Source: an uncultured Holophaga sp. (GTDB lineage: Bacteria > Acidobacteriota > Holophagae > Holophagales > Holophagaceae). Taken from it: a DNA stretch of 64,000 nucleotides. The notes below the pieces were generated by a model that was not told the origin of the DNA, did no database searches, and was given only the letters and a program-made list of their open reading frames with translations. Shown here one piece after another: positions 1 through 64,000 of the stretch; positions within the stretch are counted from its first letter, which is position 1, and every line of letters starts with the position of its first letter. The translations under genes and the position numbers were made by a program. The stretch lies in NCBI GenBank assembly GCA_963664825.1, contig OY761614.1, positions 1,824,001-1,888,000 on the forward strand, in the 5' to 3' direction.

Positions 1-2
1 AC

Positions 3-1046
3 GAAGCCAATTCCGATATCCACGCCGTTATGGTGAAACACTATGAATGGGGTGCCGATGGCCTTGGGAGCGTGGTGCCTGACATCACCACCAAGGCACC
101 GGGCGGAAACAACACCTGGCAGTATCTCTGGAGCATGGGTCCCCAGCTCTCCGAGGATGGGCTCTCGCCCCTGCGTTGGATGTACAAACCCATCTTGGAC
201 GGGATCAGCCCCGATGCCTGGTTCGAGGGGGTCGGCCTCATGGATTGCCACTACAGCATGGGACCGGCTAACCGGGCCTTCTTCTTCCTGAGTCGGGGCG
301 CCTCCAACGATGCATCGCAGATGACCTACTCTGAGTATCTGCCCGGCGGCATGACCGGCATCGGGAACGACAAGGCCATCCGCATCTGGTTCCACGGCAT
401 GACCACCAAGGTGACGAATCCCGAAGCGGATTACCATGTCATCCGCGAAGCCATGATCGCCTCCGCCAAGGAGCTTTACCCTGGTGCGGGGGATTCCGAC
501 TCCGCGGAGACCGCGGCCTTGAGGAACGCCTTCGCCGCCGTGAACCTGGGAGCCCCTGCGGGTGGCAAGGAACCCGTGACCATCGGATTCCCGACCCATT
601 CCAACCTTCCTTTCAACAACAAGAAGGCTATCTGCTGGCCAGCCATGGTCTCCCTGCCCCTGCCCAAGCCCACCGTGAACAACGCGACGGATAGCTCCGT
701 CACTTGGAATCTGGGAGGTCTGCCCGACGTCACCGTGGGAGGCCGACTGGAGGATGGCGACAAATTCATTGCGCCCTACGTCCCCAAGGGCCGCAATTAC
801 CCGATCAAGGTGAGCAGCAAAGAGGATCCCAAGCGCTTCGCGGTGAACACTGTTTTTGCCATTTCCATGGACCTTGACAACGACTTCGATACCGACGCCT
901 GCGATCTGAGCGCCCTGGCCCACGACTACTACGCCGTGTGGACGCGCTACCCCTCGGCCAACATGCTAGGGAACCCCATGGGCGGATCTGACGATTACGC
1001 CTTCGAGGTGTTCCTGGAAGGCTTCAACAACGCGTTCAACCAGTGA
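3..1046 (+). CDS. M4 (thermolysin-like) metallopeptidase, C-terminal part; 5' end lies outside the window
   Basis: LRWMYKP..DG and DCHYSMGPANRAFFFL match the Peptidase_M4_C pattern. The C-terminal DLDNDFDTDACDL looks like a dockerin/EF-hand loop. Confidence 0.75.
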   Translation, partial: EANSDIHAVMVKHYEWGADGLGSVVPDITTKAPGGNNTWQYLWSMGPQLSEDGLSPLRWMYKPILDGISPDAWFEGVGLMDCHYSMGPANRAFFFLSRGASNDASQMTYSEYLPGGMTGIGNDKAIRIWFHGMTTKVTNPEADYHVIREAMIASAKELYPGAGDSDSAETAALRNAFAAVNLGAPAGGKEPVTIGFPTHSNLPFNNKKAICWPAMVSLPLPKPTVNNATDSSVTWNLGGLPDVTVGGRLEDGDKFIAPYVPKGRNYPIKVSSKEDPKRFAVNTVFAISMDLDNDFDTDACDLSALAHDYYAVWTRYPSANMLGNPMGGSDDYAFEVFLEGFNNAFNQ

Positions 1047-1047
1047 G

Positions 1048-1722
1048 GTGACCGTGAGAATCGCTATTCGTTTGGTATCGCTTGCGGCGCTGCTGCTTGT
1101 CGCTGCATGCGGCGGCGGCCGTGATCATGCCGTCGCCCCCGCCCCGGCTACGGGCCTCTCCTACGTGGATCCCAGCGCTTCCCCATCCGAATGGAAGCTC
1201 GTGAAGGATGTTTCAAGCACCAAGGGAAGCCTCGTGCTGAACCTGGTGGGTCCCTCGGATGGCACCAAGTACAGGGGCGTCGGCTTCACCCTGCAGGCCG
1301 ACACCAAACTGGTGAAGTTCGAGAAGTTCAAGGACTCCAATGACAAGCCTCTGGGCTACTACAAGGATGGCGGCGTTTTCCGGGACACCTTCCTGGACAC
1401 CAGTGACACCACGCCGGTGGATATTCCTCCAACCCTGCAGGTGGGTGGCGTGAACCACGACAAGCTAATGGTTGGCATCTTCCAGAAGGGGGATGACGAG
1501 ATCTTCTACCAGGCTCGAGGCATCCTGGGGCCCAACGCCAAGGGCTGTAACGCCACGGTGCTGCAGGTGGTCATCGCCTTCGACGAAAGCCTGAAGGCTC
1601 CCAAGGGGGATGTTCCCTTGAAGATCCTCAAGGCCAGGGTGATGCCCGAGCACGTCGATGGTTCCCCTCAGGGCCAAATCCAGGACACCCCTCTCAAGGT
1701 GGGGACGCTTACCCTCGATTAG
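1048..1722 (+). CDS. Hypothetical lipoprotein
   Basis: Signal peptide with lipobox LVAAC; starts 1 nt after the peptidase stop. Confidence 0.7.
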   Translation: MTVRIAIRLVSLAALLLVAACGGGRDHAVAPAPATGLSYVDPSASPSEWKLVKDVSSTKGSLVLNLVGPSDGTKYRGVGFTLQADTKLVKFEKFKDSNDKPLGYYKDGGVFRDTFLDTSDTTPVDIPPTLQVGGVNHDKLMVGIFQKGDDEIFYQARGILGPNAKGCNATVLQVVIAFDESLKAPKGDVPLKILKARVMPEHVDGSPQGQIQDTPLKVGTLTLD

Positions 1723-1810
1723 AACCGAGCGCGGACATTTGGAAGGGGTTCTGTGGCATAGAGCGGTTCTTTACTCAAATTCGTAAAAAACATCTCTATA
1801 CCACTGACCC

Positions 1811-2566
1811 ATGGACGTCCGACTCCGACCTTGCATCGCCTCCTCCACGACCGCTATCCATCCTTTGAGGCCGCAACTCATGTCGAATAGTCCTCTTCTG
1901 GCCGCCTATATCCACGACCAGAACAACTTCCTCCAGGTCGTCATCTTCCAGGCGGAGGCATTGAAGAGTTACCTCCTCCACGACGAAGCCGGTTCGCAGG
2001 AATTGAACAAACTTTTCCAGGCTCTGGAGGGCATGAGGCAGATGAATCGGGCTGCCCTTGATGATTTTTCCCATACCCAAGAGGACAGGTCAGTGGGGAT
2101 GATGGCGCCCGACGAGGTCATCCGGAGGACCGTGGCATTGGCCAAATTATGCAACTCCAAAGATGCTCAGATTAAAGTCAACCTCAGTGCCCTGGAAATT
2201 GGCATGCCCATCCCTCAGATCCACCTTCAGCAGGTCCTATTTAATCTCTTGAAAAATGCCCTTGAGGCCGTTCCAGATAAAAAAGGTAATATCTTGGTGG
2301 AGTCCAGTATCCAGCCTCATGGTGGTCGCGACTTAGCTCAACCACATGGACAGGCCCTCTGCATAACAATCACAGACAATGGGCCTGGCATTCCGGAGAT
2401 GATTCGTGACCAAATTTTCGACTGCGGCGTCACGTCCAAGGCCGAAGGCCACGGCCTTGGGCTGTATCACGCCCGAAAGATAGTAAACCGTTACGGTGGT
2501 TCCATCACCCTCTGCCAAAGTCACGTCTTCGGTACGCGGGCGACATTACTCTGGCCCATGGATTAG
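1811..2566 (+). CDS. Sensor-less histidine kinase (HisKA-like + HATPase_c); start may be 1880
   Basis: H-box IHDQNNFL, N-box QVLFNLLKNALEA, G1 DNGPGI, G2 GHGLGL. Confidence 0.8.
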   Translation: MDVRLRPCIASSTTAIHPLRPQLMSNSPLLAAYIHDQNNFLQVVIFQAEALKSYLLHDEAGSQELNKLFQALEGMRQMNRAALDDFSHTQEDRSVGMMAPDEVIRRTVALAKLCNSKDAQIKVNLSALEIGMPIPQIHLQQVLFNLLKNALEAVPDKKGNILVESSIQPHGGRDLAQPHGQALCITITDNGPGIPEMIRDQIFDCGVTSKAEGHGLGLYHARKIVNRYGGSITLCQSHVFGTRATLLWPMD

Positions 2567-3071
2567 AACGCCTAACAAAATCATCTTGTACAAATGTTTT
2601 CAGATACAGAATGTAGACGGATGCTCCGGGATATTTTGCCATTTGAGCTGTGGCAAAATATCGAGCCAGTAACTGCGGAGATGAATCTGCGGGCGGGCAG
2701 GTCACGGAGGCCTGACCGGGGCGTGCTCCGGGGGATCCTGTTCGTGCTGGGAACAATTACCACCTGAGCGCGGAACGGCGATGGATTCCGCTGGCAGCAC
2801 ACATGGGCTCGGCGAACCAGCACGACTCCAAGGTGTTCGAGACTCTGACGGATGCGATCCCGGTGGTGTGAAATGGGCAGCGCATGCAATTTCGCCGATG
2901 CCCGGGAAACTGCGCGCGGACAAGGAATATGACTTTCGGCGATTGGAATCGAAGGAGTGGCTGAGCATCCACAGGTGGGTTGTGGAGCACATTTTTGCGT
3001 GGCTGCATCGATTTCTGCGGTCCGTCCTGCGCCTTGCGGCGAAGCAGCGAGCACTGCGCACGGCCTCCTGA
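2564..3071 (+). pseudogene. Degraded IS5-family transposase remnant
   Basis: Fragments in different frames: PDRGVLRGILFVL (~2711-2750), PGKLRADKEYD and HRWVVEHIFAWLHRF. The sequence TAGAACGCCTAACAAAA at 2564 resembles an IS end. Confidence 0.7.
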
Positions 3072-3081
3072 ATGCAGGGCC

Positions 3082-4152
3082 TCAGCTCAGCTGCTTGAGG
3101 CGTTCGGCTTCGTGAGCGGCGCGGAGGGGTTCCAGGATGGGCTCGATCTGGCCCTGCATGAAGGTCTCCAGGGAATGGATGGTGACATTAACCCGGTGAT
3201 CGGTGACGCGGCTCTGGGGGAAGTTGTAGGTGCGGATCTTCTCGCTGCGGTCCCCTGAGCCCACCTGGGCCTTGCGAATGGCGGAGGACTCGGCGTCGGC
3301 CTCGCCCTGGGCCTTGGCCAACAGGCGGCTGCGCAGCACGGTCATGGCCTTGGCCATGTTCTTGAGTTGGCTGCGCTCGTCCTGGCACTGGACGACGGTA
3401 TTGGTGGGCAGATGCGTCAGGCGCACGGCGGAATAGGTGGTGTTGACGCTCTGGCCGCCCTTGCCGCCGGAACAGAAGGTGTCGATGCGCAGATCCTTCG
3501 GGTGGATCTCGATTTCCACTTCGTCGGCCTCGGGCATGACGGCTACGGTCGCAGCGGAGGTGTGGATGCGTCCTTGAGTCTCGGTCTTGGGCACCCGCTG
3601 AACGCGATGGACGCCGGATTCGAAGCGGAAGACGGAATAGGCGCCCTCTCCCTCGATCTCGGCCGTGGCTTCTTTCAGCCCACCCATATCTGCTTCGCTC
3701 TCGTCGAGCACGGAGACCTTGAAGCCCCTGCGCTCGGCGAAGCGCAAGTACATCCGGAAGAGTTCTCCGGCGAAGAGGGCCGCCTCCTCGCCACCGGTGC
3801 CTGCGCGCACCTCCAGGATGACGTTGCGGGCGTCCTTGGGATCCTTGGGCACCAGTAATTTCCTCAAGTTCATCTCGCCGGCCAGGATGGCCGACTTCAG
3901 ATCGGGGATCTCCAGTTCGGCCATCTCCCGCAATTCGGCCTCCATGGCACGATCGGCCAGGATCTCCTCGGCTTCCTTTAGCTGCTGGATCCGCGTGCGC
4001 TGGGCCTGCCAGGCCTGGACCACGGGCTCCAGTTCGGCGCGAAGCTTGGCCAATTCCCGCAGCTTCTTCGGGTCGCTGACGCTGGCCGGATCCTGGAGTT
4101 GGGCTTCCACCTGCTGGAACTTGGCATCGAGGGCTTCGAGCTGGTCGAACAT
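3082..4152 (-). CDS. prfA: Peptide chain release factor 1
   Basis: GGQ motif (GGKGGQSVN), PxT motif (VPKTE), EVRAGTGGEEAALF. Confidence 0.97.
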   Translation of the reverse strand: MFDQLEALDAKFQQVEAQLQDPASVSDPKKLRELAKLRAELEPVVQAWQAQRTRIQQLKEAEEILADRAMEAELREMAELEIPDLKSAILAGEMNLRKLLVPKDPKDARNVILEVRAGTGGEEAALFAGELFRMYLRFAERRGFKVSVLDESEADMGGLKEATAEIEGEGAYSVFRFESGVHRVQRVPKTETQGRIHTSAATVAVMPEADEVEIEIHPKDLRIDTFCSGGKGGQSVNTTYSAVRLTHLPTNTVVQCQDERSQLKNMAKAMTVLRSRLLAKAQGEADAESSAIRKAQVGSGDRSEKIRTYNFPQSRVTDHRVNVTIHSLETFMQGQIEPILEPLRAAHEAERLKQLS

Positions 4153-4215
4153 GGGGCACCGGGTAGAGGAAATGCGGAACCGAGATTCATCCCCGAGGGC
4201 GCGGCGAGCCTCCGG

Positions 4216-4251
4216 AAAACAAAAAGAACGGGCCGATAATTCGGCCCGTTC
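4216..4251 (-). terminator. Intrinsic terminator after rpmE
   Basis: GAACGGGCCGA-taat-TCGGCCCGTTC hairpin followed by a T tract on the minus strand. Confidence 0.7.
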
Positions 4252-4266
4252 CATGGATCAGCTTAG

Positions 4267-4545
4267 CTACTGGGCTTCGACGGCCGGTGTGGCTTCGACG
4301 GCAGCGGCATCGACGACGGGAGCGGTCTCCGCAACGGGAGCCACTTCCTTCTTCGCATACTTCCGGTTGAACTTCTCGACCCGGCCGGTGATGGTCATGT
4401 CGCGCTGCTTGCCGGTGTAGAAGTTGTGGCAGGCAGAGCAGACTTCGACGCGCATCTCCTTCTTGGTGGAGCGGGTCTGGAATTCGCTGCCGCACTGGCA
4501 GTGAGCCGTCACTTCATGCAGCTCGGGGTGAATCTTGGGCTTCAT
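4267..4545 (-). CDS. rpmE: 50S ribosomal protein L31 (Zn-binding type)
   Basis: MKPKIHP..CQCG..CSACHNFYTGKQ..GRVEKFNRKY; AGGAGG Shine-Dalgarno (SD). Confidence 0.96.
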   Translation of the reverse strand: MKPKIHPELHEVTAHCQCGSEFQTRSTKKEMRVEVCSACHNFYTGKQRDMTITGRVEKFNRKYAKKEVAPVAETAPVVDAAAVEATPAVEAQ

Positions 4546-4742
4546 GGCTTCCTCCTGGAACCGACCGGAGGCATCGAGGCCCGCGGCTTGTTCACGCATA
4601 AGAGAACCAGTCTACCCCGGGAATCCAGGGGGCTCAACGGAAATTCCTAAGTCGTTGTACCGAAATAACCATTCCCTTGGGATGGCGCCAACGACATGAG
4701 GGGCCGTAACGCAAGCATCAGGAAGGCAATTCGTAACGGCCC

Positions 4743-5492
4743 CTAATGTTCGCCGTGGGGGGCAAGCACCCAGCGGCCCGCCATCACGCGCCGCAGGTTC
4801 AAGGCCACCAGCACCGCCAACGTGAGCGTGAAGTTGAAGGTCATCTCGAAAACCCAGCCGTAGTGCCACCGGGGATGGAAGAAGTGGAACTGGAGAAAAT
4901 CCAGCACCGTGAAGGCGAGCGTCTCCAGGATCGGTTGCCAGGCCGGACGGCCCTCGGAATGCCGCTCCACCAGGTATCCCGTGAAGGCACCATACATGAG
5001 GCGGCTGTAGAGGAATCTCCGGCCCGTGAATCCCAGCGGCGTGGCCAGCAGGGCTCCAAAGGAGAGGGAGAGCAGGATCCTCAGGCCGGTTCCGAAACGC
5101 CGCCAGCGGCTCCGCACCAGGAAGATGCCCGTGCCCACGGCGAAGCCGTGGGCCGTACCGAAGACCAGGGCGAAGTGCCAGGGCCATCCCCCCTGAAGCC
5201 ATAGGTAGCTGCCGGTGACCAGACCCAGCAGCGCTCCCGCCAGCAGGGCCGTCTCTGAGCGATGGGTGGTGTCGCCGCTTTCTCCGCTAGTGATCTCCCG
5301 GGCCAAGGCCTCGGGTGTCTCCTTTTCCGCGAGAAGAATACGCATGCCGGCCTCGTCCTGGATGCCCCGGGCGTCGGCCTCGTCCAGCAGATGGCCCTCC
5401 AGTTCCCGAACCACGAGACGACGGCGGCTGGCACCCAGCCTGGAGAGGCCCTGGGTGACCTCGCTGAGGTAGGCGGATAGAGCCTGGCTCAC
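4743..5492 (-). CDS. PadR-associated membrane protein (N-terminal HAAS-like helix bundle)
   Basis: YL..V..GL..L....RELEGHL N-terminus, several TM helices, downstream of PadR; GTG start. Confidence 0.65.
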   Translation of the reverse strand: MSQALSAYLSEVTQGLSRLGASRRRLVVRELEGHLLDEADARGIQDEAGMRILLAEKETPEALAREITSGESGDTTHRSETALLAGALLGLVTGSYLWLQGGWPWHFALVFGTAHGFAVGTGIFLVRSRWRRFGTGLRILLSLSFGALLATPLGFTGRRFLYSRLMYGAFTGYLVERHSEGRPAWQPILETLAFTVLDFLQFHFFHPRWHYGWVFEMTFNFTLTLAVLVALNLRRVMAGRWVLAPHGEH

Positions 5493-5547
5493 AGGTGGAC
5501 CCCCTCGAGCGCGGAGGCTCGATGCCAGGTCCCTGTGAACCGGAGAA

Positions 5548-5874
5548 TCATGCCTTGGGCCCCACGAAGACGTCCACCATCGCCACGAAGGCGCTCCATT
5601 CCTGCTTCTTGGCCTCGAGGAAGGATTTCCCCGCGGGCTGAAGGGAATAGTAGCGGCGGTCCCGGCCATTGGGCTGGGTCTGCCAGTACGACGTGATGAA
5701 TTCGGTGGCTTCCAGCTTATGGAGGGCGGGATAGAGTGCGCCCTCCTTAAGTGTGTACGACCCGTCCGTGCGCTGTTTCACGGTTTCGATGATCTGATAG
5801 CCGTACATGGGCCCGTCCTCGAGCAAGGATAGGAGCAGGAGCGGGGTGCTCCCTTTGAGCAGTTCACGGTCCAT
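5548..5874 (-). CDS. PadR-family transcriptional regulator
   Basis: LLKG..LLLSLL..PMYGYQI..EGALYPALHKLE..RRYY. Confidence 0.93.
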   Translation of the reverse strand: MDRELLKGSTPLLLLSLLEDGPMYGYQIIETVKQRTDGSYTLKEGALYPALHKLEATEFITSYWQTQPNGRDRRYYSLQPAGKSFLEAKKQEWSAFVAMVDVFVGPKA

Positions 5875-5960
5875 GAGGCCTCCCGTTTAGTCTGATATTT
5901 GCCTCGCAAGGTGATGGTGTCAAGGGCGAGGGGGAAAAATGGCCTTGATTCCCATCGCAT

Positions 5961-7187
5961 TCATCCCCCCCTCATGGCCTCGGTGACAGGGATCCGGCTG
6001 GCTTTCCAGGCAGGTAGGAAGCCTCCCAGGATGCCCATGACCAGACTGAAGGCGAGTCCCTGGCTCACCAGGGTCGGGGTGACGGCAAAGGCGTAGCCCA
6101 CATCGGAGAACGTCCTCATGCTGGTGGCGCCGGTCTGCATGCCGTTGAAGCAGAAGGCCAACCCGCAGCCCAGGACGCCTCCTAGCAGGGTCAGGAGGAT
6201 GGCCTCCAGCTGGAAGCTGGCCAGGATCTCCCGCCTCCGGTACCCCAGGGCTCGAAGGGTCCCGATCTCCGGCGTGCGGCCCGCGATGGCGGAATACATC
6301 GTGTTCATGGCCGCGAAGATCGCGCCTACCGTGAGGATCCCCGTGATGATCTGGCCGAGGATCTGCATGGGCCTCCCCGCGTCACCCAGCTCCGCGAAGT
6401 ACCGGGGCTCGGTCCTGGCCTCCAATTTGAGCCGCACATCCTGCTCCATGGCCGCGATGAAGGCAGGGGCGTCCTCGGGTTGGCGCAGGCGGACCAGGAC
6501 ACTCGAGAAGGCATTCCACCGATGGAAGGCCTGCACCAAGTCATTGGCGTCGATCCATAGCTCGGAATCGAAGGCGCTGCCGCTCCCATCGAAGACACCC
6601 ACCACCGTCCAACTCCGAGCAGCCATCTGGAAACTGCGGCCCAGTTCCAGGCCTATGTATTTCCCCATCAATCGCCGGGGCACAACGACCTCGCTGAGGT
6701 TGGGCCTGAACCAACGCCCCTGCACCAGTCGCACCTGGCTACGCATGCGGATGCCCGCAGGACTCGTCCCGCGCACGGCTATGGACATGCTGCCCGTGCC
6801 ATCGGCCAGGGCCACCTGCTTGGTGACCACCGCGTCCGCAGTCACGAGGGGACCCAGCTCATCCTGGGCGATGAGGGGATGGGTGGAGATGAGCCGCGCC
6901 TGGTCCCGCGTCACCACGCTCATCAATTCGACCCGAGCATTGGGTCGGATGACCATTACCTGATCCTCGCGTCCACTCTTCACGTAGGTCTTCTCCACCC
7001 CGGCAGCCATGGATCTCACCACCACGAAGATCATCACCACGATAGCCACGGCCCCCATGGTGGCCAGGGTTCCCACCCAGCGCTGCCAGAGGGATCGCCA
7101 GTTGTAGAGGAGGGGCACGGGATAGCGAAAGATCGCCCAGACGAGCCAGACGGCATACGGTGCGAGAAGGAGGAGGAGCCACGGCAT
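5961..7187 (-). CDS. ABC transporter permease (MacB/FtsX-like)
   Basis: RTPEIGTLRALGY motif, 4-TM topology; TGATG overlap with the upstream gene. Confidence 0.9.
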   Translation of the reverse strand: MPWLLLLLAPYAVWLVWAIFRYPVPLLYNWRSLWQRWVGTLATMGAVAIVVMIFVVVRSMAAGVEKTYVKSGREDQVMVIRPNARVELMSVVTRDQARLISTHPLIAQDELGPLVTADAVVTKQVALADGTGSMSIAVRGTSPAGIRMRSQVRLVQGRWFRPNLSEVVVPRRLMGKYIGLELGRSFQMAARSWTVVGVFDGSGSAFDSELWIDANDLVQAFHRWNAFSSVLVRLRQPEDAPAFIAAMEQDVRLKLEARTEPRYFAELGDAGRPMQILGQIITGILTVGAIFAAMNTMYSAIAGRTPEIGTLRALGYRRREILASFQLEAILLTLLGGVLGCGLAFCFNGMQTGATSMRTFSDVGYAFAVTPTLVSQGLAFSLVMGILGGFLPAWKASRIPVTEAMRGG

Positions 7188-8350
7188 CACAGCGACCTCA
7201 AGGCCTGCACGATGGGCTTGCGACTGGCCTGGTAGGCGGGAATGAAGGTGGATAGGAGGCCCACGGCCAGGGTGCCCAGGGCGCACAGCAGCAGGATGTC
7301 GGGGCTGATATGGAAATCCGCCATCCAGGGCAGGATGGCACTGACCAAACCGGCCAGGACCTTGGCGGCCAGCACCGCCATGCCGAGGCCGAAGACACTG
7401 CCCAGGAGGGCCAGCAGGAAGCCTTCGGCCATGAGCAAGCCCATCACCCTGCCCCTGGTGAACCCCAGGGCGCGCATCACGGCGATCTGGGTGGAGCGTT
7501 CGCGGATGGTCATGGCCATGGTGCTGGCCGTGACCAAGAGGATCGCCACCAGGACCGCACTGGTGATGGAGTGCAGCAGGGTGGCGAAATCGCCAAACAT
7601 CTTCATCATGTTCTGGTTGAACGCGTTCTCGCTCATGGAGAGGGTCTCGGGAGAGGCGTTGGCGAAGTTCCTATCGATGCGCTCGCAGAGCTTCGGGATA
7701 TCCCCGGAATGCCTGGCCCTGGCGATGAAAGCGCCCACGCGGCCCTTCATCCAGGGCACCGATTCCTGGACCTGTTTGAGATCGAAGACCAATCCCAACT
7801 CATCGGAGGGGCGCTTGCCCTGGAAGATGGCCCGCAGGTTCAGCCGGACCGTCATGTTGAAGATGGGGCTGCGCAAGGGCACCACATCTCCCAGCTTCCA
7901 GCCGAACCTGTCGGCCAGGGTCTTCCCGACCACGCACCCATTGCCATCCATCAGGAAATCCCTCACCTGCCCTGGAGGCCAGGCATCCAGGCCCACTTCC
8001 TCCCGATAGACCTTGAGATAGGATTCCTTTTCCACCGCGAAGTTCGCGAAGAAGTTCTTGGGGTCCTTGTACTCGCCGCCGAACCACTGGAACTGGGTCA
8101 CGGCCTCGATCTCGGGCTGGGCGCGAAGAAAGGAACCGTAGCTTTCGGGAATCGCGTTGGTGAAGGAGGCCTTGTCCTGGACCACCAGTCTGGATCCGCT
8201 GGCGGCGCTGGTGGTGAGGGCGTCCAGGGTTCCCAGGAAGCCATGCATGAGCGCCACCAGGAACACGGAGAGGGAGATGAAGGACAGCACCAGCATCGTC
8301 CGCAGGCGGGAGCGGAAGAGGGAGCGGATAACGAGGCTGAGGAATTTCAC
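7187..8350 (-). CDS. ABC transporter permease (MacB/FtsX-like)
   Basis: [16 protein letters not shown] motif, periplasmic loop. Confidence 0.9.
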
Positions 8351-8467
8351 AGGGATGGATGCCTAAGGATGCAATTCGAAGCCACGACGAGGGGTGCTGG
8401 GGTCTCACGCATCGCCGCAGGCGATACCGAGATAACGAGGCTGAAGAATTTCAAGGGAGTCCATGCC
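8327..8467. repeat. Imperfect direct duplication of the gene junction (~37 bp, period 104)
   Basis: GATAACGAGGCTGA(G/A)GAATTTCA at 8327 and 8431. Confidence 0.75.
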
Positions 8468-9209
8468 CGCTGAGGAGGGGTTCCAGATGGGGCAGCTCGT
8501 GGACCTCCACGGTCCGATCCAGCACGCCCTTCTCCAGGTGGATCTGGAAATGGGCATGGCGCGCCGCCTTGGGATCGTGGGTGACGATCACGATGGTCTT
8601 GCCCAGTTCCTGGTTGAGGTGCTGGATGAGGTTCAGGGCCTCTTCGGCGTTCCGGGCATCCAGCGCCCCCGTGGGCTCGTCGGCCACGATGAGATCGGGG
8701 TCGTGGACGATGGCGCGAGCGATGGCCACTCGCTGTTCCTGGCCTCCGGAGAGCTGCCGGGGATAGTTCTGTGCGCGGTCCAGGAGGTCGACCAACTCGA
8801 GGGCTTCCATCACGCGCTCCCGGCGCTGGCGGCGGGAGAGGTTCGTGAGGAGCAGGGGCAGCTCGATGTTCTCGAAGGCGCTGAGCACGGGGATCAGATG
8901 GTAGTTCTGGAAGATGAAACCCACGTTGGAGGCGCGCCAGGCGGCCAGTGCGTCGTCGTCGAGATCATTGAGCCGGTAGCCACAGACCTCCAGCTCCCCC
9001 CTCGTGGGCCGGTCGATGCCCGCCAGCAGGTTCAGGAGCGTCGTCTTGCCCGATCCGCTGGGACCCATGAGGGCGTAGAAGCCCCCCCGGGGGATGTCCA
9101 GGTCGATGCCCGTCAGAACCGGGATCTCCAGGGATCCCCGGAAGTAGCTCTTGGCCAGATTGCGGAGGCGGATGATGGGTTCGATTGATCCAATGCTGCC
9201 CTTGAACAT
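8451..9209 (-). CDS. ABC transporter ATP-binding protein (LolD/MacB-like)
   Basis: Walker [14 protein letters not shown] signature, [13 protein letters not shown]. Confidence 0.95.
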
Positions 9210-9211
9210 GG

Positions 9212-10402
9212 TCACGGCTCCCTGACCCGGACCCGCCTGCCTTCCTCCAGCTTCAGCTCCTGGGGCACCACCAGGATCGGGAAATCGGAGGAGAGGCCCT
9301 TCACCTGGTAGCCCACCGGGTTCTCTTCGCCCAGTTCCACGGGCACCAGCGCGGCCCTCCCCTCCCTGAGGGTCCACAGGAAGGGCCTGCCCTGGCGGCG
9401 CACCACCTGTTCCCGGCCGATGAACAACATCGCCTCCCGGAAGGGGGCTCCCAGGAAGGTGACCTTGGCTCCCATGTCGGGGAGGAGGCTGGGGTGCCGG
9501 TCCCGCAGGGCGACCCGCACCACCACCACGGCCTTCTGGCGACTGGAGGTGGGGTAGATCTCCCGCAGCTCGCCCCGGAGGGGCCTGGCCCCGGGTTCGG
9601 CCTCCAGGGCATCCACCCTGATTTCCGCAGGCATGCCTTTTTTCAGCTTCACGATGCCCGTTTCGTTGACTTCCACCTCGAGCTCCAGGCTATCGAAATC
9701 GGCGAGGATCGCCACGGCGTTGATGGCGTTGGCGCCCCCGGCGCTGCCCGGGCTCACGGTTTCGCCCACTTCCGAGAGCTTCTGGGTCACGGTGCCCGTG
9801 AAGGGGGCCCGCAGGACCATGTTCTCCAGGACGGCCTCCTGGTAGCGCAGCTGGGCCCTGAGGGTCGCCACGCTGGTGCGCAGGCGATCCAGGCTCGCCC
9901 GGTCCAGGACCCCCTCCCGGGCCAGGGCCTCGCCCCGGGCCAAGTCCTTTTTCGCCAGTTGGAGGCTGGCCGCCGTCTGATCGCGGCCGGCCTGGGTGTC
10001 GGCGTCCTCCAGCCGGGCGATGGCCTGCCCCTTGGTGACCCGGCGCCCCTCTTCCACCCCCAACCAGGCCACGCGCCCAGGCACCTTGGCGCTCACCGTG
10101 GCTCGGTGCCGGGCCACGAGGTACCCACTGGCGGTGAGCACAGGATCGCGGTCGCCAGCCCTGAAGGCCACCGGGCGACTGACCACCAGGTCCAGGGGGG
10201 CGTGTTTGAAGGCGTAGACCAGGGCCCCGGCCGCGATCCCCAGCGCTCCCAGCACCGCCCAGCCCCAGGGGAAGCGTCTCGGGACGCCGGCCCTCGACCT
10301 CCGCCCCAGGGGCTCCGCTCTCCCTTCCCGGGACTCCGGCCGGAGAGGGCCGGACTTTTTGTCTTGGTCGGTGTTGGAGCCTGGATTCGCAGATGGAGAC
10401 AC
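9212..10402 (-). CDS. Periplasmic adaptor / membrane fusion protein (MacA/HlyD-like)
   Basis: TM anchor, VEEG..V.KGQ lipoyl half-motif, LRAPFTGTV. Confidence 0.9.
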
Positions 10403-10479
10403 GGCGTCCTCGCTTCGTCCTGGAATTGGAGGTGCAGACCCCTTCCGTGGGGACCGGGGATGATATTGAACGGACAGTC

Positions 10480-10830
10480 TTATCGGCGCGGCAGTGTCTG
10501 GCGACCCTCGGCGGCCATGGCTGCGGCGTAGGCGTCGGGTCCGAGCTCCCGCAGGCGCTGGATGCAAGCCTGTCGGTTCGAATTGAACAGCAGGCCGAAG
10601 ACCTTGCCCATGAAGTTGTTAAAGGTGGGGCAGGAGGATGGATCTGGATGGGCCTGGCACTGGGCGCAGGTGGGGATGCCCTTTTCCAGGCAGCACTTTC
10701 GCACACCACACCAGGAGGCCTTCACATTGTCCCGGCATCCCGGGCACTTTCCCGAGCGCTGGCGCCGACAGGCCCCGCAGTAGAGGCCACAGGCGGCGAT
10801 GAGGGAGGGATCGGCGGCGCTCGGAAACAT
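10480..10830 (-). CDS. Cys-rich DUF3795-like protein
   Basis: IAACGLYCGAC..CPGC..C.VRKCC..CAQC. Confidence 0.8.
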   Translation of the reverse strand: MFPSAADPSLIAACGLYCGACRRQRSGKCPGCRDNVKASWCGVRKCCLEKGIPTCAQCQAHPDPSSCPTFNNFMGKVFGLLFNSNRQACIQRLRELGPDAYAAAMAAEGRQTLPRR

Positions 10831-10860
10831 GGGTGCTCCTGATGAGGGGCTTCCAGTTTC

Positions 10861-11460
10861 CTACAGAGGGGAAGACTCGAGAACCAGACCCTTCGGCACC
10901 GTCACCCAGCGCGATCCGGCGGCGGCGAAGCGGAGCCTCGCCTGGCGATCGTCTCCGGTGGCGAAGTCCACCCCCACCCTCGGCCCCGTGAGGACCCGTT
11001 CCAGGGCCTCGCCCTGCCTCAGTTCCAGACCCCCCGCTTCGAAGAGGAGGTGGCGGTTGAAGCTGCGATCCAGCCCAAGAGCCTGGGCCACCTTCCCGGG
11101 GCCTGTGAGGAGCGCGGGGCCCTCCAGGTGGCCACGGCGTTCCAGGATCCGGGGCAGCCCCTCCAGGGGTTCGCAGGCGCGGATGAGCACGGCGGAAGCC
11201 TCGTCCGAGGGCCCCGTCACCGCGTTCAGCATGTGGTGCATCCCGTAACAGAAATAGATGTAGGCGCGGCCGCCCTCTTCCCACATGGGGGCGTTGCGCG
11301 CTGTTCGCCCGTGCCGGGCGTGGCTGGCGCTATCGCTGGGGCCGCCATAGGCCTCCACCTCCGTGATGCGCAGGACGATGTCTTCCCGGCAGAGCAGCTG
11401 CCCCAGGAGATCCCGTGCCACGTCCTTCGCCGGGCGCAGGAAGAAGGATCTTGGGATCAG
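10861..11460 (-). CDS. mpg: 3-methyladenine DNA glycosylase (AAG/MPG family); start codon uncertain
   Basis: ITEVEAY, DSASHA, YIYFCYGMH, AVLIRA, GPGK, PRVGV. Confidence 0.9.
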   Translation of the reverse strand: MIPRSFFLRPAKDVARDLLGQLLCREDIVLRITEVEAYGGPSDSASHARHGRTARNAPMWEEGGRAYIYFCYGMHHMLNAVTGPSDEASAVLIRACEPLEGLPRILERRGHLEGPALLTGPGKVAQALGLDRSFNRHLLFEAGGLELRQGEALERVLTGPRVGVDFATGDDRQARLRFAAAGSRWVTVPKGLVLESSPL

Positions 11461-12830
11461 TCCTCCGCGGTGAAACACCGCCGCCCCCGGATGTAGGTGG
11501 CTCGCACCATACCGGGATGTTCCCGGTAGAGCATGCGGGAGAGGGTGAGTTCCGCCGGTTCGGAAGGGCGCTGCTCGGCGGGGTTGACGATGCGGGGATC
11601 CACCACCACGAAGTCGGCCTCCTTGCCCGAGGTCAGGCTGCCGATGCGGTCCTGCATACCCAGGGCCCGGGCGCCGCCCAGGGTCGCCAGGTGGAAGGCC
11701 TGGACCGGATCCACGGGCGCGCCCGCATTCAGGGCGAGCGCTTCGATGATCTCGGCCCACTGAGTTGCCCCAAGGGTTTTCAGTTTCTGGATCCCATCGA
11801 TGAGTGTCTGGCCCTCGGCTAGTTTCAGTTTTGAAGCGGTGCAGGCGAAGGCCGCCTCGGCCCACATGGAGAGGCTGGGCCCTGCACCCACGTCCGTGCC
11901 GAGGCCCAGGGAGATCCCCTCCTCCATCCAGCGGCGCAGGGGCATGATGCCGCTCTTGAGGAAGGCGTTGGACCGGGGGCAGTGGACGAGGGTGGTCCCC
12001 GATTCGCGGATGAGGGCCCGCTCATGGGGATCTAGGTGGATCCCGTGCCCCAGCAGTGTGCGTGGGCCCAGCAGGCCCATGCGCCGGTAGACATCGGTGT
12101 AGTTGGAGGCTTCGGGGAAGAGCTCCTTCACCAGTCGCAATTCATTGAGGTTCTCGCTGACATGGGTCTGGATGTAGGCACCGTGCTTCAACGCCAGGGC
12201 GCCGGCGCCCCGCATCAGTTCCGGCGAACAGGTGGGGGCGAAACGGGGCGTGAAGGCGTATTGCAGGCGGCCATTGTCCCGACCATGCCAGGTCTGGCAG
12301 AGGGCCTCGCTCTGGGCCAGGCTGGTGGCCGTATCCTCCTGGAGGGCCTCGGGGGAATTGCGATCCATCATCATCTTGCCGATCACGGCGCGGATGCCGG
12401 CGCGTTCCGCCTCCCGGAAGGCGGCATCCGTGGCGGAGGCATGGACAGTGGTATAGATGACGGCCGTGGTGGTGCCTCGGTAGAGCAGCCCCTTGAAGAA
12501 CCGGGCCGCGGAACGTTGGGCCAGATCGACATCGGCGAAGCGCGCTTCGGCGGGGAAGATGAAGGTCTCCAGCCAGGGCAGCAGTTCCAGCCCATCCATG
12601 GCCACGGCCTCGTGCTGGGGCAGGTGCACGTGGAGATCGACCATGCCGGGCAGGATCCAGAGAGGGCGGAGATCCTGGGAGGGGACGCCTTCGAAGCGCG
12701 GCGAGAGTTCGTCCCAGGCGCCACAGGCTTGGATGAGGCCCTTCTCGTCCACGGCCAGGAGGCCGTCGGGAAATTCCTGAAGCTGGTCTGAAGCGCGAGG
12801 GCTCAGTAGGTGAGCGCGAAAGAGCTGCAT
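11457..12830 (-). CDS. guaD: Guanine deaminase (amidohydrolase superfamily)
   Basis: PGMVDLHVHLPQ, TPRFAPTCS, QTHVSEN, GTDVGAG. Confidence 0.9.
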   Translation of the reverse strand: MQLFRAHLLSPRASDQLQEFPDGLLAVDEKGLIQACGAWDELSPRFEGVPSQDLRPLWILPGMVDLHVHLPQHEAVAMDGLELLPWLETFIFPAEARFADVDLAQRSAARFFKGLLYRGTTTAVIYTTVHASATDAAFREAERAGIRAVIGKMMMDRNSPEALQEDTATSLAQSEALCQTWHGRDNGRLQYAFTPRFAPTCSPELMRGAGALALKHGAYIQTHVSENLNELRLVKELFPEASNYTDVYRRMGLLGPRTLLGHGIHLDPHERALIRESGTTLVHCPRSNAFLKSGIMPLRRWMEEGISLGLGTDVGAGPSLSMWAEAAFACTASKLKLAEGQTLIDGIQKLKTLGATQWAEIIEALALNAGAPVDPVQAFHLATLGGARALGMQDRIGSLTSGKEADFVVVDPRIVNPAEQRPSEPAELTLSRMLYREHPGMVRATYIRGRRCFTAED

Positions 12831-12841
12831 GAGCGAACCAG

Positions 12842-12916
12842 AAAAAAGGCCGCAAAGGCGGCCTGGGTAAAGATACCACAAGTACAAAGACAGCGGGCCC
12901 GAGGGCCCGCTGTCTC
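12842..12916 (-). terminator. Two tandem terminator-like hairpins between gdhA and guaD
   Basis: AGACAGCGGGCCC-ga-GGGCCCGCTGTCT, then (minus strand) AGGCCGC-cttt-GCGGCCT-TTTTT. Confidence 0.65.
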
Positions 12917-12932
12917 CTGGAGATCGAAGGGG

Positions 12933-14282
12933 CTAGACGAGGCCCTGATCGATCATGGCATCGCCGACCTTGAGGAAGCCGGCGATATTGGCTCCGTTCA
13001 CGTAGTTGCCGGGGGTGCCGAACTTGGCAGCGGCTTCCACGCAGGCCTTGTGGATGTTGATCATGATCTGGTGGAGCTTCTGGTCCACTTCCTCGGCCGT
13101 CCAGCCCAGGCGCATGGAGTTCTGGCTCATCTCGAGGCCGGAGGTGGCCACGCCACCCGCGTTGGAGGCCTTGCCGGGGGAGAACATGATCTTGCCGGTG
13201 TTGGCCATGAAGAATTCCACGGCCTCCAAGGTGGAGCTCATGTTGGAGCCCTCGGTAACGACCTGACAGCCGTTGGCGAAGAGGGTCTTGGCTTCGTCCA
13301 GGTTCAGCTCGTTCTGGATGGCGCAGGGCAGGGCCACATCGACCTTCTGCTCCCAGGGGCGCTTGCCGGGGATGAACTTGGCGGTCTTGAACTTGGCGGC
13401 GAAGGGGGCCACGGAGCGCGAATTGGTGCGCAGCATCTCCGTCATGTAGGCGGCCTTCTCGAGGGTCATGCCGGCTTCGTCATAGATGTAGCCGTCGGGG
13501 CCGGAGATGGTCACGACCTTGGCGCCCAGCTGGACGCACTTGGTCACCGCGCCCCAGGCCACGTTGCCGAAGCCGGAGATGGCGACCTTCTTGCCCTTCA
13601 GGCTCTGGCCCTTGGTCTTCAGCATCTCTTCGCAGAAGTAGACCACGCCGAAGCCGGTGGCTTCGGGGCGAACGAGGCTGCCGCCCCAGTTCAGGCCCTT
13701 GCCCGTGAGCACGCCCGTGAACTCGTTGCGGAGCTTCTTGTACTGGCCGAACATGTAGCCCACTTCCCGGCCGCCCACGCCGATATCACCGGCGGGCACG
13801 TCGGTGTCAGCGCCGATGTGGCGGAAGAGTTCGGACATGAAGGCCTGGCAGAAGCGCATGATCTCGTTGTCGGACTTGCCGGCCGGATCGAAGTTGGAAC
13901 CGCCCTTGCCGCCGCCCATGGGCAGGCTGGTGAGGCTGTTCTTCAGGATCTGCTCGAAGCCCAAGAACTTCAGCGTGTCTAGGCTGACGGTGGGATGGAA
14001 GCGGATGCCGCCCTTGTAGGGGCCGATGGCGCTGTTGAACTGCACACGCCAGCCGTTGTTGATCTGGTACTCGCCCTTGTCGTCCTGCCAGCAGACGCGG
14101 AAGGAGATGATGCGCTCGGGCTCGACGAGACGCTCGAGCACCTTGTGCTTGCGGTACTTGGGATCGGCCTCGACCACGGGGGCCAGGGAGTTCAGGATCT
14201 CGGTGGCCGCCTGGATGAAGAGGGTTTCCCAGGGGTATTTCTTCTTCAGACCTTCCAGAACTTCATTGACGTACTGACTCAT
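12933..14282 (-). CDS. gdhA: NADP-specific glutamate dehydrogenase
   Basis: GPYKGGIRFHP, GGGKGGS, DVPAGDIGVG, RPEATG, NAGGVATSGLEM. Confidence 0.96.
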   Translation of the reverse strand: MSQYVNEVLEGLKKKYPWETLFIQAATEILNSLAPVVEADPKYRKHKVLERLVEPERIISFRVCWQDDKGEYQINNGWRVQFNSAIGPYKGGIRFHPTVSLDTLKFLGFEQILKNSLTSLPMGGGKGGSNFDPAGKSDNEIMRFCQAFMSELFRHIGADTDVPAGDIGVGGREVGYMFGQYKKLRNEFTGVLTGKGLNWGGSLVRPEATGFGVVYFCEEMLKTKGQSLKGKKVAISGFGNVAWGAVTKCVQLGAKVVTISGPDGYIYDEAGMTLEKAAYMTEMLRTNSRSVAPFAAKFKTAKFIPGKRPWEQKVDVALPCAIQNELNLDEAKTLFANGCQVVTEGSNMSSTLEAVEFFMANTGKIMFSPGKASNAGGVATSGLEMSQNSMRLGWTAEEVDQKLHQIMINIHKACVEAAAKFGTPGNYVNGANIAGFLKVGDAMIDQGLV

Positions 14283-14437
14283 GGTGTCTCCATGAAAGGG
14301 TGGGTTGAAACTTCCTTACATACCGTCAAGGCCGCGGCTGGCCCAGGCATCCCGCCTGACGCGACTACTCTAGCGCTGAGTCCGTGTGTCCAGAGCGCGG
14401 AGCGAGTGAGTCGTGACCATCGGCACTGCGAACGAGC

Positions 14438-15256
14438 CTACTTGGTCTGCTGCTGAGCCTTGAGTTTCTCGGCCACCTGGGCGAGCTTCTTGGCGCCAAC
14501 CTTGAAGTAGACGTAAGAGATGGTCCAGGGCTTCCCGGCTTCCTGCTGGTAGACGCTCACCTGCATGATGGTCGTGCCCTGGTAGCCCAGGTAGACATCC
14601 TTGATCTTGGTATTGGTGGCGTTCAGCTTGACTTCCAGGACGGTGACATCGGGCCAGAGTTCAGCGGGAACGCCCTTCATCACACGGTACAGGCCCCCCG
14701 CCAGGGCTGCGCGCAGCTGGGCGGCGTTGTTCTTGACGCTCTCGAAATCGGGGTTGGGGCGACCATCGGGGAACTTGGGCGTCGTCGGCAGCTGGTCGAG
14801 CTTTTCGAGGTTGAGGGAAGCCATGTTCTCGGGGAGGGCCGGTTTCACGGCCTTGCCCTTCTTAGGAGCGGCCTGCTGTCCGGAGGCGGCGAGCTGGTCG
14901 AGGGCGTCCTGCAGATCCTTATGGCTGACGTCTGCGGTGAAGTAGCCCTTCGCGCAGAAAGGTTCGAGGCCGAAGGCCTTGATCTCTTCTGCGGTGTAGG
15001 AGATGCCCATGTCGCCGGCGTGCTTGTTGAACCACCAGGCGGAGCCGTGGATGATATCGGGGTCCACCGGGACGATGAGGCTGGTGTGCTTCATGTCCTT
15101 GCGAACGGCCATGTACTGGAGATGCTGAAGCACCTCATGGGGCTCCATGATGGCTGTGGGAGCCGTCGTGGGAATCTTGTCGGCAGGCTTGCTATCGCAG
15201 CCGAGGATGAGGGCGATACCGGCCACGGCCGGAATCCAAGCACGGTTGAAAGACAT
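14438..15256 (-). CDS. Hypothetical lipoprotein
   Basis: AGGAGG SD, lipobox LILGC, host-like codon usage. Confidence 0.7.
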   Translation of the reverse strand: MSFNRAWIPAVAGIALILGCDSKPADKIPTTAPTAIMEPHEVLQHLQYMAVRKDMKHTSLIVPVDPDIIHGSAWWFNKHAGDMGISYTAEEIKAFGLEPFCAKGYFTADVSHKDLQDALDQLAASGQQAAPKKGKAVKPALPENMASLNLEKLDQLPTTPKFPDGRPNPDFESVKNNAAQLRAALAGGLYRVMKGVPAELWPDVTVLEVKLNATNTKIKDVYLGYQGTTIMQVSVYQQEAGKPWTISYVYFKVGAKKLAQVAEKLKAQQQTK

Positions 15257-15323
15257 GTAGCCTCCTATGGGATCTGACAGAATGATTCCCGAATTGTTCG
15301 TGATTCTACCAAAACAGGACCAA

Positions 15324-15782
15324 GTGTATCCCATTCATCTCATCGCCATTGGCAAGCCGAAGTTAGAAGGTGTTCGGCAACTGGAGTCCCATTACCGGGA
15401 CCTCCTGAAGGGCTTTGCCCGGTTTGAGCTCCTGGAGCTCCCGGAGGGGCGGGGAACGCCTGCCCGCCAGCTTTTGGAGGAGGCCAAGCGCCTGCGCACC
15501 CATCTGGGGGCCGTGCGCTGCCCGGTGCTCCTTTCCGCCGAAGGCCCCCGCCGCAGTTCGGAAGATTTTGCCGCCTGGCTGGGCCTCCGGATGGACCGTG
15601 GCGAGAGCCTGACCTTCGCCATCGGCTCCAGCCACGGTTTCGACCCCGCCCTCAAGGCCGATATCCGGGAGCACCTGAGCCTCTCTCCCATGACTTTCCC
15701 CCACGATCTGAGTCGGGTGATGTTCCTGGAACAGCTCTACCGGGCCTTCACCATCCTGAAGGGGAAGACCTACCACAAATGA
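15324..15782 (+). CDS. rlmH: 23S rRNA (pseudouridine1915-N3)-methyltransferase
   Basis: FAIGSSHG, LSLSPMTFPH, LEQLYRAFTI..G..YHK. Confidence 0.93.
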   Translation: MYPIHLIAIGKPKLEGVRQLESHYRDLLKGFARFELLELPEGRGTPARQLLEEAKRLRTHLGAVRCPVLLSAEGPRRSSEDFAAWLGLRMDRGESLTFAIGSSHGFDPALKADIREHLSLSPMTFPHDLSRVMFLEQLYRAFTILKGKTYHK

Positions 15783-16952
15783 TCACTCCGTCAGGCGGAG
15801 CGCCTCCTCGAGGGCGAGCTTGAGGGTCAGGATCCGGAAGGGCAGGACGGGCACATAGTCCAGGGCCCCCAGGAACCGGGCCCGCTCCCGCTTGAGTTCC
15901 AGATCATCCTCGCTGCCCGCTAATAGGATCGGCAGGGGGCAGTTCTCCTCCTCCACCAGTTTCCGCAACAGTTCCATCCCACTGAGCAGCCGCAGCCGAT
16001 GATGCACCAGGATCATCCGGATGCGTCCCCAGCCCTGGGCCCCCTCTGTCAGGGCGGCGGCCAGGGGTTGGACAGGGCCCTGCAAGTAGTCCAGCGCCGC
16101 GAAACCAAAGATCCGCCCCAGGCCCTTGGCCAAATGCTCAGGCAGCGAATTCCCTTCGGCAATCACCAGGACCATGGGGTCCCGGTCCTCCAGGATCCGG
16201 ATCCGGGCTCCCGGCTTTTCACCAGAGGGCCCCAGGTTTCGGACCGTTCTCGCGCCTCCGGAATTGAAGGTCTCCCGGTCCCGCTGCATCTGGGTGAGGA
16301 GCGAATCCATCAGCCAGGTCCGGTAGGTGCGCAGGGCGGCCCCGGCCCCCTCCTCCTGGAAGATGATCCCGGCCAGTCCCTCGCGGAAATAGGCCACGGT
16401 CCCCTGCAGGCGGAGCCGCACGCCTGGCCCCAGGGTGAGCTCGATGGTGCTGGTGCCCTCCACCCGCAGCAGATCCAATCGTGAGGCATCGATCCCCTCG
16501 GGGCGCAGTTCGATCCCTTCGGCACCCATGGCGCGGACACGCCCCTCGCAGACATCGTGGCTTGGCGTCGAGAATAGGCAGGTGATGGGATTGTGCGGCA
16601 CGAAATTGGAGAATCGGCTGTCATCCAGGCAGACCAGCAGGCGGGGTTGTTCGAAGTAGTAGCAAGGGATGCCATCCAGGCAGCCCGGCTCCACCATGGA
16701 GAGGGTCGCCTCGAAGCGCTGACCCCGGTCGAGGAAAAAGGCATTGAGATGCCCGCCGGGCAGGAGATTCCATTGCAGGCGCTCGGCCTCTGAAATGGCG
16801 ACGGCGATCCGTCCCTCCGACTCGGCCAGTAGGGGGAAGAGCCCCCGGCGGACGCCCTTCCGCAGGAAGAGGCTGGCCCCCTCCCGACAGAGCCTCTGGA
16901 AGGCCATCCGGACGGTCTGGGCGTTGTCGATGGGGAGCGGGCTGATGGGCAC
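15783..16952 (-). CDS. PilZ-like plus receiver-like domain protein
   Basis: Central R.S.F / MGAEG beta domain; C-terminal receiver fold (SGMELLRKL..PILL..GALDY). Confidence 0.55.
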   Translation of the reverse strand: MPISPLPIDNAQTVRMAFQRLCREGASLFLRKGVRRGLFPLLAESEGRIAVAISEAERLQWNLLPGGHLNAFFLDRGQRFEATLSMVEPGCLDGIPCYYFEQPRLLVCLDDSRFSNFVPHNPITCLFSTPSHDVCEGRVRAMGAEGIELRPEGIDASRLDLLRVEGTSTIELTLGPGVRLRLQGTVAYFREGLAGIIFQEEGAGAALRTYRTWLMDSLLTQMQRDRETFNSGGARTVRNLGPSGEKPGARIRILEDRDPMVLVIAEGNSLPEHLAKGLGRIFGFAALDYLQGPVQPLAAALTEGAQGWGRIRMILVHHRLRLLSGMELLRKLVEEENCPLPILLAGSEDDLELKRERARFLGALDYVPVLPFRILTLKLALEEALRLTE

Positions 16953-17014
16953 ACCGCTATTATCGGCAGGGCTTCAGTGAACCCGAATTTTAAGTGCAGG
17001 ATCCCAAGCCGCAG

Positions 17015-17959
17015 TCAGGGGTGAGTCGAATCCAACACTTCTGCCACTGCGGCGTAGGGATCCATGTTCCTTTCCGCGATGGCTGCGATGAGGCCCTCCA
17101 CCTTGGCCTGTCCCACCCGATCACAGGCGCGCCGCGAGGCCTCCTCCGCCAGCAGTCCCGTGAAACGCAAGCGGGCCCGCTCCCGGGCCTTCCGCTGCAG
17201 GCCACCGTGTTCCCTCAGCCAGAGGCCGTGCTCGCGCACCTTGGCCACCAATTCGGGAATGCCCTCTCCCAGGGCCGCCACCGTGCGCAGGATGGGGGAA
17301 TCCCAGGGGCGGGTGGGCGACAGGGACTTCATGCCCTCGATCTCCCGCTCCACCTTTTCGACCCCATCCCGGTCGGCCTTGTTGATGACGAAGATATCGG
17401 CCACTTCCATGATTCCGGCTTTGAGAGCCTGGATCTCATCCCCCATGCCGGGGATGAGCACCACCACGCAGGTCTGGACGCAGCTCACCACATCCACCTC
17501 GTCCTGGCCCACGCCCACGGTCTCCACCAGCACGATGTCGTAGCCGGCGGCGTCCAGGAGGTCGATGGCATCCTGCGTGGCCCGGGCCAGCCCCCCGAGG
17601 GCCCCCCGGGTGGCCATGGAGCGGATGAAGATGCCGGGGTCATCGGCGATCTGGTTCATGCGGATGCGGTCCCCCAGGATGGCGCCGCCGCTGAAGGGCG
17701 AGGTGGGGTCCACCGCCAGGATGCCCACCTTCTTGCCTTCGGCGCGCAGGGCCCTGGCCAGCTTATCGGTGAGTGTCGACTTGCCCGCGCCCGGAGCGCC
17801 GGTGATCCCCAGAACGGCGGCTCGGCCCATGTGGGGCCAGACCAGGGACATGAGCTCCCGGGCCTGGGGGTGGCCGTTCTCCATCCAGGTGATGGCTCGG
17901 GCGAGGGCCCTGGGTTGGCCATCCAGGAGGGGGCGGAGGAGATCCGAGGCGCATTCCAT
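17015..17959 (-). CDS. meaB: Methylmalonyl-CoA mutase-associated GTPase
   Basis: GITGAPGAGKST, AVDPTSPFSGGAILGDRIRM, ETVGVGQ, NKAD. Confidence 0.95.
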   Translation of the reverse strand: MECASDLLRPLLDGQPRALARAITWMENGHPQARELMSLVWPHMGRAAVLGITGAPGAGKSTLTDKLARALRAEGKKVGILAVDPTSPFSGGAILGDRIRMNQIADDPGIFIRSMATRGALGGLARATQDAIDLLDAAGYDIVLVETVGVGQDEVDVVSCVQTCVVVLIPGMGDEIQALKAGIMEVADIFVINKADRDGVEKVEREIEGMKSLSPTRPWDSPILRTVAALGEGIPELVAKVREHGLWLREHGGLQRKARERARLRFTGLLAEEASRRACDRVGQAKVEGLIAAIAERNMDPYAAVAEVLDSTHP

Positions 17960-18054
17960 GGGACCAGGATGCCAGATTCACCACCTCCGCCCTTCGGCCT
18001 TTTCCCCGCGGATGGTAAGCTTTTATCTTGTGTTCAAGGCAACCCGAGGCCCTC

Positions 18055-18456
18055 ATGCCCCTTCCCAAGCCCCTTCAGCCCCGGCCCCGCAAGGAGAAGC
18101 CCTCCGAGCCCACCCAGTCCGGAGCCCCAGGGACCGTGCGGGTCCAGAAGCGCGACCCTTCCGCCCCTCCGGAACCCCGGGAGAAACTCTGCGCCACCTG
18201 CGGGAAGCCCTTCACGGTGACCCCCGATGAGAGGTTCTTCGCCTGTCCGGACTGCTACCGGAAGAGCCTGCCCCCGCACAAGTCCAAGAAACGGGGAGAG
18301 GCCCAGGTCCTGGTCCAGATCGAATGCGCCCAGTGCGGCGCCAAGGAATTCCTGAGTTTTGCCCCTACGGATCCCAAGACCGTCCTCTGCCGGGCCTGTT
18401 TCTCGAAACAGAAGCGGGAACTAAAGCTCGCTTCGCTACACCCCACCCGTCGATAG
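18055..18456 (+). CDS. Double zinc-ribbon (CxxC-x-CxxC) protein
   Basis: CATC..CPDC and CAQC..CRAC. Confidence 0.7.
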   Translation: MPLPKPLQPRPRKEKPSEPTQSGAPGTVRVQKRDPSAPPEPREKLCATCGKPFTVTPDERFFACPDCYRKSLPPHKSKKRGEAQVLVQIECAQCGAKEFLSFAPTDPKTVLCRACFSKQKRELKLASLHPTRR

Positions 18457-18470
18457 GAGTTCATTCCCCC

Positions 18471-19595
18471 ATGCGTTTTCCCCTTGCCCTCGTCCTTCCC
18501 CTTTCCCTGAGCCTCTGCGCCCAGACCGCATCCAAGCCCAAGCCCAAGACTAAGGCCGCTGCTCCCGCCAAGGTGAATCCCGAGGCGCAGGCGGCGCGGC
18601 AGACCCTGGAATCCGTCCTCAATTCCATCAACAACACCTGGTTTGGTCAGGCCTACCGGGATATCAATGCCGTCGATATCCAAGGCAGCCTCGCAGTCCA
18701 GGTCTCTGCGGCCACCGTCAACGCCAAGGTGGATCAGCTCAGCCAGGGCCAGCTCAAGGGGGGCGTCACCCAGAACGGCAAGGCCACCCTTCAGATCAAG
18801 AGCACCTACTTTGCCAATGCGGATTTCAAGACCGAAGCCACGGGCAGTTTCGGAAACCTGCTCTGGTACCGGGTGGGCAACCGCGGCTTTCGCTACAGCC
18901 AGACCCAGAACGCCTACACCACCCGCGTGGACCCGGGTCCCAGCGATGTGCCGACGTCCTACCTGGGCTGGTTCCGTTCCATGCTGAACGACATCAAGGC
19001 CGTCTATGTGGATGGCCCCGTCTTCAAGGCCAGCTTCGGGAAAGAGGAGAACGTGGGTGGCAAGAGCCTCCAGACCCTTGTCTTCAACGCCCCCACGTCG
19101 GCCTACGATGCCAAGAAGCGGGAGCAGAGCCTGGCCGATACCCTGGGCTTCTGGAAGCGGGGACGCCTGGAGATTCAGGTGGAGAAGACCACCCGTTTGC
19201 CCCACCGCATGAGCTTCACCAATGTCGGCCAGGGGATTCGGACCCAGATGGACTTCACCTATGACGCCAAGGGCCTTCCCCTCTCCATCAATATCACCAA
19301 CCACAGCAAGGGCATGGAAGGCCCCGGATACATCAAGGTGGGCTACGCGAATGGCCTCATGAGCAATGTCTCCGGCGAGCTGAGCGGCCAGGACAAGAAG
19401 GTGGACTTCAATCTGAATCTCGCCTGGGCCAAGGGCAAGAAGGTGAGCTCCATCCGGAGCGTGCCCCCTCCCACCGCCAATAAGCGCAGCAGCGAGGATC
19501 TGGAGATCGCCCTGCTCACCGGCCTGGCCCAGAACATCCTGGAACTCCAGCGTTCCGGACTGAACCTCCGCAGTGTCTCCCTTGGTGGAAAGTAA
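18471..19595 (+). CDS. Exported hypothetical protein
   Basis: Signal peptide, AGGAG SD, strong host-like codon bias. Confidence 0.75.
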
Positions 19596-19619
19596 ACCCG
19601 CGATACACTAGGAACCCGT

Positions 19620-19696
19620 CGGGGCGTGGCGCAGCCTGGTAGCGCATCTGCTTTGGGAGCAGAGGGTCGAAGGTTCGAATCCTTTCGCCCCGACCA
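19620..19696 (+). tRNA. tRNA-Pro(TGG)
   Basis: 77-nt cloverleaf, anticodon arm TCTGC-TT-TGG-GA-GCAGA, GGTTCGAATCC, encoded CCA. Confidence 0.97.
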
Positions 19697-19824
19697 ACAT
19701 TCACAACACTTAGAGCCGCTCACCAGGGCGGCTCTTTTGCTGTCTCAAGGGCTTTGCAACCACTTTGCGACCAACACCCTGAAATCTGCCCCCCTCACAG
19801 GAAACAATGAGGGGGGCAGTCGGA

Positions 19825-21243
19825 TCACATTCCTCGGTATTCCGGACGCGGCAAGGTGAACATTCGGACCCGATCACCTCTTCCAAGGACGGTGCTCGCA
19901 TCAGAGCAGATTGGGCAAGTTGGCCACGACCGCTTCCGTGCCTTCCGTATGCCAGGTGGAGATACGATGCCCAGGAACTGAAACAGCTCTATGTCCTCTC
20001 CTGGAGGAACCAAACCTGTCGCCCATGCGATTAGTTGCTGCACTCCCCGAGCAGCGATCTGCATGTTGAAGACCATCATCGATGGTTCCGTGATATTGAT
20101 GCCTCGTACGTATCCTTCATAGGTGCGCTTCTCCCGCTCGTGAGGGGGCAGGCCTTCCGCTTGGAGCCGAGATGGATCGATCTGTCCCGAACAGGCCAGA
20201 CAGGGGGTTCCTGGCAGCATGAAGTTGACACGTCCAACCTCTTTGACCAGCTTGCCGGTTGTCTCGTCCGCTACGAACTGAACTCCCAGGTCGAGCACTG
20301 GAACGAAGAATTGGTGGCAGAGCTGGTTTATGTAAGCTCGGCTGGTCGTATCATCGGTGCCGCAGATGACAGCATCCAGCGCTGCCAGGTGTTGAAGTAG
20401 GTCAGGAGATTCCACCGGGCCGTGCTATGTCTGGACCTGCGCATCGCCTCGGTGAGCCAAGATGTTTCGCTTAACAACCTCGACCTTTGGAGAGCCGATG
20501 TCACCTGGACCGACTCCGAGCATTCTGGGCAGGTTACTGATTGAAACCTGGTCAGGATCGACTAGGACTAACTCTTTGACGCCCGAATGGACACAGAGGG
20601 TGGCGGCAATAGAGCCGATTCCACCGCACCCAACAATGCCGACTCTCAGTTCCTCGAGGGCATGCTGACCATCTTTTCCAAGGAGTCGAGCCTGGCGGTC
20701 AAACTGTTCATCGAAGGTGCTCCCAACCTGCGACACCATTGAATCAGAGCAGGTGATCCGCGTCTCAGCACGGAAGACTTCCACCTTTTCGATTCCCTGC
20801 CACTTTCTCGAGGTGAAGTAGACTCGCCCCTGGACGCAGTTAAGCGTCTGGTCCCAGACCAAGCAGGAATGACTCTTCCCAGGGAGCATGCGCCCAAAGA
20901 ACTCAAAGGTTCTTTCGTTCCCCAAATCGTCAGCCTTGGAAAAGGCAACGGCCCCCTTGGACATTGGGTGGGTATGGACCATGCAGATGCTTCCCTCATG
21001 CTTCTGGGCATGTCGTGCGATCCGCAACATCGCAGAGGGGGCCAAGCTGATTTGATCGAATTCATGCACTTGGAAATCATCTGGCGCTAGGGCCAGGACT
21101 TCCTGAACAAGCAGGATCGCGTCATCACCACCACTTCCAGCCTCTCCACAGACCAGGAAGCAGGCTTGCTCCCTGGTCATATCGGAGAGGAGGTTCAGAA
21201 GGAGGCGGTGATGGGCGTCCAGGATTCGCATCCGGATACCCAT
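19825..21243 (-). pseudogene. JAB/JAMM peptidase - ThiF/E1 fusion interrupted by one in-frame TAG (20425-20427)
   Basis: JAMM E..HTHP..FSKADD; E1 FDRQ..GCGGIGS..D.D.V..SNLPR. After the stop the same frame continues with GTDD..SR..IN, PCLAC and CPIC. Confidence 0.85.
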
Positions 21244-21253
21244 CTCTGCTCTC

Positions 21254-21475
21254 CTAGGCTGCACTGGTGAAGCGTGTCTGGCAAAAACGCAGGTGGCTCA
21301 GCAGACAGCTAGTGCCGGGCCTCCAATTACTCTGCGGGTCCCGGTAGTGCCAGCTGAATCGCTGCCAGGTCTTCCCTAGATGCGGTTCAAGGCAGCTTGC
21401 GCCACCGGGCTCACGTCCGTCGCTGAGCCGCAATGTCGGATCCAGCCAGAACATGTCCATACCGGCCATGGGGTA
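21254..21475 (-). pseudogene. Prokaryotic E2 (family E-like), C-terminal fragment with 5' end deleted
   Basis: YP..DMFW.DP.LRL.DG..P..WQRFSWH..W.PG...L..HL pattern; no native start. Confidence 0.75.
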
Positions 21476-21657
21476 TCGAGCCAGGACTGAACCTCGTCTG
21501 GATCGTAGATGCGCTTCCTGGGCGATAGCTGGATGCACTTCGGCTTGTTAGGGCGCTGCCGGAAGGCGCGGACGCTGCATCCGAGCAGGCGAGCGAGATC
21601 AGCTTCGCTGAGGTAGCGCTTGGGAGTGGGAAGGTGGACCTCCCCTCCATGCTGCAC
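21476..21657 (-). pseudogene. AlpA/excisionase-like HTH fragment
   Basis: YLSEADLARLLGCS..P..IQLSPRKRIYDPDEVQSWLD. Confidence 0.65.
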
Positions 21658-21921
21658 TCGGGCTTCTTGAGAAGGGCCTCAAGGTTGGCGTCGGTCAGGT
21701 TGATCTTCATCGTCATTTTCGACCACCTTTGCAACCACCAGTATGAGGTTGCAACCAGTTTCTACCAGACATAAGTGGTCGAAAATAGCCCGAATTGGAT
21801 CTTTGCAACTGCAAATAGTGTTTATTATCAGTCACAATACATAGCTGCCCCTCTGCTCGTTTATTACGCCCCTTTGCTTTGGGAGCAGAGGGTCGAAGGT
21901 TCGAATCCTTTCGCCCCGACC

Positions 21922-21959
21922 AACAAACAAAGGGCACCCTCGGGTGCCCTTTGTTTGTT
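21922..21959. terminator. Bidirectional terminator after attR
   Basis: AACAAACAAAGGGCACCC-tc-GGGTGCCCTTTGTTTGTT. Confidence 0.8.
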
Positions 21960-21993
21960 GAACATGAGCTTTCGAAAGGGTTTGCCTCAGGGA

Positions 21994-22131
21994 TCACTTT
22001 CTCTTTTTGGCTGGGGTGAGAGTGGCCTGCTTCAAGGGCTCGGAAATCTTGCTGTTCAAATCCGCACCCCGGGAGGTCGCTCCATGCACGACGGGAGGTT
22101 TGGCTTTTTTGGGCTTCTTATCGTTGGACAT
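21994..22131 (-). CDS. Small basic protein, 45 aa (below the ORF-track cutoff)
   Basis: Translated by hand: MSNDKKPKKAKPPVVHGATSRGADLNSKISEPLKQATLTPAKKRK; ends just before the terminator. Confidence 0.45.
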   Translation of the reverse strand: MSNDKKPKKAKPPVVHGATSRGADLNSKISEPLKQATLTPAKKRK

Positions 22132-22349
22132 GAATGCTCTTTCTGAGCTCCGTCAAATGGGGACCGGGCTCTTGACCCATCATGGCCCCAATCGCGGGAA
22201 GCTCCGGATTATTCGAAAGTAGCTTCGAATCGCCCCTCCAAGCGCGTACGACCATAATCCTGGGGCGGAACTGCCGCCCATGGGATAATCGTTGTCTACC
22301 GAGTCGCCTCCTGCGTCCGGGCAGATAACCCTCAACGCGAATCCGATCC

Positions 22350-23588
22350 ATGGCCTCTCTGTCCCATCTTCGTCACGCCTTTCGAGCCCTGAAACACCGG
22401 AATTTTCAGATCTTCTGGGCAGGCCAAGGCATCAGCGTGGCGGGGACCTGGATGCAGACCATGGCCCAGTCCTGGCTGCTCTACCGCCTCACGAATTCGG
22501 CGCTGGCCCTGGGTTTTCTCACGGTCGCACGCTTCGGACCCGCCCTGGTGATCGCCCCCTTGGCGGGCCTGGCGGCGGACCGTTTGCCCCGGCGCAAGGT
22601 GGTGATCGGCACCCAGGCCACGAGTCTGGTCCTGGCGTCGGCGCTGGCGGTGCTCACGCTGGGGGGCTGGATCCGGGTGAGCCACATCATGATCCTGGCC
22701 CTCCTCCAGGGCAGCGTGGATTCCCTGGACATGACCGTGCGCCAGACCTTCCAGATGGATCTGGTGGGCGCCGAAGATCTCCAGAGTGCGGTGTCGCTCA
22801 ATTCCGCGGCCTTCAATTCCGGCCGCATGGTGGGTCCCGCCCTGGCGGGGCTCCTGGTGGCCAGACTCGGCGAGGGCTGGTGCTTCGTCGTGAACGCCGC
22901 CAGCTACCTGGCGGTGCTGACCTCCCTCTTCTTCCTGCACGTGAAACCCGTGGGCCAGGGGGCTCCTCGGCGATCCATGGCTCAGGATCTGGCGGCGGGA
23001 TTGGGCTACGCCTGGGGCACCCCTGCCATCCGCCGCGTGATGCTGGCGGTGGCCATGACCTCCGCCATCGGCCTCTCCGCCAATGCCATCACGCCCGCCT
23101 TGGCGCGGGATGTCCTCTCTGCGGGTCCCCGCGGCTATGGCGCCATCCTGGCGGGAGCGGGGGTGGGGGCGATCCTGGGGGCTCTGGTGGCGGCGGCAGC
23201 TTCGACCTCCAAGCGGGCCGCCCTGGTCAATGTGATGGCCCTTGGGGCCATGGGTCTCAGCCTCATCGGCCTGGGGCTGGCCCGGGACCTCCGCCTAGCC
23301 GTGCTGTGCATGACGCTGGTGGGCAGCGCCAGCGCCTTGCAACTGGCCACCAGCAACACCTTTCTCCAGACCGCCTCCAGGCCGGAGCTGCGGGGCCGGG
23401 TGGTGTCGCTTTACGTCTGGATCTTCCAGGGCCTTGCCCCCGTGGGAGGCTTGGGGGCGGGCTGGGTCGCCCATCGTGCGGGGATCCCAACGGCCATCCT
23501 GGGTTCTGGCCTGCTCTGCCTCCTCGCCGGGGGCGCCCTCAGCCTCGTGCCCTCGGGGCAGGTGCTACCGCCCCAGGGCCAGGCCTAG
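22350..23588 (+). CDS. MFS transporter (MFS_3/H+ antiporter-like)
   Basis: FRALKHRNF..GQGIS..GTWMQ; G.AADRLPRR motif A. Confidence 0.9.
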   Translation: MASLSHLRHAFRALKHRNFQIFWAGQGISVAGTWMQTMAQSWLLYRLTNSALALGFLTVARFGPALVIAPLAGLAADRLPRRKVVIGTQATSLVLASALAVLTLGGWIRVSHIMILALLQGSVDSLDMTVRQTFQMDLVGAEDLQSAVSLNSAAFNSGRMVGPALAGLLVARLGEGWCFVVNAASYLAVLTSLFFLHVKPVGQGAPRRSMAQDLAAGLGYAWGTPAIRRVMLAVAMTSAIGLSANAITPALARDVLSAGPRGYGAILAGAGVGAILGALVAAAASTSKRAALVNVMALGAMGLSLIGLGLARDLRLAVLCMTLVGSASALQLATSNTFLQTASRPELRGRVVSLYVWIFQGLAPVGGLGAGWVAHRAGIPTAILGSGLLCLLAGGALSLVPSGQVLPPQGQA

Positions 23589-24440
23589 GCCCAGCAGGAG
23601 ACCGTAGGCGAGTTCCATGCGGCCCGTGGCCCGCAGGATCGGCACGAGGGCCTGGGCGGAGGCTCCGGTCAGGACGGCCTGGACCGGTTGGAGCGCGAAG
23701 GGCAGGACGATAAAGGCGAGGGCCGTCCAGGGGTGGGTGGGCAGCATGGAGACCACGGCCAGCGCCGCCATTCCCAGGAGTCCGGCGTAGAGCCTGCGGG
23801 TGCCGGCATCCCCCAATCGAACGGCCAGCGTGCGCTTTCCGGAGGCCTGGTCGGTGGGAATATCCCGCAGGTTATTGGCCACCAGGAGCGCACAGGCCAG
23901 GGCGCCGATGCCCATGGCGGCGCAGAGCGCGGGAAGGGAGATTCTTCCCGCCTGGGTGTAGGTCGTGCCCAGCACCGCCACCAGGCCGAAGAAGATGAAT
24001 ACGAAGATCTCGCCCCAGCCGCGGTATCCGTAGGGGCGGCGCCCTCCCGTGTAGCACCACGCGGCCGGTAGGCACGCGGCTCCCACCACCGCCATCCACC
24101 AGGCCTGGGACAGGGCGATGAGGGTGATGCCGGCGACGGCGGCGACGGCAAAGGCCGCGAAGGCGGCCATGCGCACCGCCTTGGGCCGGGCCGCCCCCGA
24201 ACCCGTGAGCCGCAGGGGGCCCACCCGCTCGGCATCGGTGCCCCGGATCCCATCGGAATAGTCGTTGGCGAAATTGACGCCCACCTGGAGGGCCAGGGCG
24301 ACGAGGAGGGCCAGTGTGGCCCGGACGGGGCTGGCCCCATGGAGGGCAGCCGCCGCGCCCGTGCCCGCGGCCACCGGCGCCAGCGCCGCGGGCAGCGTCC
24401 AGGGGCGGGCGCCCTGCAACCACTGGCCGGATGTCGCCAT
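23565..24440 (-). CDS. menA: 1,4-dihydroxy-2-naphthoate prenyltransferase
   Basis: ARPWTL, NFANDYSD..GTD, ANNLRDIPTD..GKRTLAVRLG. Confidence 0.93.
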   Translation of the reverse strand: MATSGQWLQGARPWTLPAALAPVAAGTGAAAALHGASPVRATLALLVALALQVGVNFANDYSDGIRGTDAERVGPLRLTGSGAARPKAVRMAAFAAFAVAAVAGITLIALSQAWWMAVVGAACLPAAWCYTGGRRPYGYRGWGEIFVFIFFGLVAVLGTTYTQAGRISLPALCAAMGIGALACALLVANNLRDIPTDQASGKRTLAVRLGDAGTRRLYAGLLGMAALAVVSMLPTHPWTALAFIVLPFALQPVQAVLTGASAQALVPILRATGRMELAYGLLLGLGLALGR

Positions 24441-24476
24441 GGCACCTCCCTGCGCTTTCCGAGCGCTTTTCCGATA

Positions 24477-25709
24477 CTACTCGAGGGAGGCCAGGACCTC
24501 CGGGTCGGGAGAGGCCTCCGCGGTCTGGGTGGTCCAGCCGGTGAAGGTGATCAGGATGGTCAGGAGCTGGATGAGGATGACCAGGGCCACGCAGGCCGAC
24601 CATCCGCCCCAGCGCCACAGGAAGCCGGGGAGCTCCGACCCCACGCTGCCTCCGATGTAGTAGCAGGTCACGTAGAGCCCGACGGCGAGGGCCTTGCCAT
24701 GGCTGGCGGCCAGGCCCATGTAGCTATTGGCGGCGGCCTGGGCCACGAAGACTCCGGAGCAGCAGAGGGCCAGGCCCGCCACCACCATCCAGAGACTGGG
24801 AATGAGGGTGAGCAGCATCCCTCCCATGCCGGCGCCCATGGCCAGCGCCAGGGCTTTCCGGTGGCCCCACCGATCGATGAGGCGGCCACAGGGGGGCGTG
24901 ACGACCGCGCCGATGAGGTAGGTGAAAAACACCGATCCGATGGCCAGGGGGCCCAGGTGGAAGGGCTCTCCGGCCAGATGGAAGGTCACGTAGGTGAAGG
25001 AAGCCACCAGGGAGAAGAGCACGCAGAATCCCGCCGCGAAGGTGGCCAGGAGCCTCGGGTTGCGGAGATGGGAGGCCATGCCCGCCAGCAGGGACCCTTC
25101 CCGGGCGCCCCCGGTGAAGTGCCGTTCCTTGGGAAGCCAGGCCTGGAGCACCAGGGCGGAGCCGGCGCCCATGGCGCCCAGGGCCACGAAGGCCCAGTGC
25201 CAGTTCCAGTGGGAGACGATCAGGGCCGATAGCATGCGTCCGGTGAATCCACCGATGGCGGTGCCTGTGACATAGAGGGCCATGGCTCGGCCCGCGCCCC
25301 CTGCCACCCATTCCTCCTGGACATAGGCCACCGTCACCGCAAAGACCCCGGGCGTGAAGAGGCCCTGGAGGAACCTCCAGAAGATCAGGGCCGGGAGCCC
25401 CTGGGCCGTGGCGTTCAGCAGAGTGGCCACCGCCAGGAGGGTGGCCGATCCGACGATGAGGCGCTTGCGCCCCCAGCGATCCGCCAGGGAGCCCACCAGG
25501 GGGGCCGCCATGGCCACCCCGAGGGTGGAGGCTGTGAGGGTCAGGCTCACCGTGCTCTTGCCCACCTGGAAATAGCGCTCCAGCATGGGCAGGAGCGGCT
25601 GGGTGGCATAGAGCCCCAGGAAGGCGCAGAAGCCCGCGAAGGTGACGGCCCAGGAACGGCGGCTTTCCGATTTCCGGACAGAGATCTGAAAAAGAGCATC
25701 CTCGCGCAT
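24477..25709 (-). CDS. MFS transporter (YnfM-like)
   Basis: LYATQPLLP, GSLADRWGRK, AYVQEE. Confidence 0.9.
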   Translation of the reverse strand: MREDALFQISVRKSESRRSWAVTFAGFCAFLGLYATQPLLPMLERYFQVGKSTVSLTLTASTLGVAMAAPLVGSLADRWGRKRLIVGSATLLAVATLLNATAQGLPALIFWRFLQGLFTPGVFAVTVAYVQEEWVAGGAGRAMALYVTGTAIGGFTGRMLSALIVSHWNWHWAFVALGAMGAGSALVLQAWLPKERHFTGGAREGSLLAGMASHLRNPRLLATFAAGFCVLFSLVASFTYVTFHLAGEPFHLGPLAIGSVFFTYLIGAVVTPPCGRLIDRWGHRKALALAMGAGMGGMLLTLIPSLWMVVAGLALCCSGVFVAQAAANSYMGLAASHGKALAVGLYVTCYYIGGSVGSELPGFLWRWGGWSACVALVILIQLLTILITFTGWTTQTAEASPDPEVLASLE

Positions 25710-25783
25710 GTTTTCAGTATTGGATCCGATCAATCCAATGGAAAATATCTGTTTAAGGCCTGTCTAATACCTAGGGGGTCTCA

Positions 25784-26680
25784 GTGGAACTGCGCCATCT
25801 CCGCTACTTCGTGGCCGTGGCCGAAGAACTCCACTTCAGCCGGGCCGCCGCTCGCCTCCACATGGCCCAGCCTCCCTTGAGCCAGCAGATCCGGCACCTG
25901 GAGGAAGAACTGGGCCTCCCACTGCTGACCCGCACCAAGCGCCGGGTGGAATTGACCGAACCCGGCCGCCAGTTCCTGCTCTCCGCCCGGGAGATCCTCG
26001 CCCTGACCGAGCGCGCCATCGCCCAGGTCCAGCGCGCGGCCCGGGGGGAGACGGGCCAGATCACCATCGGTCTGGTGAGCTCGGTGGCCTACGAAGATAC
26101 CCTCCCCAGGCTGCTGCGGGCCTACCGGGAGCGCTATCCCGATGTCGCCATCACGCTTCTGGAAATGAGCACGGGCGAACAGCTTGCGGCGCTTCGGGAG
26201 GACCGGATCCAGATCGGATTCCTGCGCCCGCCCATCCAGGAACCGGACCTCACCATCACGACGCTCCTGCGGGAACCCCTGGTGGCGGTGCTCCCCGCGG
26301 CCCACCCCCTGGCGGCCAAGCGGTGCATCCCCCTGGAGGCCCTGGCCGAGGACCCCTTCATCATGATTTCCCATAGTCATGGCCTCGGGATCCTGGACCT
26401 GGTGATGGGGGCCTGCCTGAGGGCCGGGTTCACTCCTCGGATCTCCCAGGAGGCCAAGGAGATCCAGACCGTCGTGGGGTTCGTCGCGGCCGGTTTCGGC
26501 GTCTCCCTGCTGCCGGCGACGGTGCGCAAACTGAGGCATAGCGGCGTCGCCTATCTGACCCTTGATCCGCCAGAGGTGCAGATCGAGATCGCCGCGGCCC
26601 ACAGGAGCCAGGATTCCTCTCCGCTGCTCACGGCCTTCCTGGCCGTCCTGGGGGAGATGAGGCCCCGGGCCCAGGCCTGA
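25784..26680 (+). CDS. LysR-family regulator, divergent from the MFS gene
   Basis: MELRHLRYFVAVAEELHFSRAAARLHMAQPPLSQQI. Confidence 0.95.
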   Translation: MELRHLRYFVAVAEELHFSRAAARLHMAQPPLSQQIRHLEEELGLPLLTRTKRRVELTEPGRQFLLSAREILALTERAIAQVQRAARGETGQITIGLVSSVAYEDTLPRLLRAYRERYPDVAITLLEMSTGEQLAALREDRIQIGFLRPPIQEPDLTITTLLREPLVAVLPAAHPLAAKRCIPLEALAEDPFIMISHSHGLGILDLVMGACLRAGFTPRISQEAKEIQTVVGFVAAGFGVSLLPATVRKLRHSGVAYLTLDPPEVQIEIAAAHRSQDSSPLLTAFLAVLGEMRPRAQA

Positions 26681-26693
26681 AGACCCCTCGCTG

Positions 26694-27590
26694 CTACTTC
26701 AGGAAGAAGAGGCCTGCGGCGCCAACCAGGGTGATGAACGTGCCCAGGATGGCCCTGGGGCTGATCCGCTCCTTGAAGGCGAAAGCGGAGAGGGGCAGGA
26801 GGATCACCGGGGAGAGGGACATCAGGGTCGAGGCCACCCCCAGGGACTTCGCATGGCTGATGGCGTAGAGGGAGAGCACCACCCCCAGCACGGGACCTGT
26901 GAGGGCTCCGAGTGTGATGAGCGAGAAGGCCCGGCGGTCCTTGAGGCGCAGGATGTTCTCCCGCATTTGGCCCCGGAGGAAGAGCCATATGGAAAGGGCG
27001 AGGGTGCCGGCGCCCACCCGGATCAGGTTGGCGGAGATGGGGCTGAAGCCATCCGCCAGGCCGTATTTGGAGAGCAGGAACCCGATGGCCTGCCCCAGGG
27101 CGCCGCCGAGGGCCAGGAGGACTCCCAGCACCAGCTTGCGGGGGCGATCATCGGCCACCGAGGAATGATCGGCCACCACCAGCGCGATGCCGCCCAGGGT
27201 CGCGATCATGGCCAGGATGCGGAGCGGGCTCATGGTCTGGCCGAGGAAGGCCCAGGCGAGAAGGGCGGCCAGGATCGGCCACAGCGTCATGATCAGCATG
27301 GTCAGCCGCGGCCCCAGAAGCACGAAGGCCTCGAAGAGGACGGCATCTCCCAGGGCGAATCCGATGAGGCCCGAGATTCCCAGCACACCGAGCCTCCAGG
27401 CCTCGATCTGGGGCCAGAGGCTGCCGGAGGTGACCAGGTGCAGCGCCAGCATGGCGGCCAGGGCGATCCATAGGCGCACCAGGTTCACGGTGGCGCTGCC
27501 CACGCGACGGCCGGCGATGGTGAAGCAGACCGAATTGGCCGACCAGCACAGGGCTGTGAGGAGGGAGGCGAGTTCGCCCAGGTATGGCAT
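26694..27590 (-). CDS. DMT/EamA-family transporter
   Basis: Two EamA repeats, about 10 TM helices. Confidence 0.88.
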   Translation of the reverse strand: MPYLGELASLLTALCWSANSVCFTIAGRRVGSATVNLVRLWIALAAMLALHLVTSGSLWPQIEAWRLGVLGISGLIGFALGDAVLFEAFVLLGPRLTMLIMTLWPILAALLAWAFLGQTMSPLRILAMIATLGGIALVVADHSSVADDRPRKLVLGVLLALGGALGQAIGFLLSKYGLADGFSPISANLIRVGAGTLALSIWLFLRGQMRENILRLKDRRAFSLITLGALTGPVLGVVLSLYAISHAKSLGVASTLMSLSPVILLPLSAFAFKERISPRAILGTFITLVGAAGLFFLK

Positions 27591-27759
27591 GGGGCTCCAG
27601 CAAAAGACGAAGCCTCATCTTACGAGGATCAGGCCTCTGGAACCATGTGCAGCCCTCCGGGGCCTCCTTCTGGCATCCTAGAAGAGGACCCTGCAGATCT
27701 GGGTGAATGGATTTCCCGGATGGTTGGTCTGCATGCTTACCCCTTTCTCGGAGCCTTCC

Positions 27760-28107
27760 TTGAACCACGCAGCCGAAGACGCAACGCCCGCCGAAACCCA
27801 GATCACCGGGACCGTCGCCGAACTCATCGCCCTGGCTGCGGCCATGGCGGCCAATAACGAAGAGGCCTTCCAGGGCCACTACGCCCACCTGTGCAAGCTG
27901 GGCGCGGCGCGGGAGGACATGATCCAGGCCGTCAATATCGCCCTTCAGGTGAAGATGGCCCCCCATCGGGCCCTGGTGGAGATGGCCGAGCACTACCTGG
28001 TGGGCGAGGAGACCGGGGGCTGCTGCGGCGGCGGGGAATGCAGCTGCGAAGGCGAAGGCGGCGAATGCGGGTGTGAAGGCGAGGAGGGCGGCTGCGGCTG
28101 CCACTGA
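27760..28107 (+). CDS. Carboxymuconolactone decarboxylase/AhpD-like protein with Cys-rich tail
   Basis: ELIALAAA.A.N....H....KLG....IQAV..A..VK; tail GGCCGGGECSC..CGC..CGCH. Confidence 0.65.
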   Translation: MNHAAEDATPAETQITGTVAELIALAAAMAANNEEAFQGHYAHLCKLGAAREDMIQAVNIALQVKMAPHRALVEMAEHYLVGEETGGCCGGGECSCEGEGGECGCEGEEGGCGCH

Positions 28108-28186
28108 GCGGAACCCCTTAGCTAAGGCCCCCTGCGTGCACGGGGGCCCTAGCTAAGGAACCAGGAAAGCGGCGCGGTGACGGGCC

Positions 28187-28840
28187 CTACTCCTTGGGGA
28201 AGGGTATGAGAGCCGTGCCCGGTTTCGGAGTCGGGGCGGGAGTGCCGAGGAAGATGAACTGGGGGAGAAGACTCAGCCAGGGCAGGGACCAGGCATTGGA
28301 GGCTCGACCGGTCCCGTCGGGGCCCTGCTGAACGATCAGCTGGTCCGGGAGAAACTGGAGATCGAGGCCTGTGCCCCCGGGTAGCGGCAGATAGGCCACC
28401 CGGGACGTGGCTGGGTGCAGCACCGTGAGGAGGCGCTCCTCGTCATCGATAATCCAAAGGGTTCCCCTGAGGCCGGGCCTGAAGTCCGCCTGGCCCAGGG
28501 GGAGGGCGCCCAGGCCCGTGCGGAGGGGCGTCTCGGCGGGGAAGTTCCAGGTGCCAGAGGTGCCGGGGAGGGGGTGTCCTCCATCCCTCCAGAGGCGCTT
28601 GGGGCGGCCGGGCAGCCCCGTGCGGAGCAAGATGATGCCCTTGGCGTCCACCACCTTCAGGGCTCCATCCGGGTCCAGACTCACCCGGAGCGACCCTTCC
28701 TGCGGGCGCTCCGGGAGAGGGGGGCGTTCCTCGGCAGGGATGGCGCACCAGGGCAGGTTCGGGGTCTTGTCCCAGGACAGGCTCCGGGGGGATTGGGCCG
28801 CCAGGGTGGCGGTGATCAGAAAGAGGGGGCCCAGCCGCAC
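28187..28840 (-). CDS. Exported hypothetical protein
   Basis: Signal peptide; overlaps the tatD end. Confidence 0.6.
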   Translation of the reverse strand: MRLGPLFLITATLAAQSPRSLSWDKTPNLPWCAIPAEERPPLPERPQEGSLRVSLDPDGALKVVDAKGIILLRTGLPGRPKRLWRDGGHPLPGTSGTWNFPAETPLRTGLGALPLGQADFRPGLRGTLWIIDDEERLLTVLHPATSRVAYLPLPGGTGLDLQFLPDQLIVQQGPDGTGRASNAWSLPWLSLLPQFIFLGTPAPTPKPGTALIPFPKE

Positions 28841-29595
28841 AGTTCCTCCAGATTTTGGGTGGTCCGCGTGGCCAGCTCCGGGATTCCGATCCCCCTCAAC
28901 TGGGCCAGTTGTGCGGCCACGAAGGTGACGAAGGCGGGCTCGTTGGTCTGGCCTCGATGGGGCACGGGGGCCAGGTAGGGGGAGTCCGTCTCCACCAGGA
29001 TCCGGTCCCCAGGTGCCCAGGCCGCCACTTCCCGGATGGCCTCGGCCTTCTTGAAGGTGAGAATGCCGGAGAAACTGAGGTAGAAGCCCAGGTCCAGGGC
29101 CCGCCGGGCGAAGGCTAGGTTCTCAGAGAAACAGTGGATGATGCCCCGGACGGCCTCGGCTCCTTCCTCTTCCAGAATGCGAAGGGTCTCCTCCGGAGCC
29201 TGGCGGGTATGGATCATGAGGGGCTTGCCGATGTCCTTGGCCAGGCGGATCTGTTCCCGGAAGACGGATTCCTGGGTCTCCCGGGGACTGAGATCGTAGT
29301 GCCAGTCCAGGCCCGTTTCCCCCACGAAACGCACGGCAGGATCCCGCAGCAGCCCTTCCAGGGCCGGGCCCGTTCCAAGGTCCCAGGTCTTGGCCTCATG
29401 AGGGTGGACCCCCAGGCAGGCCTGGATATTGGGCGTATTGTGGGCCAATTCCAGCACCTTCCGGGAATCCTCCAGATCGGTAGCCACGGCCACGAAACCG
29501 CCCACTCCCGCGCGGTGCGCACGGTCCAGGGTGGCCTCAAGGTTTTGTTCTTCCAGATGGCTGCCGAGAAGATGACAGTGAGCATCCACGAGCAT
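28816..29595 (-). CDS. tatD: TatD-family DNase
   Basis: DAHCH, GVHPH, GETGLD, IHTR, HCFS, ETDSPYLAP. Confidence 0.93.
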   Translation of the reverse strand: MLVDAHCHLLGSHLEEQNLEATLDRAHRAGVGGFVAVATDLEDSRKVLELAHNTPNIQACLGVHPHEAKTWDLGTGPALEGLLRDPAVRFVGETGLDWHYDLSPRETQESVFREQIRLAKDIGKPLMIHTRQAPEETLRILEEEGAEAVRGIIHCFSENLAFARRALDLGFYLSFSGILTFKKAEAIREVAAWAPGDRILVETDSPYLAPVPHRGQTNEPAFVTFVAAQLAQLRGIGIPELATRTTQNLEELCGWAPSF

Positions 29596-29675
29596 GTTCG
29601 ACTCCTCCATCATGTTGGCACGGGGAAGGTCCACCCTTGGCGCACAAGTCGGCTACCTTAGGAACTGAGCTTTAT

Positions 29676-32600
29676 ATGAACCACATGCTGGGTCGATTCC
29701 TTGGCTTGGGCCGTACCTGCGGCAGAGCCTGGCTCCTGGTCGGGTTCATCGCTGGGTGGGCGGCCTCCTTCCTGGGCGCCCAGCCCCTGGCTTTCAGGCA
29801 TTTCGATGATCGGGACGGCCTTCCCCAGAGCCAGGTGAACACCATCCTGGAGGACCGGGACGGCTTCCTCTGGATGGGCACCGTCGAAGGACTCGCACGT
29901 CTCGGAGCCTCCGGTTTTCGGGCCTATCGGGCCCAGGATGGATTGCGGCCGACCGATGTGACCTGCCTGATGCAGGACCGCCATGGCAGCATCTGGGTGG
30001 GGGGTGCGGAAAACGGGGTCGCGGAAATCCGGGGGAGCCGCATTCGGAACTTCGGCAAGGCCGATGGCCTGGATGTTACCAACGTCTATTCCCTCCTGGA
30101 ACGCTCAAACGGGGAAATCCTCGCCGGGGCGCGGCAGGGGCTTTTCCGCAAGAAGGGGGACCGCTTCGAGCGTGTGGAATTGCCAGATCCCTGGAAATAC
30201 CTTCCTGTCTTTACCCTGGCGGAAGATCCCCAAGGAAGGGTCTGGATGGGCTCGCGCAAGGGGAACCTTTTATGCTGGGATGGGAAGGCCGTCCAGAAGG
30301 CCGTCCTGCCCCCCTCGGTCGCCGAAAAAAGCATCATCGGGCTCGTGCGGGATCCGGAGGGTCATCTCTGGGCTTTGTCTCCGGTGGCCCTGCTCCGTCA
30401 GGACAGCAAGGGGCTCTGGGCTCCCCATCCATTGCCCGCCCAGGCCCGCCAAGCTCTTCTTTCCAATCTGTCTTTTTCCCCGGATGGAGAAATGCTACTG
30501 GCCATGGGCACGGATGGCCTTCTATCTCAGGATCGCCAAGGGTCCTTCCGGATCATGACCTATCGGGAGGGCCTGCCCCGGGAGGGCATCCTGACCGCGA
30601 TAAGAGACCGGCGGGGGGTTCTGTGGATCGGTTCGGATGGCAGCGATGTCCTGGCCCAGGTCATTCCCAATCTGCGGGCCCTTGATTACGATCCCGAGAC
30701 CGGTGTGGGGCTCAGTCTGGGCACGATCACCTCTTTCCTGGAGTTGTCGCCTGACCGCGTCCTGTTAGGGGGGCCTCGGGGCCTGTTTCTGTGGGTGAAT
30801 GGAAAGGGGGTAGTGGGGCGCTGGCAGAGTGCGAAGGGCTCATTGGCTCTGGATGTCTGGTGCCTCGTTGCCGATTCCCGGGATGGGGTCTGGGTGGGCA
30901 CGACCAAGGGGTTGTTCCGCTGGAAGGATGGCCGCATCCAGGCCGGGTGCGCCCCGTTGCGCAATATCTCCATTGCGTCCCTGCTCCTCCATGGGGGCCG
31001 ACTATGGGCCTGCACGCTGGGGGAGGGACTGGCCGAACTGAGCCCCGAGGGGCGTCTCATCGCCCTGCACGCGCTCCCCCAAGAAGTGGGGAAGGGGGAT
31101 GTGCCCAAGGTCCTGCCCTGGGACGGGCCGATGGGGCCCGGCCTCCTGGTCGCCACCACGGTGGGCGTCTATGAGTTCCGGGTGGAAGGCGGTCGCGGGC
31201 GCTTCGAACGCGCCCTCAAGGGGACGCCCGTCCACCAGGCCAATATCGTCACCTTGTCCCAGGAACCCTCGGGGCGACTCTGGGTCTCCACCAGTGATGG
31301 CCTCTACGGGTTCGACAAGGGAAAGTCCGAGAATCCCATTCATTTGGGCCCCCAGGAGGCCGGGATCCAGGGAACCCCCAGTTGGGCCTTCCGCCTTCCC
31401 ACGGGCCAGTTGGCCGTGGGCCACGCCAGGGGCGTCTCCATCATCGGAGGCCTTTCGGTCGTGTCTCTCACGAAAAATACGGGGCTGCTTTCCGACGAGA
31501 CCACCACCGATGCGGCGATGTTGGATAGCCGCCAGAGGTTGTGGATTGGAATGAAGGGGGGGGCTTGCGTCCTGGATACCCACCAGCCCTTCAAGGATGC
31601 CTTCCTGCCCAAGCCCAAGGTCCTGGAGGCCGCCTGGGGGAGTGAATCCCGCTGGCTTCCCGATCGCGTGGAGCTGCCCCCCAGGCCCGGGACCCTGTAC
31701 CTGGTCTTCGATACGGGGCTTCCGGCCTCGCCTGGAGTGCCCAGGTACCAGGTGCTGATCGAGGGGCTCGACCCCCACTGGCGCCCCGTAGAGGCCAATG
31801 CCAATAGCATCCAGGTCGCCCAGATCGGCCCCGGGAATTACCGATTCCGCCTCCGGGCCAGTCTGGATGGGCGCCAATGGGTGGAATCCGATCCCCTGCC
31901 CATCCAGGTGCGTCCAGCCTGGTACCAGTGGCTGGTCGCACGGGTTTTCTTCGTCCTGATGGGGGCCGGCATCATCGCCCTCCTCGTCTACTGGCGCCTG
32001 AGGGCCTTTCAGCGGGAAGCCCTCGTGCTGGAGTCCAGGGTCGAGGAACGCACGGAGACCCTAGCCCTTCGCAACAAGTCCCTGGAGCGCCTGCATCACC
32101 AGCTGAAGCATTCCTTGGAGAGCCGCATGCAGCTCATGCGCACCGTGAGCCACGACCTCCGCTCGCCCTTGACGAGCATCATGCTCTCCGTGGACCGCCT
32201 GCGGGATGCGGAGGGCGACCCGTCCTCCGAGGGCAAACTGAACGTCCTGGACCGGGAGGCCCGGCGGATGGAGGCGATCCTCCGGGGCCTGCTGGATCAG
32301 GCGCAATCGGAATCTCTCACCGATAGTCTCAATCAGCGCCTATGCCGCCCTTCCGAGGTCATGGAGGGCCTCACCGATACCCTCCAGATGAAGGCCGAAG
32401 CCCGCGAGCTCTCCACCCACCTCGACCTGGACCCCCGCGTCGACACAGTCTGGATCCTGGCTGATGCCGCGGCTCTTCAGCAGGTGCTCTTCAATCTCAT
32501 CGAGAATGCCCTGAAGTTCACGGACCCACCCGGCACCATCGGTATCCGTTCGGAGGTGGGGGAGGGTACCTGGGCCCTGCAAGTATGGGATACGGGCCGA

Positions 32601-32840
32601 GGCATCGACCCCTCCCATCGGGAGGACATCTTTCGGGCCTTCCATCAGACCCAGGAAGGGGATGAGCGGAAGGGTTGGGGGCTGGGCCTCAGCATCTGCA
32701 AGACCCTGGTGGAAGCCCATTCCGGGCGCATCGAGGTGGTGAGCGAAGTGGGCAAGGGCTCGACCTTCCGAGTGGTCCTGCCCCTGGTCATGCCCGACGG
32801 AGCCAAGGGGGAGGGCTCATCGTTGGAAGGTGTGGGCTGA
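29676..32840 (+). CDS. Sensor histidine kinase with beta-propeller (Reg_prop) and Y_Y_Y periplasmic region
   Basis: Repeated D..G.LW.GT blades, TM, SHDLRSPL, NLIENALKF, DTGRGI, GLGLSI. Confidence 0.92.
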   Translation: MNHMLGRFLGLGRTCGRAWLLVGFIAGWAASFLGAQPLAFRHFDDRDGLPQSQVNTILEDRDGFLWMGTVEGLARLGASGFRAYRAQDGLRPTDVTCLMQDRHGSIWVGGAENGVAEIRGSRIRNFGKADGLDVTNVYSLLERSNGEILAGARQGLFRKKGDRFERVELPDPWKYLPVFTLAEDPQGRVWMGSRKGNLLCWDGKAVQKAVLPPSVAEKSIIGLVRDPEGHLWALSPVALLRQDSKGLWAPHPLPAQARQALLSNLSFSPDGEMLLAMGTDGLLSQDRQGSFRIMTYREGLPREGILTAIRDRRGVLWIGSDGSDVLAQVIPNLRALDYDPETGVGLSLGTITSFLELSPDRVLLGGPRGLFLWVNGKGVVGRWQSAKGSLALDVWCLVADSRDGVWVGTTKGLFRWKDGRIQAGCAPLRNISIASLLLHGGRLWACTLGEGLAELSPEGRLIALHALPQEVGKGDVPKVLPWDGPMGPGLLVATTVGVYEFRVEGGRGRFERALKGTPVHQANIVTLSQEPSGRLWVSTSDGLYGFDKGKSENPIHLGPQEAGIQGTPSWAFRLPTGQLAVGHARGVSIIGGLSVVSLTKNTGLLSDETTTDAAMLDSRQRLWIGMKGGACVLDTHQPFKDAFLPKPKVLEAAWGSESRWLPDRVELPPRPGTLYLVFDTGLPASPGVPRYQVLIEGLDPHWRPVEANANSIQVAQIGPGNYRFRLRASLDGRQWVESDPLPIQVRPAWYQWLVARVFFVLMGAGIIALLVYWRLRAFQREALVLESRVEERTETLALRNKSLERLHHQLKHSLESRMQLMRTVSHDLRSPLTSIMLSVDRLRDAEGDPSSEGKLNVLDREARRMEAILRGLLDQAQSESLTDSLNQRLCRPSEVMEGLTDTLQMKAEARELSTHLDLDPRVDTVWILADAAALQQVLFNLIENALKFTDPPGTIGIRSEVGEGTWALQVWDTGRGIDPSHREDIFRAFHQTQEGDERKGWGLGLSICKTLVEAHSGRIEVVSEVGKGSTFRVVLPLVMPDGAKGEGSSLEGVG

Positions 32841-32872
32841 CGCCGGGCCCTCCGAGGGCGTACCCTCTAGGG

Positions 32873-34252
32873 ATGCGTTCCCTCCTGACCATTCTCATCG
32901 TGGATGACGAACCGGGCATCCGGCGGAGCTTGGGCGAATCGCTCTCGGAAGAGGGCTACGCCGTGCTCAAGGCCGAGCGGGGCGAGCAGGCCCTGGAACT
33001 TCTGGAGAATTCCGATCCGGATGCCATCCACCTGATGCTGCTCGATATCTGGCTGCCGGGCATCGATGGCCTGGAGACCCTGCAGCGGGCCAAGATCCTG
33101 CGTCCCGATCTGCCGGTGGTGATGATCAGCGGCCATGGCAGCATCGAGACCGCCCTTCAAGCCACGCGCCTGGGCGCCTTCGATTTCCTCGAGAAGCCCG
33201 TGGATCTGGACCGCCTCCTCCTGGTGGTGAGCCATGCCCTCAAACAGGGACACCTGGAGCAGGAGAACCAGCGGCTCCAGCAGGAGGTCGAGCAGGATCG
33301 CTTCTTCATGGCCGAGAGTGCGGCCATGAAACGCCTCCTGGCGGACCTGAAGCTCGTGGCGCCCACCGAAGGGCGCGTGCTGCTGACCGGCGAGAACGGC
33401 AGCGGCAAGGAGGAGGTCGCCCGTCTCATCCATGCCCAGAGCCTTCGGGCCAAGGGGCCCTTCGTGGAAGTGAACTGCGCGGCGATCCCGGAGGAACTCA
33501 TCGAATCCGAGCTCTTCGGCCATGTGAAGGGGGCCTTCACCGGCGCCATCCGGGACCAGAGGGGCAAGTTCCGGGAAGCCCATGAGGGCACCCTCTTCCT
33601 GGACGAGATCGGGGATATGTCCCTCAAGACCCAGGCCAAGGTGCTCCGGGCCCTTCAGGAGGGCCGCATCGAGCCCCTGGGAGGAGGCGGCGCCGTGAAC
33701 GTGGATGTGCGCGTCATCGCCGCCACCAACAAGGATCTCACCGAGGAGATCAAGGCCGGGCGCTTCCGGGAGGATCTCTTCTTCCGTCTGGCCGTGGTAC
33801 CGCTGCGGGTGCCCCCCTTGCGGGAACGGGGGGAGGAACTCATCTCCATGGCCGAGGCCTTCCTGGCCCGCTTCGCCCGCAGCTATGGGCGCTCTCCCAA
33901 GCGCCTGGCCCCGGAGGCCCGGGAAACGCTTCTGCGCCATGATTGGCCGGGCAATGTGCGCGAATTGAAGAACCTCATGGAGCGGGCCCTGATCCTTGGA
34001 CGCGGGTTGGAGATCGGCACCCGGGACCTAGGTCCTCTCGCCGTGCGGCACCTGGCGGAACCCGACCCCTTCGCCTTTCCCGAATTTCCCAGCCTCAAGG
34101 AGGCTCGGGACTGGTTCGAGTCCGTCTACATCCAGCGGGAGCTCAAGATCCAGGGCGGCAACATGACCCGGGTGGCCGATAAACTGGGCCTGGATCGCTC
34201 CAATCTCTACAAGCGCCTCAAAGTCCTGGGCGTCGAGACGAGGGAGCCATGA
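32873..34252 (+). CDS. Sigma54-dependent response regulator (NtrX/NtrC family)
   Basis: Receiver LLDIW, GENGSGKE, GAFTGA, WPGNVREL, Fis HTH. Confidence 0.93.
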   Translation: MRSLLTILIVDDEPGIRRSLGESLSEEGYAVLKAERGEQALELLENSDPDAIHLMLLDIWLPGIDGLETLQRAKILRPDLPVVMISGHGSIETALQATRLGAFDFLEKPVDLDRLLLVVSHALKQGHLEQENQRLQQEVEQDRFFMAESAAMKRLLADLKLVAPTEGRVLLTGENGSGKEEVARLIHAQSLRAKGPFVEVNCAAIPEELIESELFGHVKGAFTGAIRDQRGKFREAHEGTLFLDEIGDMSLKTQAKVLRALQEGRIEPLGGGGAVNVDVRVIAATNKDLTEEIKAGRFREDLFFRLAVVPLRVPPLRERGEELISMAEAFLARFARSYGRSPKRLAPEARETLLRHDWPGNVRELKNLMERALILGRGLEIGTRDLGPLAVRHLAEPDPFAFPEFPSLKEARDWFESVYIQRELKIQGGNMTRVADKLGLDRSNLYKRLKVLGVETREP

Positions 34253-34262
34253 TCGCGATCAA

Positions 34263-34380
34263 GTGGGTCGCGACCATGTGGGTCGCGAAGTGCGCTCCAG
34301 TGGAGCGCGCGCAGCGGGGCCCCACAGGGAGCGAATCATGCCTTGGTGGGACGTACCGCTACCCCGCAGGGAGCGAATCA
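34263..34380. repeat. Short REP-like intergenic direct repeats
   Basis: GTGGGTCGCGA x2 (34263, 34278); CCCC(A/G)CAGGGAGCGAATCA x2 (34320, 34362). Confidence 0.55.
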
Positions 34381-34399
34381 GGCTTCAGCGAGGCCAGAC

Positions 34400-34960
34400 A
34401 TGGCGGATAAGGTCTGGTTCAAGATCGGGGAGGCGGCTCGTTTGGTCGGCGCCACCCCCAAGGAACTCCGCTACTGGGAGAAGGTGATCCCCGAGCTCCA
34501 GCCCCGTCGTTCCAAGGGCAATCTCCGCTACTACCACCAGGAGGATCTGGTCCAGCTGCACCGCATTCGCCAGTGGCTGACCGAAGGGTGCACGGTCTCG
34601 GATTGCCGGGAGCTGCTCCTGGGCTCATTCACGGGCTTTCCCAAATCCCAAACCCCGCTGGAGCCTGGGAATGGGCGGAAGCTGGAGGCTGCGCTGAATG
34701 CCCTGCGGACCCTCCATGCCAGGCTCGTGGTGCCCCTGGACGAAGCCCTTCCCCCGGATGGGAAGCCCAAAAATCCGCCCCGGCGCTCCCGAAAGTCCCC
34801 CTCACCGGCTGCCGGGGCGCTTTTCCTGGACGTGGAAGCAGAGATCGAAATCCCGGAGGCTGTGGCAGTGCCGAAGCGGGTCCCCAAACCCAAGCCCGAG
34901 GAGGAGAGCCAGAGCCCAATGTGGTCGGGAGGCCAACTCCCCCTGGAATGTGAGGAATAA
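34400..34960 (+). CDS. MerR-family regulator
   Basis: FKIGEAA..ELRYWEK..P.R....RYY; merR upstream of tRNA-Pro(GGG) is a common arrangement. Confidence 0.85.
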
Positions 34961-34985
34961 TTCCGGTACAAGCCTTCGTCGCGCC

Positions 34986-35014
34986 TTGACCCGGTTCCTC
35001 GATTCCCGTAGACT
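34986..35014 (+). promoter_or_regulatory. Sigma70-type promoter of tRNA-Pro(GGG)
   Basis: TTGACC-17 bp-TAGACT, 10 nt before the tRNA. Confidence 0.7.
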
Positions 35015-35024
35015 CAATGATTCA

Positions 35025-35101
<77 letters not shown>

Positions 35102-35104
35102 AAC

Positions 35105-35139
35105 ACAATGGGCACCCAAATGGGTGCCCATTGTCATTT
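35105..35139 (+). terminator. Terminator-like hairpin after tRNA-Pro(GGG)
   Basis: ACAATGGGCACCCA-aa-TGGGTGCCCATTGT. Confidence 0.7.
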
Positions 35140-35293
35140 CGCGAGAAGATTCGGACTTCCGAATCGGTGATGGCGCGCGGGTAGCGAAAGCGGAACAGGC
35201 TCCGGGGGAGCCTGGGAAGCGTCCGCCGGAGGCGGTTCGCGCGCGCAGCCAGCACCGCAGGGCGCAGCCGAAGTTCGAATCTTCTCGCGCCGA
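35140..35293. repeat. tRNA-T-arm-derived inverted/direct repeat element
   Basis: Inverted copy at 35140-35162 (22/23 match) and direct copy at 35270-35293 (24/24) of the tRNA 3' part. Confidence 0.8.
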
Positions 35294-35411
35294 GCAAGCC
35301 ACTCGGAGGGGCGGGCCTTGATGTCGGGATTACAGTAACTCTCGCCGGAGACCGAAAGGAATTTTATCCTGTCCTGTCAATTTCCGTCTGTTCTTTTTCC
35401 TGGAGGTGGCC

Positions 35412-36998
35412 ATGAACTTCCTGAGCCGATTTCCTATTCGTCAGAAGTTCAGGATCATCCTGGCCATCCAGGTCGTTCTCCTGGTCGCGGTGGCCCTGCT
35501 GAGTTGGTTCAGCCTCCAGCGCCTCCAGACCGATTTCAATCAGACCTCCCAGCGCCTGAACCGCGCCGCCAAGCTCACCCAGGTCATCGCCAACGCCAAT
35601 CGCATCCGCATCGTCCATGTGTCCCTCTTCGGCGCCTCCGAGCACCCTGAATATGTGGCCAAGCGCCTCAAGCGGCTGCAGGAGCTGGAGACGGTCTTCG
35701 GCACCGATCTCGAAAAGCTGGAGACCATGGATTGGGACGCATCGGACAGGCCTCGCATCGCCGAGGCCATTGGCCTCCTGCGCCATTACACGGGGGCCTT
35801 CGCTCCCCTGTTTGAAGGTGCCAAGCAAACCCGCAACACCGATGTCACCATCCCCATGGAAGCGAACTATGGGGAGATGAACCAGGCCCGGGATCTGCTG
35901 GATAAGATCCTGGAGGCCCAGCGCAGCGGGGCCGAGGCGCTCACGGCCCAGGACAACCGGTACGTGGACCAGAGCCAGTCCTGGATTTTCGGAGTGGCGC
36001 TGGTGGCGATGATGCTCGGGATGGTCCTCACCACCCTGGTCTCCAAACAGGTGGAGGCCGCGGCCCAGGCCATCGAGAGGGCCATGAGCGCCCTGCATCG
36101 CGGGGATCTGACCCACATCAGCGCCGTGGGTTCCAAGGATGAACTGGGGCACATTTCATCGAGCCTGGATCAGGCCGTCGCCAATCTCAGGAACGATATC
36201 CTGGGCATTTCCGCCATCAGCGAGCGCAATGCCTCTGGCGCCACGGAACTCTCCGCTACCGCCGCGGAACTGAATGCGGCCACCGCGGAGATCAGCCGGG
36301 GCGCCGAGCAACAGCGCCGCGCCGTCGAACAATCCGCTGCGGCCCTCACCCAGATGTCGACCTCCATCAGTGAGGTTCAGGCCAGCACCTCACGTGCCGA
36401 ACAACTGGCGGACGCCTCGCTCCAGGCGGGCGCCCAGGGCCTGGAGAGCACCCAGGACTCCACCCGCGCCATGACAGACATCCAGGAGAGTTCCGGCAAG
36501 GTCAACCGCATCACCATCGTCATCGCCGATATCGCTCGGCAGACCAATCTGCTCTCCCTCAATGCCGCCATCGAGGCCGCCAAGGCGGGCGCACAGGGCA
36601 AGGGCTTCGCCGTGGTCGCCGAGGAGATCCGGAAGCTGGCCGAGCGCAGCGCCTCGGCGGCCAAGGAGATCAGCACCCTCATCCAGGAGAGCAGCGAGCG
36701 GGTGGACCATGGCACCCGCGCCGTGGCCCGAGTGACCACCAGCCTGGACGCGATCGATCGCAATATCCGGGAGTTGGCCGATCAGGTGCGCCTCATCGCC
36801 AGGGCCATGGAGGAACAGTCCCGGGCCAGCGAAGATGTGGTCCGGGCCATGGACACCACCAATTCGTTCACGGAGCGCAACGTATCTGCGACCACGGAGC
36901 TGGCCTCTTCCCTCAGCGAAACCAGCCGCACTGTCGACGACCTCGCCCAGCTTGCCGCGGAACTCCGTCAGCTCACCACCAAGTTCAAGGTGACCTAG
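35412..36998 (+). CDS. Methyl-accepting chemotaxis protein
   Basis: Two TMs, [37 protein letters not shown]. Confidence 0.96.
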
Positions 36999-37005
36999 CT
37001 TCCGA

Positions 37006-37914
37006 TCACGGGATGGAGGGCTCCGTTCCCCTGGTCCGCAGGATCGGGGGCGGCGGGCAATGCAGTTCCAGGACCTGCTCCGTGCGGGGATGGGGCAGGG
37101 AGAGCCTCAGGGCGTGGAGCCGGTAGCCTTCGTCCCCGGGCAAGGCCCCGCCCGGGCGCAGGCCGCCGCCGGCCGCGTAGAGGGGGTCGCCCACCAAGGG
37201 GTGGCCGCTGGCCGCCATGTGGATGCGGATCTGATGGGGGCGGCCCGTCTCGATATGGACTTCCACCAGGCTCACCTCTTCCCGGCGTTCGAGCACGTGG
37301 ACATGGCTGGTGGAGGGCCTTCCGGCCGCATTGGCGGCATGGACGCTGCCCAGGGTGGGATGGGGCACGGGCCCGATGGGCGTGGTGATGGTGAAGGCGT
37401 CCTCCGGGGGATGACCCTCCACGAGGGCGCGGTAGAGCTTGGTGACGCGGTGTTCGCGCCAACTCGCCAGGACATCCGTAGAGGCCAGGGGCGTGCGCGT
37501 GAAGAGCACGAGGCCCGAGGTGCCTCGGCCGAGGCGGTGGACGGGGGAGGCTCCCGGGTAGTGGCGACGCACGAGAGCCAGCAGCGTGTGTTCCAGGAAG
37601 CCCCCGCCCGGGAGCGTCGGCAATCCCGAGGGCTTGGCCACGGCAAGCAGGTCCTCATCCTGGAAGAGCACGGCGAAGGCCATGGGCACCTCCGGTTCCT
37701 CCCAGGGGGGCCGCATCCAGGAGAGGGACTGCCCCCGCTGGAGGATCTCCTCGGCCCGGGCCCCGTGGCCATCCAGCAGGACGAGGCCATCGGTGATGTG
37801 TGCCTCCCAGGCGGTCCGGGAGCTATGCCGATAGCGCTCCGAGAGGTAATCCAGCAGGGCGCGCTCTGCGCCGCGCCCGGTGATGATCTCGGTGTAGGTG
37901 AAGCCTGCGTTCAT
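37006..37914 (-). CDS. RluA-family pseudouridine synthase
   Basis: KPSGL, HRLGRGTSG, TGRPHQIR, GDPLY. Confidence 0.88.
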   Translation of the reverse strand: MNAGFTYTEIITGRGAERALLDYLSERYRHSSRTAWEAHITDGLVLLDGHGARAEEILQRGQSLSWMRPPWEEPEVPMAFAVLFQDEDLLAVAKPSGLPTLPGGGFLEHTLLALVRRHYPGASPVHRLGRGTSGLVLFTRTPLASTDVLASWREHRVTKLYRALVEGHPPEDAFTITTPIGPVPHPTLGSVHAANAAGRPSTSHVHVLERREEVSLVEVHIETGRPHQIRIHMAASGHPLVGDPLYAAGGGLRPGGALPGDEGYRLHALRLSLPHPRTEQVLELHCPPPPILRTRGTEPSIP

Positions 37915-37917
37915 GAT

Positions 37918-39075
37918 TCAGCCCGGATCGGGCAAGCGGAAGTAGAATTGGGTGCCCTGCTCCGGTGTGGAGCTGAAGCCCACCTCTCCACCGAGGATGT
38001 TTTCCCCCAGGAGCTTCATGCTGTAGGTGCCGAGCCCCCGGCCCCGGGGGCCCTTGGTGCTGAAGGAACGCAGGAAGATCCGACTGGCGATGTGGGGGGG
38101 GATGCAGCCTGGATTGTGGACGGTGAAGCGATGGCCTCCGTCTTCGCGCTCGACACGAACTCCCACACTCCCGCCAGAGGGTGTGGCCTCCAGGGCGTTG
38201 ATGACCATGTTGAGGAGAATGCGGTGAAGGAGGCGCCCATCGCTGAGAATCCGGAGCCCTGGCGCTGGTGGTTGGATCTTCAGTTCGCGCTGGGCACTGC
38301 ATTGATGGTTGAGCACGGTGATCCTCAGTTCCTCGAAGAGGTCGGCAACGAAGAGATCCTGTGGGGTCACGCTCAGTTCCCCTCGCTCCGCCTGGAGCAG
38401 AAGGCGTTGGGCCTGCACCTCCTCGGTCAAGCAATCGGTGATGCTCATGATTTTCCTGGCCGCGTCGAGGCGGTCGCTGGTCGGCGACTGCAGGAGTTCG
38501 CTCCAGTTCCGAAGGCCCTGGAGGGTGTTCATCAGATCGTGGAGGAAGATCTGTTCCAGGGCCTCACGGCGCTTCTGGGAGCTGATGTCCCGCATGATGA
38601 GCACCAGAAAATCATGACCGTAGATTTTAAGCGGTGTGGCGCGCACCCAAAATTCGCGGGCATTCCATTTACCGTCTTGGCTGGAGCCCAGGAGGCATTC
38701 CCCCTCGGTAGGGCCGTCCTGCTGCTGGGCTGCCAGGATGGTCAGCAATGCGCCACAGCGCGTACATGCATTAGAAGTGCCGCATCCCTCCGGGCCTTCC
38801 TCCACATGAACGCACTTGAATACTTCCCCGGGGCGAAGGCCGCGGAAGCATGTGGGATCCTCGGCGGCCAGGGCGCGGAAAAGGGCGGCGTTGGCTGCCA
38901 GGATCTGCCTTTGCTCGTTAAGGATGAGCGCATAGCTCTCCACGGCATCGAGTACCGCGCTGACTACGGGGTTCTCCAGGCAGGCCGTGATTTCCCGATC
39001 CAGCTCCGCCCCTTCCAACCGTCCTACAAGGGAACAATGTATGGGTAGTGAAGTTTCAATGCCTTCTGGATCCAC
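37918..39075 (-). CDS. Cytoplasmic histidine kinase with Cys-cluster sensor
   Basis: C..C.....C..C cluster, FLHDLMN, NMVINALEA, GLGTYSMK. Confidence 0.85.
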   Translation of the reverse strand: MDPEGIETSLPIHCSLVGRLEGAELDREITACLENPVVSAVLDAVESYALILNEQRQILAANAALFRALAAEDPTCFRGLRPGEVFKCVHVEEGPEGCGTSNACTRCGALLTILAAQQQDGPTEGECLLGSSQDGKWNAREFWVRATPLKIYGHDFLVLIMRDISSQKRREALEQIFLHDLMNTLQGLRNWSELLQSPTSDRLDAARKIMSITDCLTEEVQAQRLLLQAERGELSVTPQDLFVADLFEELRITVLNHQCSAQRELKIQPPAPGLRILSDGRLLHRILLNMVINALEATPSGGSVGVRVEREDGGHRFTVHNPGCIPPHIASRIFLRSFSTKGPRGRGLGTYSMKLLGENILGGEVGFSSTPEQGTQFYFRLPDPG

Positions 39076-39172
39076 AGAACCTCCCGGTCAACTCATCCCG
39101 CGTTCGCTGCGAGGTCCTGGGTTTGTGAAGTCAGCGTGAGCAGGTGAAAGGAAATATGATTATTTTTTTGTT

Positions 39173-39952
39173 TCAAGTCAATAGGATCTGCCAGCCCAGC
39201 CTCAGGATCAGGGCACTGACCACGACGATGAAGACGATGCGCACCCAGGCGCTGCCGCGGCTGAGGGCCGTGCGCGCTCCCAGATAGCCTCCCAGGCCAT
39301 TGCCCACGGCCATTGATAGGGCCACGGTGGGAACCCAGCTCCCCTGGGAGAGGAAGAGCACGAGGGAGGCGATATTGGAGGCCCAGTTCACGCTCTTGGC
39401 CAGGGCCGAGGCCCGCAGGAAATCAAATCCCAGCACCGTCACGAAGAGAAAGATCAGGATGCTGCCGGTGCCCGGGCCGAAGAGCCCATCGTAGAAGCCC
39501 AGGGCGAAGGCGATCACCAGGGCCAGCATCCGCTGGTGGGAGAGGCCGAACCTCGGCGCGTGAAGCCTTCCGGCGTCGGGCTTCAGGAGCGTCCAGGCCA
39601 GCATGACGATCATCAGGGCCACCATGGCGGGCCGCAGGTAGGGATCGAAGCGCCCCGAGAGGTAGTAGGCCAGCGCCACACCCAGGGCGGCGCCGGCCAT
39701 GGCGGCCAGGACCGGTCCCACCATCTCCTGCCAGCGCAGGATGCGCGCCCGCAGGAACTGCGAGGCTGCGAAGGTCGTGCCCGTGCAGGCCACCACCTTG
39801 TTGGTGCCGGAGATGACGGGCCAGGGGTGCCCGGGCAGGCCGATGAGGAGGGCGGGAATCGTGATGAGGCCGCCGCCCCCCACCACCGCATCCACAAAGC
39901 CTGCCAACAGGGCGGCCAGCACGAGGAAGGCGAGGGTCAGGGGGCTGGGCAT
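39173..39952 (-). CDS. TauE/SafE (TSUP) family transporter
   Basis: AGFVDAVVGGGGLI, GTNK, GFYDGLFGPGTG. Confidence 0.92.
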   Translation of the reverse strand: MPSPLTLAFLVLAALLAGFVDAVVGGGGLITIPALLIGLPGHPWPVISGTNKVVACTGTTFAASQFLRARILRWQEMVGPVLAAMAGAALGVALAYYLSGRFDPYLRPAMVALMIVMLAWTLLKPDAGRLHAPRFGLSHQRMLALVIAFALGFYDGLFGPGTGSILIFLFVTVLGFDFLRASALAKSVNWASNIASLVLFLSQGSWVPTVALSMAVGNGLGGYLGARTALSRGSAWVRIVFIVVVSALILRLGWQILLT

Positions 39953-39987
39953 GGAAAGATTCTATCGTTCGGCCGGGCATTCCGCCG

Positions 39988-40187
39988 CTGTCTCTGATCC
40001 ACGCCGCTGCAAGAGCCCAAGGCTGCACCGCAGCCGGTGACGACCCACCCCTGTCTCTGATCCACGCCGCTGCAAGAGCCGAAGGCTGCATTGCAGCCTG
40101 TGACGACCCACCCCTGTCTCTGATCCACGCCGATGCAAGAGCCCAAGGCTGCATCGCAGCCTTGGGCTCAGCATCGGCGGGATCAGA
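39988..40187. repeat. Tandem 63-bp repeat x3, the last unit forming a long palindrome
   Basis: Units start at 39988, 40051 and 40114; 40119-40187 is a ~33-bp-arm hairpin reaching the frr stop. Confidence 0.9.
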
Positions 40188-40749
40188 CCTTCAGGATCTC
40201 CGCGTCCTTGCTCTTGGTGGTCTCTTCCACGTCCTTGATGAAGGCGTCGGTCAGCTTCTGGATATCGTCCAGGGCTGTCTTGGCGGCATCCTCGCTGAGG
40301 TGGGCTTCCTTATTCTTCTCCAGCTTCTTGATCTCGTCGTTGGCGTCCCGGCGGACATTGCGGATGGCCGTCTTGATCTCCTCGCCCATCCTGTTGACGA
40401 CCTTGGTGAGTTCCTTGCGGCGGTCCTCCGTGAGAGCGGGGATGGGCAGGCGGATCACGTTGCCGTCATTGCCGGGGTTCAGGCCCAGTTCACTCTTGAG
40501 AATGGCGGTCTCGATGGCCTTCATGGCGCCCTTGTCGAAGGGCTGGATCGCCAGCATAGAGGAATCGGGCACGCTAATGCCCGCGATCTGATTGAGGGGC
40601 ATGAGGGAGCCGTAGTATTCCACCTGGATGTTGTCCAGGATCGAGGGATTGGCGCGGCCCGTGCGGACGGTGGACAGCTCCTTCCGGAGCGTCTCCATGG
40701 AGGATTTCATGCGCTTCTTGGCTTCTGTGAGGATCGTTTCAACGGTCAT
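40183..40749 (-). CDS. frr: Ribosome recycling factor
   Basis: VRTGRANPSILD, LGLNP.NDG, LTEDRRKEL, IRNVRRDA. Confidence 0.97.
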   Translation of the reverse strand: MTVETILTEAKKRMKSSMETLRKELSTVRTGRANPSILDNIQVEYYGSLMPLNQIAGISVPDSSMLAIQPFDKGAMKAIETAILKSELGLNPGNDGNVIRLPIPALTEDRRKELTKVVNRMGEEIKTAIRNVRRDANDEIKKLEKNKEAHLSEDAAKTALDDIQKLTDAFIKDVEETTKSKDAEILKV

Positions 40750-40873
40750 GGGGCTCCTTCGCGCATGCATTTGAATCAGCCGGTTGGGGCCATCATAGCG
40801 CAGGCGCGGGCGGGCCGGTCCTGAAAGGGGGATCGCCTTTCCTCCTCTTCGGCGCTCATCCCTTCCGGGTCCT

Positions 40874-41548
40874 CTAGCCCAGGCAGGTGCTGCAGCGGGC
40901 GCCTCCCTGGAGCCCTGCGAGGACGGTGGGAACGGCCGACAGATCGCGGATTTCCACCAGCTCAGCCTCGGAGTCTGGGCGGGGCCTGTCTTCACGGTTC
41001 AGCCAGAGCACGGTCCAGCCCGCCCCGAGGGCGCCCTGCACATCGTCATTCCAGCTATCCCCAACCATGGCGAGCTGACCCGGAAAGAGGCCGAGTTGCT
41101 GCTGGACGTTTTCAAAGGCGCCGATTTCGGGTTTCAGGAAGCCGGTCTCCGCGCTCAGGAAGCGACTGGGGATCATGCGCGTGAGTTCGAGGCGTTCGAG
41201 AAAGCCCAGATCGAAGCTCTGGGTATTGGAGAGGAGGGCGATGCGAGCCAAGTCCCGAGTGGCCTGCAGGGCCTCGCAAACCTCGGGAAAGCACTGGGTA
41301 TCGACCACGGCGTCGCTGAAGATCTCGGCCATGGCCTCGAACTGGGCCTGGCTCAAATCCAGGCGAGGGCGCCAGCGCTCCAGGAGGGTGGGGGCATCGG
41401 CGTGGGGCTGGACCATGGCATCGCGCTTGAACTGGGGGAAGAGGGGCCGCTGGGCTTCGGTCATCAGGGCGTTGAGCTGGCGGAAGGGATCCCCGCCCCG
41501 ACTGTGGACCAGCGTGTTCCAGAGATCGAAGACGACGGCGCGGATCAT
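40874..41548 (-). CDS. HAD-family hydrolase
   Basis: FDLWNTL, LSN, KP, VGDS..D. Confidence 0.9.
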   Translation of the reverse strand: MIRAVVFDLWNTLVHSRGGDPFRQLNALMTEAQRPLFPQFKRDAMVQPHADAPTLLERWRPRLDLSQAQFEAMAEIFSDAVVDTQCFPEVCEALQATRDLARIALLSNTQSFDLGFLERLELTRMIPSRFLSAETGFLKPEIGAFENVQQQLGLFPGQLAMVGDSWNDDVQGALGAGWTVLWLNREDRPRPDSEAELVEIRDLSAVPTVLAGLQGGARCSTCLG

Positions 41549-41555
41549 AGGGCCC

Positions 41556-42047
41556 TCAGTGGCCGGTGGTCTTGGAGGTGCGGATCGGCACCGTGAAGGG
41601 CAGGCCGAAGGCCTCGAGCTGAAGCTGCCCCTCCAAATGCCAGGCGCTCTTCTGGCCGCGGATGGCCGCTCCGAGAGGCCCCCAGGCCTGTTTGAGTTCC
41701 CGGTAATCGAAGCTCAGATCCACGGGCACTTGGGAACGCCCCCCCGGCGCTAGGGTGATGCCCTGGCTGAAGGCCACTTGGCCGATGGGCATGCCCTCAT
41801 CCATGGAGAGCTGGCCGGTGAAACCCCGGGCGCGGAACTGCACCTGGCTTGGATTCTCCACGCCGACCACCAGGCGGAAGGTCACCCGGGAATTCTCCAG
41901 GGGAAAGGAGAGCTGAATTTGGGGTTCCACCCGGTCCAGGGTGAAGCGCAGCTGCCTTGAAGCCTCCTGGTAATTCCGAACCAGGTTCAAGTCCGCGCAG
42001 CCCGTGAGCAGCAGCAGGGCGGGCAGGGCCAGCCAGGGTTTGCGCAT
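41556..42047 (-). CDS. LEA_2/WHy-domain lipoprotein
   Basis: Lipobox LLTGC, V.NP motif. Confidence 0.75.
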   Translation of the reverse strand: MRKPWLALPALLLLTGCADLNLVRNYQEASRQLRFTLDRVEPQIQLSFPLENSRVTFRLVVGVENPSQVQFRARGFTGQLSMDEGMPIGQVAFSQGITLAPGGRSQVPVDLSFDYRELKQAWGPLGAAIRGQKSAWHLEGQLQLEAFGLPFTVPIRTSKTTGH

Positions 42048-42394
42048 CAGACACCCCGATAGATCACACAGTTGTCCGTGGTCTCGAAGACTTCGATCTG
42101 GCAGAGCTCCGGCAGCATTGGCTTGAGCTGCTCCCAGATCCACATGGAGATGTTCTCTGCGGTGGAGAGGGGGATCAGATCGTTGAGGAAGTGGTGATCC
42201 AGCCGGTTGATGACCTTCTCCCGGACGACGGTGGAGAGGTCATCGAAGTCAATGATCATGCCCGTCTCGGGATTCACTTGGCCCTCCAGGGAGACGAAGA
42301 TCCTGTAGCTATGACCGTGCAGGTTCCGGCACTTGCCTGGGTGGTTGTAGATGAAGTGGGCGGCCTCGAAACCGTATTCCTTGCGAAGAATCAT
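42047..42394 (-). CDS. queD: 6-carboxytetrahydropterin synthase
   Basis: FEAAH, CRNLHGHSY, DHHFLND, TAEN, ET. Confidence 0.93.
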   Translation of the reverse strand: MILRKEYGFEAAHFIYNHPGKCRNLHGHSYRIFVSLEGQVNPETGMIIDFDDLSTVVREKVINRLDHHFLNDLIPLSTAENISMWIWEQLKPMLPELCQIEVFETTDNCVIYRGV

Positions 42395-42513
42395 CAGCTC
42401 ACACGAAAAAGCCCCGACGGGGGAAATCGATTCTACCGCCCTCGCCAAGATCCTCACCCCGGAAGAGCCGAGCCTCCCCGGACCCCCTTCTTCATGCGAA
42501 ACTGAACCCATGG

Positions 42514-42590
42514 GCGCCCATAGCTCAGGTGGATAGAGCATCAGCCTTCTAAGCTGGTGGTCGCTGGTTCGAGTCCAGCTGGGCGCACCA
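42514..42590 (+). tRNA. tRNA-Arg(TCT)
   Basis: 77-nt cloverleaf, TCAGC-CT-TCT-AA-GCTGG, CCA end. Confidence 0.96.
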
Positions 42591-42726
42591 ATGAAAAAGC
42601 CCTGAAACGTAACGGTTTCGGGGCTTTTTGTTGTGGATTTAACGAGGGCGTTTTTGGGGCCTTGGGTGCCTCGTCATCACACCGTCATCACGCCCCCGAC
42701 CAATGCCGACCAATGCCCCCCGATGG

Positions 42727-42926
42727 CCGGTGCCAGATTCCGGTCATCCGGGTGAGGGGGATGGAAGGGGCCAGCCCTAATGGCTACCCCCCCGATGACC
42801 GCAATCAGATTTCGGTCACACCCCCAAGGGGTGGGGATCCGATCCACCCCCCCAAGGTACCGTCATGACGGTGGCCCCTTGGGTGTGCTCGTCTCGATGA
42901 CGAGTCCAGGGTCGTAATGGCCCCTG
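42727..42926. repeat. Array of ~7 different adjacent palindromes (left arm of satellite)
   Basis: e.g. TGACCGCAATC-A-GATTTCGGTCA, GGGGTGG-9-CCACCCC, ACCGTCATGACGGT, CTCGTC-5-GACGAG. Confidence 0.75.
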
Positions 42927-42931
42927 AGGGC

Positions 42932-43150
42932 TCACCCCACCAGGAACCACCACGCGGCCCAGCTCCCGCCGGTCAGCAGGGCCAGGGGCACGACACACCC
43001 CGCCATCCGGGCGGCCTTCCTCTGGCGTCCGCTTCGGGACAGGGGTATGCCGATTTGGCGCGATAGCCGTGCCTGAGCCTGAGAGACACCAAGGGCCCGC
43101 CTCCAGGAGAAGGACAGGCCAGGGATGCCGGTGCCACGCTTGCGAGCCAT
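42932..43150 (-). CDS. Small basic protein with C-terminal TM helix
   Basis: AGGAG SD; IPGLSFSWRRALGVS..LSRQIGIPL.RSGRQRK. Confidence 0.7.
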   Translation of the reverse strand: MARKRGTGIPGLSFSWRRALGVSQAQARLSRQIGIPLSRSGRQRKAARMAGCVVPLALLTGGSWAAWWFLVG

Positions 43151-43250
43151 GAGGGCTCCTGTGAAGGGATGAGACAGCCTACCCCGGAAACAAAATGAGG
43201 GGGCGACAGTGAATGTCATCCCCCTCTATATGCCCGGTTCCCCGTGGCAG

Positions 43251-43649
43251 CTACCACAAGTTCGCCCTGGCCATCTTTGGTTTCAGCACCTTCTTCTTCC
43301 GCGGCGGCTTCCGGGTCCGAGGCCGGGGAAGGTCTTCTTTGACCCCGCCCGTTAGGGCCTTCTGGAGGCTCTCCAGGAGCTCCAGGGCCCTGAAGTAGTT
43401 CGGGCCATAGGTTGGTGATTTCGTGAATTTCGGGGTGTCGTCATCCCCCCCTGTGTCGCCTGTGTCGCAGGTGCGATTGAATCTCACATACCAGGGGAGA
43501 ACTTCCGTCCAGACGTAATAACACCCAGGCCCCTCGCCATGCCGCGGCAAGCCGTAGTAGTGCCAACGGTGGATTGTCCGCTCTGTCCGCTGGAAAATGA
43601 GGGCCAGCTCGGCTTGTTTAATACAGTTAAAGTTGATCGTTAGCATCAT
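43251..43649 (-). CDS. Lambda Nu1/terminase small subunit-like winged-HTH protein (Rpp-like)
   Basis: KQAELALIFQRTERTIHRWHYYGLP..G.G..Y....VLPWY aligns by eye with the Nu1 DNA-binding domain. Confidence 0.65.
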   Translation of the reverse strand: MMLTINFNCIKQAELALIFQRTERTIHRWHYYGLPRHGEGPGCYYVWTEVLPWYVRFNRTCDTGDTGGDDDTPKFTKSPTYGPNYFRALELLESLQKALTGGVKEDLPRPRTRKPPRKKKVLKPKMARANLW

Positions 43650-43713
43650 ATTTATCCTATGCGAATACGACATGCTTTAAAAATTCAGAGCTAGGTGAAT
43701 GGGGAGCTATGCA

Positions 43714-43887
43714 GCGATACCCTCCCGCGGCACCCTGGAAGGACCCGCGATCATATAGAGATAGAGGATGGCGATAACCACCACGGTTCCTCATCCACCT
43801 GACGACGACACAGTTTTTCCGTATGTAACTAGGCAAGAGCGGAGGCTGGCGCGATACCCGCCTGGAGATTTCAAAAAACAGGACCCG
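43714..43887 (-). other. Two cos-like packaging sites
   Basis: CGGGTCCT (lambda cosQ = GGGTCCT) followed after 20 and 17 nt by a shared GGGTATCGC; the two copies are 140 bp apart. Confidence 0.55.
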
Positions 43888-43933
43888 TGAATTCCGGTCC
43901 CCTTGCCGAGGCATGACGCCGGGAGAGGGGAGG

Positions 43934-44239
43934 TCATAACGGCCTCACCATCCCCGCCCTTCGTCCCGCCTCAGCCCTGGGAAGGCCTGCCAGGTGCTCC
44001 AGGATCGCGGCGCGTTCTTCTCGGAGGTATCGGGCTTCCTCGGGATCGGCGGCGATGCACAGGGCCTCCAGGGTCAGATCAGTGAGGGAGCCAAGAATGG
44101 GGTCTTTCCAGAGCTTCAGCAGTTCTGCCAGATCGGACGGAAGGGGGCCGTTGCTCCGATATCGGAGACGGCCACCCTCGGCCCAGAGGATTACCCCAAG
44201 GTCCCGGACGTAGCGAACCACCTCCGAGGCGTGGGTCAT
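43934..44239 (-). CDS. Satellite hypothetical protein (TubC_N-like N-terminus, EERAAI motif)
   Basis: LGV.L..EGGRLRY..L...K..IL; ATGA overlap with the primase stop. Confidence 0.65.
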   Translation of the reverse strand: MTHASEVVRYVRDLGVILWAEGGRLRYRSNGPLPSDLAELLKLWKDPILGSLTDLTLEALCIAADPEEARYLREERAAILEHLAGLPRAEAGRRAGMVRPL

Positions 44240-46728
44240 GTGATTTCACCCTCGAAGAGGCATTCCCTCCCAGATCCCCCCCCTGAATCCGCAACTGCCG
44301 CTACTTCCAATAATGGTGCGGGTTTAGGGGTCGCGGATTGGTTGCGTGTCGCCGATTGATCCGCAACTGAGCCCGGATTGGTTGCGCCTGAATCCGCAAC
44401 CGCAACTGTTCCGCAACCGCTAGAACCGCATGAATGCTCATAAGTTGCGGGTTGCGGATCTTTGGGGGGGGTGACGGGGGCAAGGTATCGAGAGAACACA
44501 TCATCGAATTGGGACTTCTGATATCCCTTCCTGGTGACACCGTTAATTTTGAAATCCTTCGAACTGATTTCAAATTCTCCCAACCGCTTGGAAAGTTGGC
44601 GTGGGGATAGTTCCTTGCCAAAGGCGTAGCTTGCCCATGGCTTCGTGTCGTCAGAGGTCAAAGCACTCAGAAGATCGGCAGTCGGAATTCTGTCCACATT
44701 TTTGGCGTCAAAGATTTCCTTGATGTCCGAGAGAAGTTCCGTGGATGTCGAAACGGGGTCGTGCTCGGCTCCCGAGATATGCAGCGCAGCGGCTCGAGCG
44801 AGGTTGGGCCACTCGCCATCGGCGAGGTCTGCAATCGCAAGCAATGGCTCCCAGTTGTCCTGGGCACGGTCGTTCAGCTCCTCGGGGAGGTTGGGGCGGG
44901 CCTGCCCGATGGATGGGCCTGCATCCTCGGCAAACCTCGCCAGCTTGGATGCCAATTGAGAGAATGCTTTTGGGTCTGCATGTCGCAACCGCTGGCATTT
45001 CTCCGCGGGTAGCTTGCGCCGAAGGGTCAGCACAATGGCCCTGTCCATGAGAGTGCCTGCAAGGTGTCCGATGCCACTGATGGCCTTTGCGCCCCAGGTT
45101 GAGAACTGCCGAGGTTCGTGGTCGTCTCCCACTGTTCGGATTACGAAAGCGCTTTGTCGCGTGTGCCCCGAATTGATGACACCTCGCAATTCTTCGTTTT
45201 CCTTCAGGAAGGAATCAGCCTCATCGATTAGCAGAGTAGGGCTGTGGGCCTCAATTACTCGATAGACAGCCGCGGGCGAAATGTTCGAGGCCACCAGAGG
45301 ACGGAAGGACAGGCGACCGATCACGTCCAGCAGTTGAGACTTCCCACACCGCTTTTCAGGTGCGGTGATAACCGCCAAGGGCGCTACCTGAAGGTAGTCG
45401 ATACACCAGGTGAACGCGACCCAGAGGGCGACTGCAATAGACGTGCTTGTGTCGCAAATTATGAAACGGTTTACCGTAGCCCGGATATCGTCTAGCAGGG
45501 TAGCGATGTCCACAGGATCGCCCCAGGGCTCTACCTCTGGGAACATCGCAGCCTTCCCTGCATCCACCTGGTGGTCCTTCTGTGACCCAGCAACGGCTTT
45601 GTCGAGCGCCGTGGCTCTGACGCCCAAGCGCTTCGCTTCGATGACCCGGATCTGTTCGTATTCCATTCTCGGCATTGCAGCAAACCTTGCCACAGCATCG
45701 AGAATTTGCTCGGGTTCCGCATTCGTTGGGGAGGTCTGCGAGCCAGGAGAGGATGCCGCGGTCCTCAACAGGTGCCCCCGGTCCTGGCACTTCGGGGCAG
45801 CGTCTTTCACCTTCTTCCGCAGCTCTTCCAGGCTCCAGGGCGGCTTACACCGTGGGTTATAGCGATCCAGTAGCAGAGACAGGGCCTCGTCTTCTGAGAG
45901 ATCGAAGCCGTCGATCAGCTTCAAAGCATCGTTGAATGTCTTGGTGCCCCCTTCAGCATTTTCGCCTTCCCCGGCGATGGAACCGGGGATGTAATCCAGA
46001 TATCGCCCCGCCCGTTCCAGCACCTCTGCACGGTCCAGGGAGGGGGTGAATCGGATTACATCCCCCTCTGGCTTGCTCTTCTTCGGTGGAATAGGCGGGA
46101 ACGCGGCCCGGATTTCGTCCCGTGTGTAGCGTGGTCCATCGGCTGTCAGCAGCTCTACCGGCTGAGGTTCGGCCTTCCGGTGCATGAAGCCTGGCACCCG
46201 AAGCACCCGTTCCACGGTGCAGGCGGCCTTGTCAGCACCGAAGAGTGCAAGCCCATGCTGAATGGCCTTCAATTCCAATTCGTGCTCACCCCGCCGGGCC
46301 TCATCGGCGCATGGCATGGGGGCTATGGCTAGCCAGTAGAGGTGCCACCCGCCGGGCGTCTTGACCACCATGGAGGGGGCCAGGGGCAACCGTGGAAGGT
46401 CGAAAGTTTCACGGGCGTCCTTCGTATCGAGGTCAGCATGCCATCCCCTGAGGAGCTGGATATTCGCCTTCTTCCGGCCCTGGCCATCGGTTTGATTGAC
46501 GGTCACGAAAACACCCGCGCCGGAATGGTTCAGCCGTTCCAGTTCGGGGGCGGCCTCATCGATAGATTGGGACCAGTGCTTTGCAAGTTCGGGGGCCTTC
46601 CGTGTTTTGTCCTCATCAAAGGTCTGCCAGCGCTCTGGGTTGGTCCAGGCATCGTCTTGGCTGCACTGATTCAGGCAAGCCAGAAAGGGGATAGCAGAGC
46701 CCACGAGGCGCTCTCGGAGGTCGATCAT
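44236..46728 (-). CDS. Primase-helicase (RepB-type AEP primase + DUF3631-type P-loop domain)
   Basis: ADLD, TPGGWHLYW, RVLRVPG; APEKRCGKS, LLIDEAD, RAQDNWEPLLAIAD. Confidence 0.88.
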   Translation of the reverse strand: MIDLRERLVGSAIPFLACLNQCSQDDAWTNPERWQTFDEDKTRKAPELAKHWSQSIDEAAPELERLNHSGAGVFVTVNQTDGQGRKKANIQLLRGWHADLDTKDARETFDLPRLPLAPSMVVKTPGGWHLYWLAIAPMPCADEARRGEHELELKAIQHGLALFGADKAACTVERVLRVPGFMHRKAEPQPVELLTADGPRYTRDEIRAAFPPIPPKKSKPEGDVIRFTPSLDRAEVLERAGRYLDYIPGSIAGEGENAEGGTKTFNDALKLIDGFDLSEDEALSLLLDRYNPRCKPPWSLEELRKKVKDAAPKCQDRGHLLRTAASSPGSQTSPTNAEPEQILDAVARFAAMPRMEYEQIRVIEAKRLGVRATALDKAVAGSQKDHQVDAGKAAMFPEVEPWGDPVDIATLLDDIRATVNRFIICDTSTSIAVALWVAFTWCIDYLQVAPLAVITAPEKRCGKSQLLDVIGRLSFRPLVASNISPAAVYRVIEAHSPTLLIDEADSFLKENEELRGVINSGHTRQSAFVIRTVGDDHEPRQFSTWGAKAISGIGHLAGTLMDRAIVLTLRRKLPAEKCQRLRHADPKAFSQLASKLARFAEDAGPSIGQARPNLPEELNDRAQDNWEPLLAIADLADGEWPNLARAAALHISGAEHDPVSTSTELLSDIKEIFDAKNVDRIPTADLLSALTSDDTKPWASYAFGKELSPRQLSKRLGEFEISSKDFKINGVTRKGYQKSQFDDVFSRYLAPVTPPKDPQPATYEHSCGSSGCGTVAVADSGATNPGSVADQSATRNQSATPKPAPLLEVAAVADSGGGSGRECLFEGEIT
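44289..44457. repeat. Iteron cluster (putative ori) inside the primase 3' end
   Basis: CCGCAAC at 44289, 44361, 44394, 44400 and 44411; inverted GTTGCGG at 44444 and 44451. Confidence 0.7.
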
Positions 46729-46925
46729 TCGCACCCCCCGATGATCCCGCGCTCATTCAGGTAGGCACCTGCCACCCCTGCCAGCAGGTTGAAGTCATCG
46801 GTGCGCAGCTCAAGGCGCTGCATCAAGGCCTCGGGACTTGGGAGGGATTCGAGAGCCTTCATGTTGTGGAATTCTTCGAGCACCAGCGAGGCCGCTACAG
46901 CCGAACAAACCGCGGCGGGGGTCAT
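46725..46925 (-). CDS. Hypothetical protein
   Basis: ATGA overlaps at both ends. Confidence 0.6.
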   Translation of the reverse strand: MTPAAVCSAVAASLVLEEFHNMKALESLPSPEALMQRLELRTDDFNLLAGVAGAYLNERGIIGGCE

Positions 46926-47242
46926 TGGGCGTTTCCCCCTGGCCACGGGAAAAACGGCGCTGGGAAGCATCCGGGTAGACCCTGCATGTGCACCCGATCA
47001 GGGGCGGCCTTCTTGAGAGCCTCGGCAAGATCGCGCCCCATGGGCGAAGCCAAGGATGCTTCGTTGATCCACACCCCGCCCTTGCCGTCGAAATCCATCG
47101 TGAAGATGGCCATCGGGAGGATGGACAAGGGGGCTTCAAGGTAGTGGCCCCAGGGGGCCGTTTCGGCAAACTCCAGGAAGCGTTGGATCAGGGCTTTGCG
47201 TGTCCTGGGGAATTTGAGCATATAGACGGAGGGATCACTCAT
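46922..47242 (-). CDS. Hypothetical protein
   Basis: ATGA-coupled within the alpA-primase operon. Confidence 0.6.
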   Translation of the reverse strand: MSDPSVYMLKFPRTRKALIQRFLEFAETAPWGHYLEAPLSILPMAIFTMDFDGKGGVWINEASLASPMGRDLAEALKKAAPDRVHMQGLPGCFPAPFFPWPGGNAQ

Positions 47243-47346
47243 TCGTCACCTTGCGCGAATTCTTCCAGCGCCAAGGTGCTTCCCGTTTCCGGTATGCTTG
47301 GGGCCAGCGTGGGCACGCTGATTTTTCTCGAGGGGGTCTGAGACAT
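47239..47346 (-). CDS. Small ORF, 35 aa (MSQTPSRKISVPTLAPSIPETGSTLALEEFAQGDE)
   Basis: Starts immediately after the alpA stop and ends in an ATGA overlap. Confidence 0.45.
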   Translation of the reverse strand: MSQTPSRKISVPTLAPSIPETGSTLALEEFAQGDE

Positions 47347-47577
47347 TCAGGCCCCCTTCTCGGTGCGGCTCTCGCACCATGCCTGAAGGTCCGAGAGACG
47401 GTATCGAACGAGTGACCCGCATTTCACCCAGGCGGGGCCGTTGGTGCGCTTGCACCTCCAATCGATTAGGGTCAGGGGGCTGATGGCCAAAAAGGCGGCG
47501 GCCGCTTTGGTATCCATCAATCCATCAAGCGGGTGGGGTTCCGCGTGGGGTGTGGGATTTAGATCGGGTTGGGCCAT
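47347..47577 (-). CDS. AlpA/excisionase-type HTH protein
   Basis: GGAGG SD; LMDTKAAAAFL.IS..TL.DWR...GP.WVK.G..VRYR.SDL.AW. Confidence 0.85.
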   Translation of the reverse strand: MAQPDLNPTPHAEPHPLDGLMDTKAAAAFLAISPLTLIDWRCKRTNGPAWVKCGSLVRYRLSDLQAWCESRTEKGA

Positions 47578-47713
47578 GTAGCCTCCAGAGAAGGGCCAAG
47601 CGGGCTTGCTTGGGTCCTTCTCTGGAGGATCAGGTCTGTGCTGGGGTATAGAAAAAACGCAGAAAAGCCCCCATGACGGGGGCGTGTTTTCTGCATGAAT
47701 CGAGTTGATGCCC

Positions 47714-48445
47714 TCAGTCTTGGGCCCGCGCTCCGGCCTCTCGGAATTGCCCATCGGAGGGCTTTTCGCCCGTGGCGGCTTCATGGATGAGGCGGGCCAA
47801 ACGCACTCGCTTTGTGGGTTCCCACTCATGGGCCTCCATCCATTTTTTGCATTTCTTAAGAAGCCAATCCTGGGAGGTTTCCCCTAGCAGCACGTCATCA
47901 AGGGTCTTCCGGCCCAATGCCTTCGCCTTCTTTCTCATCCCGGACGCCTTGCGTCCTGCCCATGCAGACAGGGCTTGGGTGCTCTCCTGCCAGAGCCCAG
48001 GGCCTACAAATTCCGTGAAATGTTCCCCTGAGGTCACTGGGTAGCAGTTCACGAATTCCCCCTCATCCATCGGCGGCAACATTTCGCCACCAGCACGCGA
48101 GAACAGGGCCTTGTCCTCCGCGCTGAAGGCTCTATCCAAGACTTTTCGGGCCCCTGGGCTCAGGTGATTGAGGCGATTGTGGAGGGCCGCGGCACAGTCT
48201 CGGAGGACTTCCAGCTCCTCGGCAACGGCAGCGACACGGCCCGCGTTGCGCTCCGACAACATCATGTCGTAATCCCTCACCAGGGATTCCAGCTCCCGGC
48301 GGGCTTTCGCTTGATCACCAGGGACCAAGATCGGCCATGCCTTCACTAGGCCGATAGCTTCGTCAATCAACGCGTCCCGGCGGAGGCCCCACCGTTCTAT
48401 TCGCTCGATGGCTTCTTGCCCAAGTTCAGGCGGTAGCCAAACCAT
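47714..48445 (-). CDS. Hypothetical protein upstream of alpA
   Basis: 243-aa ORF with GGGAGG SD. Confidence 0.65.
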   Translation of the reverse strand: MVWLPPELGQEAIERIERWGLRRDALIDEAIGLVKAWPILVPGDQAKARRELESLVRDYDMMLSERNAGRVAAVAEELEVLRDCAAALHNRLNHLSPGARKVLDRAFSAEDKALFSRAGGEMLPPMDEGEFVNCYPVTSGEHFTEFVGPGLWQESTQALSAWAGRKASGMRKKAKALGRKTLDDVLLGETSQDWLLKKCKKWMEAHEWEPTKRVRLARLIHEAATGEKPSDGQFREAGARAQD

Positions 48446-48486
48446 TCACACCTCCCACCCGGTGCATTCCCGCAAAAGCAAAAGGG

Positions 48487-48537
48487 GCGCGGCGTTCCGG
48501 TGCGGGAACCGGCTTTCGGGAGCTACCCTAGCCGTGC
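48487..48537 (-). ncRNA. Structured RNA motif, probably int-alpA-like
   Basis: GCACGGC-TA-GGG-TAGCT-CCC-GAAAG-CCGGT-TCCCGC-ACCGG-AAC-GCCGCGC three-way junction between int and alpA. Confidence 0.5.
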
Positions 48538-48548
48538 CGATGGACAGT

Positions 48549-48812
48549 CTACCTTTGTGCTTCCGTCACCGTCTGGTGGAAGGCGATTTCGGAGTATTCC
48601 TCAATCTCCCCCGCGAGGCTATCAAGGCACCCCTGGAAGGCCTTGGCCGTTTGACTGGTGAATGGGGCCCCTTGTGCATACGGCTCCAGGAGGTGAGACA
48701 CCCCCTGCACCTTGCGTTGAATATCTGAGAACGATTCCGCCATGCCATCGGCAAAGTCGAAGGGCGGGATAGGCATGGTTTCAGCGGTTGCAGCAGTCGC
48801 AGCGTGGTTCAC
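48549..48812 (-). CDS. Hypothetical protein
   Basis: AAGGAG SD; GTGA overlap with the upstream ORF. Confidence 0.55.
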   Translation of the reverse strand: MNHAATAATAETMPIPPFDFADGMAESFSDIQRKVQGVSHLLEPYAQGAPFTSQTAKAFQGCLDSLAGEIEEYSEIAFHQTVTEAQR

Positions 48813-49195
48813 AGATTCTCCTTCGAGGAAGGGCGCGTGGCCCGGTTGATTTCGTGAGAGACCATCACCAGGGCTTGGCCCCAGGCGCGGCGGAGGGCGC
48901 GAGCGGCGGCGCGGGGGTCCTCCTGGGCCTCCAGGAAATGGGCAGCTTCCTGGGCTATTTCTTGGACCACCGGGGGCAGCTTGGGCAGTGGATCGGGCGG
49001 CACCTGGCCAGCCAAGGCCACACGAATCAGGTCATCCACCACACGCCACACCGGCATCCCGGCGGCCTCAGCATGGGCCTCCAGGATGGAAGCGGCCTCT
49101 GGGCTCAAGTCCAGGCGCATCCTTGCCACCGGGCCACGCTGGGGCCTCCCGCCCCCCTTTCCTTGTCCCACTCCTGGATTCTTGGCCGTCACCAT
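48809..49195 (-). CDS. Ribbon-helix-helix-like DNA-binding protein
   Basis: GAGGT SD; GRP..RMRLDLSPEA..IL..HA...G....VVDDLI. Confidence 0.55.
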   Translation of the reverse strand: MVTAKNPGVGQGKGGGRPQRGPVARMRLDLSPEAASILEAHAEAAGMPVWRVVDDLIRVALAGQVPPDPLPKLPPVVQEIAQEAAHFLEAQEDPRAAARALRRAWGQALVMVSHEINRATRPSSKENL

Positions 49196-49264
49196 GGCTC
49201 ACCTCTGCCCAAGAGGATGCTCTCGCGCGCGCGAGGAATCAAGAACGTTTTTGGGGCCCGAATA

Positions 49265-49292
49265 GCTTTCGATAACGTCCATTATGTAACTC
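49265..49292 (+). other. dif-like XerC/D site
   Basis: GCTTTCGATAA-CGTCCA-TTATGTAACTC, 11-6-11 geometry with ATAA/TTATGT core. Confidence 0.6.
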
Positions 49293-49319
49293 AGAACTGC
49301 TCGTAAGTCTAACCATTTC

Positions 49320-49950
49320 AATGCTGAAATTTCAGCCATGGAATAATCATGTAGTGGGAAGCCTCCGGAGTTTTCGCCCTTTTCGGCGAAAACCTCAAAG
49401 TCCCTGTGCTCAAAAAGTCGGGCACGGGCGAGAGGATGACATTGACTGTCGGGCAGCATCCGACAACAGGTGCTCCCCCGCGCGTGAGGGTGGAAGGGTT
49501 TTCCGGAATATTCCGGGAAACTCCACCGGGGTGCTCCCCCGCGCGTGAGGGTGGAAGGGGGGTTATTCCGATTAACACCCCTGGAGGCTGGGTGCTCCCC
49601 CGCGCGTGAGGGTGGAAGGGGGTCGCGTTTCAAACGCGACCCTTGGCAATGGAGGGTCGGATTCGAAATCCAACCCCCTCCAGTTCGGACTTCTCGATTC
49701 CAAATCGGAAAGTGCGGGCTCTCGGCTACCAATCCTCGAACCGGACTCAGATCATCAGCCACATTCCGGAGGAGTGGAAGGGTAGCATTCGGATTGCCAC
49801 CCTCTGGAAGGGGTGAACATTTTGGACCCCCCTTTGCAGGGAACCTCAGAGATATCTCCGGGATGTGCAACCGTACTCATTTGCTCACCCCCCCCAGCGC
49901 AGGGAGACCAAGCCCGGCGGGGTTCTTTCCAGATTCGGAAAGAACCTCGA
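49320..49950. repeat. Array of ~13 different adjacent palindromes (right arm of satellite)
   Basis: e.g. GCTGAAATTTCAGC; GTTTTCGCC-6-GGCGAAAAC; GGGTCGCGTTT-C-AAACGCGACCC; GGTTCTTTCC-6-GGAAAGAACC. Confidence 0.85.
49470..49620 (+). CRISPR. Cas-less mini CRISPR-like array, type I-E geometry (3 repeats, 2 spacers)
   Basis: GTGCTCCCCCGCGCGTGAGGGTGGAAGGG (29 bp) identical at 49470, 49531 and 49592; unrelated 32-bp spacers; period 61. Confidence 0.6.
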
Positions 49951-50109
49951 GGCCTCCAGGAAAGGGACAGTTGGGACATCTCTTCCAGTTCTCAAGAAAA
50001 GACTGTCCCACGGCAAACCCTTGCCACCACTATCTAAGGGACTAAAGGGACTAAAGGGACAAGAAAGAGATATACCCCCCCTAAGTTTCCCTTCAACCGG
50101 GGCGAGACT

Positions 50110-51450
50110 TCAGGCCCCGGCCTTCTTTCTGGCCTTAGCCTGGGCCTTCCGGCGGGCCTCCAGTTCCTTCTCTGGATCGATCTTGCCGGTCAGGATGCCT
50201 TCGATCCGGGCCCCGATCTTCTCCGCTGCATCGTGGAGGGGTTCCGCGGCGGTCCTGGTGTAAATGTCAGTCACCGATGCTTCCGCATGGCCTAGCAGCT
50301 CCCCCACGAAGCCCTTGAGGCCCAGGTCAGCTCCCACACTGGCGAAGGTGCGCCGGAGATCATGCCAGCCGGGATCTTCTTCTGTAGGTTCACCCTGGGT
50401 TGCCAGCTTTGCGGCCTCCCGGATGCGCTCCCATGGCCCCTGGAGGCCTATGATTGGCTTCCATCCGATTATCTTTCCCTCCTTCCCCTTCTTGTCTTTG
50501 AGTGGGAGGCCGGGCACCACGTAAGGGCATCCAAGGGTAGGTGTGAGGGCCCGGATGTGAGCCAGGAGGGCATTGCATAGATGCACCACTCGAGTCTTGC
50601 CGGTCTTCTTGCCCGTCTTGTGGAAGGCGGGCGGGATGTGGATTTCCCCGGCGTCCAGGTCGATCCACTCCCAGCGCAGGGCCTGAATTTCACCCTTCCT
50701 CATGCCAGCCAGGAGGGCCAGCCGCACGGCAAGGATGTACTTCGGCGCTTCCTCCGAGGCCTTCAGGGTGAGGCCCAGGGCCTTCAGCTCCATATCTGTG
50801 AGGCGTATGGTTCGCTTCATTTCCGGGGCGCGTTTCTTCACCACGGAAACGGGATTGGAGCCCGTAGGCCTCAGCCCCCATTCTTCAGCCCGGTCCAGCA
50901 TCGTGTGGAATACTGCCCTCACGATGTTGGCAATCCTGGGGGTTTTTCTCAGCTTGAAGAGTAAGGCCGATACCTCAGGCGGTCCCACCAGGGCCAGGGG
51001 CATCTTCCCCAGCGTGGGGAGAAGGTCTTTCTTGATCAGCCGGGTAGACTCCTTCGCCCATTTTGGGGAAAGGGTTGGCGTGTGTTCAATGAAGTAGCGG
51101 TCCGCCAGGTCTGAGACGGTGAACGTGCCCCGCTTGGCCGCAGCAGCCGCGGCGCGGGCGTCTGCCTTGGCTTGGCCTGGATCGGTCCCGGCGTTGATGA
51201 GCGTCCAAATGGGGCTATGGGCTATACCGGCCGCGTCCGGGGTCATGGCGGGGAAGGTCCCCATGGTGTGGATCTTCTGCCTTCCATTGAATCGGTAGCG
51301 CAGCACGAAAGATTTCGCACCGGCCTTGGTCACCTGGAGGCAGAGCCCCTTGTATCCCGTCACTGGATAGAAGCGCGTCCCGGCAGGGTCAGCCACCAGG
51401 GCGTTCACATCCGTCTTGGTCAATCGGATGGCCTTCTCGCTGCTCCTCAT
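50110..51450 (-). CDS. int: Tyrosine integrase with arm-binding domain (P4-like)
   Basis: GL.L.V...G.KS arm domain; GMRKGEI, HDLRRT, LLGH, TDIY; adjacent to attR. Confidence 0.95.
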   Translation of the reverse strand: MRSSEKAIRLTKTDVNALVADPAGTRFYPVTGYKGLCLQVTKAGAKSFVLRYRFNGRQKIHTMGTFPAMTPDAAGIAHSPIWTLINAGTDPGQAKADARAAAAAAKRGTFTVSDLADRYFIEHTPTLSPKWAKESTRLIKKDLLPTLGKMPLALVGPPEVSALLFKLRKTPRIANIVRAVFHTMLDRAEEWGLRPTGSNPVSVVKKRAPEMKRTIRLTDMELKALGLTLKASEEAPKYILAVRLALLAGMRKGEIQALRWEWIDLDAGEIHIPPAFHKTGKKTGKTRVVHLCNALLAHIRALTPTLGCPYVVPGLPLKDKKGKEGKIIGWKPIIGLQGPWERIREAAKLATQGEPTEEDPGWHDLRRTFASVGADLGLKGFVGELLGHAEASVTDIYTRTAAEPLHDAAEKIGARIEGILTGKIDPEKELEARRKAQAKARKKAGA

Positions 51451-51684
51451 GGGCCCCTCGAAAATGTGATGACAGGCGTTCCGTCATCACACCATCATCA
51501 CACTTTCGGCCAATGCGCACCAATTAGTTCATGTATGGATCAACCTCATCCATGGCTAAGTTGCTTTGTTTCCAATACAGCCCAATTTGTGCCCATGCGC
51601 TACAAATGGCCTATACCAGACTTCTAAGCTGGTGGTCGCTGGTTCGAGTCCAGCTGGGCGCACCAATATTTTTGAGGCCTCGGT

Positions 51685-51798
51685 GCTGGACTCGGACCAG
51701 CGAATGGCAGCCGGCCCGCGAGCGCCCCGTTGTGACAGCCTGGGGGGCTGTCGCAACGGATCAAGGCGCGAGTGGTCGCCGGCAACGTTCGAGTCCAG
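51685..51798. repeat. tRNA-T-arm-derived inverted/direct repeat element
   Basis: Inverted copy GCTGGACTCGGACCAGCGA (18/19 match) at 51685; direct GTTCGAGTCCAG at 51787. Confidence 0.65.
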
Positions 51799-52264
51799 GG
51801 ACCGGAGTATCCCCAGGTGATTCCCTCCTCGCCGGGCCCCGACTTCGCGGGCTCCAGCGGAGCCCGTTGCGTCACCCGGCGGTCGGGAGGACTCGGACAA
51901 GCGAGAAACATCGGTGGCCGGGCTGATTCGGGTCTTCGGCCCTCACCCCTTTGGGGCCGCATTGGCGGTGGCGATGCGGTCCTATCCGCTTCACGGATGG
52001 TGGCCACAGGTGGAGGCAGCCCGCTTCTACGCCGACGCCATTCTTGACTTCTTCCGGTCAGGGATGGGGATCTTGTGGGTCTTCGCCGTCGTTATGGTCG
52101 GCTGGCCGTACTTCCTTTGGTGGCCACTGTGTGATGAAGCACGTCTGAGACCCGCTGAAAGACACTGGACTGGGCACTCCGGCATAGAAAGTAGCTTGGC
52201 GATGAAAGGGGGTTCTCCAGGACCGACCTGACCACAAAAATATCCTTGCAACTCCGAAAAAACG

Positions 52265-52284
52265 TGTAAACCTATGGGTTGACA
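52265..52284 (+). promoter_or_regulatory. Putative TA operator
   Basis: TGTAAACC-TATG-GGTTGACA inverted repeat 11 nt before the toxin ATG. Confidence 0.5.
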
Positions 52285-52295
52285 AGGACGCCGGA

Positions 52296-52757
52296 ATGCC
52301 AAGTCACACACTCCCATGGATCACCGGGGGATCCCATTGTGAGATCCACTGGCTCTTTGAGGACAACAAATGGGACCCCAAGCCCTACTTTGACGAACAC
52401 CAGTATCCAGGCGCTCAGGTTCGCCTGGAACGCATCGTCAGGCTTTTTGCAGCTTCCGGTCGTCTTCCACGTGACAAAGGACATTGGCGAACAGGTCCAG
52501 CCCCGCAGAACAAACTCTACGAGTTCAAGGACATCTCCAGTGGTCTTCGGCTTCTGGCTTTTAGCTTCACTCAACTTTCTGGCGTCTGCTGGTTCATCGT
52601 GGCGCTTGGGGCAACAAAAGACAGGGGAGACATCACACCTGAAGCTGCGGATCGGGCGATACAAAGACGTCAACGATTCCTTGATGCCAATCATCCTAAG
52701 GGTTTGCCCGAGTCACGATTGCAACCGACCGGCACACAGCCCAGAAAGAGGCGATGA
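52296..52757 (+). CDS. RelE/HigB (Gp49-like) toxin of a TAC system
   Basis: LYEFK...LRLLAF....IV..G..K pattern; first gene of the triad. Confidence 0.65.
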   Translation: MPSHTLPWITGGSHCEIHWLFEDNKWDPKPYFDEHQYPGAQVRLERIVRLFAASGRLPRDKGHWRTGPAPQNKLYEFKDISSGLRLLAFSFTQLSGVCWFIVALGATKDRGDITPEAADRAIQRRQRFLDANHPKGLPESRLQPTGTQPRKRR

Positions 52758-52758
52758 G

Positions 52759-53220
52759 ATGACTAAGTCCATGAAAATCCATGACAGTGCCATCGACAGG
52801 TTTGAGCAGGCCATCCACGAAGAACAGGACCGGCTTTCCCAAGATTTCTTCCAATCGCTCCAGACTCGAATGGAAGAGCTGAACATGTCCCAGTCCGACA
52901 TGGCTTTCACCCTTGGCAAGAGCCGAGCCTATGTGTCCAAGCTCTTTTCCAAAGGCCAGAACCTGACCATCAAGACGATGGTTGAACTCGCCCAATCCTT
53001 GGACATGAAGGTGGCGATCTCTACCAGGGCCATTTGGCTCGAAGCTATGTCGGTCGCAAAAACGACGCCCTTGCAGTGCAAGGGCTGGACTCCGAATCGA
53101 ACCCTCTCATTGGCGCCCACCCAAGTCAGAAGAACAGGGGCCAAGGGCGACTCCACAAAAGTGTCTTGGGGCGATCACACACAGCAAGCCAAGTCCCCTC
53201 TGCTTCAACAAACAAGCTAG
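52759..53220 (+). CDS. XRE-HTH antitoxin (HigA-like) with C-terminal extension
   Basis: MEELNMSQSDMAFTLGKSRAYVSKLF...NLTIKTMVELAQSL plus a ~55-aa low-structure tail. Confidence 0.8.
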   Translation: MTKSMKIHDSAIDRFEQAIHEEQDRLSQDFFQSLQTRMEELNMSQSDMAFTLGKSRAYVSKLFSKGQNLTIKTMVELAQSLDMKVAISTRAIWLEAMSVAKTTPLQCKGWTPNRTLSLAPTQVRRTGAKGDSTKVSWGDHTQQAKSPLLQQTS

Positions 53221-53796
53221 GTGAGAACCATGTTCAAGCTCAACTTCCCTGATACCTCTGCCAAGGAATTCAATCTCGCTGCTACCGTCGCCAAGGTTGT
53301 GGAGTTGACCGATCTAAAAATGGTCGACGGAGAATTCGGCCCCACCCCTCAGGTAGAGAAGAAGGCGAAATCGAAGTCCAAGGATGTGCCCTATGAATTT
53401 GGTTTCAGGTCTCGATTTGATGAAAAAGAAAACCGCCTTGAGGCAATGATCACCATTGAAGGCAGAGACATCCGCAACGCCACCGGTGAGGGCGCTGGCG
53501 GAACCGGCTTGCGGGTTAAGGCAACGTTCCTGTTGACCTACCAAGTGATGGTCGAGCCTCCACCTAAAGATGTCAGAGAAGCCTTTTTCACAGCCTTTGC
53601 TCAAGTCAATGGCCTCATGAATATTTGGCCTTACTACCGGGAGTTCGCTCACGAAGCGGCACGTCGCTTGGGTGTCCCTAACGTAATCGTTCCCCTCCTC
53701 CGCGTGGAGCCCAAACCTGAGCCTAAGGCTCCCCGTGGCCCTGTGAAAGAGAGGAACCCTAAGGCTCTGAGCACCAAGCGGGTTTCCAAAGGTTAA
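53221..53796 (+). CDS. SecB-like chaperone
   Basis: Beta-rich body ending in N....IWPYYREF....RRLG.P...PLL (SecB helix signature); ATG at 53230 is an alternative start. Confidence 0.7.
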   Translation: MRTMFKLNFPDTSAKEFNLAATVAKVVELTDLKMVDGEFGPTPQVEKKAKSKSKDVPYEFGFRSRFDEKENRLEAMITIEGRDIRNATGEGAGGTGLRVKATFLLTYQVMVEPPPKDVREAFFTAFAQVNGLMNIWPYYREFAHEAARRLGVPNVIVPLLRVEPKPEPKAPRGPVKERNPKALSTKRVSKG

Positions 53797-54288
53797 GGCA
53801 GTATCATCCTGCTTTTCTACGCAGCGATCTAAACCCCAAGAATCATCCTCCACGGCGACCACGCGGCCTTCATGTGCTTCGAACCACGTGTTTCTAACGG
53901 GTGTCCTTAATGGGCGTATGGATGTTCATCCACCCGCCTAATTTAGGCTCACTCGCGGGTGGATAGGCGCTCATCGAAGTGGTCTCCGGACACACGAATA
54001 CGCAGCACTGATGCGGATTTAATTCGTATTAAATTGGTACGCCCAACGGGACTCGAACGCCATCGGCATGGCCCCGGCCACGACGCTCCGGCAGCCCACC
54101 GGACCTCCGTGCCACGGACATCTTTGGCGAGCGTCGCTGAATGTCAGGAGTTCAATAGCGTCCAGTCACGCTTCACTTGCCCAGCGGTCGAAAACGAGGC
54201 ATAGACTCGCCGAGCGCTTTCCCGTCCATAGCCCCCTTGTGCTGAAACGAATTCCCGTCACTCTGGAACAAGATTCGCGAGCCTCCCC

Positions 54289-54714
54289 TTGAACCACCCG
54301 CCTCCTTCAGATGCCATGTCCTCCCTGCGTGCCGCGGGGCTGAGGGTCACGCCCCAGCGCCGGGCCATCCTCCAGGTGCTGGAGGACTCGGACCGGCCGC
54401 TTTCCGTGGAGGATATCCGGCAGCGGCTGGAGCAGCACGGCTCCGGCATCCCCACCATCTATCGCAATCTGCAGTGCTTTGTCGCCATGGGTTGGGCCGA
54501 GTCCATCCTGGGCACGGATCAGACCATGCGCTTCGTGCGCTGCCGCTCCGGGTGCCACCATCACCACCTCCAATGCGAAACCTGCGGCCGCACGGTGGAA
54601 GTGGAGGCCTGCGGCGTGGAGGCCAGTCTCGCCGGCATTCAGGCCCCCTCGGGCTTCAAGGTGACTCGTCACCATCTGCAGCTCTTTGGCCTCTGCCCCG
54701 ACTGCCAGAAATAG
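54289..54714 (+). CDS. Fur/Zur-family regulator
   Basis: GLRVTPQR, TIYRNL, HHHHLQCETCG, GLCPDC. Confidence 0.92.
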   Translation: MNHPPPSDAMSSLRAAGLRVTPQRRAILQVLEDSDRPLSVEDIRQRLEQHGSGIPTIYRNLQCFVAMGWAESILGTDQTMRFVRCRSGCHHHHLQCETCGRTVEVEACGVEASLAGIQAPSGFKVTRHHLQLFGLCPDCQK

Positions 54715-54765
54715 TCCGGCGTGGCAATTCGCCCTTTTTCCGCCTCTTTGCGTCATGCTGGAGGG

Positions 54766-56916
54766 ATGGTAGAACAACAGATCCATGACTGGCTCCGCGC
54801 CGGGGGTCCCGCACCTGAGGCTCCCTCGGAGCCTCAGGTGCGACCCGGTGGTCGCCACGTCATGGACCGCATCTTCGCGCCCCCCGAGGGCCGGATCTTC
54901 AGTTGCTTCCCGGGAGCGGAGGAGAGGCCTGGGCAGCGGCGCATGGCAGAACTGGTCTTCGACGCGGTGCAGGAGGGCGAAGCCCGCTTCTCGGCCTGGC
55001 GCCAATCCGGAGGGGATGCGGAGAGTCGCCCCGATGGCCTGCTTCAGGCCATCGAGGCGGGCACGGGCACGGGGAAATCCCTGGGCTACCTCATCCCGGC
55101 CCTCCAGGCCAAGCGTCATCCGGTGTTGGTGGCCACCCGCACCAAACAGCTCCAGCGCCAACTGCTGGATGACGATCTGCCCCGGGCCCGGGGCATCCTG
55201 GGCCTGGAGGTCAAGGCCGTGCTGGCCAAGGGGCGCTCCAACTACCTCTGCAGGACGGCCTGGGAGGCCCAGGAGGGCAGCCCGCCCAGCGAGATCGCGC
55301 GCCAGGATTTCGGGCTCTGGCAGGCCCTGCCCCAATGGGCCAAGGAGACTCAGACCGGCGACCGGGAGGAACTGGGCCGCTACGGCGAAGGGGAATCCGA
55401 ACTCTGGGACCGCCTCAATGCCCGGGTGGAGCGCTGTACTGGCAAGCAATGCCCCCGCTACGAGACCTGCTTTCTGACCAAGCTGCGGGTGCAGGTGGCC
55501 GAGGCCGATCTGGTCATCGTGAACCATGCCCTGCTCTTGGCGGACCGGGTGCTCCGGGAAAGCGCCTTCGGACAGGTCCTGCCCGATGCTCCCGTGCTCA
55601 TCCTGGACGAGGCCCACGAGATCGAGGAACAGCTCACGGAGAGTTGCAGCGAGGCCTGGTCCAGCCGGGCCATGACCATGCTCTTCCGGGACCTGGAGGA
55701 GGAATGCGCCAAGGATCCCGAGGGTGCAGCGCTGGAAGTTCTGCTAGGGCCCTGGAAGGAGGCCTGGTCGAACCTGCTGGCCCTGGTGCCCCTGGAGAAC
55801 GGGCTGCTGGGCTTCGAGGACCCGCGCCTGCCCTTGAGGGAACTGGCCGACGCCGTGGGGGTCTGGATCAAGGTCGGTCAGGAGGCCCTCAAGGAGGCCC
55901 GTCGCCTCGCCCTGCGCCAGAAGGGGGACGCTCCCGAGGATATGCAGTGGCGCAAGCTCATGGAGCGCATCACCACGGCATTCTCCCGCATGGAACAGAT
56001 ATTCGCCCAGCCCGAGGGCTGGGTGAGCACCCTCAGCCGGGAGGGGCCTCAGACCGTCCTCTTCAAGGCCAATCCCGTGGACGTGAAGCCCTTCTTCCAT
56101 CAGCATCTGCGCCGGGGCTTCGAGACCGTGATCCTCACCAGCGCGACGCTCCGGGATGGCAAGGGCTTCAATGGCCTCAAACTGAGGCTGGGGCTCTCCC
56201 ACGAGGAGGCCCAGCGGGCCGAGCACGTGGAGAGCCCCTTCGACTTCGGCACCCAGGGCCTGCTCTTCGTGCCTCCGGGCATCCCCCAGCGCCAGGCGGG
56301 GCGGAACGGCGTGGGCGAACCCGCCTGGGTGGAGGCGAGCATGGAGGCCATGGGGCGCCTGCTGCGGGCCAGCCGGGGCCGCGCCCTCCTGCTCTTCACC
56401 AGCCGCAAGATGCTGGCGGCCTTCAGGCCCCGGCTGGAATCGGCGCTGCCGTCCATGACCTTCTTCGTCCAGGGGGAGGGCCTCACGCGCCACGCCATGC
56501 TGGAGCGGTTTCGGACCACGCCCAACGCCGCTCTCCTGGGCCTAGCCAGCTTCTGGCAAGGAGTGGATCTGCCGGGGGAGGCCCTTTCCCTGGTGGTGGT
56601 GACGGCCCTGCCCTTCGCGCCTCCGGACGATCCCGTGCTTCAGGCTCGGGTGCGGGAAGCCGACGCCATTCGCCAGGGCCTGGGCTTCGTGGGCATCCAG
56701 GTGCCCGCCATGACCCTCAAGCTCAAGCAGGGCATCGGCCGCCTCATCCGCACCCGCACCGACAAGGGGGTGGTGTGCATCCTGGATCCGCGCATGATGC
56801 TGCCCACGGAAGATTCCAACGGGAAGCGCTATGCCGCCCAGGTTCGCGCCGCCCTGCCGCCCTTTCCCATCACACGGGACTGGGAGGAAGTGGAGGGATT
56901 CCTGGAGGGGCTTTGA
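54766..56916 (+). CDS. DinG/YoaA-family ATP-dependent DNA helicase
   Basis: EAGTGTGKS, KGRSNYLC, Fe-S cysteines, DEAH, LTSATL, QGIGRLIR; start uncertain. Confidence 0.93.
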   Translation: MVEQQIHDWLRAGGPAPEAPSEPQVRPGGRHVMDRIFAPPEGRIFSCFPGAEERPGQRRMAELVFDAVQEGEARFSAWRQSGGDAESRPDGLLQAIEAGTGTGKSLGYLIPALQAKRHPVLVATRTKQLQRQLLDDDLPRARGILGLEVKAVLAKGRSNYLCRTAWEAQEGSPPSEIARQDFGLWQALPQWAKETQTGDREELGRYGEGESELWDRLNARVERCTGKQCPRYETCFLTKLRVQVAEADLVIVNHALLLADRVLRESAFGQVLPDAPVLILDEAHEIEEQLTESCSEAWSSRAMTMLFRDLEEECAKDPEGAALEVLLGPWKEAWSNLLALVPLENGLLGFEDPRLPLRELADAVGVWIKVGQEALKEARRLALRQKGDAPEDMQWRKLMERITTAFSRMEQIFAQPEGWVSTLSREGPQTVLFKANPVDVKPFFHQHLRRGFETVILTSATLRDGKGFNGLKLRLGLSHEEAQRAEHVESPFDFGTQGLLFVPPGIPQRQAGRNGVGEPAWVEASMEAMGRLLRASRGRALLLFTSRKMLAAFRPRLESALPSMTFFVQGEGLTRHAMLERFRTTPNAALLGLASFWQGVDLPGEALSLVVVTALPFAPPDDPVLQARVREADAIRQGLGFVGIQVPAMTLKLKQGIGRLIRTRTDKGVVCILDPRMMLPTEDSNGKRYAAQVRAALPPFPITRDWEEVEGFLEGL

Positions 56917-56962
56917 GCCTCGCCGGGCACGTTCACCCCGGTGGCTGTATCCTGATGGGGTT

Positions 56963-57823
56963 GTGATAAGCCGCGCCTCCCTGACCTTAGCCTTGGTTTC
57001 CCTGGCCCTTCCGGCCGGCACGCCGAAGGCCTTCCGCGGCAAGACCTACCTCTACACCTACTACGACCGCCAGGGGAACGTGGTGATCAACAATCTGCCG
57101 CCGGGCTACATGCAGGGGCAGGGGCTCACTTTGAAGCATGTGGGCGTGGGCCATGTGCGCCTGGCCGTCACCCGCCAGGAGATGGCCAAGGTCCTGCGCA
57201 GCCCGGAGCTGCTGGCCCTGGTCGATGAGATCGCCCACGCCTCGGGTGTGGATCCCTTCCTGGCCCGGGCCATCATCCAGGCCGAGAGCGCCTTCAACTA
57301 CAAGGCTAGGAGCCGAACGGGCGCTCTTGGGCTCATGCAGCTGATGCCCGCCACCGCCGAGCGTTTCGGCGTGCTCGACCCCTTCGATCCCCGCCAGAAC
57401 ATCATGGGCGGCACCAAATACCTGCGCTGGCTCCTGGACTACTTCAAGGGTGATCTCACCAAGACCATCGCCGCCTACAACGCCGGAGAGGGCGCCGTGG
57501 ACCGCCATCACGGCATTCCCCCCTTCCAGGAGACCCGGGCCTACGTGCCCAAGGTGATGGATCTCTACTCCCGGAAGCTCGTCCAGGCCGACCCCAAGGC
57601 TGCGGGCTCCATGGCCCTGCTCAAGAAGGGCCGGGGGGGCTTCACCGTGGAGGAGACGCCCCTGCAAGCCAAACCAGCGGGCCAGGAAATCGCCCAGGAC
57701 TCTCATGGCAGCACCCTCTTCCAGTGGGTGGACGCCAACGGGCGCCTCCAGATCAGCGACCAGGCTCCGCCCAGGGGCACCAAGGGAGTCAAGGTCTACG
57801 GCGGCGGCAGCAGCGGAGGCTGA
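56963..57823 (+). CDS. Lytic transglycosylase (SLT domain)
   Basis: IQAES, GALGLMQLMP, AAYNAG, ETRAYV. Confidence 0.92.
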   Translation: MISRASLTLALVSLALPAGTPKAFRGKTYLYTYYDRQGNVVINNLPPGYMQGQGLTLKHVGVGHVRLAVTRQEMAKVLRSPELLALVDEIAHASGVDPFLARAIIQAESAFNYKARSRTGALGLMQLMPATAERFGVLDPFDPRQNIMGGTKYLRWLLDYFKGDLTKTIAAYNAGEGAVDRHHGIPPFQETRAYVPKVMDLYSRKLVQADPKAAGSMALLKKGRGGFTVEETPLQAKPAGQEIAQDSHGSTLFQWVDANGRLQISDQAPPRGTKGVKVYGGGSSGG

Positions 57824-57868
57824 GGGGGGAGGCTTGGGCTTCGGGCCTAAACATCGCATCATGCAAGG

Positions 57869-59119
57869 ATGTCTTCCGGAGCGCGCATGAATCCCCGAGG
57901 TCGCAGCGCCATGGCCCTGGCGGGGCTCTTCAGCGTATTTGCCCTGGCCCAGGGGCCTACGCCCGTCAAGCCCACGCAAGCCGAGGCCATGGATGCGGTG
58001 ATCGCGGCCAATCGCAAGGGCGCCAAGCCCAGGCCCGTGGCCCCCGGGATCCCCCTATCGGCGGAGGATCGCCGGAGGGCCAAGGTCTTCCAGGCGGCGA
58101 AAAAGTCCGTGGTCTTCGTCCGCTCGGCCACCAAGGAATTCGCGATCACGGATCTGCGGACGGGCCGCCAATTCGATGTGCCCCCGGGCACGGGGACGGG
58201 CTTCGTCTGGGACGAGCTGGGGCATGTGGTCACCAACTATCACGTGGTCACCGTGGAGGACCAGGATGGCGTGCCCAGCGCCGAGGCCGAGGACTTGACG
58301 GTGACCCTGGCCGATGGGGAGCATTACCGGGCGCGGGTGATCGGGCGGAGCCTGGCCTGTGATATCGCCGTGCTGCACGTGTTCGCGCCGCTGAACCAGC
58401 TGAAGGCCCTGGGGCTCGGTTCCTCCCGGCGGCTGGTGGTGGGCCAATCCGTATTGGCCATCGGCAACCCCTTCAGCCTGGATCACACCCTCACCTCCGG
58501 CATCGTCTCGGGGCTCGGCCGCGAGATGTTGACCACCTATGGGACCCCCATCAGGGACGTGATCCAGACCGATGCCGCCATCAATCCAGGGAATTCCGGG
58601 GGACCGCTCCTGGATATGTCCGGGCGCCTCATCGGGATGAATACGGCCATCACGAGCACCTCCGGATCCAGCGCCGGGGTGGGTTTCGCCATCCCCGTCG
58701 ATACGCTGAACCGCATCGTGCCCGAGCTCATCGAGAAGGGGCGGCACGGCCTACCCGAACTGGGTTTCGAAAATCTGCCGCCCCGAGCCGCGGCGATCCT
58801 GGGCATCACCCAGGGCGTGGCGGTGGCGCGGGTCATGCCCCATAGCTTCGCGGAGCAGTCCGGGCTGAAGGCCTGGGACCTCGAACAGACGAAGGATCCC
58901 GATCATCCCCTGAGGGTGATCGCAAGGGGGGACGTGATCCTGGGCTTCCAGGGCAAGGTCCTTCTCAATTACCTCCATCTCCTGGTGGAGATGGAGGCCC
59001 ATCCCGCGGGTCAGCCCTTCCTGTTCAATGTGCTGCGGGACGGGAAGATCATCCCGATCAGCATCGACCCCTGGCACGAGCGCAAGCAACAACCGCCTAA
59101 AGAGAAGGCCGTCATCTGA
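57869..59119 (+). CDS. HtrA/DegP-like S1C serine protease
   Basis: VTNYHVV, DIAVL, QTDAAINPGNSGGPL, PDZ-like tail. Confidence 0.93.
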   Translation: MSSGARMNPRGRSAMALAGLFSVFALAQGPTPVKPTQAEAMDAVIAANRKGAKPRPVAPGIPLSAEDRRRAKVFQAAKKSVVFVRSATKEFAITDLRTGRQFDVPPGTGTGFVWDELGHVVTNYHVVTVEDQDGVPSAEAEDLTVTLADGEHYRARVIGRSLACDIAVLHVFAPLNQLKALGLGSSRRLVVGQSVLAIGNPFSLDHTLTSGIVSGLGREMLTTYGTPIRDVIQTDAAINPGNSGGPLLDMSGRLIGMNTAITSTSGSSAGVGFAIPVDTLNRIVPELIEKGRHGLPELGFENLPPRAAAILGITQGVAVARVMPHSFAEQSGLKAWDLEQTKDPDHPLRVIARGDVILGFQGKVLLNYLHLLVEMEAHPAGQPFLFNVLRDGKIIPISIDPWHERKQQPPKEKAVI

Positions 59120-59130
59120 CGGCCTTCTCT
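59101..59130. terminator. Hairpin between convergent genes
   Basis: AGAGAAGGCCGTCA-tc-TGACGGCCTTCTCT. Confidence 0.7.
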
Positions 59131-59147
59131 GCGGTTCAAGATTTGGG

Positions 59148-60056
59148 TTACTTCCTGCCCACGTTGATGAGGGGCGTGGCGCCGCCCATGGGAGTGATGA
59201 CCATGTTGCCCTTTTCGCCGATGGCGCGAAGAGCCTGGATGCGCTGGAACTCGATGATCTGGGGCGTGAGGCTGGCGCTGACGATCTGCTGGGCCTTGGC
59301 CTGGCCCTCGGCCTCGATGCGCTTGCGCTCGGCCTCCTGCTTCTCTTTCTGGAGCACGAAGGCCATCTTCTGGGCCTCCTGGTCGGCGGCGATCTTGTCG
59401 TTGATGGCCTTGGTGATCTGGTCGGGCAGGATGACGTTGCGCAGGAGCATTTGCTCCATGTTGATGCCCCGGGCCTCGAAGGAGGCCTTGAGGGTCTTCG
59501 ACACCTGGTCCACGAAGGACTGGCGCTTATTGGTGTAGAGTTCGGTGGCCAGGAGGTTGGCCGCCGCATCCCGGAGGCTCGCGCGGATCTCGCTGCGGAG
59601 AATCTTCTCTTCCACTTCCGGGCCGATCTCCCGGTAGATCTGGGCCACCTTGGCCTGCTGGAGGGAGTAGAAGATCGTGGCGTCCAGCCTCACCGTCAGG
59701 CCATCGCTGGTGATGACCTGAATGGAGTCATCGCCCTTCTTCTGGCCCTCGTCGCCCATATTGGACATGGTGTAGTTCCGGGTGCGCACTTCCATCTCCG
59801 CGACGGTGGCGAAGGGGTTGATGAAGTGCAGGCCCGAGGGCAGGGGCTCGAGGTTCACCTTGCCGAAGAGCACGATGATGCCGGCCTGTCCCACGGGAAC
59901 GATGACGGCCATCGACCCGATGAAGAGCATGGTCCCCAGGGCCAAGGCGCCCCATTGCAGGACTCCCAGCTGTTTCGAGAGGGGAAACTCGGCCTTGGTC
60001 TTGATTCGCCAGGCGGCGATTCCCACCAGGATGAGGAGCAGTGCGATCAATACCAT
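59148..60056 (-). CDS. SPFH/prohibitin-family protein
   Basis: GLHFINPF, TSDGL, AI..K..A.QEA..EAERKRIEAEG. Confidence 0.92.
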   Translation of the reverse strand: MVLIALLLILVGIAAWRIKTKAEFPLSKQLGVLQWGALALGTMLFIGSMAVIVPVGQAGIIVLFGKVNLEPLPSGLHFINPFATVAEMEVRTRNYTMSNMGDEGQKKGDDSIQVITSDGLTVRLDATIFYSLQQAKVAQIYREIGPEVEEKILRSEIRASLRDAAANLLATELYTNKRQSFVDQVSKTLKASFEARGINMEQMLLRNVILPDQITKAINDKIAADQEAQKMAFVLQKEKQEAERKRIEAEGQAKAQQIVSASLTPQIIEFQRIQALRAIGEKGNMVITPMGGATPLINVGRK

Positions 60057-60165
60057 GATGCCTCCGGTGGGGTTTCCCACCTTGTCAGAGTTGCCAAGGG
60101 CGGAGGACCCCACAAGGGAATTCGCAAGAGGATCGCCAAAAGGCGGCTCCTATCGGCTCAAGGGG

Positions 60166-61182
60166 CTATTTTCTGGGGGAGGCCGGGAGATAGGCCAGGG
60201 GCACCTTCAGGGACTCCTCCTGGCCTTCGAAGCGGAGGACGAGCAGGGCCCTGGCCTCGGTCTCTCCCGTGCGGAGGATCCCCAGTTTTTGTTCGGGCGC
60301 CGCGGTTTGGGAGCGAGGGGCCAGGGCGAAGCCCTCACCCTCGATGAGGGCGCTCTGGATGGAAAAGGGCCGTCCATCCCGGCTCTTCAGGGCCAAGGGG
60401 AGTTCCTTCACCTGGGCCTCCAGGAAGACCAGACGGCTGGGCGTGGCCTCCACGGGCCTGCGGAGTTTCCAGTCGGCGTAGAGAGTGAAGCGGGGCTGGT
60501 GGGGGGCATTGGATTCGATCACGAGGGTTTCCAGCCCCAGCGCGATGCCGGGGGCCACCTTCCCGGGGCGGAAGGTGAGCCGCAGTTCGGCCCTATGCGC
60601 TCCGGTTTCGATCTCCTGCTCCAGGTAATCCGGCAGGGGCGTCACCAGGTGCACCTGCAGGGGGAGATCGGATTCCCGGGTGAAGAGGAAACTGAGCTGG
60701 GGGCTCTCGTGGGAGGCGATCTCCCCGAAGCTCTTGCGCGCCTGATCCACGGTGAGATCGGGGCGGACGATCATCTCCACGGGCAGCTGGTATTTCCCTT
60801 GCCGGGGATCATCGGTGATGAGGCGCACGCTGCGGCGCTGGGTCCCCACGAAATCCGTGGGATCGATGGCCATGGTGAGGGAGGCCGATTCATGAGGTCC
60901 GATGGGCTTTTCCAGGGCCGGGCCCTGCACGGTCACGCCGGGGGAGAGATCCCCCACCCGGAGGGAGATGGGCGTGGCGCTGGTGTTCTGGAAGGTGTAG
61001 GCGAGGGTCTTCTTCTCCATGGGGCCGACCGATCCGATCGGCACGCGCCCCTTGGGCGTGATGGCCAGCCGGGGCGGGTCGATGGCCTGAACAGGGGCCT
61101 GGACAGGCTCGGCCTTGGAGGGCAGGGGCTGGGCCAGGAGGGCCAGGGGGAGGAAGAGGGTGGCTAGGATTCGTGCCTGCAT
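60166..61182 (-). CDS. Exported Ig-like (DUF1573-like) protein
   Basis: Signal peptide, Y.F.N....P...I.P.ES, DDP motif. Confidence 0.55.
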   Translation of the reverse strand: MQARILATLFLPLALLAQPLPSKAEPVQAPVQAIDPPRLAITPKGRVPIGSVGPMEKKTLAYTFQNTSATPISLRVGDLSPGVTVQGPALEKPIGPHESASLTMAIDPTDFVGTQRRSVRLITDDPRQGKYQLPVEMIVRPDLTVDQARKSFGEIASHESPQLSFLFTRESDLPLQVHLVTPLPDYLEQEIETGAHRAELRLTFRPGKVAPGIALGLETLVIESNAPHQPRFTLYADWKLRRPVEATPSRLVFLEAQVKELPLALKSRDGRPFSIQSALIEGEGFALAPRSQTAAPEQKLGILRTGETEARALLVLRFEGQEESLKVPLAYLPASPRK

Positions 61183-61259
61183 GTTGAGCCTTCAGGAGAT
61201 GCCCCTAGTCTGCCTCAAGGGAGGATGGGGGGCGAAGGGTCTTCTTCCGTGGCTCCCCC

Positions 61260-61901
61260 TCAGAACTGAAGGCCGACCCCGAAGGTCCACATGCGCTCGA
61301 ATTCCTGGCCGCTGCCCTGGGCGCCGAGGTATTCGACGAGATCGGCCACCTTGCTCACCTTCACGGGATGGTCCTTGCCGAGGGGCTGCTGGTAGCTGGC
61401 GGCCAGGTAGGGGCTCAGCACAGGGATGGGCAGGCGCCACCGCGAGCCTACCCGCAGCCAGGTGCGGGAGAGGGTGTGGTCCTCGGAAGCGCCGGGAGTC
61501 TCGAATTGGTATTTCTGGAAGCGCTGGATGAGCCCAAGCTCTCCCGCGATGCCCGTGAAGGGGAGCCAGAACTGGGCGTTGACCCCTAGGCCTGCCCCGT
61601 ATTGCTTGAGTGTGGTGGCCTGGTTGACGGCGCCCTGGACCTGGCCATCGGCCTTCCAGTGGGCCACTTCCACGCCCCAGTCGAACTTGAGCACTGGCCC
61701 CATGCGGATGATGCGATGGCTCAGGGTGAAGATGGCCCCGTGTCCCGTGTCCAGGTTTCCCGCGAAGTAATCCGTGGTGCCCTGGATCATGGTCTGGGGC
61801 AGGTTCTGGCCCTTGGGGAAGGGCACTTCCACCCGCAGATCCCAGGCCTGGGCGGAGAGGGGGAGGACGGCAAGGGTGAGGAGGGTTGCGCGCAGGAACA
61901 T
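61260..61901 (-). CDS. Outer-membrane beta-barrel protein
   Basis: Signal peptide, amphipathic strands, C-terminal GVGLQF. Confidence 0.75.
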   Translation of the reverse strand: MFLRATLLTLAVLPLSAQAWDLRVEVPFPKGQNLPQTMIQGTTDYFAGNLDTGHGAIFTLSHRIIRMGPVLKFDWGVEVAHWKADGQVQGAVNQATTLKQYGAGLGVNAQFWLPFTGIAGELGLIQRFQKYQFETPGASEDHTLSRTWLRVGSRWRLPIPVLSPYLAASYQQPLGKDHPVKVSKVADLVEYLGAQGSGQEFERMWTFGVGLQF

Positions 61902-61994
61902 GGGAAATGTCTCCGGGACTTCCTGGGAGTTTAGCCGCCAGGGTTACGGGATTCCTCCTATTCCATTCCGAGGCTGAAAACATATTTTTCAGAT

Positions 61995-62008
61995 GTCATC
62001 TTTTTGAC
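61995..62008. promoter_or_regulatory. FleQ-type box GTCA-N6-TGAC
   Basis: GTCATCTTTTTGAC in the divergent intergenic region. Confidence 0.4.
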
Positions 62009-62059
62009 TTGAACCTTAGGCCCATGGATCTAGGCTAGTTCCAAGCAACAGGAAACCTC

Positions 62060-63481
62060 ATGCCCGCTTTGCCTCGTCTCCATTGGTCCACTCTGGGTGA
62101 GCCCACCCAGGGCCATGAGCATCGCTGGGCCAGCGCCTGGGAGCTGACGATCGACCGCAATGCCGCGGCCTCGCTGCCTCCGGAGGATACGGATCTCTGG
62201 GTCGTGAGCGCGGATGCCCCGGAGCCTTCCCCTGCCTTGCTCCGGGCCATCGCGGAGGTCTCGGCCCTCCCCGTGCTTCTGCTGCGCTCGGAAACCAAGC
62301 CCGTGCCCGCCCGGGTGCTGGCGGCCTGGAGCGCCCTGGGTTCCGTGCGTTGGGGCATCCTCTCCGGGGATCCTCCCCAGCCTGGCCTCCGGCCCCTGGC
62401 CGCTCATGTGGCGCCCCTCACCGCCGGACAGGCCCTCAGCCTGGGTCTCGTGGGCTTCGGCCCCGCCATGCAGGAGGTCCTGGCCAAGGCCCGGTCCGCC
62501 GCGGCCACCAAGGCCACGGTCCTCCTCCAGGGGGAGAGCGGCACCGGCAAGGAGGTCATCGCCCGGGCCATCCACCGCCTCAGCGCCGAGGCCGATGGCC
62601 CCTTCGTGCCCGTGCACTGCGGCGCCATCCCCGAGAACCTCATCGAATCCGAACTCTTCGGCTACACCAAGGGCGCCTTCACGGATGCCCGCAAGGACAC
62701 CCCCGGCAAGTTCCGGGAGGCCCATGGTGGCACGATCTTCCTGGACGAAGTGGCCACCATGCCCCTGGTGGCCCAGGTGCGCCTGCTGCGGGTGCTCCAG
62801 GAGCGGGAAGTCCAGCCCCTGGGCGGGGGTGGTCCCATCCGGGTGGATGTGCGCGTGGTGGCCGCCACCAATACCGATCTCTGGAAACGGGTGCAGGATG
62901 GGCTGTTCCGGGAGGATCTCTTCTACCGCCTGGAGGTCATCCCCATCACGCTGCCCCCCTTAAGGGCGCGGCGGGAGGAAGTGCCCTTCCTCGCCCAGCA
63001 TTTCCTCAACCGCAAGGCCCGGGAACACGGCCTCTACCCCAAGGCCCTCCATCCCAGTGTGGACCCGCTGCTCATGGCCATGCCTTGGCCGGGCAATGTG
63101 CGTCAGCTGGAAAATGCCATCGAGCGCGCCATTGTGCTCTCTCCTGGCCGTCCGGTGCTTGTCCGCGAGGACTTCACCTTCCTCACGGAGCGCGTGCCCG
63201 ATGGCGCCGAACTCATCGCCAACCTGCCCCCCGTCCGGGAGGCGCTGGGGGTGGAGGCCCCCTCGGCCTCGATGTCCATGGATCTGCCCCCCGAAGGCCT
63301 GGATCTGAACCAGGTGGTCTCCGACGTGGAGAAGAAACTCATGCTCCAGTCCCTCCAGATCACCCGGGGCAACAAGAAGCGGGCCGCCGAGCTGCTGGGC
63401 CTCAAGCGCACGACCTTCTTGGAAAAGATGAAGCGGCTGGAACTCGAAGACGCCGAACCTGTTCCCCAGGACGAGGATTAG
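62060..63481 (+). CDS. Sigma54-dependent activator (FleQ-like HTH)
   Basis: [36 protein letters not shown]. Confidence 0.92.
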
Positions 63482-63620
63482 CCACCGCGAAGGTGCTGAG
63501 GTCTGAGCCCAGAGGGCGAAGAGGATGAAGCGGCTGGAGCTCGAAGACGCCGAACTCGTTCCCCAGGACGAGGATTAGCCGCCGGGCAGGTGCCGAGGGC
63601 TTGGGGCCAGAGGTCGAGCC
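63427..63620. repeat. Tandem 97-bp duplication of the activator 3' end
   Basis: GATGAAGCGGCTGGA.CTCGAAGACGCCGAAC..GTTCCCCAGGACGAGGATTAGCC at 63427 and 63524. Confidence 0.9.
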
Positions 63621-63651
63621 CTGGCGCGCAGGCGTCTGCTAATCTGGAGCC

Positions 63652-64000
63652 ATGGCCAATTCCGATCTCCATTTGCGCTGGCTCCTGGAGGCGCCCTCAG
63701 GCGTCGAGGAGGCCCTCACCGACTGGCTGATGGCGAAGGGCGCCACGGCCACCTACCGGGAGGCCGATCCGCCCTTCACCCTCTTCGCCTATTTCCCGCC
63801 AGGGCTGGAGGCTCCCGACGCTGGGGGATTGGCTGCCTTTGACGGGGTCCGGCTCCTGAGGGCCGAGGCCTTCGCCGACGAGGACTGGCTGGTCAAGAGC
63901 CGGGAGGGTTTCGGCCGCATCGAGGTGGGGCGAGGCTTCCTGGTGAAGCCCCTCTGGGACAAGGACCCCCATTCGGATGGACGCATGCCCATCATCGTCA
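63652..64000 (+). CDS. prmA: Ribosomal protein L11 methyltransferase, 5' part
   Basis: Hand translation MANSDLHLRWLL..EEAL.D.L..DEDWL...F..I.VG.GF.V.P.W..PIIV runs off the window before the expected PG.AFGTG. Confidence 0.7.
   Translation, partial: MANSDLHLRWLLEAPSGVEEALTDWLMAKGATATYREADPPFTLFAYFPPGLEAPDAGGLAAFDGVRLLRAEAFADEDWLVKSREGFGRIEVGRGFLVKPLWDKDPHSDGRMPIIV

What the first reader, a model, noticed from the sequence alone, without database searches (positions are those of the whole stretch)
49320..49950. Satellite carries a 630-bp library of back-to-back, all-different palindromes resembling phage antirepressor gene segments
Seen: between the dif-like site and the int stop, almost all the DNA is consecutive 14-30 bp inverted repeats, each with a different core. 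They include GCTGAAATTTCAGC (49323), GTTTTCGCC-6-GGCGAAAAC (49370), GTGCTC-8-GGGCAC (49406), TGTCGG-7-CCGACA (49447), TTTTCCGGAA-TA-TTCCGGGAAA (49499), GGGGGGTTA..TTAACACCCC (49557), GGGTCGCGTTT-C-AAACGCGACCC (49620), GTCGGATT-3-AATCCAAC (49656), CGATT-3-AATCG (49693), GGGTAGCA-7-TGCCACCC (49780), AAGGGG..CCCCTT (49808), GAGATATCTC (49849) and GGTTCTTTCC-6-GGAAAGAACC (49921). Many sit in a TGGAAGGG...CCC(T) frame, and none has a terminator U-tract. Recalled knowledge: on the minus strand one block reads FEHRDFEVFAEKGENSGGFPLHDY, like the variable segment of AntA/AntB antirepressors. Others read AEISA (Rha-like) and GSRLKRDPL / GGSKMFTP (BRO-N-like); those segments are often palindromic in DNA. 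Inference: this is an accumulated collection of binding sites for diverse phage DNA-binding proteins. It could act as a decoy sponge, a multi-helper sensor or a donor-cassette library. I know of no described system of this form.
Basis: partly seen in the sequence, partly recalled or inferred. Interest (0 to 1): 0.88.

Follow-up and report, generated by a model that had tools for sequence, protein, structure and literature searches.

The report
Satellite's collection of phage antirepressor palindromes
A small parasite of bacterial viruses carries a non-coding patchwork of short palindromes taken from inside the antirepressor genes of many different phages, partly strung between CRISPR-like repeats, most likely as DNA landing pads or decoys for those phage proteins.

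Summary
The palindromes are real (7 strong ones against 0.9 in shuffles) but cover a third to a half of the 630 bp, not almost all. They lie in the cargo slot of a 9.1-kb tRNA-Arg satellite. Several units are pieces of phage Rha, Bro-N and AntA genes, some with coding flanks: 11 of 41 such genes from relatives match the array, none match shuffles. In those genes the palindrome is a DNA-level feature (33 of 42 beat synonymous recoding; mismatches show no G-U bias) that codes a variable beta-strand. Similar collections occur in Actinobacteria, with and without repeats, and environmental variants lose or reorder units. Best reading: a library of double-stranded binding sites that titrates or recruits antirepressor-family proteins of diverse helper phages (0.6); binding itself is untested. 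Main rival: guides for host Cascade (0.2). The scan noted a similar array before in an E. coli satellite; ten literature searches found no description.

The parts
42514..42590 (+). tRNA-Arg(TCT), attL; 47-bp att core 42546-42592
42822..42853 (.). second small palindrome at the attL end, Bro-N-like
   Evidence: scores 30-32 to L088/L089
44236..46734 (-). primase/helicase-type replication gene (RepB_primase + DUF3631)
47347..47829 (-). ORF with HTH_17 (AlpA/excisionase-like; label recalled)
   Evidence: E 9e-5, below cut-off
48809..49195 (-). 128-aa ORF conserved next to the dif-like site in related satellites; no Pfam family
49267..49294 (.). dif-like site, second copy besides the chromosomal one
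49323..49336 (.). perfect 14-bp palindrome, source unassigned
49361..49431 (-). AntA gene fragment (FEHRDFEVFAEKGENSGG) with palindrome 49370-49393
   Evidence: scores 38-52 to L111-L114, L117; arm pattern in AntA frame in 21 of 24 viral hits
49447..49465 (.). 6-bp-arm palindrome, source unassigned
49470..49498 (+). repeat 1 (29 nt, type I-E-like geometry, imperfect stem)
49499..49530 (+). 32-nt spacer 1, palindrome with 10 pairs; AntA-like reading by eye, no database match
49531..49559 (+). repeat 2
49560..49591 (+). 32-nt spacer 2, Bro-N palindrome (GVIPINTPGG)
   Evidence: scores 41 and 37 to L088, L089
49592..49620 (+). repeat 3
49621..49652 (+). 32-nt unit 3, Rha palindrome (GVAFQTRP)
   Evidence: 28/28 to Gordonia phage Apricot gp58; Rha frame in 13 of 18 viral and 10 of 25 genome hits
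49654..49676 (+). Rha palindrome (VGFEIQP)
   Evidence: 20/21 to L074; weak hit to Gordonia phage Malisha antirepressor
49682..49712 (+). weak palindrome 49695-49707; reads FGLLDSKSES, Rha-like by eye only
49712..49805 (+). Bro-N gene fragment (ALGYQ...SHIPEEWKGSIRIATL) with palindrome 49779-49803
   Evidence: score 34 over 47 nt to L089/L091; degenerate pattern in Bro-N in 2 of 2 viral hits; part upstream of 49759 by eye
49808..49834 (.). imperfect palindrome, weakly Bro-N-like
   Evidence: score 21 to L082
49847..49887 (.). two weak palindromes, unassigned
49918..49949 (-). 13-pair palindrome, AntA-like (EVLSESGKN)
   Evidence: score 30 to L116; near-copy beside an integrase in G036
49955..50065 (.). 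six short GGGAC(A/T)-type repeats; possibly an origin fragment of another replicon (inference)
   Evidence: no convincing source found
50110..51450 (-). tyrosine integrase
51621..51667 (+). attR, 47-bp copy of the tRNA 3' end

Best explanation
The array is a library of double-stranded DNA sites captured from phage antirepressor-family genes. Step 1 (shown): Rha, Bro-N and AntA genes each carry one dyad at a fixed place inside the DNA-binding domain; its core varies between phages while symmetry is kept. Step 2 (inferred; recalled precedent HK022 Roi): the protein binds that dyad in its own gene, each variant preferring its own site. Step 3 (shown as outcome, inferred as process): the satellite has picked up about ten such pieces by short recombination events and, for three units, probably through a type I-E mini-array whose repeats have since drifted. 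Step 4 (inferred): when a helper or rival phage expresses its Rha/Bro-N/AntA protein, the excised, replicating satellite presents many copies of the matching site and titrates the protein away from the phage genome, or recruits it with its C-terminal antirepressor domain to the satellite. Many variants give cover against many phages.
For: Array matched by 11 of 41 Pfam-picked genes at score >=30, shuffles 0; at score >=37 by 9 genes of 3 families, next best of 4,963 genome tiles 3 genes of 1 family. Coding flanks outside the palindromes show capture. In 33 of 42 domains the best dyad beats whole-domain synonymous recoding. 42 internal mismatches split 6 G-T, 8 A-C, 28 other, as expected without RNA pairing; 22 of 42 pair right up to a 1-nt centre. 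Fragments lie in both orientations. Most units lie outside the repeats. A repeat-free array in Cryobacterium lactosi is matched by 10 of 41 library genes; in Gordonia aichiensis a Rha fragment interrupts a repeat. Palindromic spacers keep the whole dyad, whereas 0 of 108 host spacers exceed 7 pairs. In both models the dyad codes a beta-strand of a hairpin. The element encodes no such protein itself.
Against: No binding was tested, and the Roi precedent is recalled and repeated by an earlier AI note, not read. In 9 of 9 phage records with the in-gene Rha site there is no second copy within 3 mismatches, so it is not a multi-copy operator. Three phages with a copy outside genes encode a Rha whose own dyad differs. 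One solitary copy is followed by a T-run and may be a terminator (L143). Fold matches are weak (best Z 5.3; no Foldseek hit with E<=0.001). About five units stay unassigned. Most related satellites lack an array: of the 8 other loci with the dif-like site shown, only G108 and G005 have short sets, and G108's does not reach the library threshold. Exact 61-nt spacing and a complete host I-E system fit an RNA role.
Confidence: 0.6

Rival explanations
1. The repeat-flanked part is a CRISPR mini-array: host Cas6e cuts the transcript and host Cascade uses the spacers to cut or silence antirepressor genes of competing phages; the dyads are favoured because they are shared by many phages and hard to mutate.
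For: 29+32-nt geometry equals the host's (108 of 108 spacers at period 61); host Cas7 present; repeat resembles the L157 repeat (p=0.0005 vs shuffles); L157 has six well-formed repeats with 3 of 5 spacers of >=11 pairs; in the 13 viral Rha genes the three bases before unit 3 read AAG or AGG (PAM identity recalled); a second satellite in this genome has a spacer with a 32/32 target. Diverged repeats can be processed (10.1101/2024.10.29.618823, passages).
Against: Covers 3 of about 13 units; similarity to the host repeat is modest (p=0.03) whereas published viral mini-arrays have repeats identical to the host's (PMC11656645, passage); the repeat folds no better than shuffles (z -0.34) and spacers fold on themselves; no promoter found; L157 periods vary 60-62; Cas7 not found in G147, G148, G149, G108, G005 (the control rang in only 1 of 14 genomes, so sensitivity is limited); repeat-free arrays exist.
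Confidence: 0.2
2. Neutral debris: cruciform-prone dyads are break and recombination hot spots of phage DNA, so the satellite's cargo slot traps them without benefit.
For: Units are lost and reordered freely; most relatives lack them; palindromes can be duplicated inside AntA genes (L188).
Against: The same narrow class is collected in unrelated elements of two phyla; host spacer acquisition shows no such bias (0 of 108); units keep dyad symmetry.
Confidence: 0.1
3. Donor library: the units are templates that recombine into antirepressor genes and switch their DNA specificity.
For: Variable cores within conserved arms and coding flanks give microhomology.
Against: No recipient gene in the element; the genome has one weak Bro-N hit and no Rha or AntA hit; no recombinase besides the integrase, no reverse transcriptase found among the 19 ORFs scanned.
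Confidence: 0.06
4. A structured non-coding RNA or a set of terminators.
For: Strong hairpins are predicted.
Against: No G-U bias, 0-1-nt loops; 0 terminators; no Rfam match in the array.
Confidence: 0.04

Closest known systems
CRISPR mini-arrays of mobile elements (PMC11656645, passages; 10.1101/2023.03.03.530964, passages)
   Same: Short array on a mobile element, no cas genes, host has a type I-E system, spacers come from phage DNA.
   Different: Repeats differ from the host's; spacers are whole dyads of antirepressor genes; most units lie outside repeats; repeat-free versions exist. Term searches of both main texts found 0 'antirepressor' and 0 'satellite'; supplements not seen.
Cracr / crlRNA regulatory arrays of phages (10.1101/2024.10.29.618823, passages)
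   Same: Diverged type I-E repeats in 2-3-spacer arrays on mobile elements.
   Different: Their targets are cas or toxin promoters; here the spacers match phage coding dyads. No long match of these spacers to the host genome outside the array was listed.
HK022 Roi binding inside its own gene next to an IHF site (Clerget and Boccard; recalled and named in note e1-1903826; paper not seen)
   Same: Antirepressor-family protein with an intragenic site.
   Different: One site in one gene; no array, no satellite; no IHF consensus within 1 mismatch in 49101-50150.
pSK1 Par DNA-binding domain on centromere DNA (PDB 8csh) and Mbp1 APSES domain
   Same: Best, weak fold neighbours of the Rha model (Z 5.3 and 4.0); suggests a winged-helix reading DNA.
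   Different: Z below the level that shows kinship; no function follows.
PICI-like phage satellites
   Same: tRNA att site, integrase, HTH, primase-helicase, about 9 kb, variable cargo slot.
   Different: Cargo is a non-coding site library rather than genes; no terminase or capsid gene among the ORFs scanned.

Membership tests
Type I-E CRISPR mini-array | 29-nt repeats at 61-nt period with 32-nt unique spacers | tested here: met
   three exact copies, two intervals of 61
Type I-E CRISPR mini-array | repeat identical or near-identical to the host array repeat | tested here: not met
   16 identical columns of 30, p=0.03 vs shuffles; closer to the L157 repeat
Type I-E CRISPR mini-array | stable repeat hairpin for Cas6e | tested here: inconclusive
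   -10 kcal/mol, z -0.34; competes with spacer hairpins
Type I-E CRISPR mini-array | cognate Cascade in the host | tested here: met
   Cas7 E 2e-123 beside a 109-repeat array
Type I-E CRISPR mini-array | full-length protospacer with PAM in a phage | tested here: inconclusive
   26 of 32 nt of unit 3 match a Rha gene; no 32/32 match found for any of the three
Type I-E CRISPR mini-array | transcribed and processed to crRNA | not testable with these tools
   no RNA run available
Fragments of Rha / Bro-N / AntA genes | units match the dyad segment of Pfam-verified genes above chance | tested here: met
Protein-binding dsDNA dyads | symmetry selected at DNA level, without G-U bias | tested here: met
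   (on source genes; relatives are not independent)
Protein-binding dsDNA dyads | bound by the cognate protein | not testable with these tools
   needs a binding assay
Single decayed gene | colinear match to one gene | tested here: not met
   three families, two orientations; no Pfam hit for the four overlapping ORFs scanned
Roi/IHF module | IHF consensus beside the dyad | tested here: not met
   none within 1 mismatch (consensus recalled)
PICI-like satellite | att duplication, integrase, primase, no structural genes | tested here: met
PICI-like satellite | induced and packaged by a helper phage | not testable with these tools
   no experiment possible

The most novel reading that the evidence does not exclude
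Phage Rha, Bro-N and AntA proteins recognise a DNA dyad that also encodes their own recognition strand, so one mutation event changes site and reader together; satellites across phyla collect these sites, partly by co-opting CRISPR spacer acquisition as a DNA collector, into libraries that act as DNA (not RNA) memory to sponge or recruit helper-phage regulators.
Probability: 0.35. Interest if true: 0.95.

Novelty: categorically new. Interest (0 to 1): 0.83.

Why it matters
It would be a non-coding, protein-free interference or sensing device of phage satellites, and a CRISPR-like memory read as DNA. It also exposes an apparently undescribed rule of very common phage gene families of poorly known function: a selected dyad inside the coding sequence of the DNA-binding domain. 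The array supplies a ready panel of variant sites with which the specificity and role of Rha, Bro-N and AntA proteins can be tested directly.

Tried and rejected
Exact repeat pattern in GTDB genomes, IMG/VR and JGI metagenomes: 0 hits each. Patterns for the 49921 and 49499 units in IMG/VR: 0. A canonical-type repeat pattern gave 0, but it did not match the window's own repeat either, so it says little. Repeat-tail plus Rha-arm pattern in IMG/VR: 0; flank plus Rha-core pattern in 301 genomes of the phylum: only G000. The 128-aa protein in metagenomes: no confirmed relative. Sub-region BLASTn against phages gave only weak hits; plasmid BLASTn gave one AntA hit and many weak unannotated hits, not followed. 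PDB sequence searches with both alignments: 0; Foldseek for Bro-N: no hit with E<=0.001; the wide structural search was run for the Rha model only. No RNA holder listed. Host spacers against genome and loci: only short matches. The idea that the second satellite's spacer hits a prophage was dropped: the target is a host peroxiredoxin operon (gene names by my reading of the ORFs). Origin of the 49955-50065 tail: not found. Ten literature searches gave no description of such arrays or of the intragenic dyads; most subscription papers are outside the library. Protein-complex prediction was not used (the question is protein-DNA).

Full report
Setting. The region lies in a 9.1-kb element bounded by tRNA-Arg(TCT) and a 47-bp copy of its 3' end, with a tyrosine integrase, an HTH gene and a primase/DUF3631 gene; no structural gene was found among the 19 ORFs scanned. 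The array fills the slot between a dif-like site and the integrase stop. In relatives this slot varies: ORFs, nothing, or a few palindromes (G108, G005).

Observation. The listed motifs are present and strong inverted repeats exceed shuffles (7 vs 0.9, 0 of 300), but they cover only 32-47% of the stretch, and raw counts are equalled by a few GC-rich coding tiles. What singles the region out is the source of the units.

Source of the units. BLASTn against annotated phages gave 21 records, 14 of them annotated as antirepressor or Rha under the match (many are near-identical phages). The 23-nt unit at 49620 occurs exactly in 18 viral and 25 genome stretches; it lies in a Pfam Rha frame in 13 of 18 and 10 of 25 (the two collections overlap). 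The arms of the 49370 unit lie in an AntA frame in 21 of 24 viral hits; a degenerate form of the 49780 unit lies in Bro-N in 2 of 2. For an unbiased test I took genes found by Pfam profile in 133 relatives (45 loci, only 30 of 60 Bro-N matches returned as loci; dropped L076, L079 as partial or weak and L087, L103 as duplicates). Of these 41, 11 match the array at score >=30, none in 20 shuffles; at score >=37 the array tile has 9 genes of 3 families, the next of 4,963 tiles 3 genes of 1 family. Two fragments carry coding flanks beyond the dyad, AntA on the minus strand and Bro-N on the plus strand, which shows capture from genes. About five units remain unassigned.

The dyad in the genes. In 42 domains (39 of the above after also dropping the partial L075 and L117, plus three Rha genes) the best inverted repeat sits at the same relative place and beats 40 synonymous recodings of the whole domain in 33 cases. 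Its 42 internal mismatches show no G-U bias on either strand and 22 pair up to a single central base, which favours a double-stranded dyad over an RNA hairpin. The genes are related, so these counts overstate independence; the labels ORF6N and DinD-like for some are recalled. In AlphaFold models the dyad codes strand 42-49 of a hairpin in Bro-N and strand 35-39 in Rha; fold neighbours are weak winged-helix proteins. Nine of 9 phage records with the in-gene Rha site have no second copy. Of 5 viral records with a copy outside Rha, 3 encode a Rha with a different dyad, one only two bases different and about 350 bp away.

CRISPR-like repeats. Three exact repeats at period 61 frame three units. The host has a type I-E operon with 109 repeats at the same period. 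The satellite repeat is only modestly like the host's (p=0.03) and more like the repeat of locus L157 (p=0.0005). L157, from an actinomycete MAG beside a resolvase-like gene (my reading), has six repeats and spacers with 12, 12, 5, 11 and 7 pairs, two matching Rha genes. A Gordonia aichiensis contig has four repeats with palindromic spacers and a Rha fragment inserted into one repeat. Cryobacterium lactosi has 11 strong dyads in 810 bp with no repeats seen, matched by 10 of 41 library genes. None of 108 host spacers exceeds 7 pairs. These cases were found through one unit, so their frequency is unknown.

Dynamics. In peat metagenome contigs, X6 lacks two repeat-spacer units and begins a further repeat after 49720; X7 places the 49557 unit after 49720 and has a changed core at 49662-49673 (4 of 16 listed runs laid). 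These are single contigs at depth about 2 and may hold errors.

Mechanism. Shown: capture of dyads from three gene families, DNA-level selection on those dyads, recurrence in unrelated elements, unit turnover. Inferred: binding by the cognate proteins (recalled precedent HK022 Roi, also named in note e1-1903826, paper not seen) and benefit to the satellite. Many source proteins carry a C-terminal ANT domain, so binding could either drain them from the phage or bring them to the satellite; the lack of a promoter in the array leans to draining. I put the DNA-site library at 0.6, Cascade guides at 0.2, debris at 0.1, donor cassettes at 0.06. The first two can coexist.

Literature. Seen as passages only: PMC11656645, 10.1101/2023.03.03.530964, 10.1101/2024.10.29.618823; none mentions antirepressors or satellites in the main text; their supplementary tables of mini-arrays were not seen and may list such arrays. 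Other papers were seen only as search listings. Ten searches found no description of these arrays. The scan itself noted a comparable array in an E. coli satellite; that is a lead, not support, and its IHF component is not found here.

Verdict. Real, not an artefact; origin established, function open. Not a standard CRISPR mini-array by the repeat-identity test, though it may have been built like one. Interest 0.83.

Noticed in passing
G000:C1:2797584-2797888 (L137): A second integrated element carries five repeats at 61-nt period (three well formed, two degenerate); spacers 3 and 4 are palindromes of 11 and 9 pairs, with more palindromes upstream. They do not reach the library threshold.
   Followed up: partly
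G000:C1:2797674-2797705 and 1700705-1700736: Spacer 2 of that mini-array matches the host chromosome 32/32 at the junction of two peroxiredoxin-type genes, preceded by AGG; spacer 1 has a 17-nt match at 1694881. A self-targeting mini-array in a host with a full I-E system.
   Followed up: partly
window 49291-49559: In run X4 this part of the array lies on contigs of depth about 210 against 13-18 for the flanks; perhaps another high-copy element shares it. Unexplained.
   Followed up: no
window 48469-48538 (-): Weak Rfam int-alpA match, 28.9 bits, below the 35.8 threshold.
   Followed up: no
L188:601-750; L173:600-965: AntA genes or their neighbourhood hold tandem variant copies of the dyad.
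   Followed up: no
L144, L146, L151, L163, L055: Solitary perfect copies of the Rha dyad lie between genes that look like phage structural genes by my reading.
   Followed up: partly
window 44236-44480: The 3' end of the primase gene holds nine short inverted/direct hexamer copies, probably the element's origin.
   Followed up: no
G000:C1:2515000-2530000 (L136): A third dif-like site lies in another element that shares genes with the second satellite.
   Followed up: no
L138:4628-7324: The closest relative of this satellite (G108, integrase 79% identical) carries a tape-measure-like gene in the cargo slot.
   Followed up: no
window 52296-53796: Small three-gene cluster outside attR with an HTH_3 protein, lower GC.
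   Followed up: no

Follow-up and report, generated by a model that had tools for sequence, protein, structure and literature searches.

A cas-less mini-array with type I-E geometry and palindromic inserts resembling phage antirepressor genes in a PICI-like satellite of an uncultured Holophaga

What does a short array with the geometry of a type I-E CRISPR system do in a mobile element, when each of its repeats is followed directly by a palindrome? The question is raised by the window, a 64,000-nucleotide stretch of an uncultured Holophaga genome (contig OY761614.1), for which a first-pass annotation had proposed three roles: a mini-array that hijacks Cascade, a Racr or Cas6 decoy, or a scaffold that receives inserted palindrome units. 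Its description of the array is borne out by the sequence. The three 29-bp repeats are identical and recur at a period of 61/61, both 32-nt spacers read as quoted, and an inverted repeat directly follows each repeat (49498-49521, 49556-49582 and 49620-49642; Table 1). Because a G precedes all three copies, giving a conserved block of 30 nt, the repeat register is ambiguous by one base. The Rha palindrome after repeat 3 has no closing repeat. The 29-mer is unique in the 3.47-Mb genome, where the next-best sites have 8 mismatches; there were no copies in viral contigs or in metagenome contigs, and at up to three mismatches none in the 132 other family genomes. Contigs of sequencing run X2, which may be the same strain, cover the array stretch without differing letters and back the assembly. 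A coding reading of the array was rejected, as the long open reading frames across it have no Pfam or PHROG match. The lack of an AT-rich leader holds for the 100 nt upstream (55% GC) but not for 49255-49354 (40% GC), a stretch rejected as a leader since it is the dif-like site. On either side of the array, resemblance to the host leader does not exceed background, and no IHF-like motif was found.

Table 1. Features of the satellite and of its slot (positions in the window)
Feature	Position	Strand	Remark
tRNA-Arg(TCT) with left att core 42546-42592	42514..42592	+	
Possible small terminase	43251..43673	-	phrog_57, weak, E 0.012
Primase-like protein, RepB primase + DUF3631	44236..46734	-	
HTH_17 excisionase-like ORF	47347..47829	-	E 9.4e-5, below cut-off; phrog_66
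128-aa gene (ORF128), ribbon-helix-helix-like by eye, conserved slot neighbour	48809..49195	-	
CG-rich conserved element (the 49217 "copy")	49214..49245	-	9 ORF128-family loci including own
dif-like site	49263..49290	+	4/28 mismatches to one other genome place, G000:3267910
AntA gene fragment with palindrome 49370-49393	49364..49419	-	
Short palindrome left of repeat 1	49447..49465		not above control
Repeat 1	49470..49498	+	29 bp; conserved block 49469-49498
Spacer 1, palindrome, AntA-like reading, assignment not significant	49499..49530	+	21/32 to AntA gene L068
Repeat 2	49531..49559	+	
Spacer 2, Bro-N gene palindrome, reads GVIPINTPGG	49560..49591	+	L036, G091 matches
Repeat 3	49592..49620	+	
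32 bases after repeat 3, Rha gene palindrome, reads VAFQTRPL	49621..49652	+	Apricot gp58 match
Two palindromes, Rha-like readings (49654-49676, 49686-49716)	49654..49716	+	
Bro-N gene fragment, 35 codons, ends in palindrome 49779-49803, then stop	49709..49813	+	
Three palindromes, Bro-N-like and AntA-like by reading	about 49806-49838, 49860-49891, 49918-49949		not clearly above control
GGGAC(A/T) motif cluster	49964..50061		6/11 of the satellite's such motifs
Tyrosine integrase	50110..51450	-	PF00589, PF13356; phrog_1
Right att core, 47-bp direct repeat of tRNA 3′ half	51621..51667	+	

The array lies in a mobile element, as had been proposed, here delimited as 9.1 kb between copies of a 47-bp direct repeat of the tRNA-Arg(TCT) 3′ half. 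All listed satellite genes are on the minus strand, and the element also encodes a TubC_N protein; no capsid gene was recognised among the 11 ORFs scanned against Pfam and PHROG. The PICI core list comprises an integrase, a regulator, a primase, a small terminase and att repeats, with no structural or lysis genes (PMC10085698). By gene content the element appears to be a PICI-like satellite, in which the integrase, the primase-like gene and the att repeats are clear, the HTH_17 match is sub-cut-off and the small terminase match is weak. The array sits in a non-coding slot between the dif-like site and the integrase stop. The dif-like site is presumably of that kind by its resemblance to G000:3267910, which we take to be the chromosomal dif, and its possible roles include XerCD dimer resolution and cargo exchange. 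Dif-like sites with a variable centre also lie between the 128-aa gene and the cargo slot in L013-L016, L024 and L026; in L019 a perfect palindrome with 23-bp arms, about 50-100 nt upstream of the ORF128 homologue, takes the place of the dif-like site, and a weaker one does so in L017.

The ORF128 family is present in 12 of 133 family genomes, and ORF128 has no significant Pfam or named PHROG match. Relatives were not confirmed in metagenome contigs, and viral contigs gave one weak, unrelated match. Upstream of this gene, the diverged repeat copy reported at 49217 does match 16 of the first 20 repeat bases, but the element is conserved in satellites without any array and is probably the promoter spacer of the 128-aa gene; a promoter scan that included it called no sites. 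Nine related satellites have a readable slot, of which two have one palindrome with a score of at least 8 and a third has one by eye; the repeat is in none.

A cognate CRISPR system is present in the host. As first annotated, the window is free of cas genes; Cas1, Cas7 and Cas6e were each found once, at G000:465912-469148, and the search for type I-E cas genes elsewhere in the genome yielded a complete locus (cas3, Cascade and cas1-cas2) 1.4 Mb away. The host array has 108 repeats, with 106 of the 107 intervals at 32 nt, and the 29+32 type I-E geometry recognised in the slot is that of the host's own array. The genome has 11 repeat clusters with a period of 50-90, three of them with period 61: the host array, the slot array and a second cas-less mini-array. 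The second mini-array (G000:C1:2797584-2797734, equivalent to L109:17584-17734) has three repeats and sits in an integrase-bearing element beside tRNA-Thr; the repeat has a 5-bp stem and agrees with that of the host at 23/29 positions. Its second spacer matches the host chromosome at 32/32 (G000:1700705, minus strand), with AGG before the match, in a long hairpin between two genes reading as ahpC and ahpD; by this match it is a self-target in a genome with cas3.

The slot array is a variant of the mobile-element mini-array, since it is on a mobile element, lacks cas genes and has a cognate system in its host. Cas-less mini-arrays are known in SPV1 and SPV2 of Sulfolobales, and leaderless phage mini-arrays are mentioned in the same source (PMC6858448). 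The SPV1/SPV2 arrays are alike in having few spacers, no cas genes, host-system geometry and spacers from other mobile elements. Their repeats and leaders resemble those of the host (PMC6858448), whereas the slot array reaches 19/29 at best, has a broken stem and is leaderless, and its inserts are all palindromes inside a larger repeat-less collection.

The inserts appear to be pieces of phage antirepressor genes rather than generic hairpins, and to belong to that larger collection. By BLAST, the 32-mer after repeat 3 matches gp58 of Gordonia phage Apricot, a Rha-KilAC protein (Pfam Phage_pRha), at 28/28 nt, and at 29/32 across the unit. The exact 21-nt core of this palindrome is found at 35 viral and 46 genome loci, and 45 of the 81 are in rha coding sequence by a conservative motif test. 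Spacer 2 reaches 24/32 against the Bro-N gene L036, a level attained by none of 30 controls, and 89% over 36 nt (E 9.8e-5) against a Bro-N fragment in G091. Spacer 1 reaches 21/32 at the hot-spot codons of the AntA gene L068, as do 3/30 controls, and its resemblance to AntA, by reading only, is not significant. Exact protospacers of spacers 1 and 2 were absent from viral contigs, and in the genome itself both spacers found only themselves at up to 8 mismatches.

Ordinary spacers do not look like this. None of the 227 spacers in the family's ordinary arrays reaches 22/32 to the hot-spot set and spacer 2 reaches 24, which argues for selection or strong capture bias; the Rha core being over-represented in that set, only spacer 2, and not the Rha units, makes a clean test. 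Palindromes are general in genes of the Bro-N, Rha and AntA families, being present at a score of at least 9 in the first 750 nt of 37/45 loci from the host's family, compared with 41/200 random stretches, and in each family one variable codon position holds the palindrome. A search with 18 gene palindromes gave one weak extra copy in 376 kb of their own prophage regions, where foreign palindromes were no fewer. In the host genome, the Bro-N family is represented by a single match, which lacks a palindrome, and Rha and AntA gave none. The literature searched, which took in few subscription papers, held no account of coding palindromes in Bro-N, Rha or AntA genes, of collections of them, or of arrays holding them. 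PMC8263062 does no more than mention rha and Bro-N genes next to the anti-satellite loci of ICP1.

The Rha core also has intergenic copies. In the viral contigs L089, L096 and L105 it is intergenic, with longer perfect arms in two of the three, and in L089 and L105 the DNA just downstream of it resembles a promoter and leads to an antirepressor gene. Chloroflexi genomes (L129, L138, L142, L147 and L155) have the 21-mer between genes, there flanked by TAG/CTA, in copies that we take to resemble REP elements and to be probably unrelated.

Palindromes extend on both sides of the array without repeats, and most of the slot palindromes are repeat-less. Between 49350 and 49960 there are nine palindrome calls at a score of at least 8 (eight distinct, as one overlies two others); the maximum in 500 random windows was 6. 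The slot of about 600 bp holds some ten Bro-N, Rha and AntA gene pieces, each cut down to the palindrome inside it, with 5 of 15 slot elements not clearly above controls against a 42-gene set and several more borderline. The AntA fragment left of the array is 90.6% identical over 32 nt to the AntA gene of phage JNU_P10 and matches AntA gene L068 at 29/31 (E 1.1e-5). Right of the array, the palindrome at 49654-49676 has 95% identity, across 21 nt, to sequence within the Rha match of G148, and its neighbour at 49686-49716 appears Rha-like by translation only. The Bro-N fragment matches L037 by blastp at E 8e-7 in a 45-protein set and L039 at 55/91 nt, where controls reached at most 46. Searching phages by tblastn with the slot's coding readings gave E 4 only. 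A plasmid search returned 123 matches, and among the 40 listed one was to AntA and the remainder were short chance matches. Rfam found nothing at gathering score over the slot (best E 0.11) and no CRISPR-DR match on the repeats. The GGGAC(A/T) cluster at the integrase side, which we presume to be iteron-like, is far from the primase gene and may be another kind of captured site.

Variation in the slot was read from contigs of four of the 15 listed runs, namely X2 and three peat metagenomes of separate studies, the peat evidence being single contigs at a depth of about 2. An X6 contig joins 49490 to 49614, leaving a single repeat that is one base shorter and neither spacer; this may be the ancestral state or a deletion product. 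The 49918-49949 palindrome of X6 shows two changes, T>C and A>G, that compensate each other, and one change that breaks a pair. In X7 the spacer-2 palindrome stands elsewhere, immediately in front of the 49806 element, and 49654-49676 is occupied by another palindrome, whose arms are perfect.

Comparable arrangements exist in other hosts. An Actinomycetes MAG (L139) has a six-repeat array with periods of 62, 60, 62, 60 and 61, between two serine resolvase genes and adjoining restriction-modification genes, which is a clear type I-E mini-array in an unrelated actinobacterial mobile region. Four of its five spacers are palindromic and three match rha loci at 27-31/32, one Rha spacer being present by construction since the array was found via the Rha core. 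Its repeat forms the canonical stem by folding prediction, and the 31/32 match has an AAG-type PAM on neither strand. No third array was found with a Rha palindrome beside a type I-E repeat start, two viral matches being chance on inspection. Four of 401 G157-related genomes matched, and the array is that of G157 alone, the other three being judged by the matched string only. A Cas6e search of G157-G159 gave no match, with the control recovered in only 1/14 genomes. Collections without repeats were also found: 11 palindromes lie within 300 nt of the core at a Cryobacterium prophage end (L128), a smaller cluster is present in Microbacterium (L118), and G091 has paired Rha-type palindromes near an att end. 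Over a wider stretch at the Cryobacterium lactosi prophage end (L128 / L198:6500-7400), about 14 antirepressor-type palindromes occupy 900 bp, again with no repeats.

How did palindromes come to stand between repeats of this size? Probably the host's Cas1-Cas2 took one repeat-like site in the slot as an off-target and twice inserted a palindrome there. This origin is favoured by the host geometry, by unrelated inserts from different gene families, by the single-repeat state and by the insert boundaries. A G stands directly before each of the three inserts. The 17 rha loci that share the right flank have AAG (16) or AGG (1) immediately before the unit, and AGG precedes it in the closest Bro-N piece (G091), with none for spacer 1, all of these flanks being read from homologues and not from true targets. 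In the type I-E system of E. coli, the G that directly follows the repeat derives from the AAG PAM, and integration at other, off-target genomic sites is on record (PMC7054753). The AGG before the 32/32 match of the second mini-array's spacer also favours a Cas1-Cas2 origin.

Several observations weaken it. The slot repeat is most similar to host and family type I-E repeats on the minus strand (19/29; 11-16/29 ungapped on the plus strand), and the PAM logic points to the plus strand. The 19/29 similarity has a shuffle p of 1.5e-4, yet 158 other genome places reach it, and the repeat is equally like the 49217 promoter element (16-20/29 across the nine loci). As the 3′ end of the repeat is identical to the gene flank in front of Bro-N and Rha palindromes, the AAG/AGG at the junctions could reflect microhomology. 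The missing leader and IHF-like motif, the lack of an AAG-type PAM in L139, and the chance that the single repeat in peat, at a depth of about 2, is a deletion product further weaken this origin. Off-target or "neo" type I-E arrays, reportedly described under Cas1-Cas2 overproduction in E. coli, are alike in that inserts the size of a spacer stand at a degenerate site resembling the repeat, outside the cas locus, with a PAM-derived G after the repeat; the slot case differs in that it occurs naturally, is carried by a satellite and has inserts of a single sequence class.

The explanation that we favour, tentatively and at somewhat below an even chance, is that the array would be a by-product or tool of type I-E spacer acquisition within the satellite's collection of antirepressor palindromes, and would act as DNA and not as guide RNA. 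The slot would gather palindromes by recombination and, twice, by spacer acquisition. The pieces might be kept since their palindromes bind Bro-network proteins, in which case a multicopy satellite could titrate or sense the antirepressors of helpers and rivals; this decoy step is weaker than the Cas1-Cas2 step. Of the three roles first proposed, the scaffold that receives inserted palindrome units is the one that the evidence supports. A DNA-level reading is favoured because most slot palindromes are repeat-less, repeat-less collections exist elsewhere (L128) and the repeat is predicted not to fold a Cas6e stem. Also in its favour are spacer 2, at 24/32 to the hot-spot set where 0/227 ordinary spacers reach 22/32, the independent L139 array with four palindromic spacers out of five, and the compensatory pair of X6 and the replaced palindrome with perfect arms in X7. 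The small share of related satellites with a palindrome of score at least 8 (2/9), none with the repeat, weakens the explanation as a whole, and the decoy step is weakened by the near absence of further copies of the gene palindromes from the prophage regions to which they belong.

A close rival of this explanation, held to be somewhat less probable, is that the slot holds neutral relics of a decayed "Bro zone": the satellite would have taken up Bro-network genes time and again, of which recombination at hairpins and G/C-rich flanks left only the palindromes, the array being an accident of off-target acquisition or of unit duplication with palindrome exchange. Gram-negative PICIs have, after the integration zone, a dynamic zone of domain-swapping Bro-network genes, and the slot is alike in its position after the integrase, its dynamic character and its Bro-N/AntA/Rha-family material; the Bro zone consists of whole domain-swapping genes, whereas the slot has fragments trimmed to palindromes, and the string "palindrom" is absent from the main text of the source (PMC10111431). 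Real gene fragments with flanks are present in the slot, other elements have one or two such relics next to their integrases and att ends (L234, L259 and L118), operator-like extra copies are lacking and most related satellites have no collection, all of which would suit relics. Relics would, however, need both 32-bp inserts and four of the five L139 spacers to be palindromes of this class, when 0/227 ordinary spacers are alike, a comparison in which only spacer 2 is a clean test. Against relics stand, too, the close juxtaposition of three protein families whose flanks are trimmed to a few codons, and the absence of host terminators from the slot.

Much less probable is the first of the proposed roles, in which the array would be transcribed and direct host Cascade to the antirepressor genes of helper or rival phages, the palindromes, conserved across phyla, being broad and escape-resistant targets. 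It would accord with a geometry shared with the host system, the AAG/AGG flanks, the wide distribution of the 21-mer after repeat 3 (45/81 loci in rha coding sequence), the intact stem of the actinobacterial array and the precedent of mini-arrays in virus-virus conflict (PMC6858448). Folding predictions point the other way. The canonical 6-bp Cas6e stem of the repeat has a pair probability of 0.00 on either strand, whether folded alone or in context; the median over 105 host repeats is 0.99. The would-be crRNAs are predicted to fold into spacer hairpins of -21 to -28 kcal/mol. There is no leader and no promoter was called, most slot palindromes are repeat-less, and exact protospacers of spacers 1 and 2 were not found in viral contigs. 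In view of the stem prediction the hijacking role is not supported, less firmly so than the Racr or Cas6 decoy. Because the canonical stem is predicted to form on neither strand and the leader is absent, guide and Racr functions are both disfavoured; the array probably makes no RNA guides, and it is not classed as a functional type I-E array, a Racr or a Cracr.

We think it more improbable still that the palindromes are silent donor cassettes, which would recombine into antirepressor genes and alter the variable DNA-contacting segment of helper-phage proteins. The position of the palindrome at one variable codon position per family, the retention of family flanks, and the same flanks around different cores in L139, L259 and run X7 would fit such an exchange, but the satellite encodes no gene that could receive them, the only host match to the three families is of the Bro-N family and carries no palindrome, and the flanks are often shorter than 10 nt.

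A Racr or Cracr role, in which the RNA would tie up Cas6/Cas7 or shut down the cas promoter, is hardly credible: such repeat mimics on mobile elements whose host has the matching system, as the slot repeat is in a type I-E host, have been described for type I-E together with Cracr arrays (PMC10651486; bioRxiv 10.1101/2024.10.29.618823), but Racrs are solitary and need their stem, which is essential in RacrIF1 (PMC10651486), where the slot has three copies whose stem is predicted not to form (pair probability 0.00 on either strand; 0.99 in the host repeat). Cracrs match the casA promoter (bioRxiv 10.1101/2024.10.29.618823), where the slot spacers give cas promoter seeds of 9-10 nt at best, none in two promoter stretches or with AAG/AGG, and no acr-like neighbour was recognised with Pfam or PHROG.

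To return to spacer acquisition within a palindrome collection, its broader form is doubtful: mobile elements in at least two phyla would use host Cas1-Cas2 as a site-capture device and archive the conserved Bro-N, Rha and AntA palindromes in degenerate arrays, as DNA decoys or sensors for the proteins. If true, site capture would be a use of CRISPR adaptation without crRNA, and the slot a natural instance of off-target type I-E acquisition whose outcome is not a guide. The "antirepressors" of the Bro-N, Rha and AntA families rank with the most common regulators of phages, and a palindrome-gathering satellite makes it testable whether these proteins bind the palindrome of their own gene and whether satellites exploit that binding.

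Two minor observations concern the surroundings of the slot. The Rfam int-alpA RNA has a weak match at 48469-48538 on the minus strand (28.9 bits, gathering 35.8, E 0.017). An HTH_3 gene and its flanking ORFs at 52279-53796, in DNA of lower GC that adjoins attR on its outer side, look by eye like a module of the toxin-antitoxin-chaperone type.
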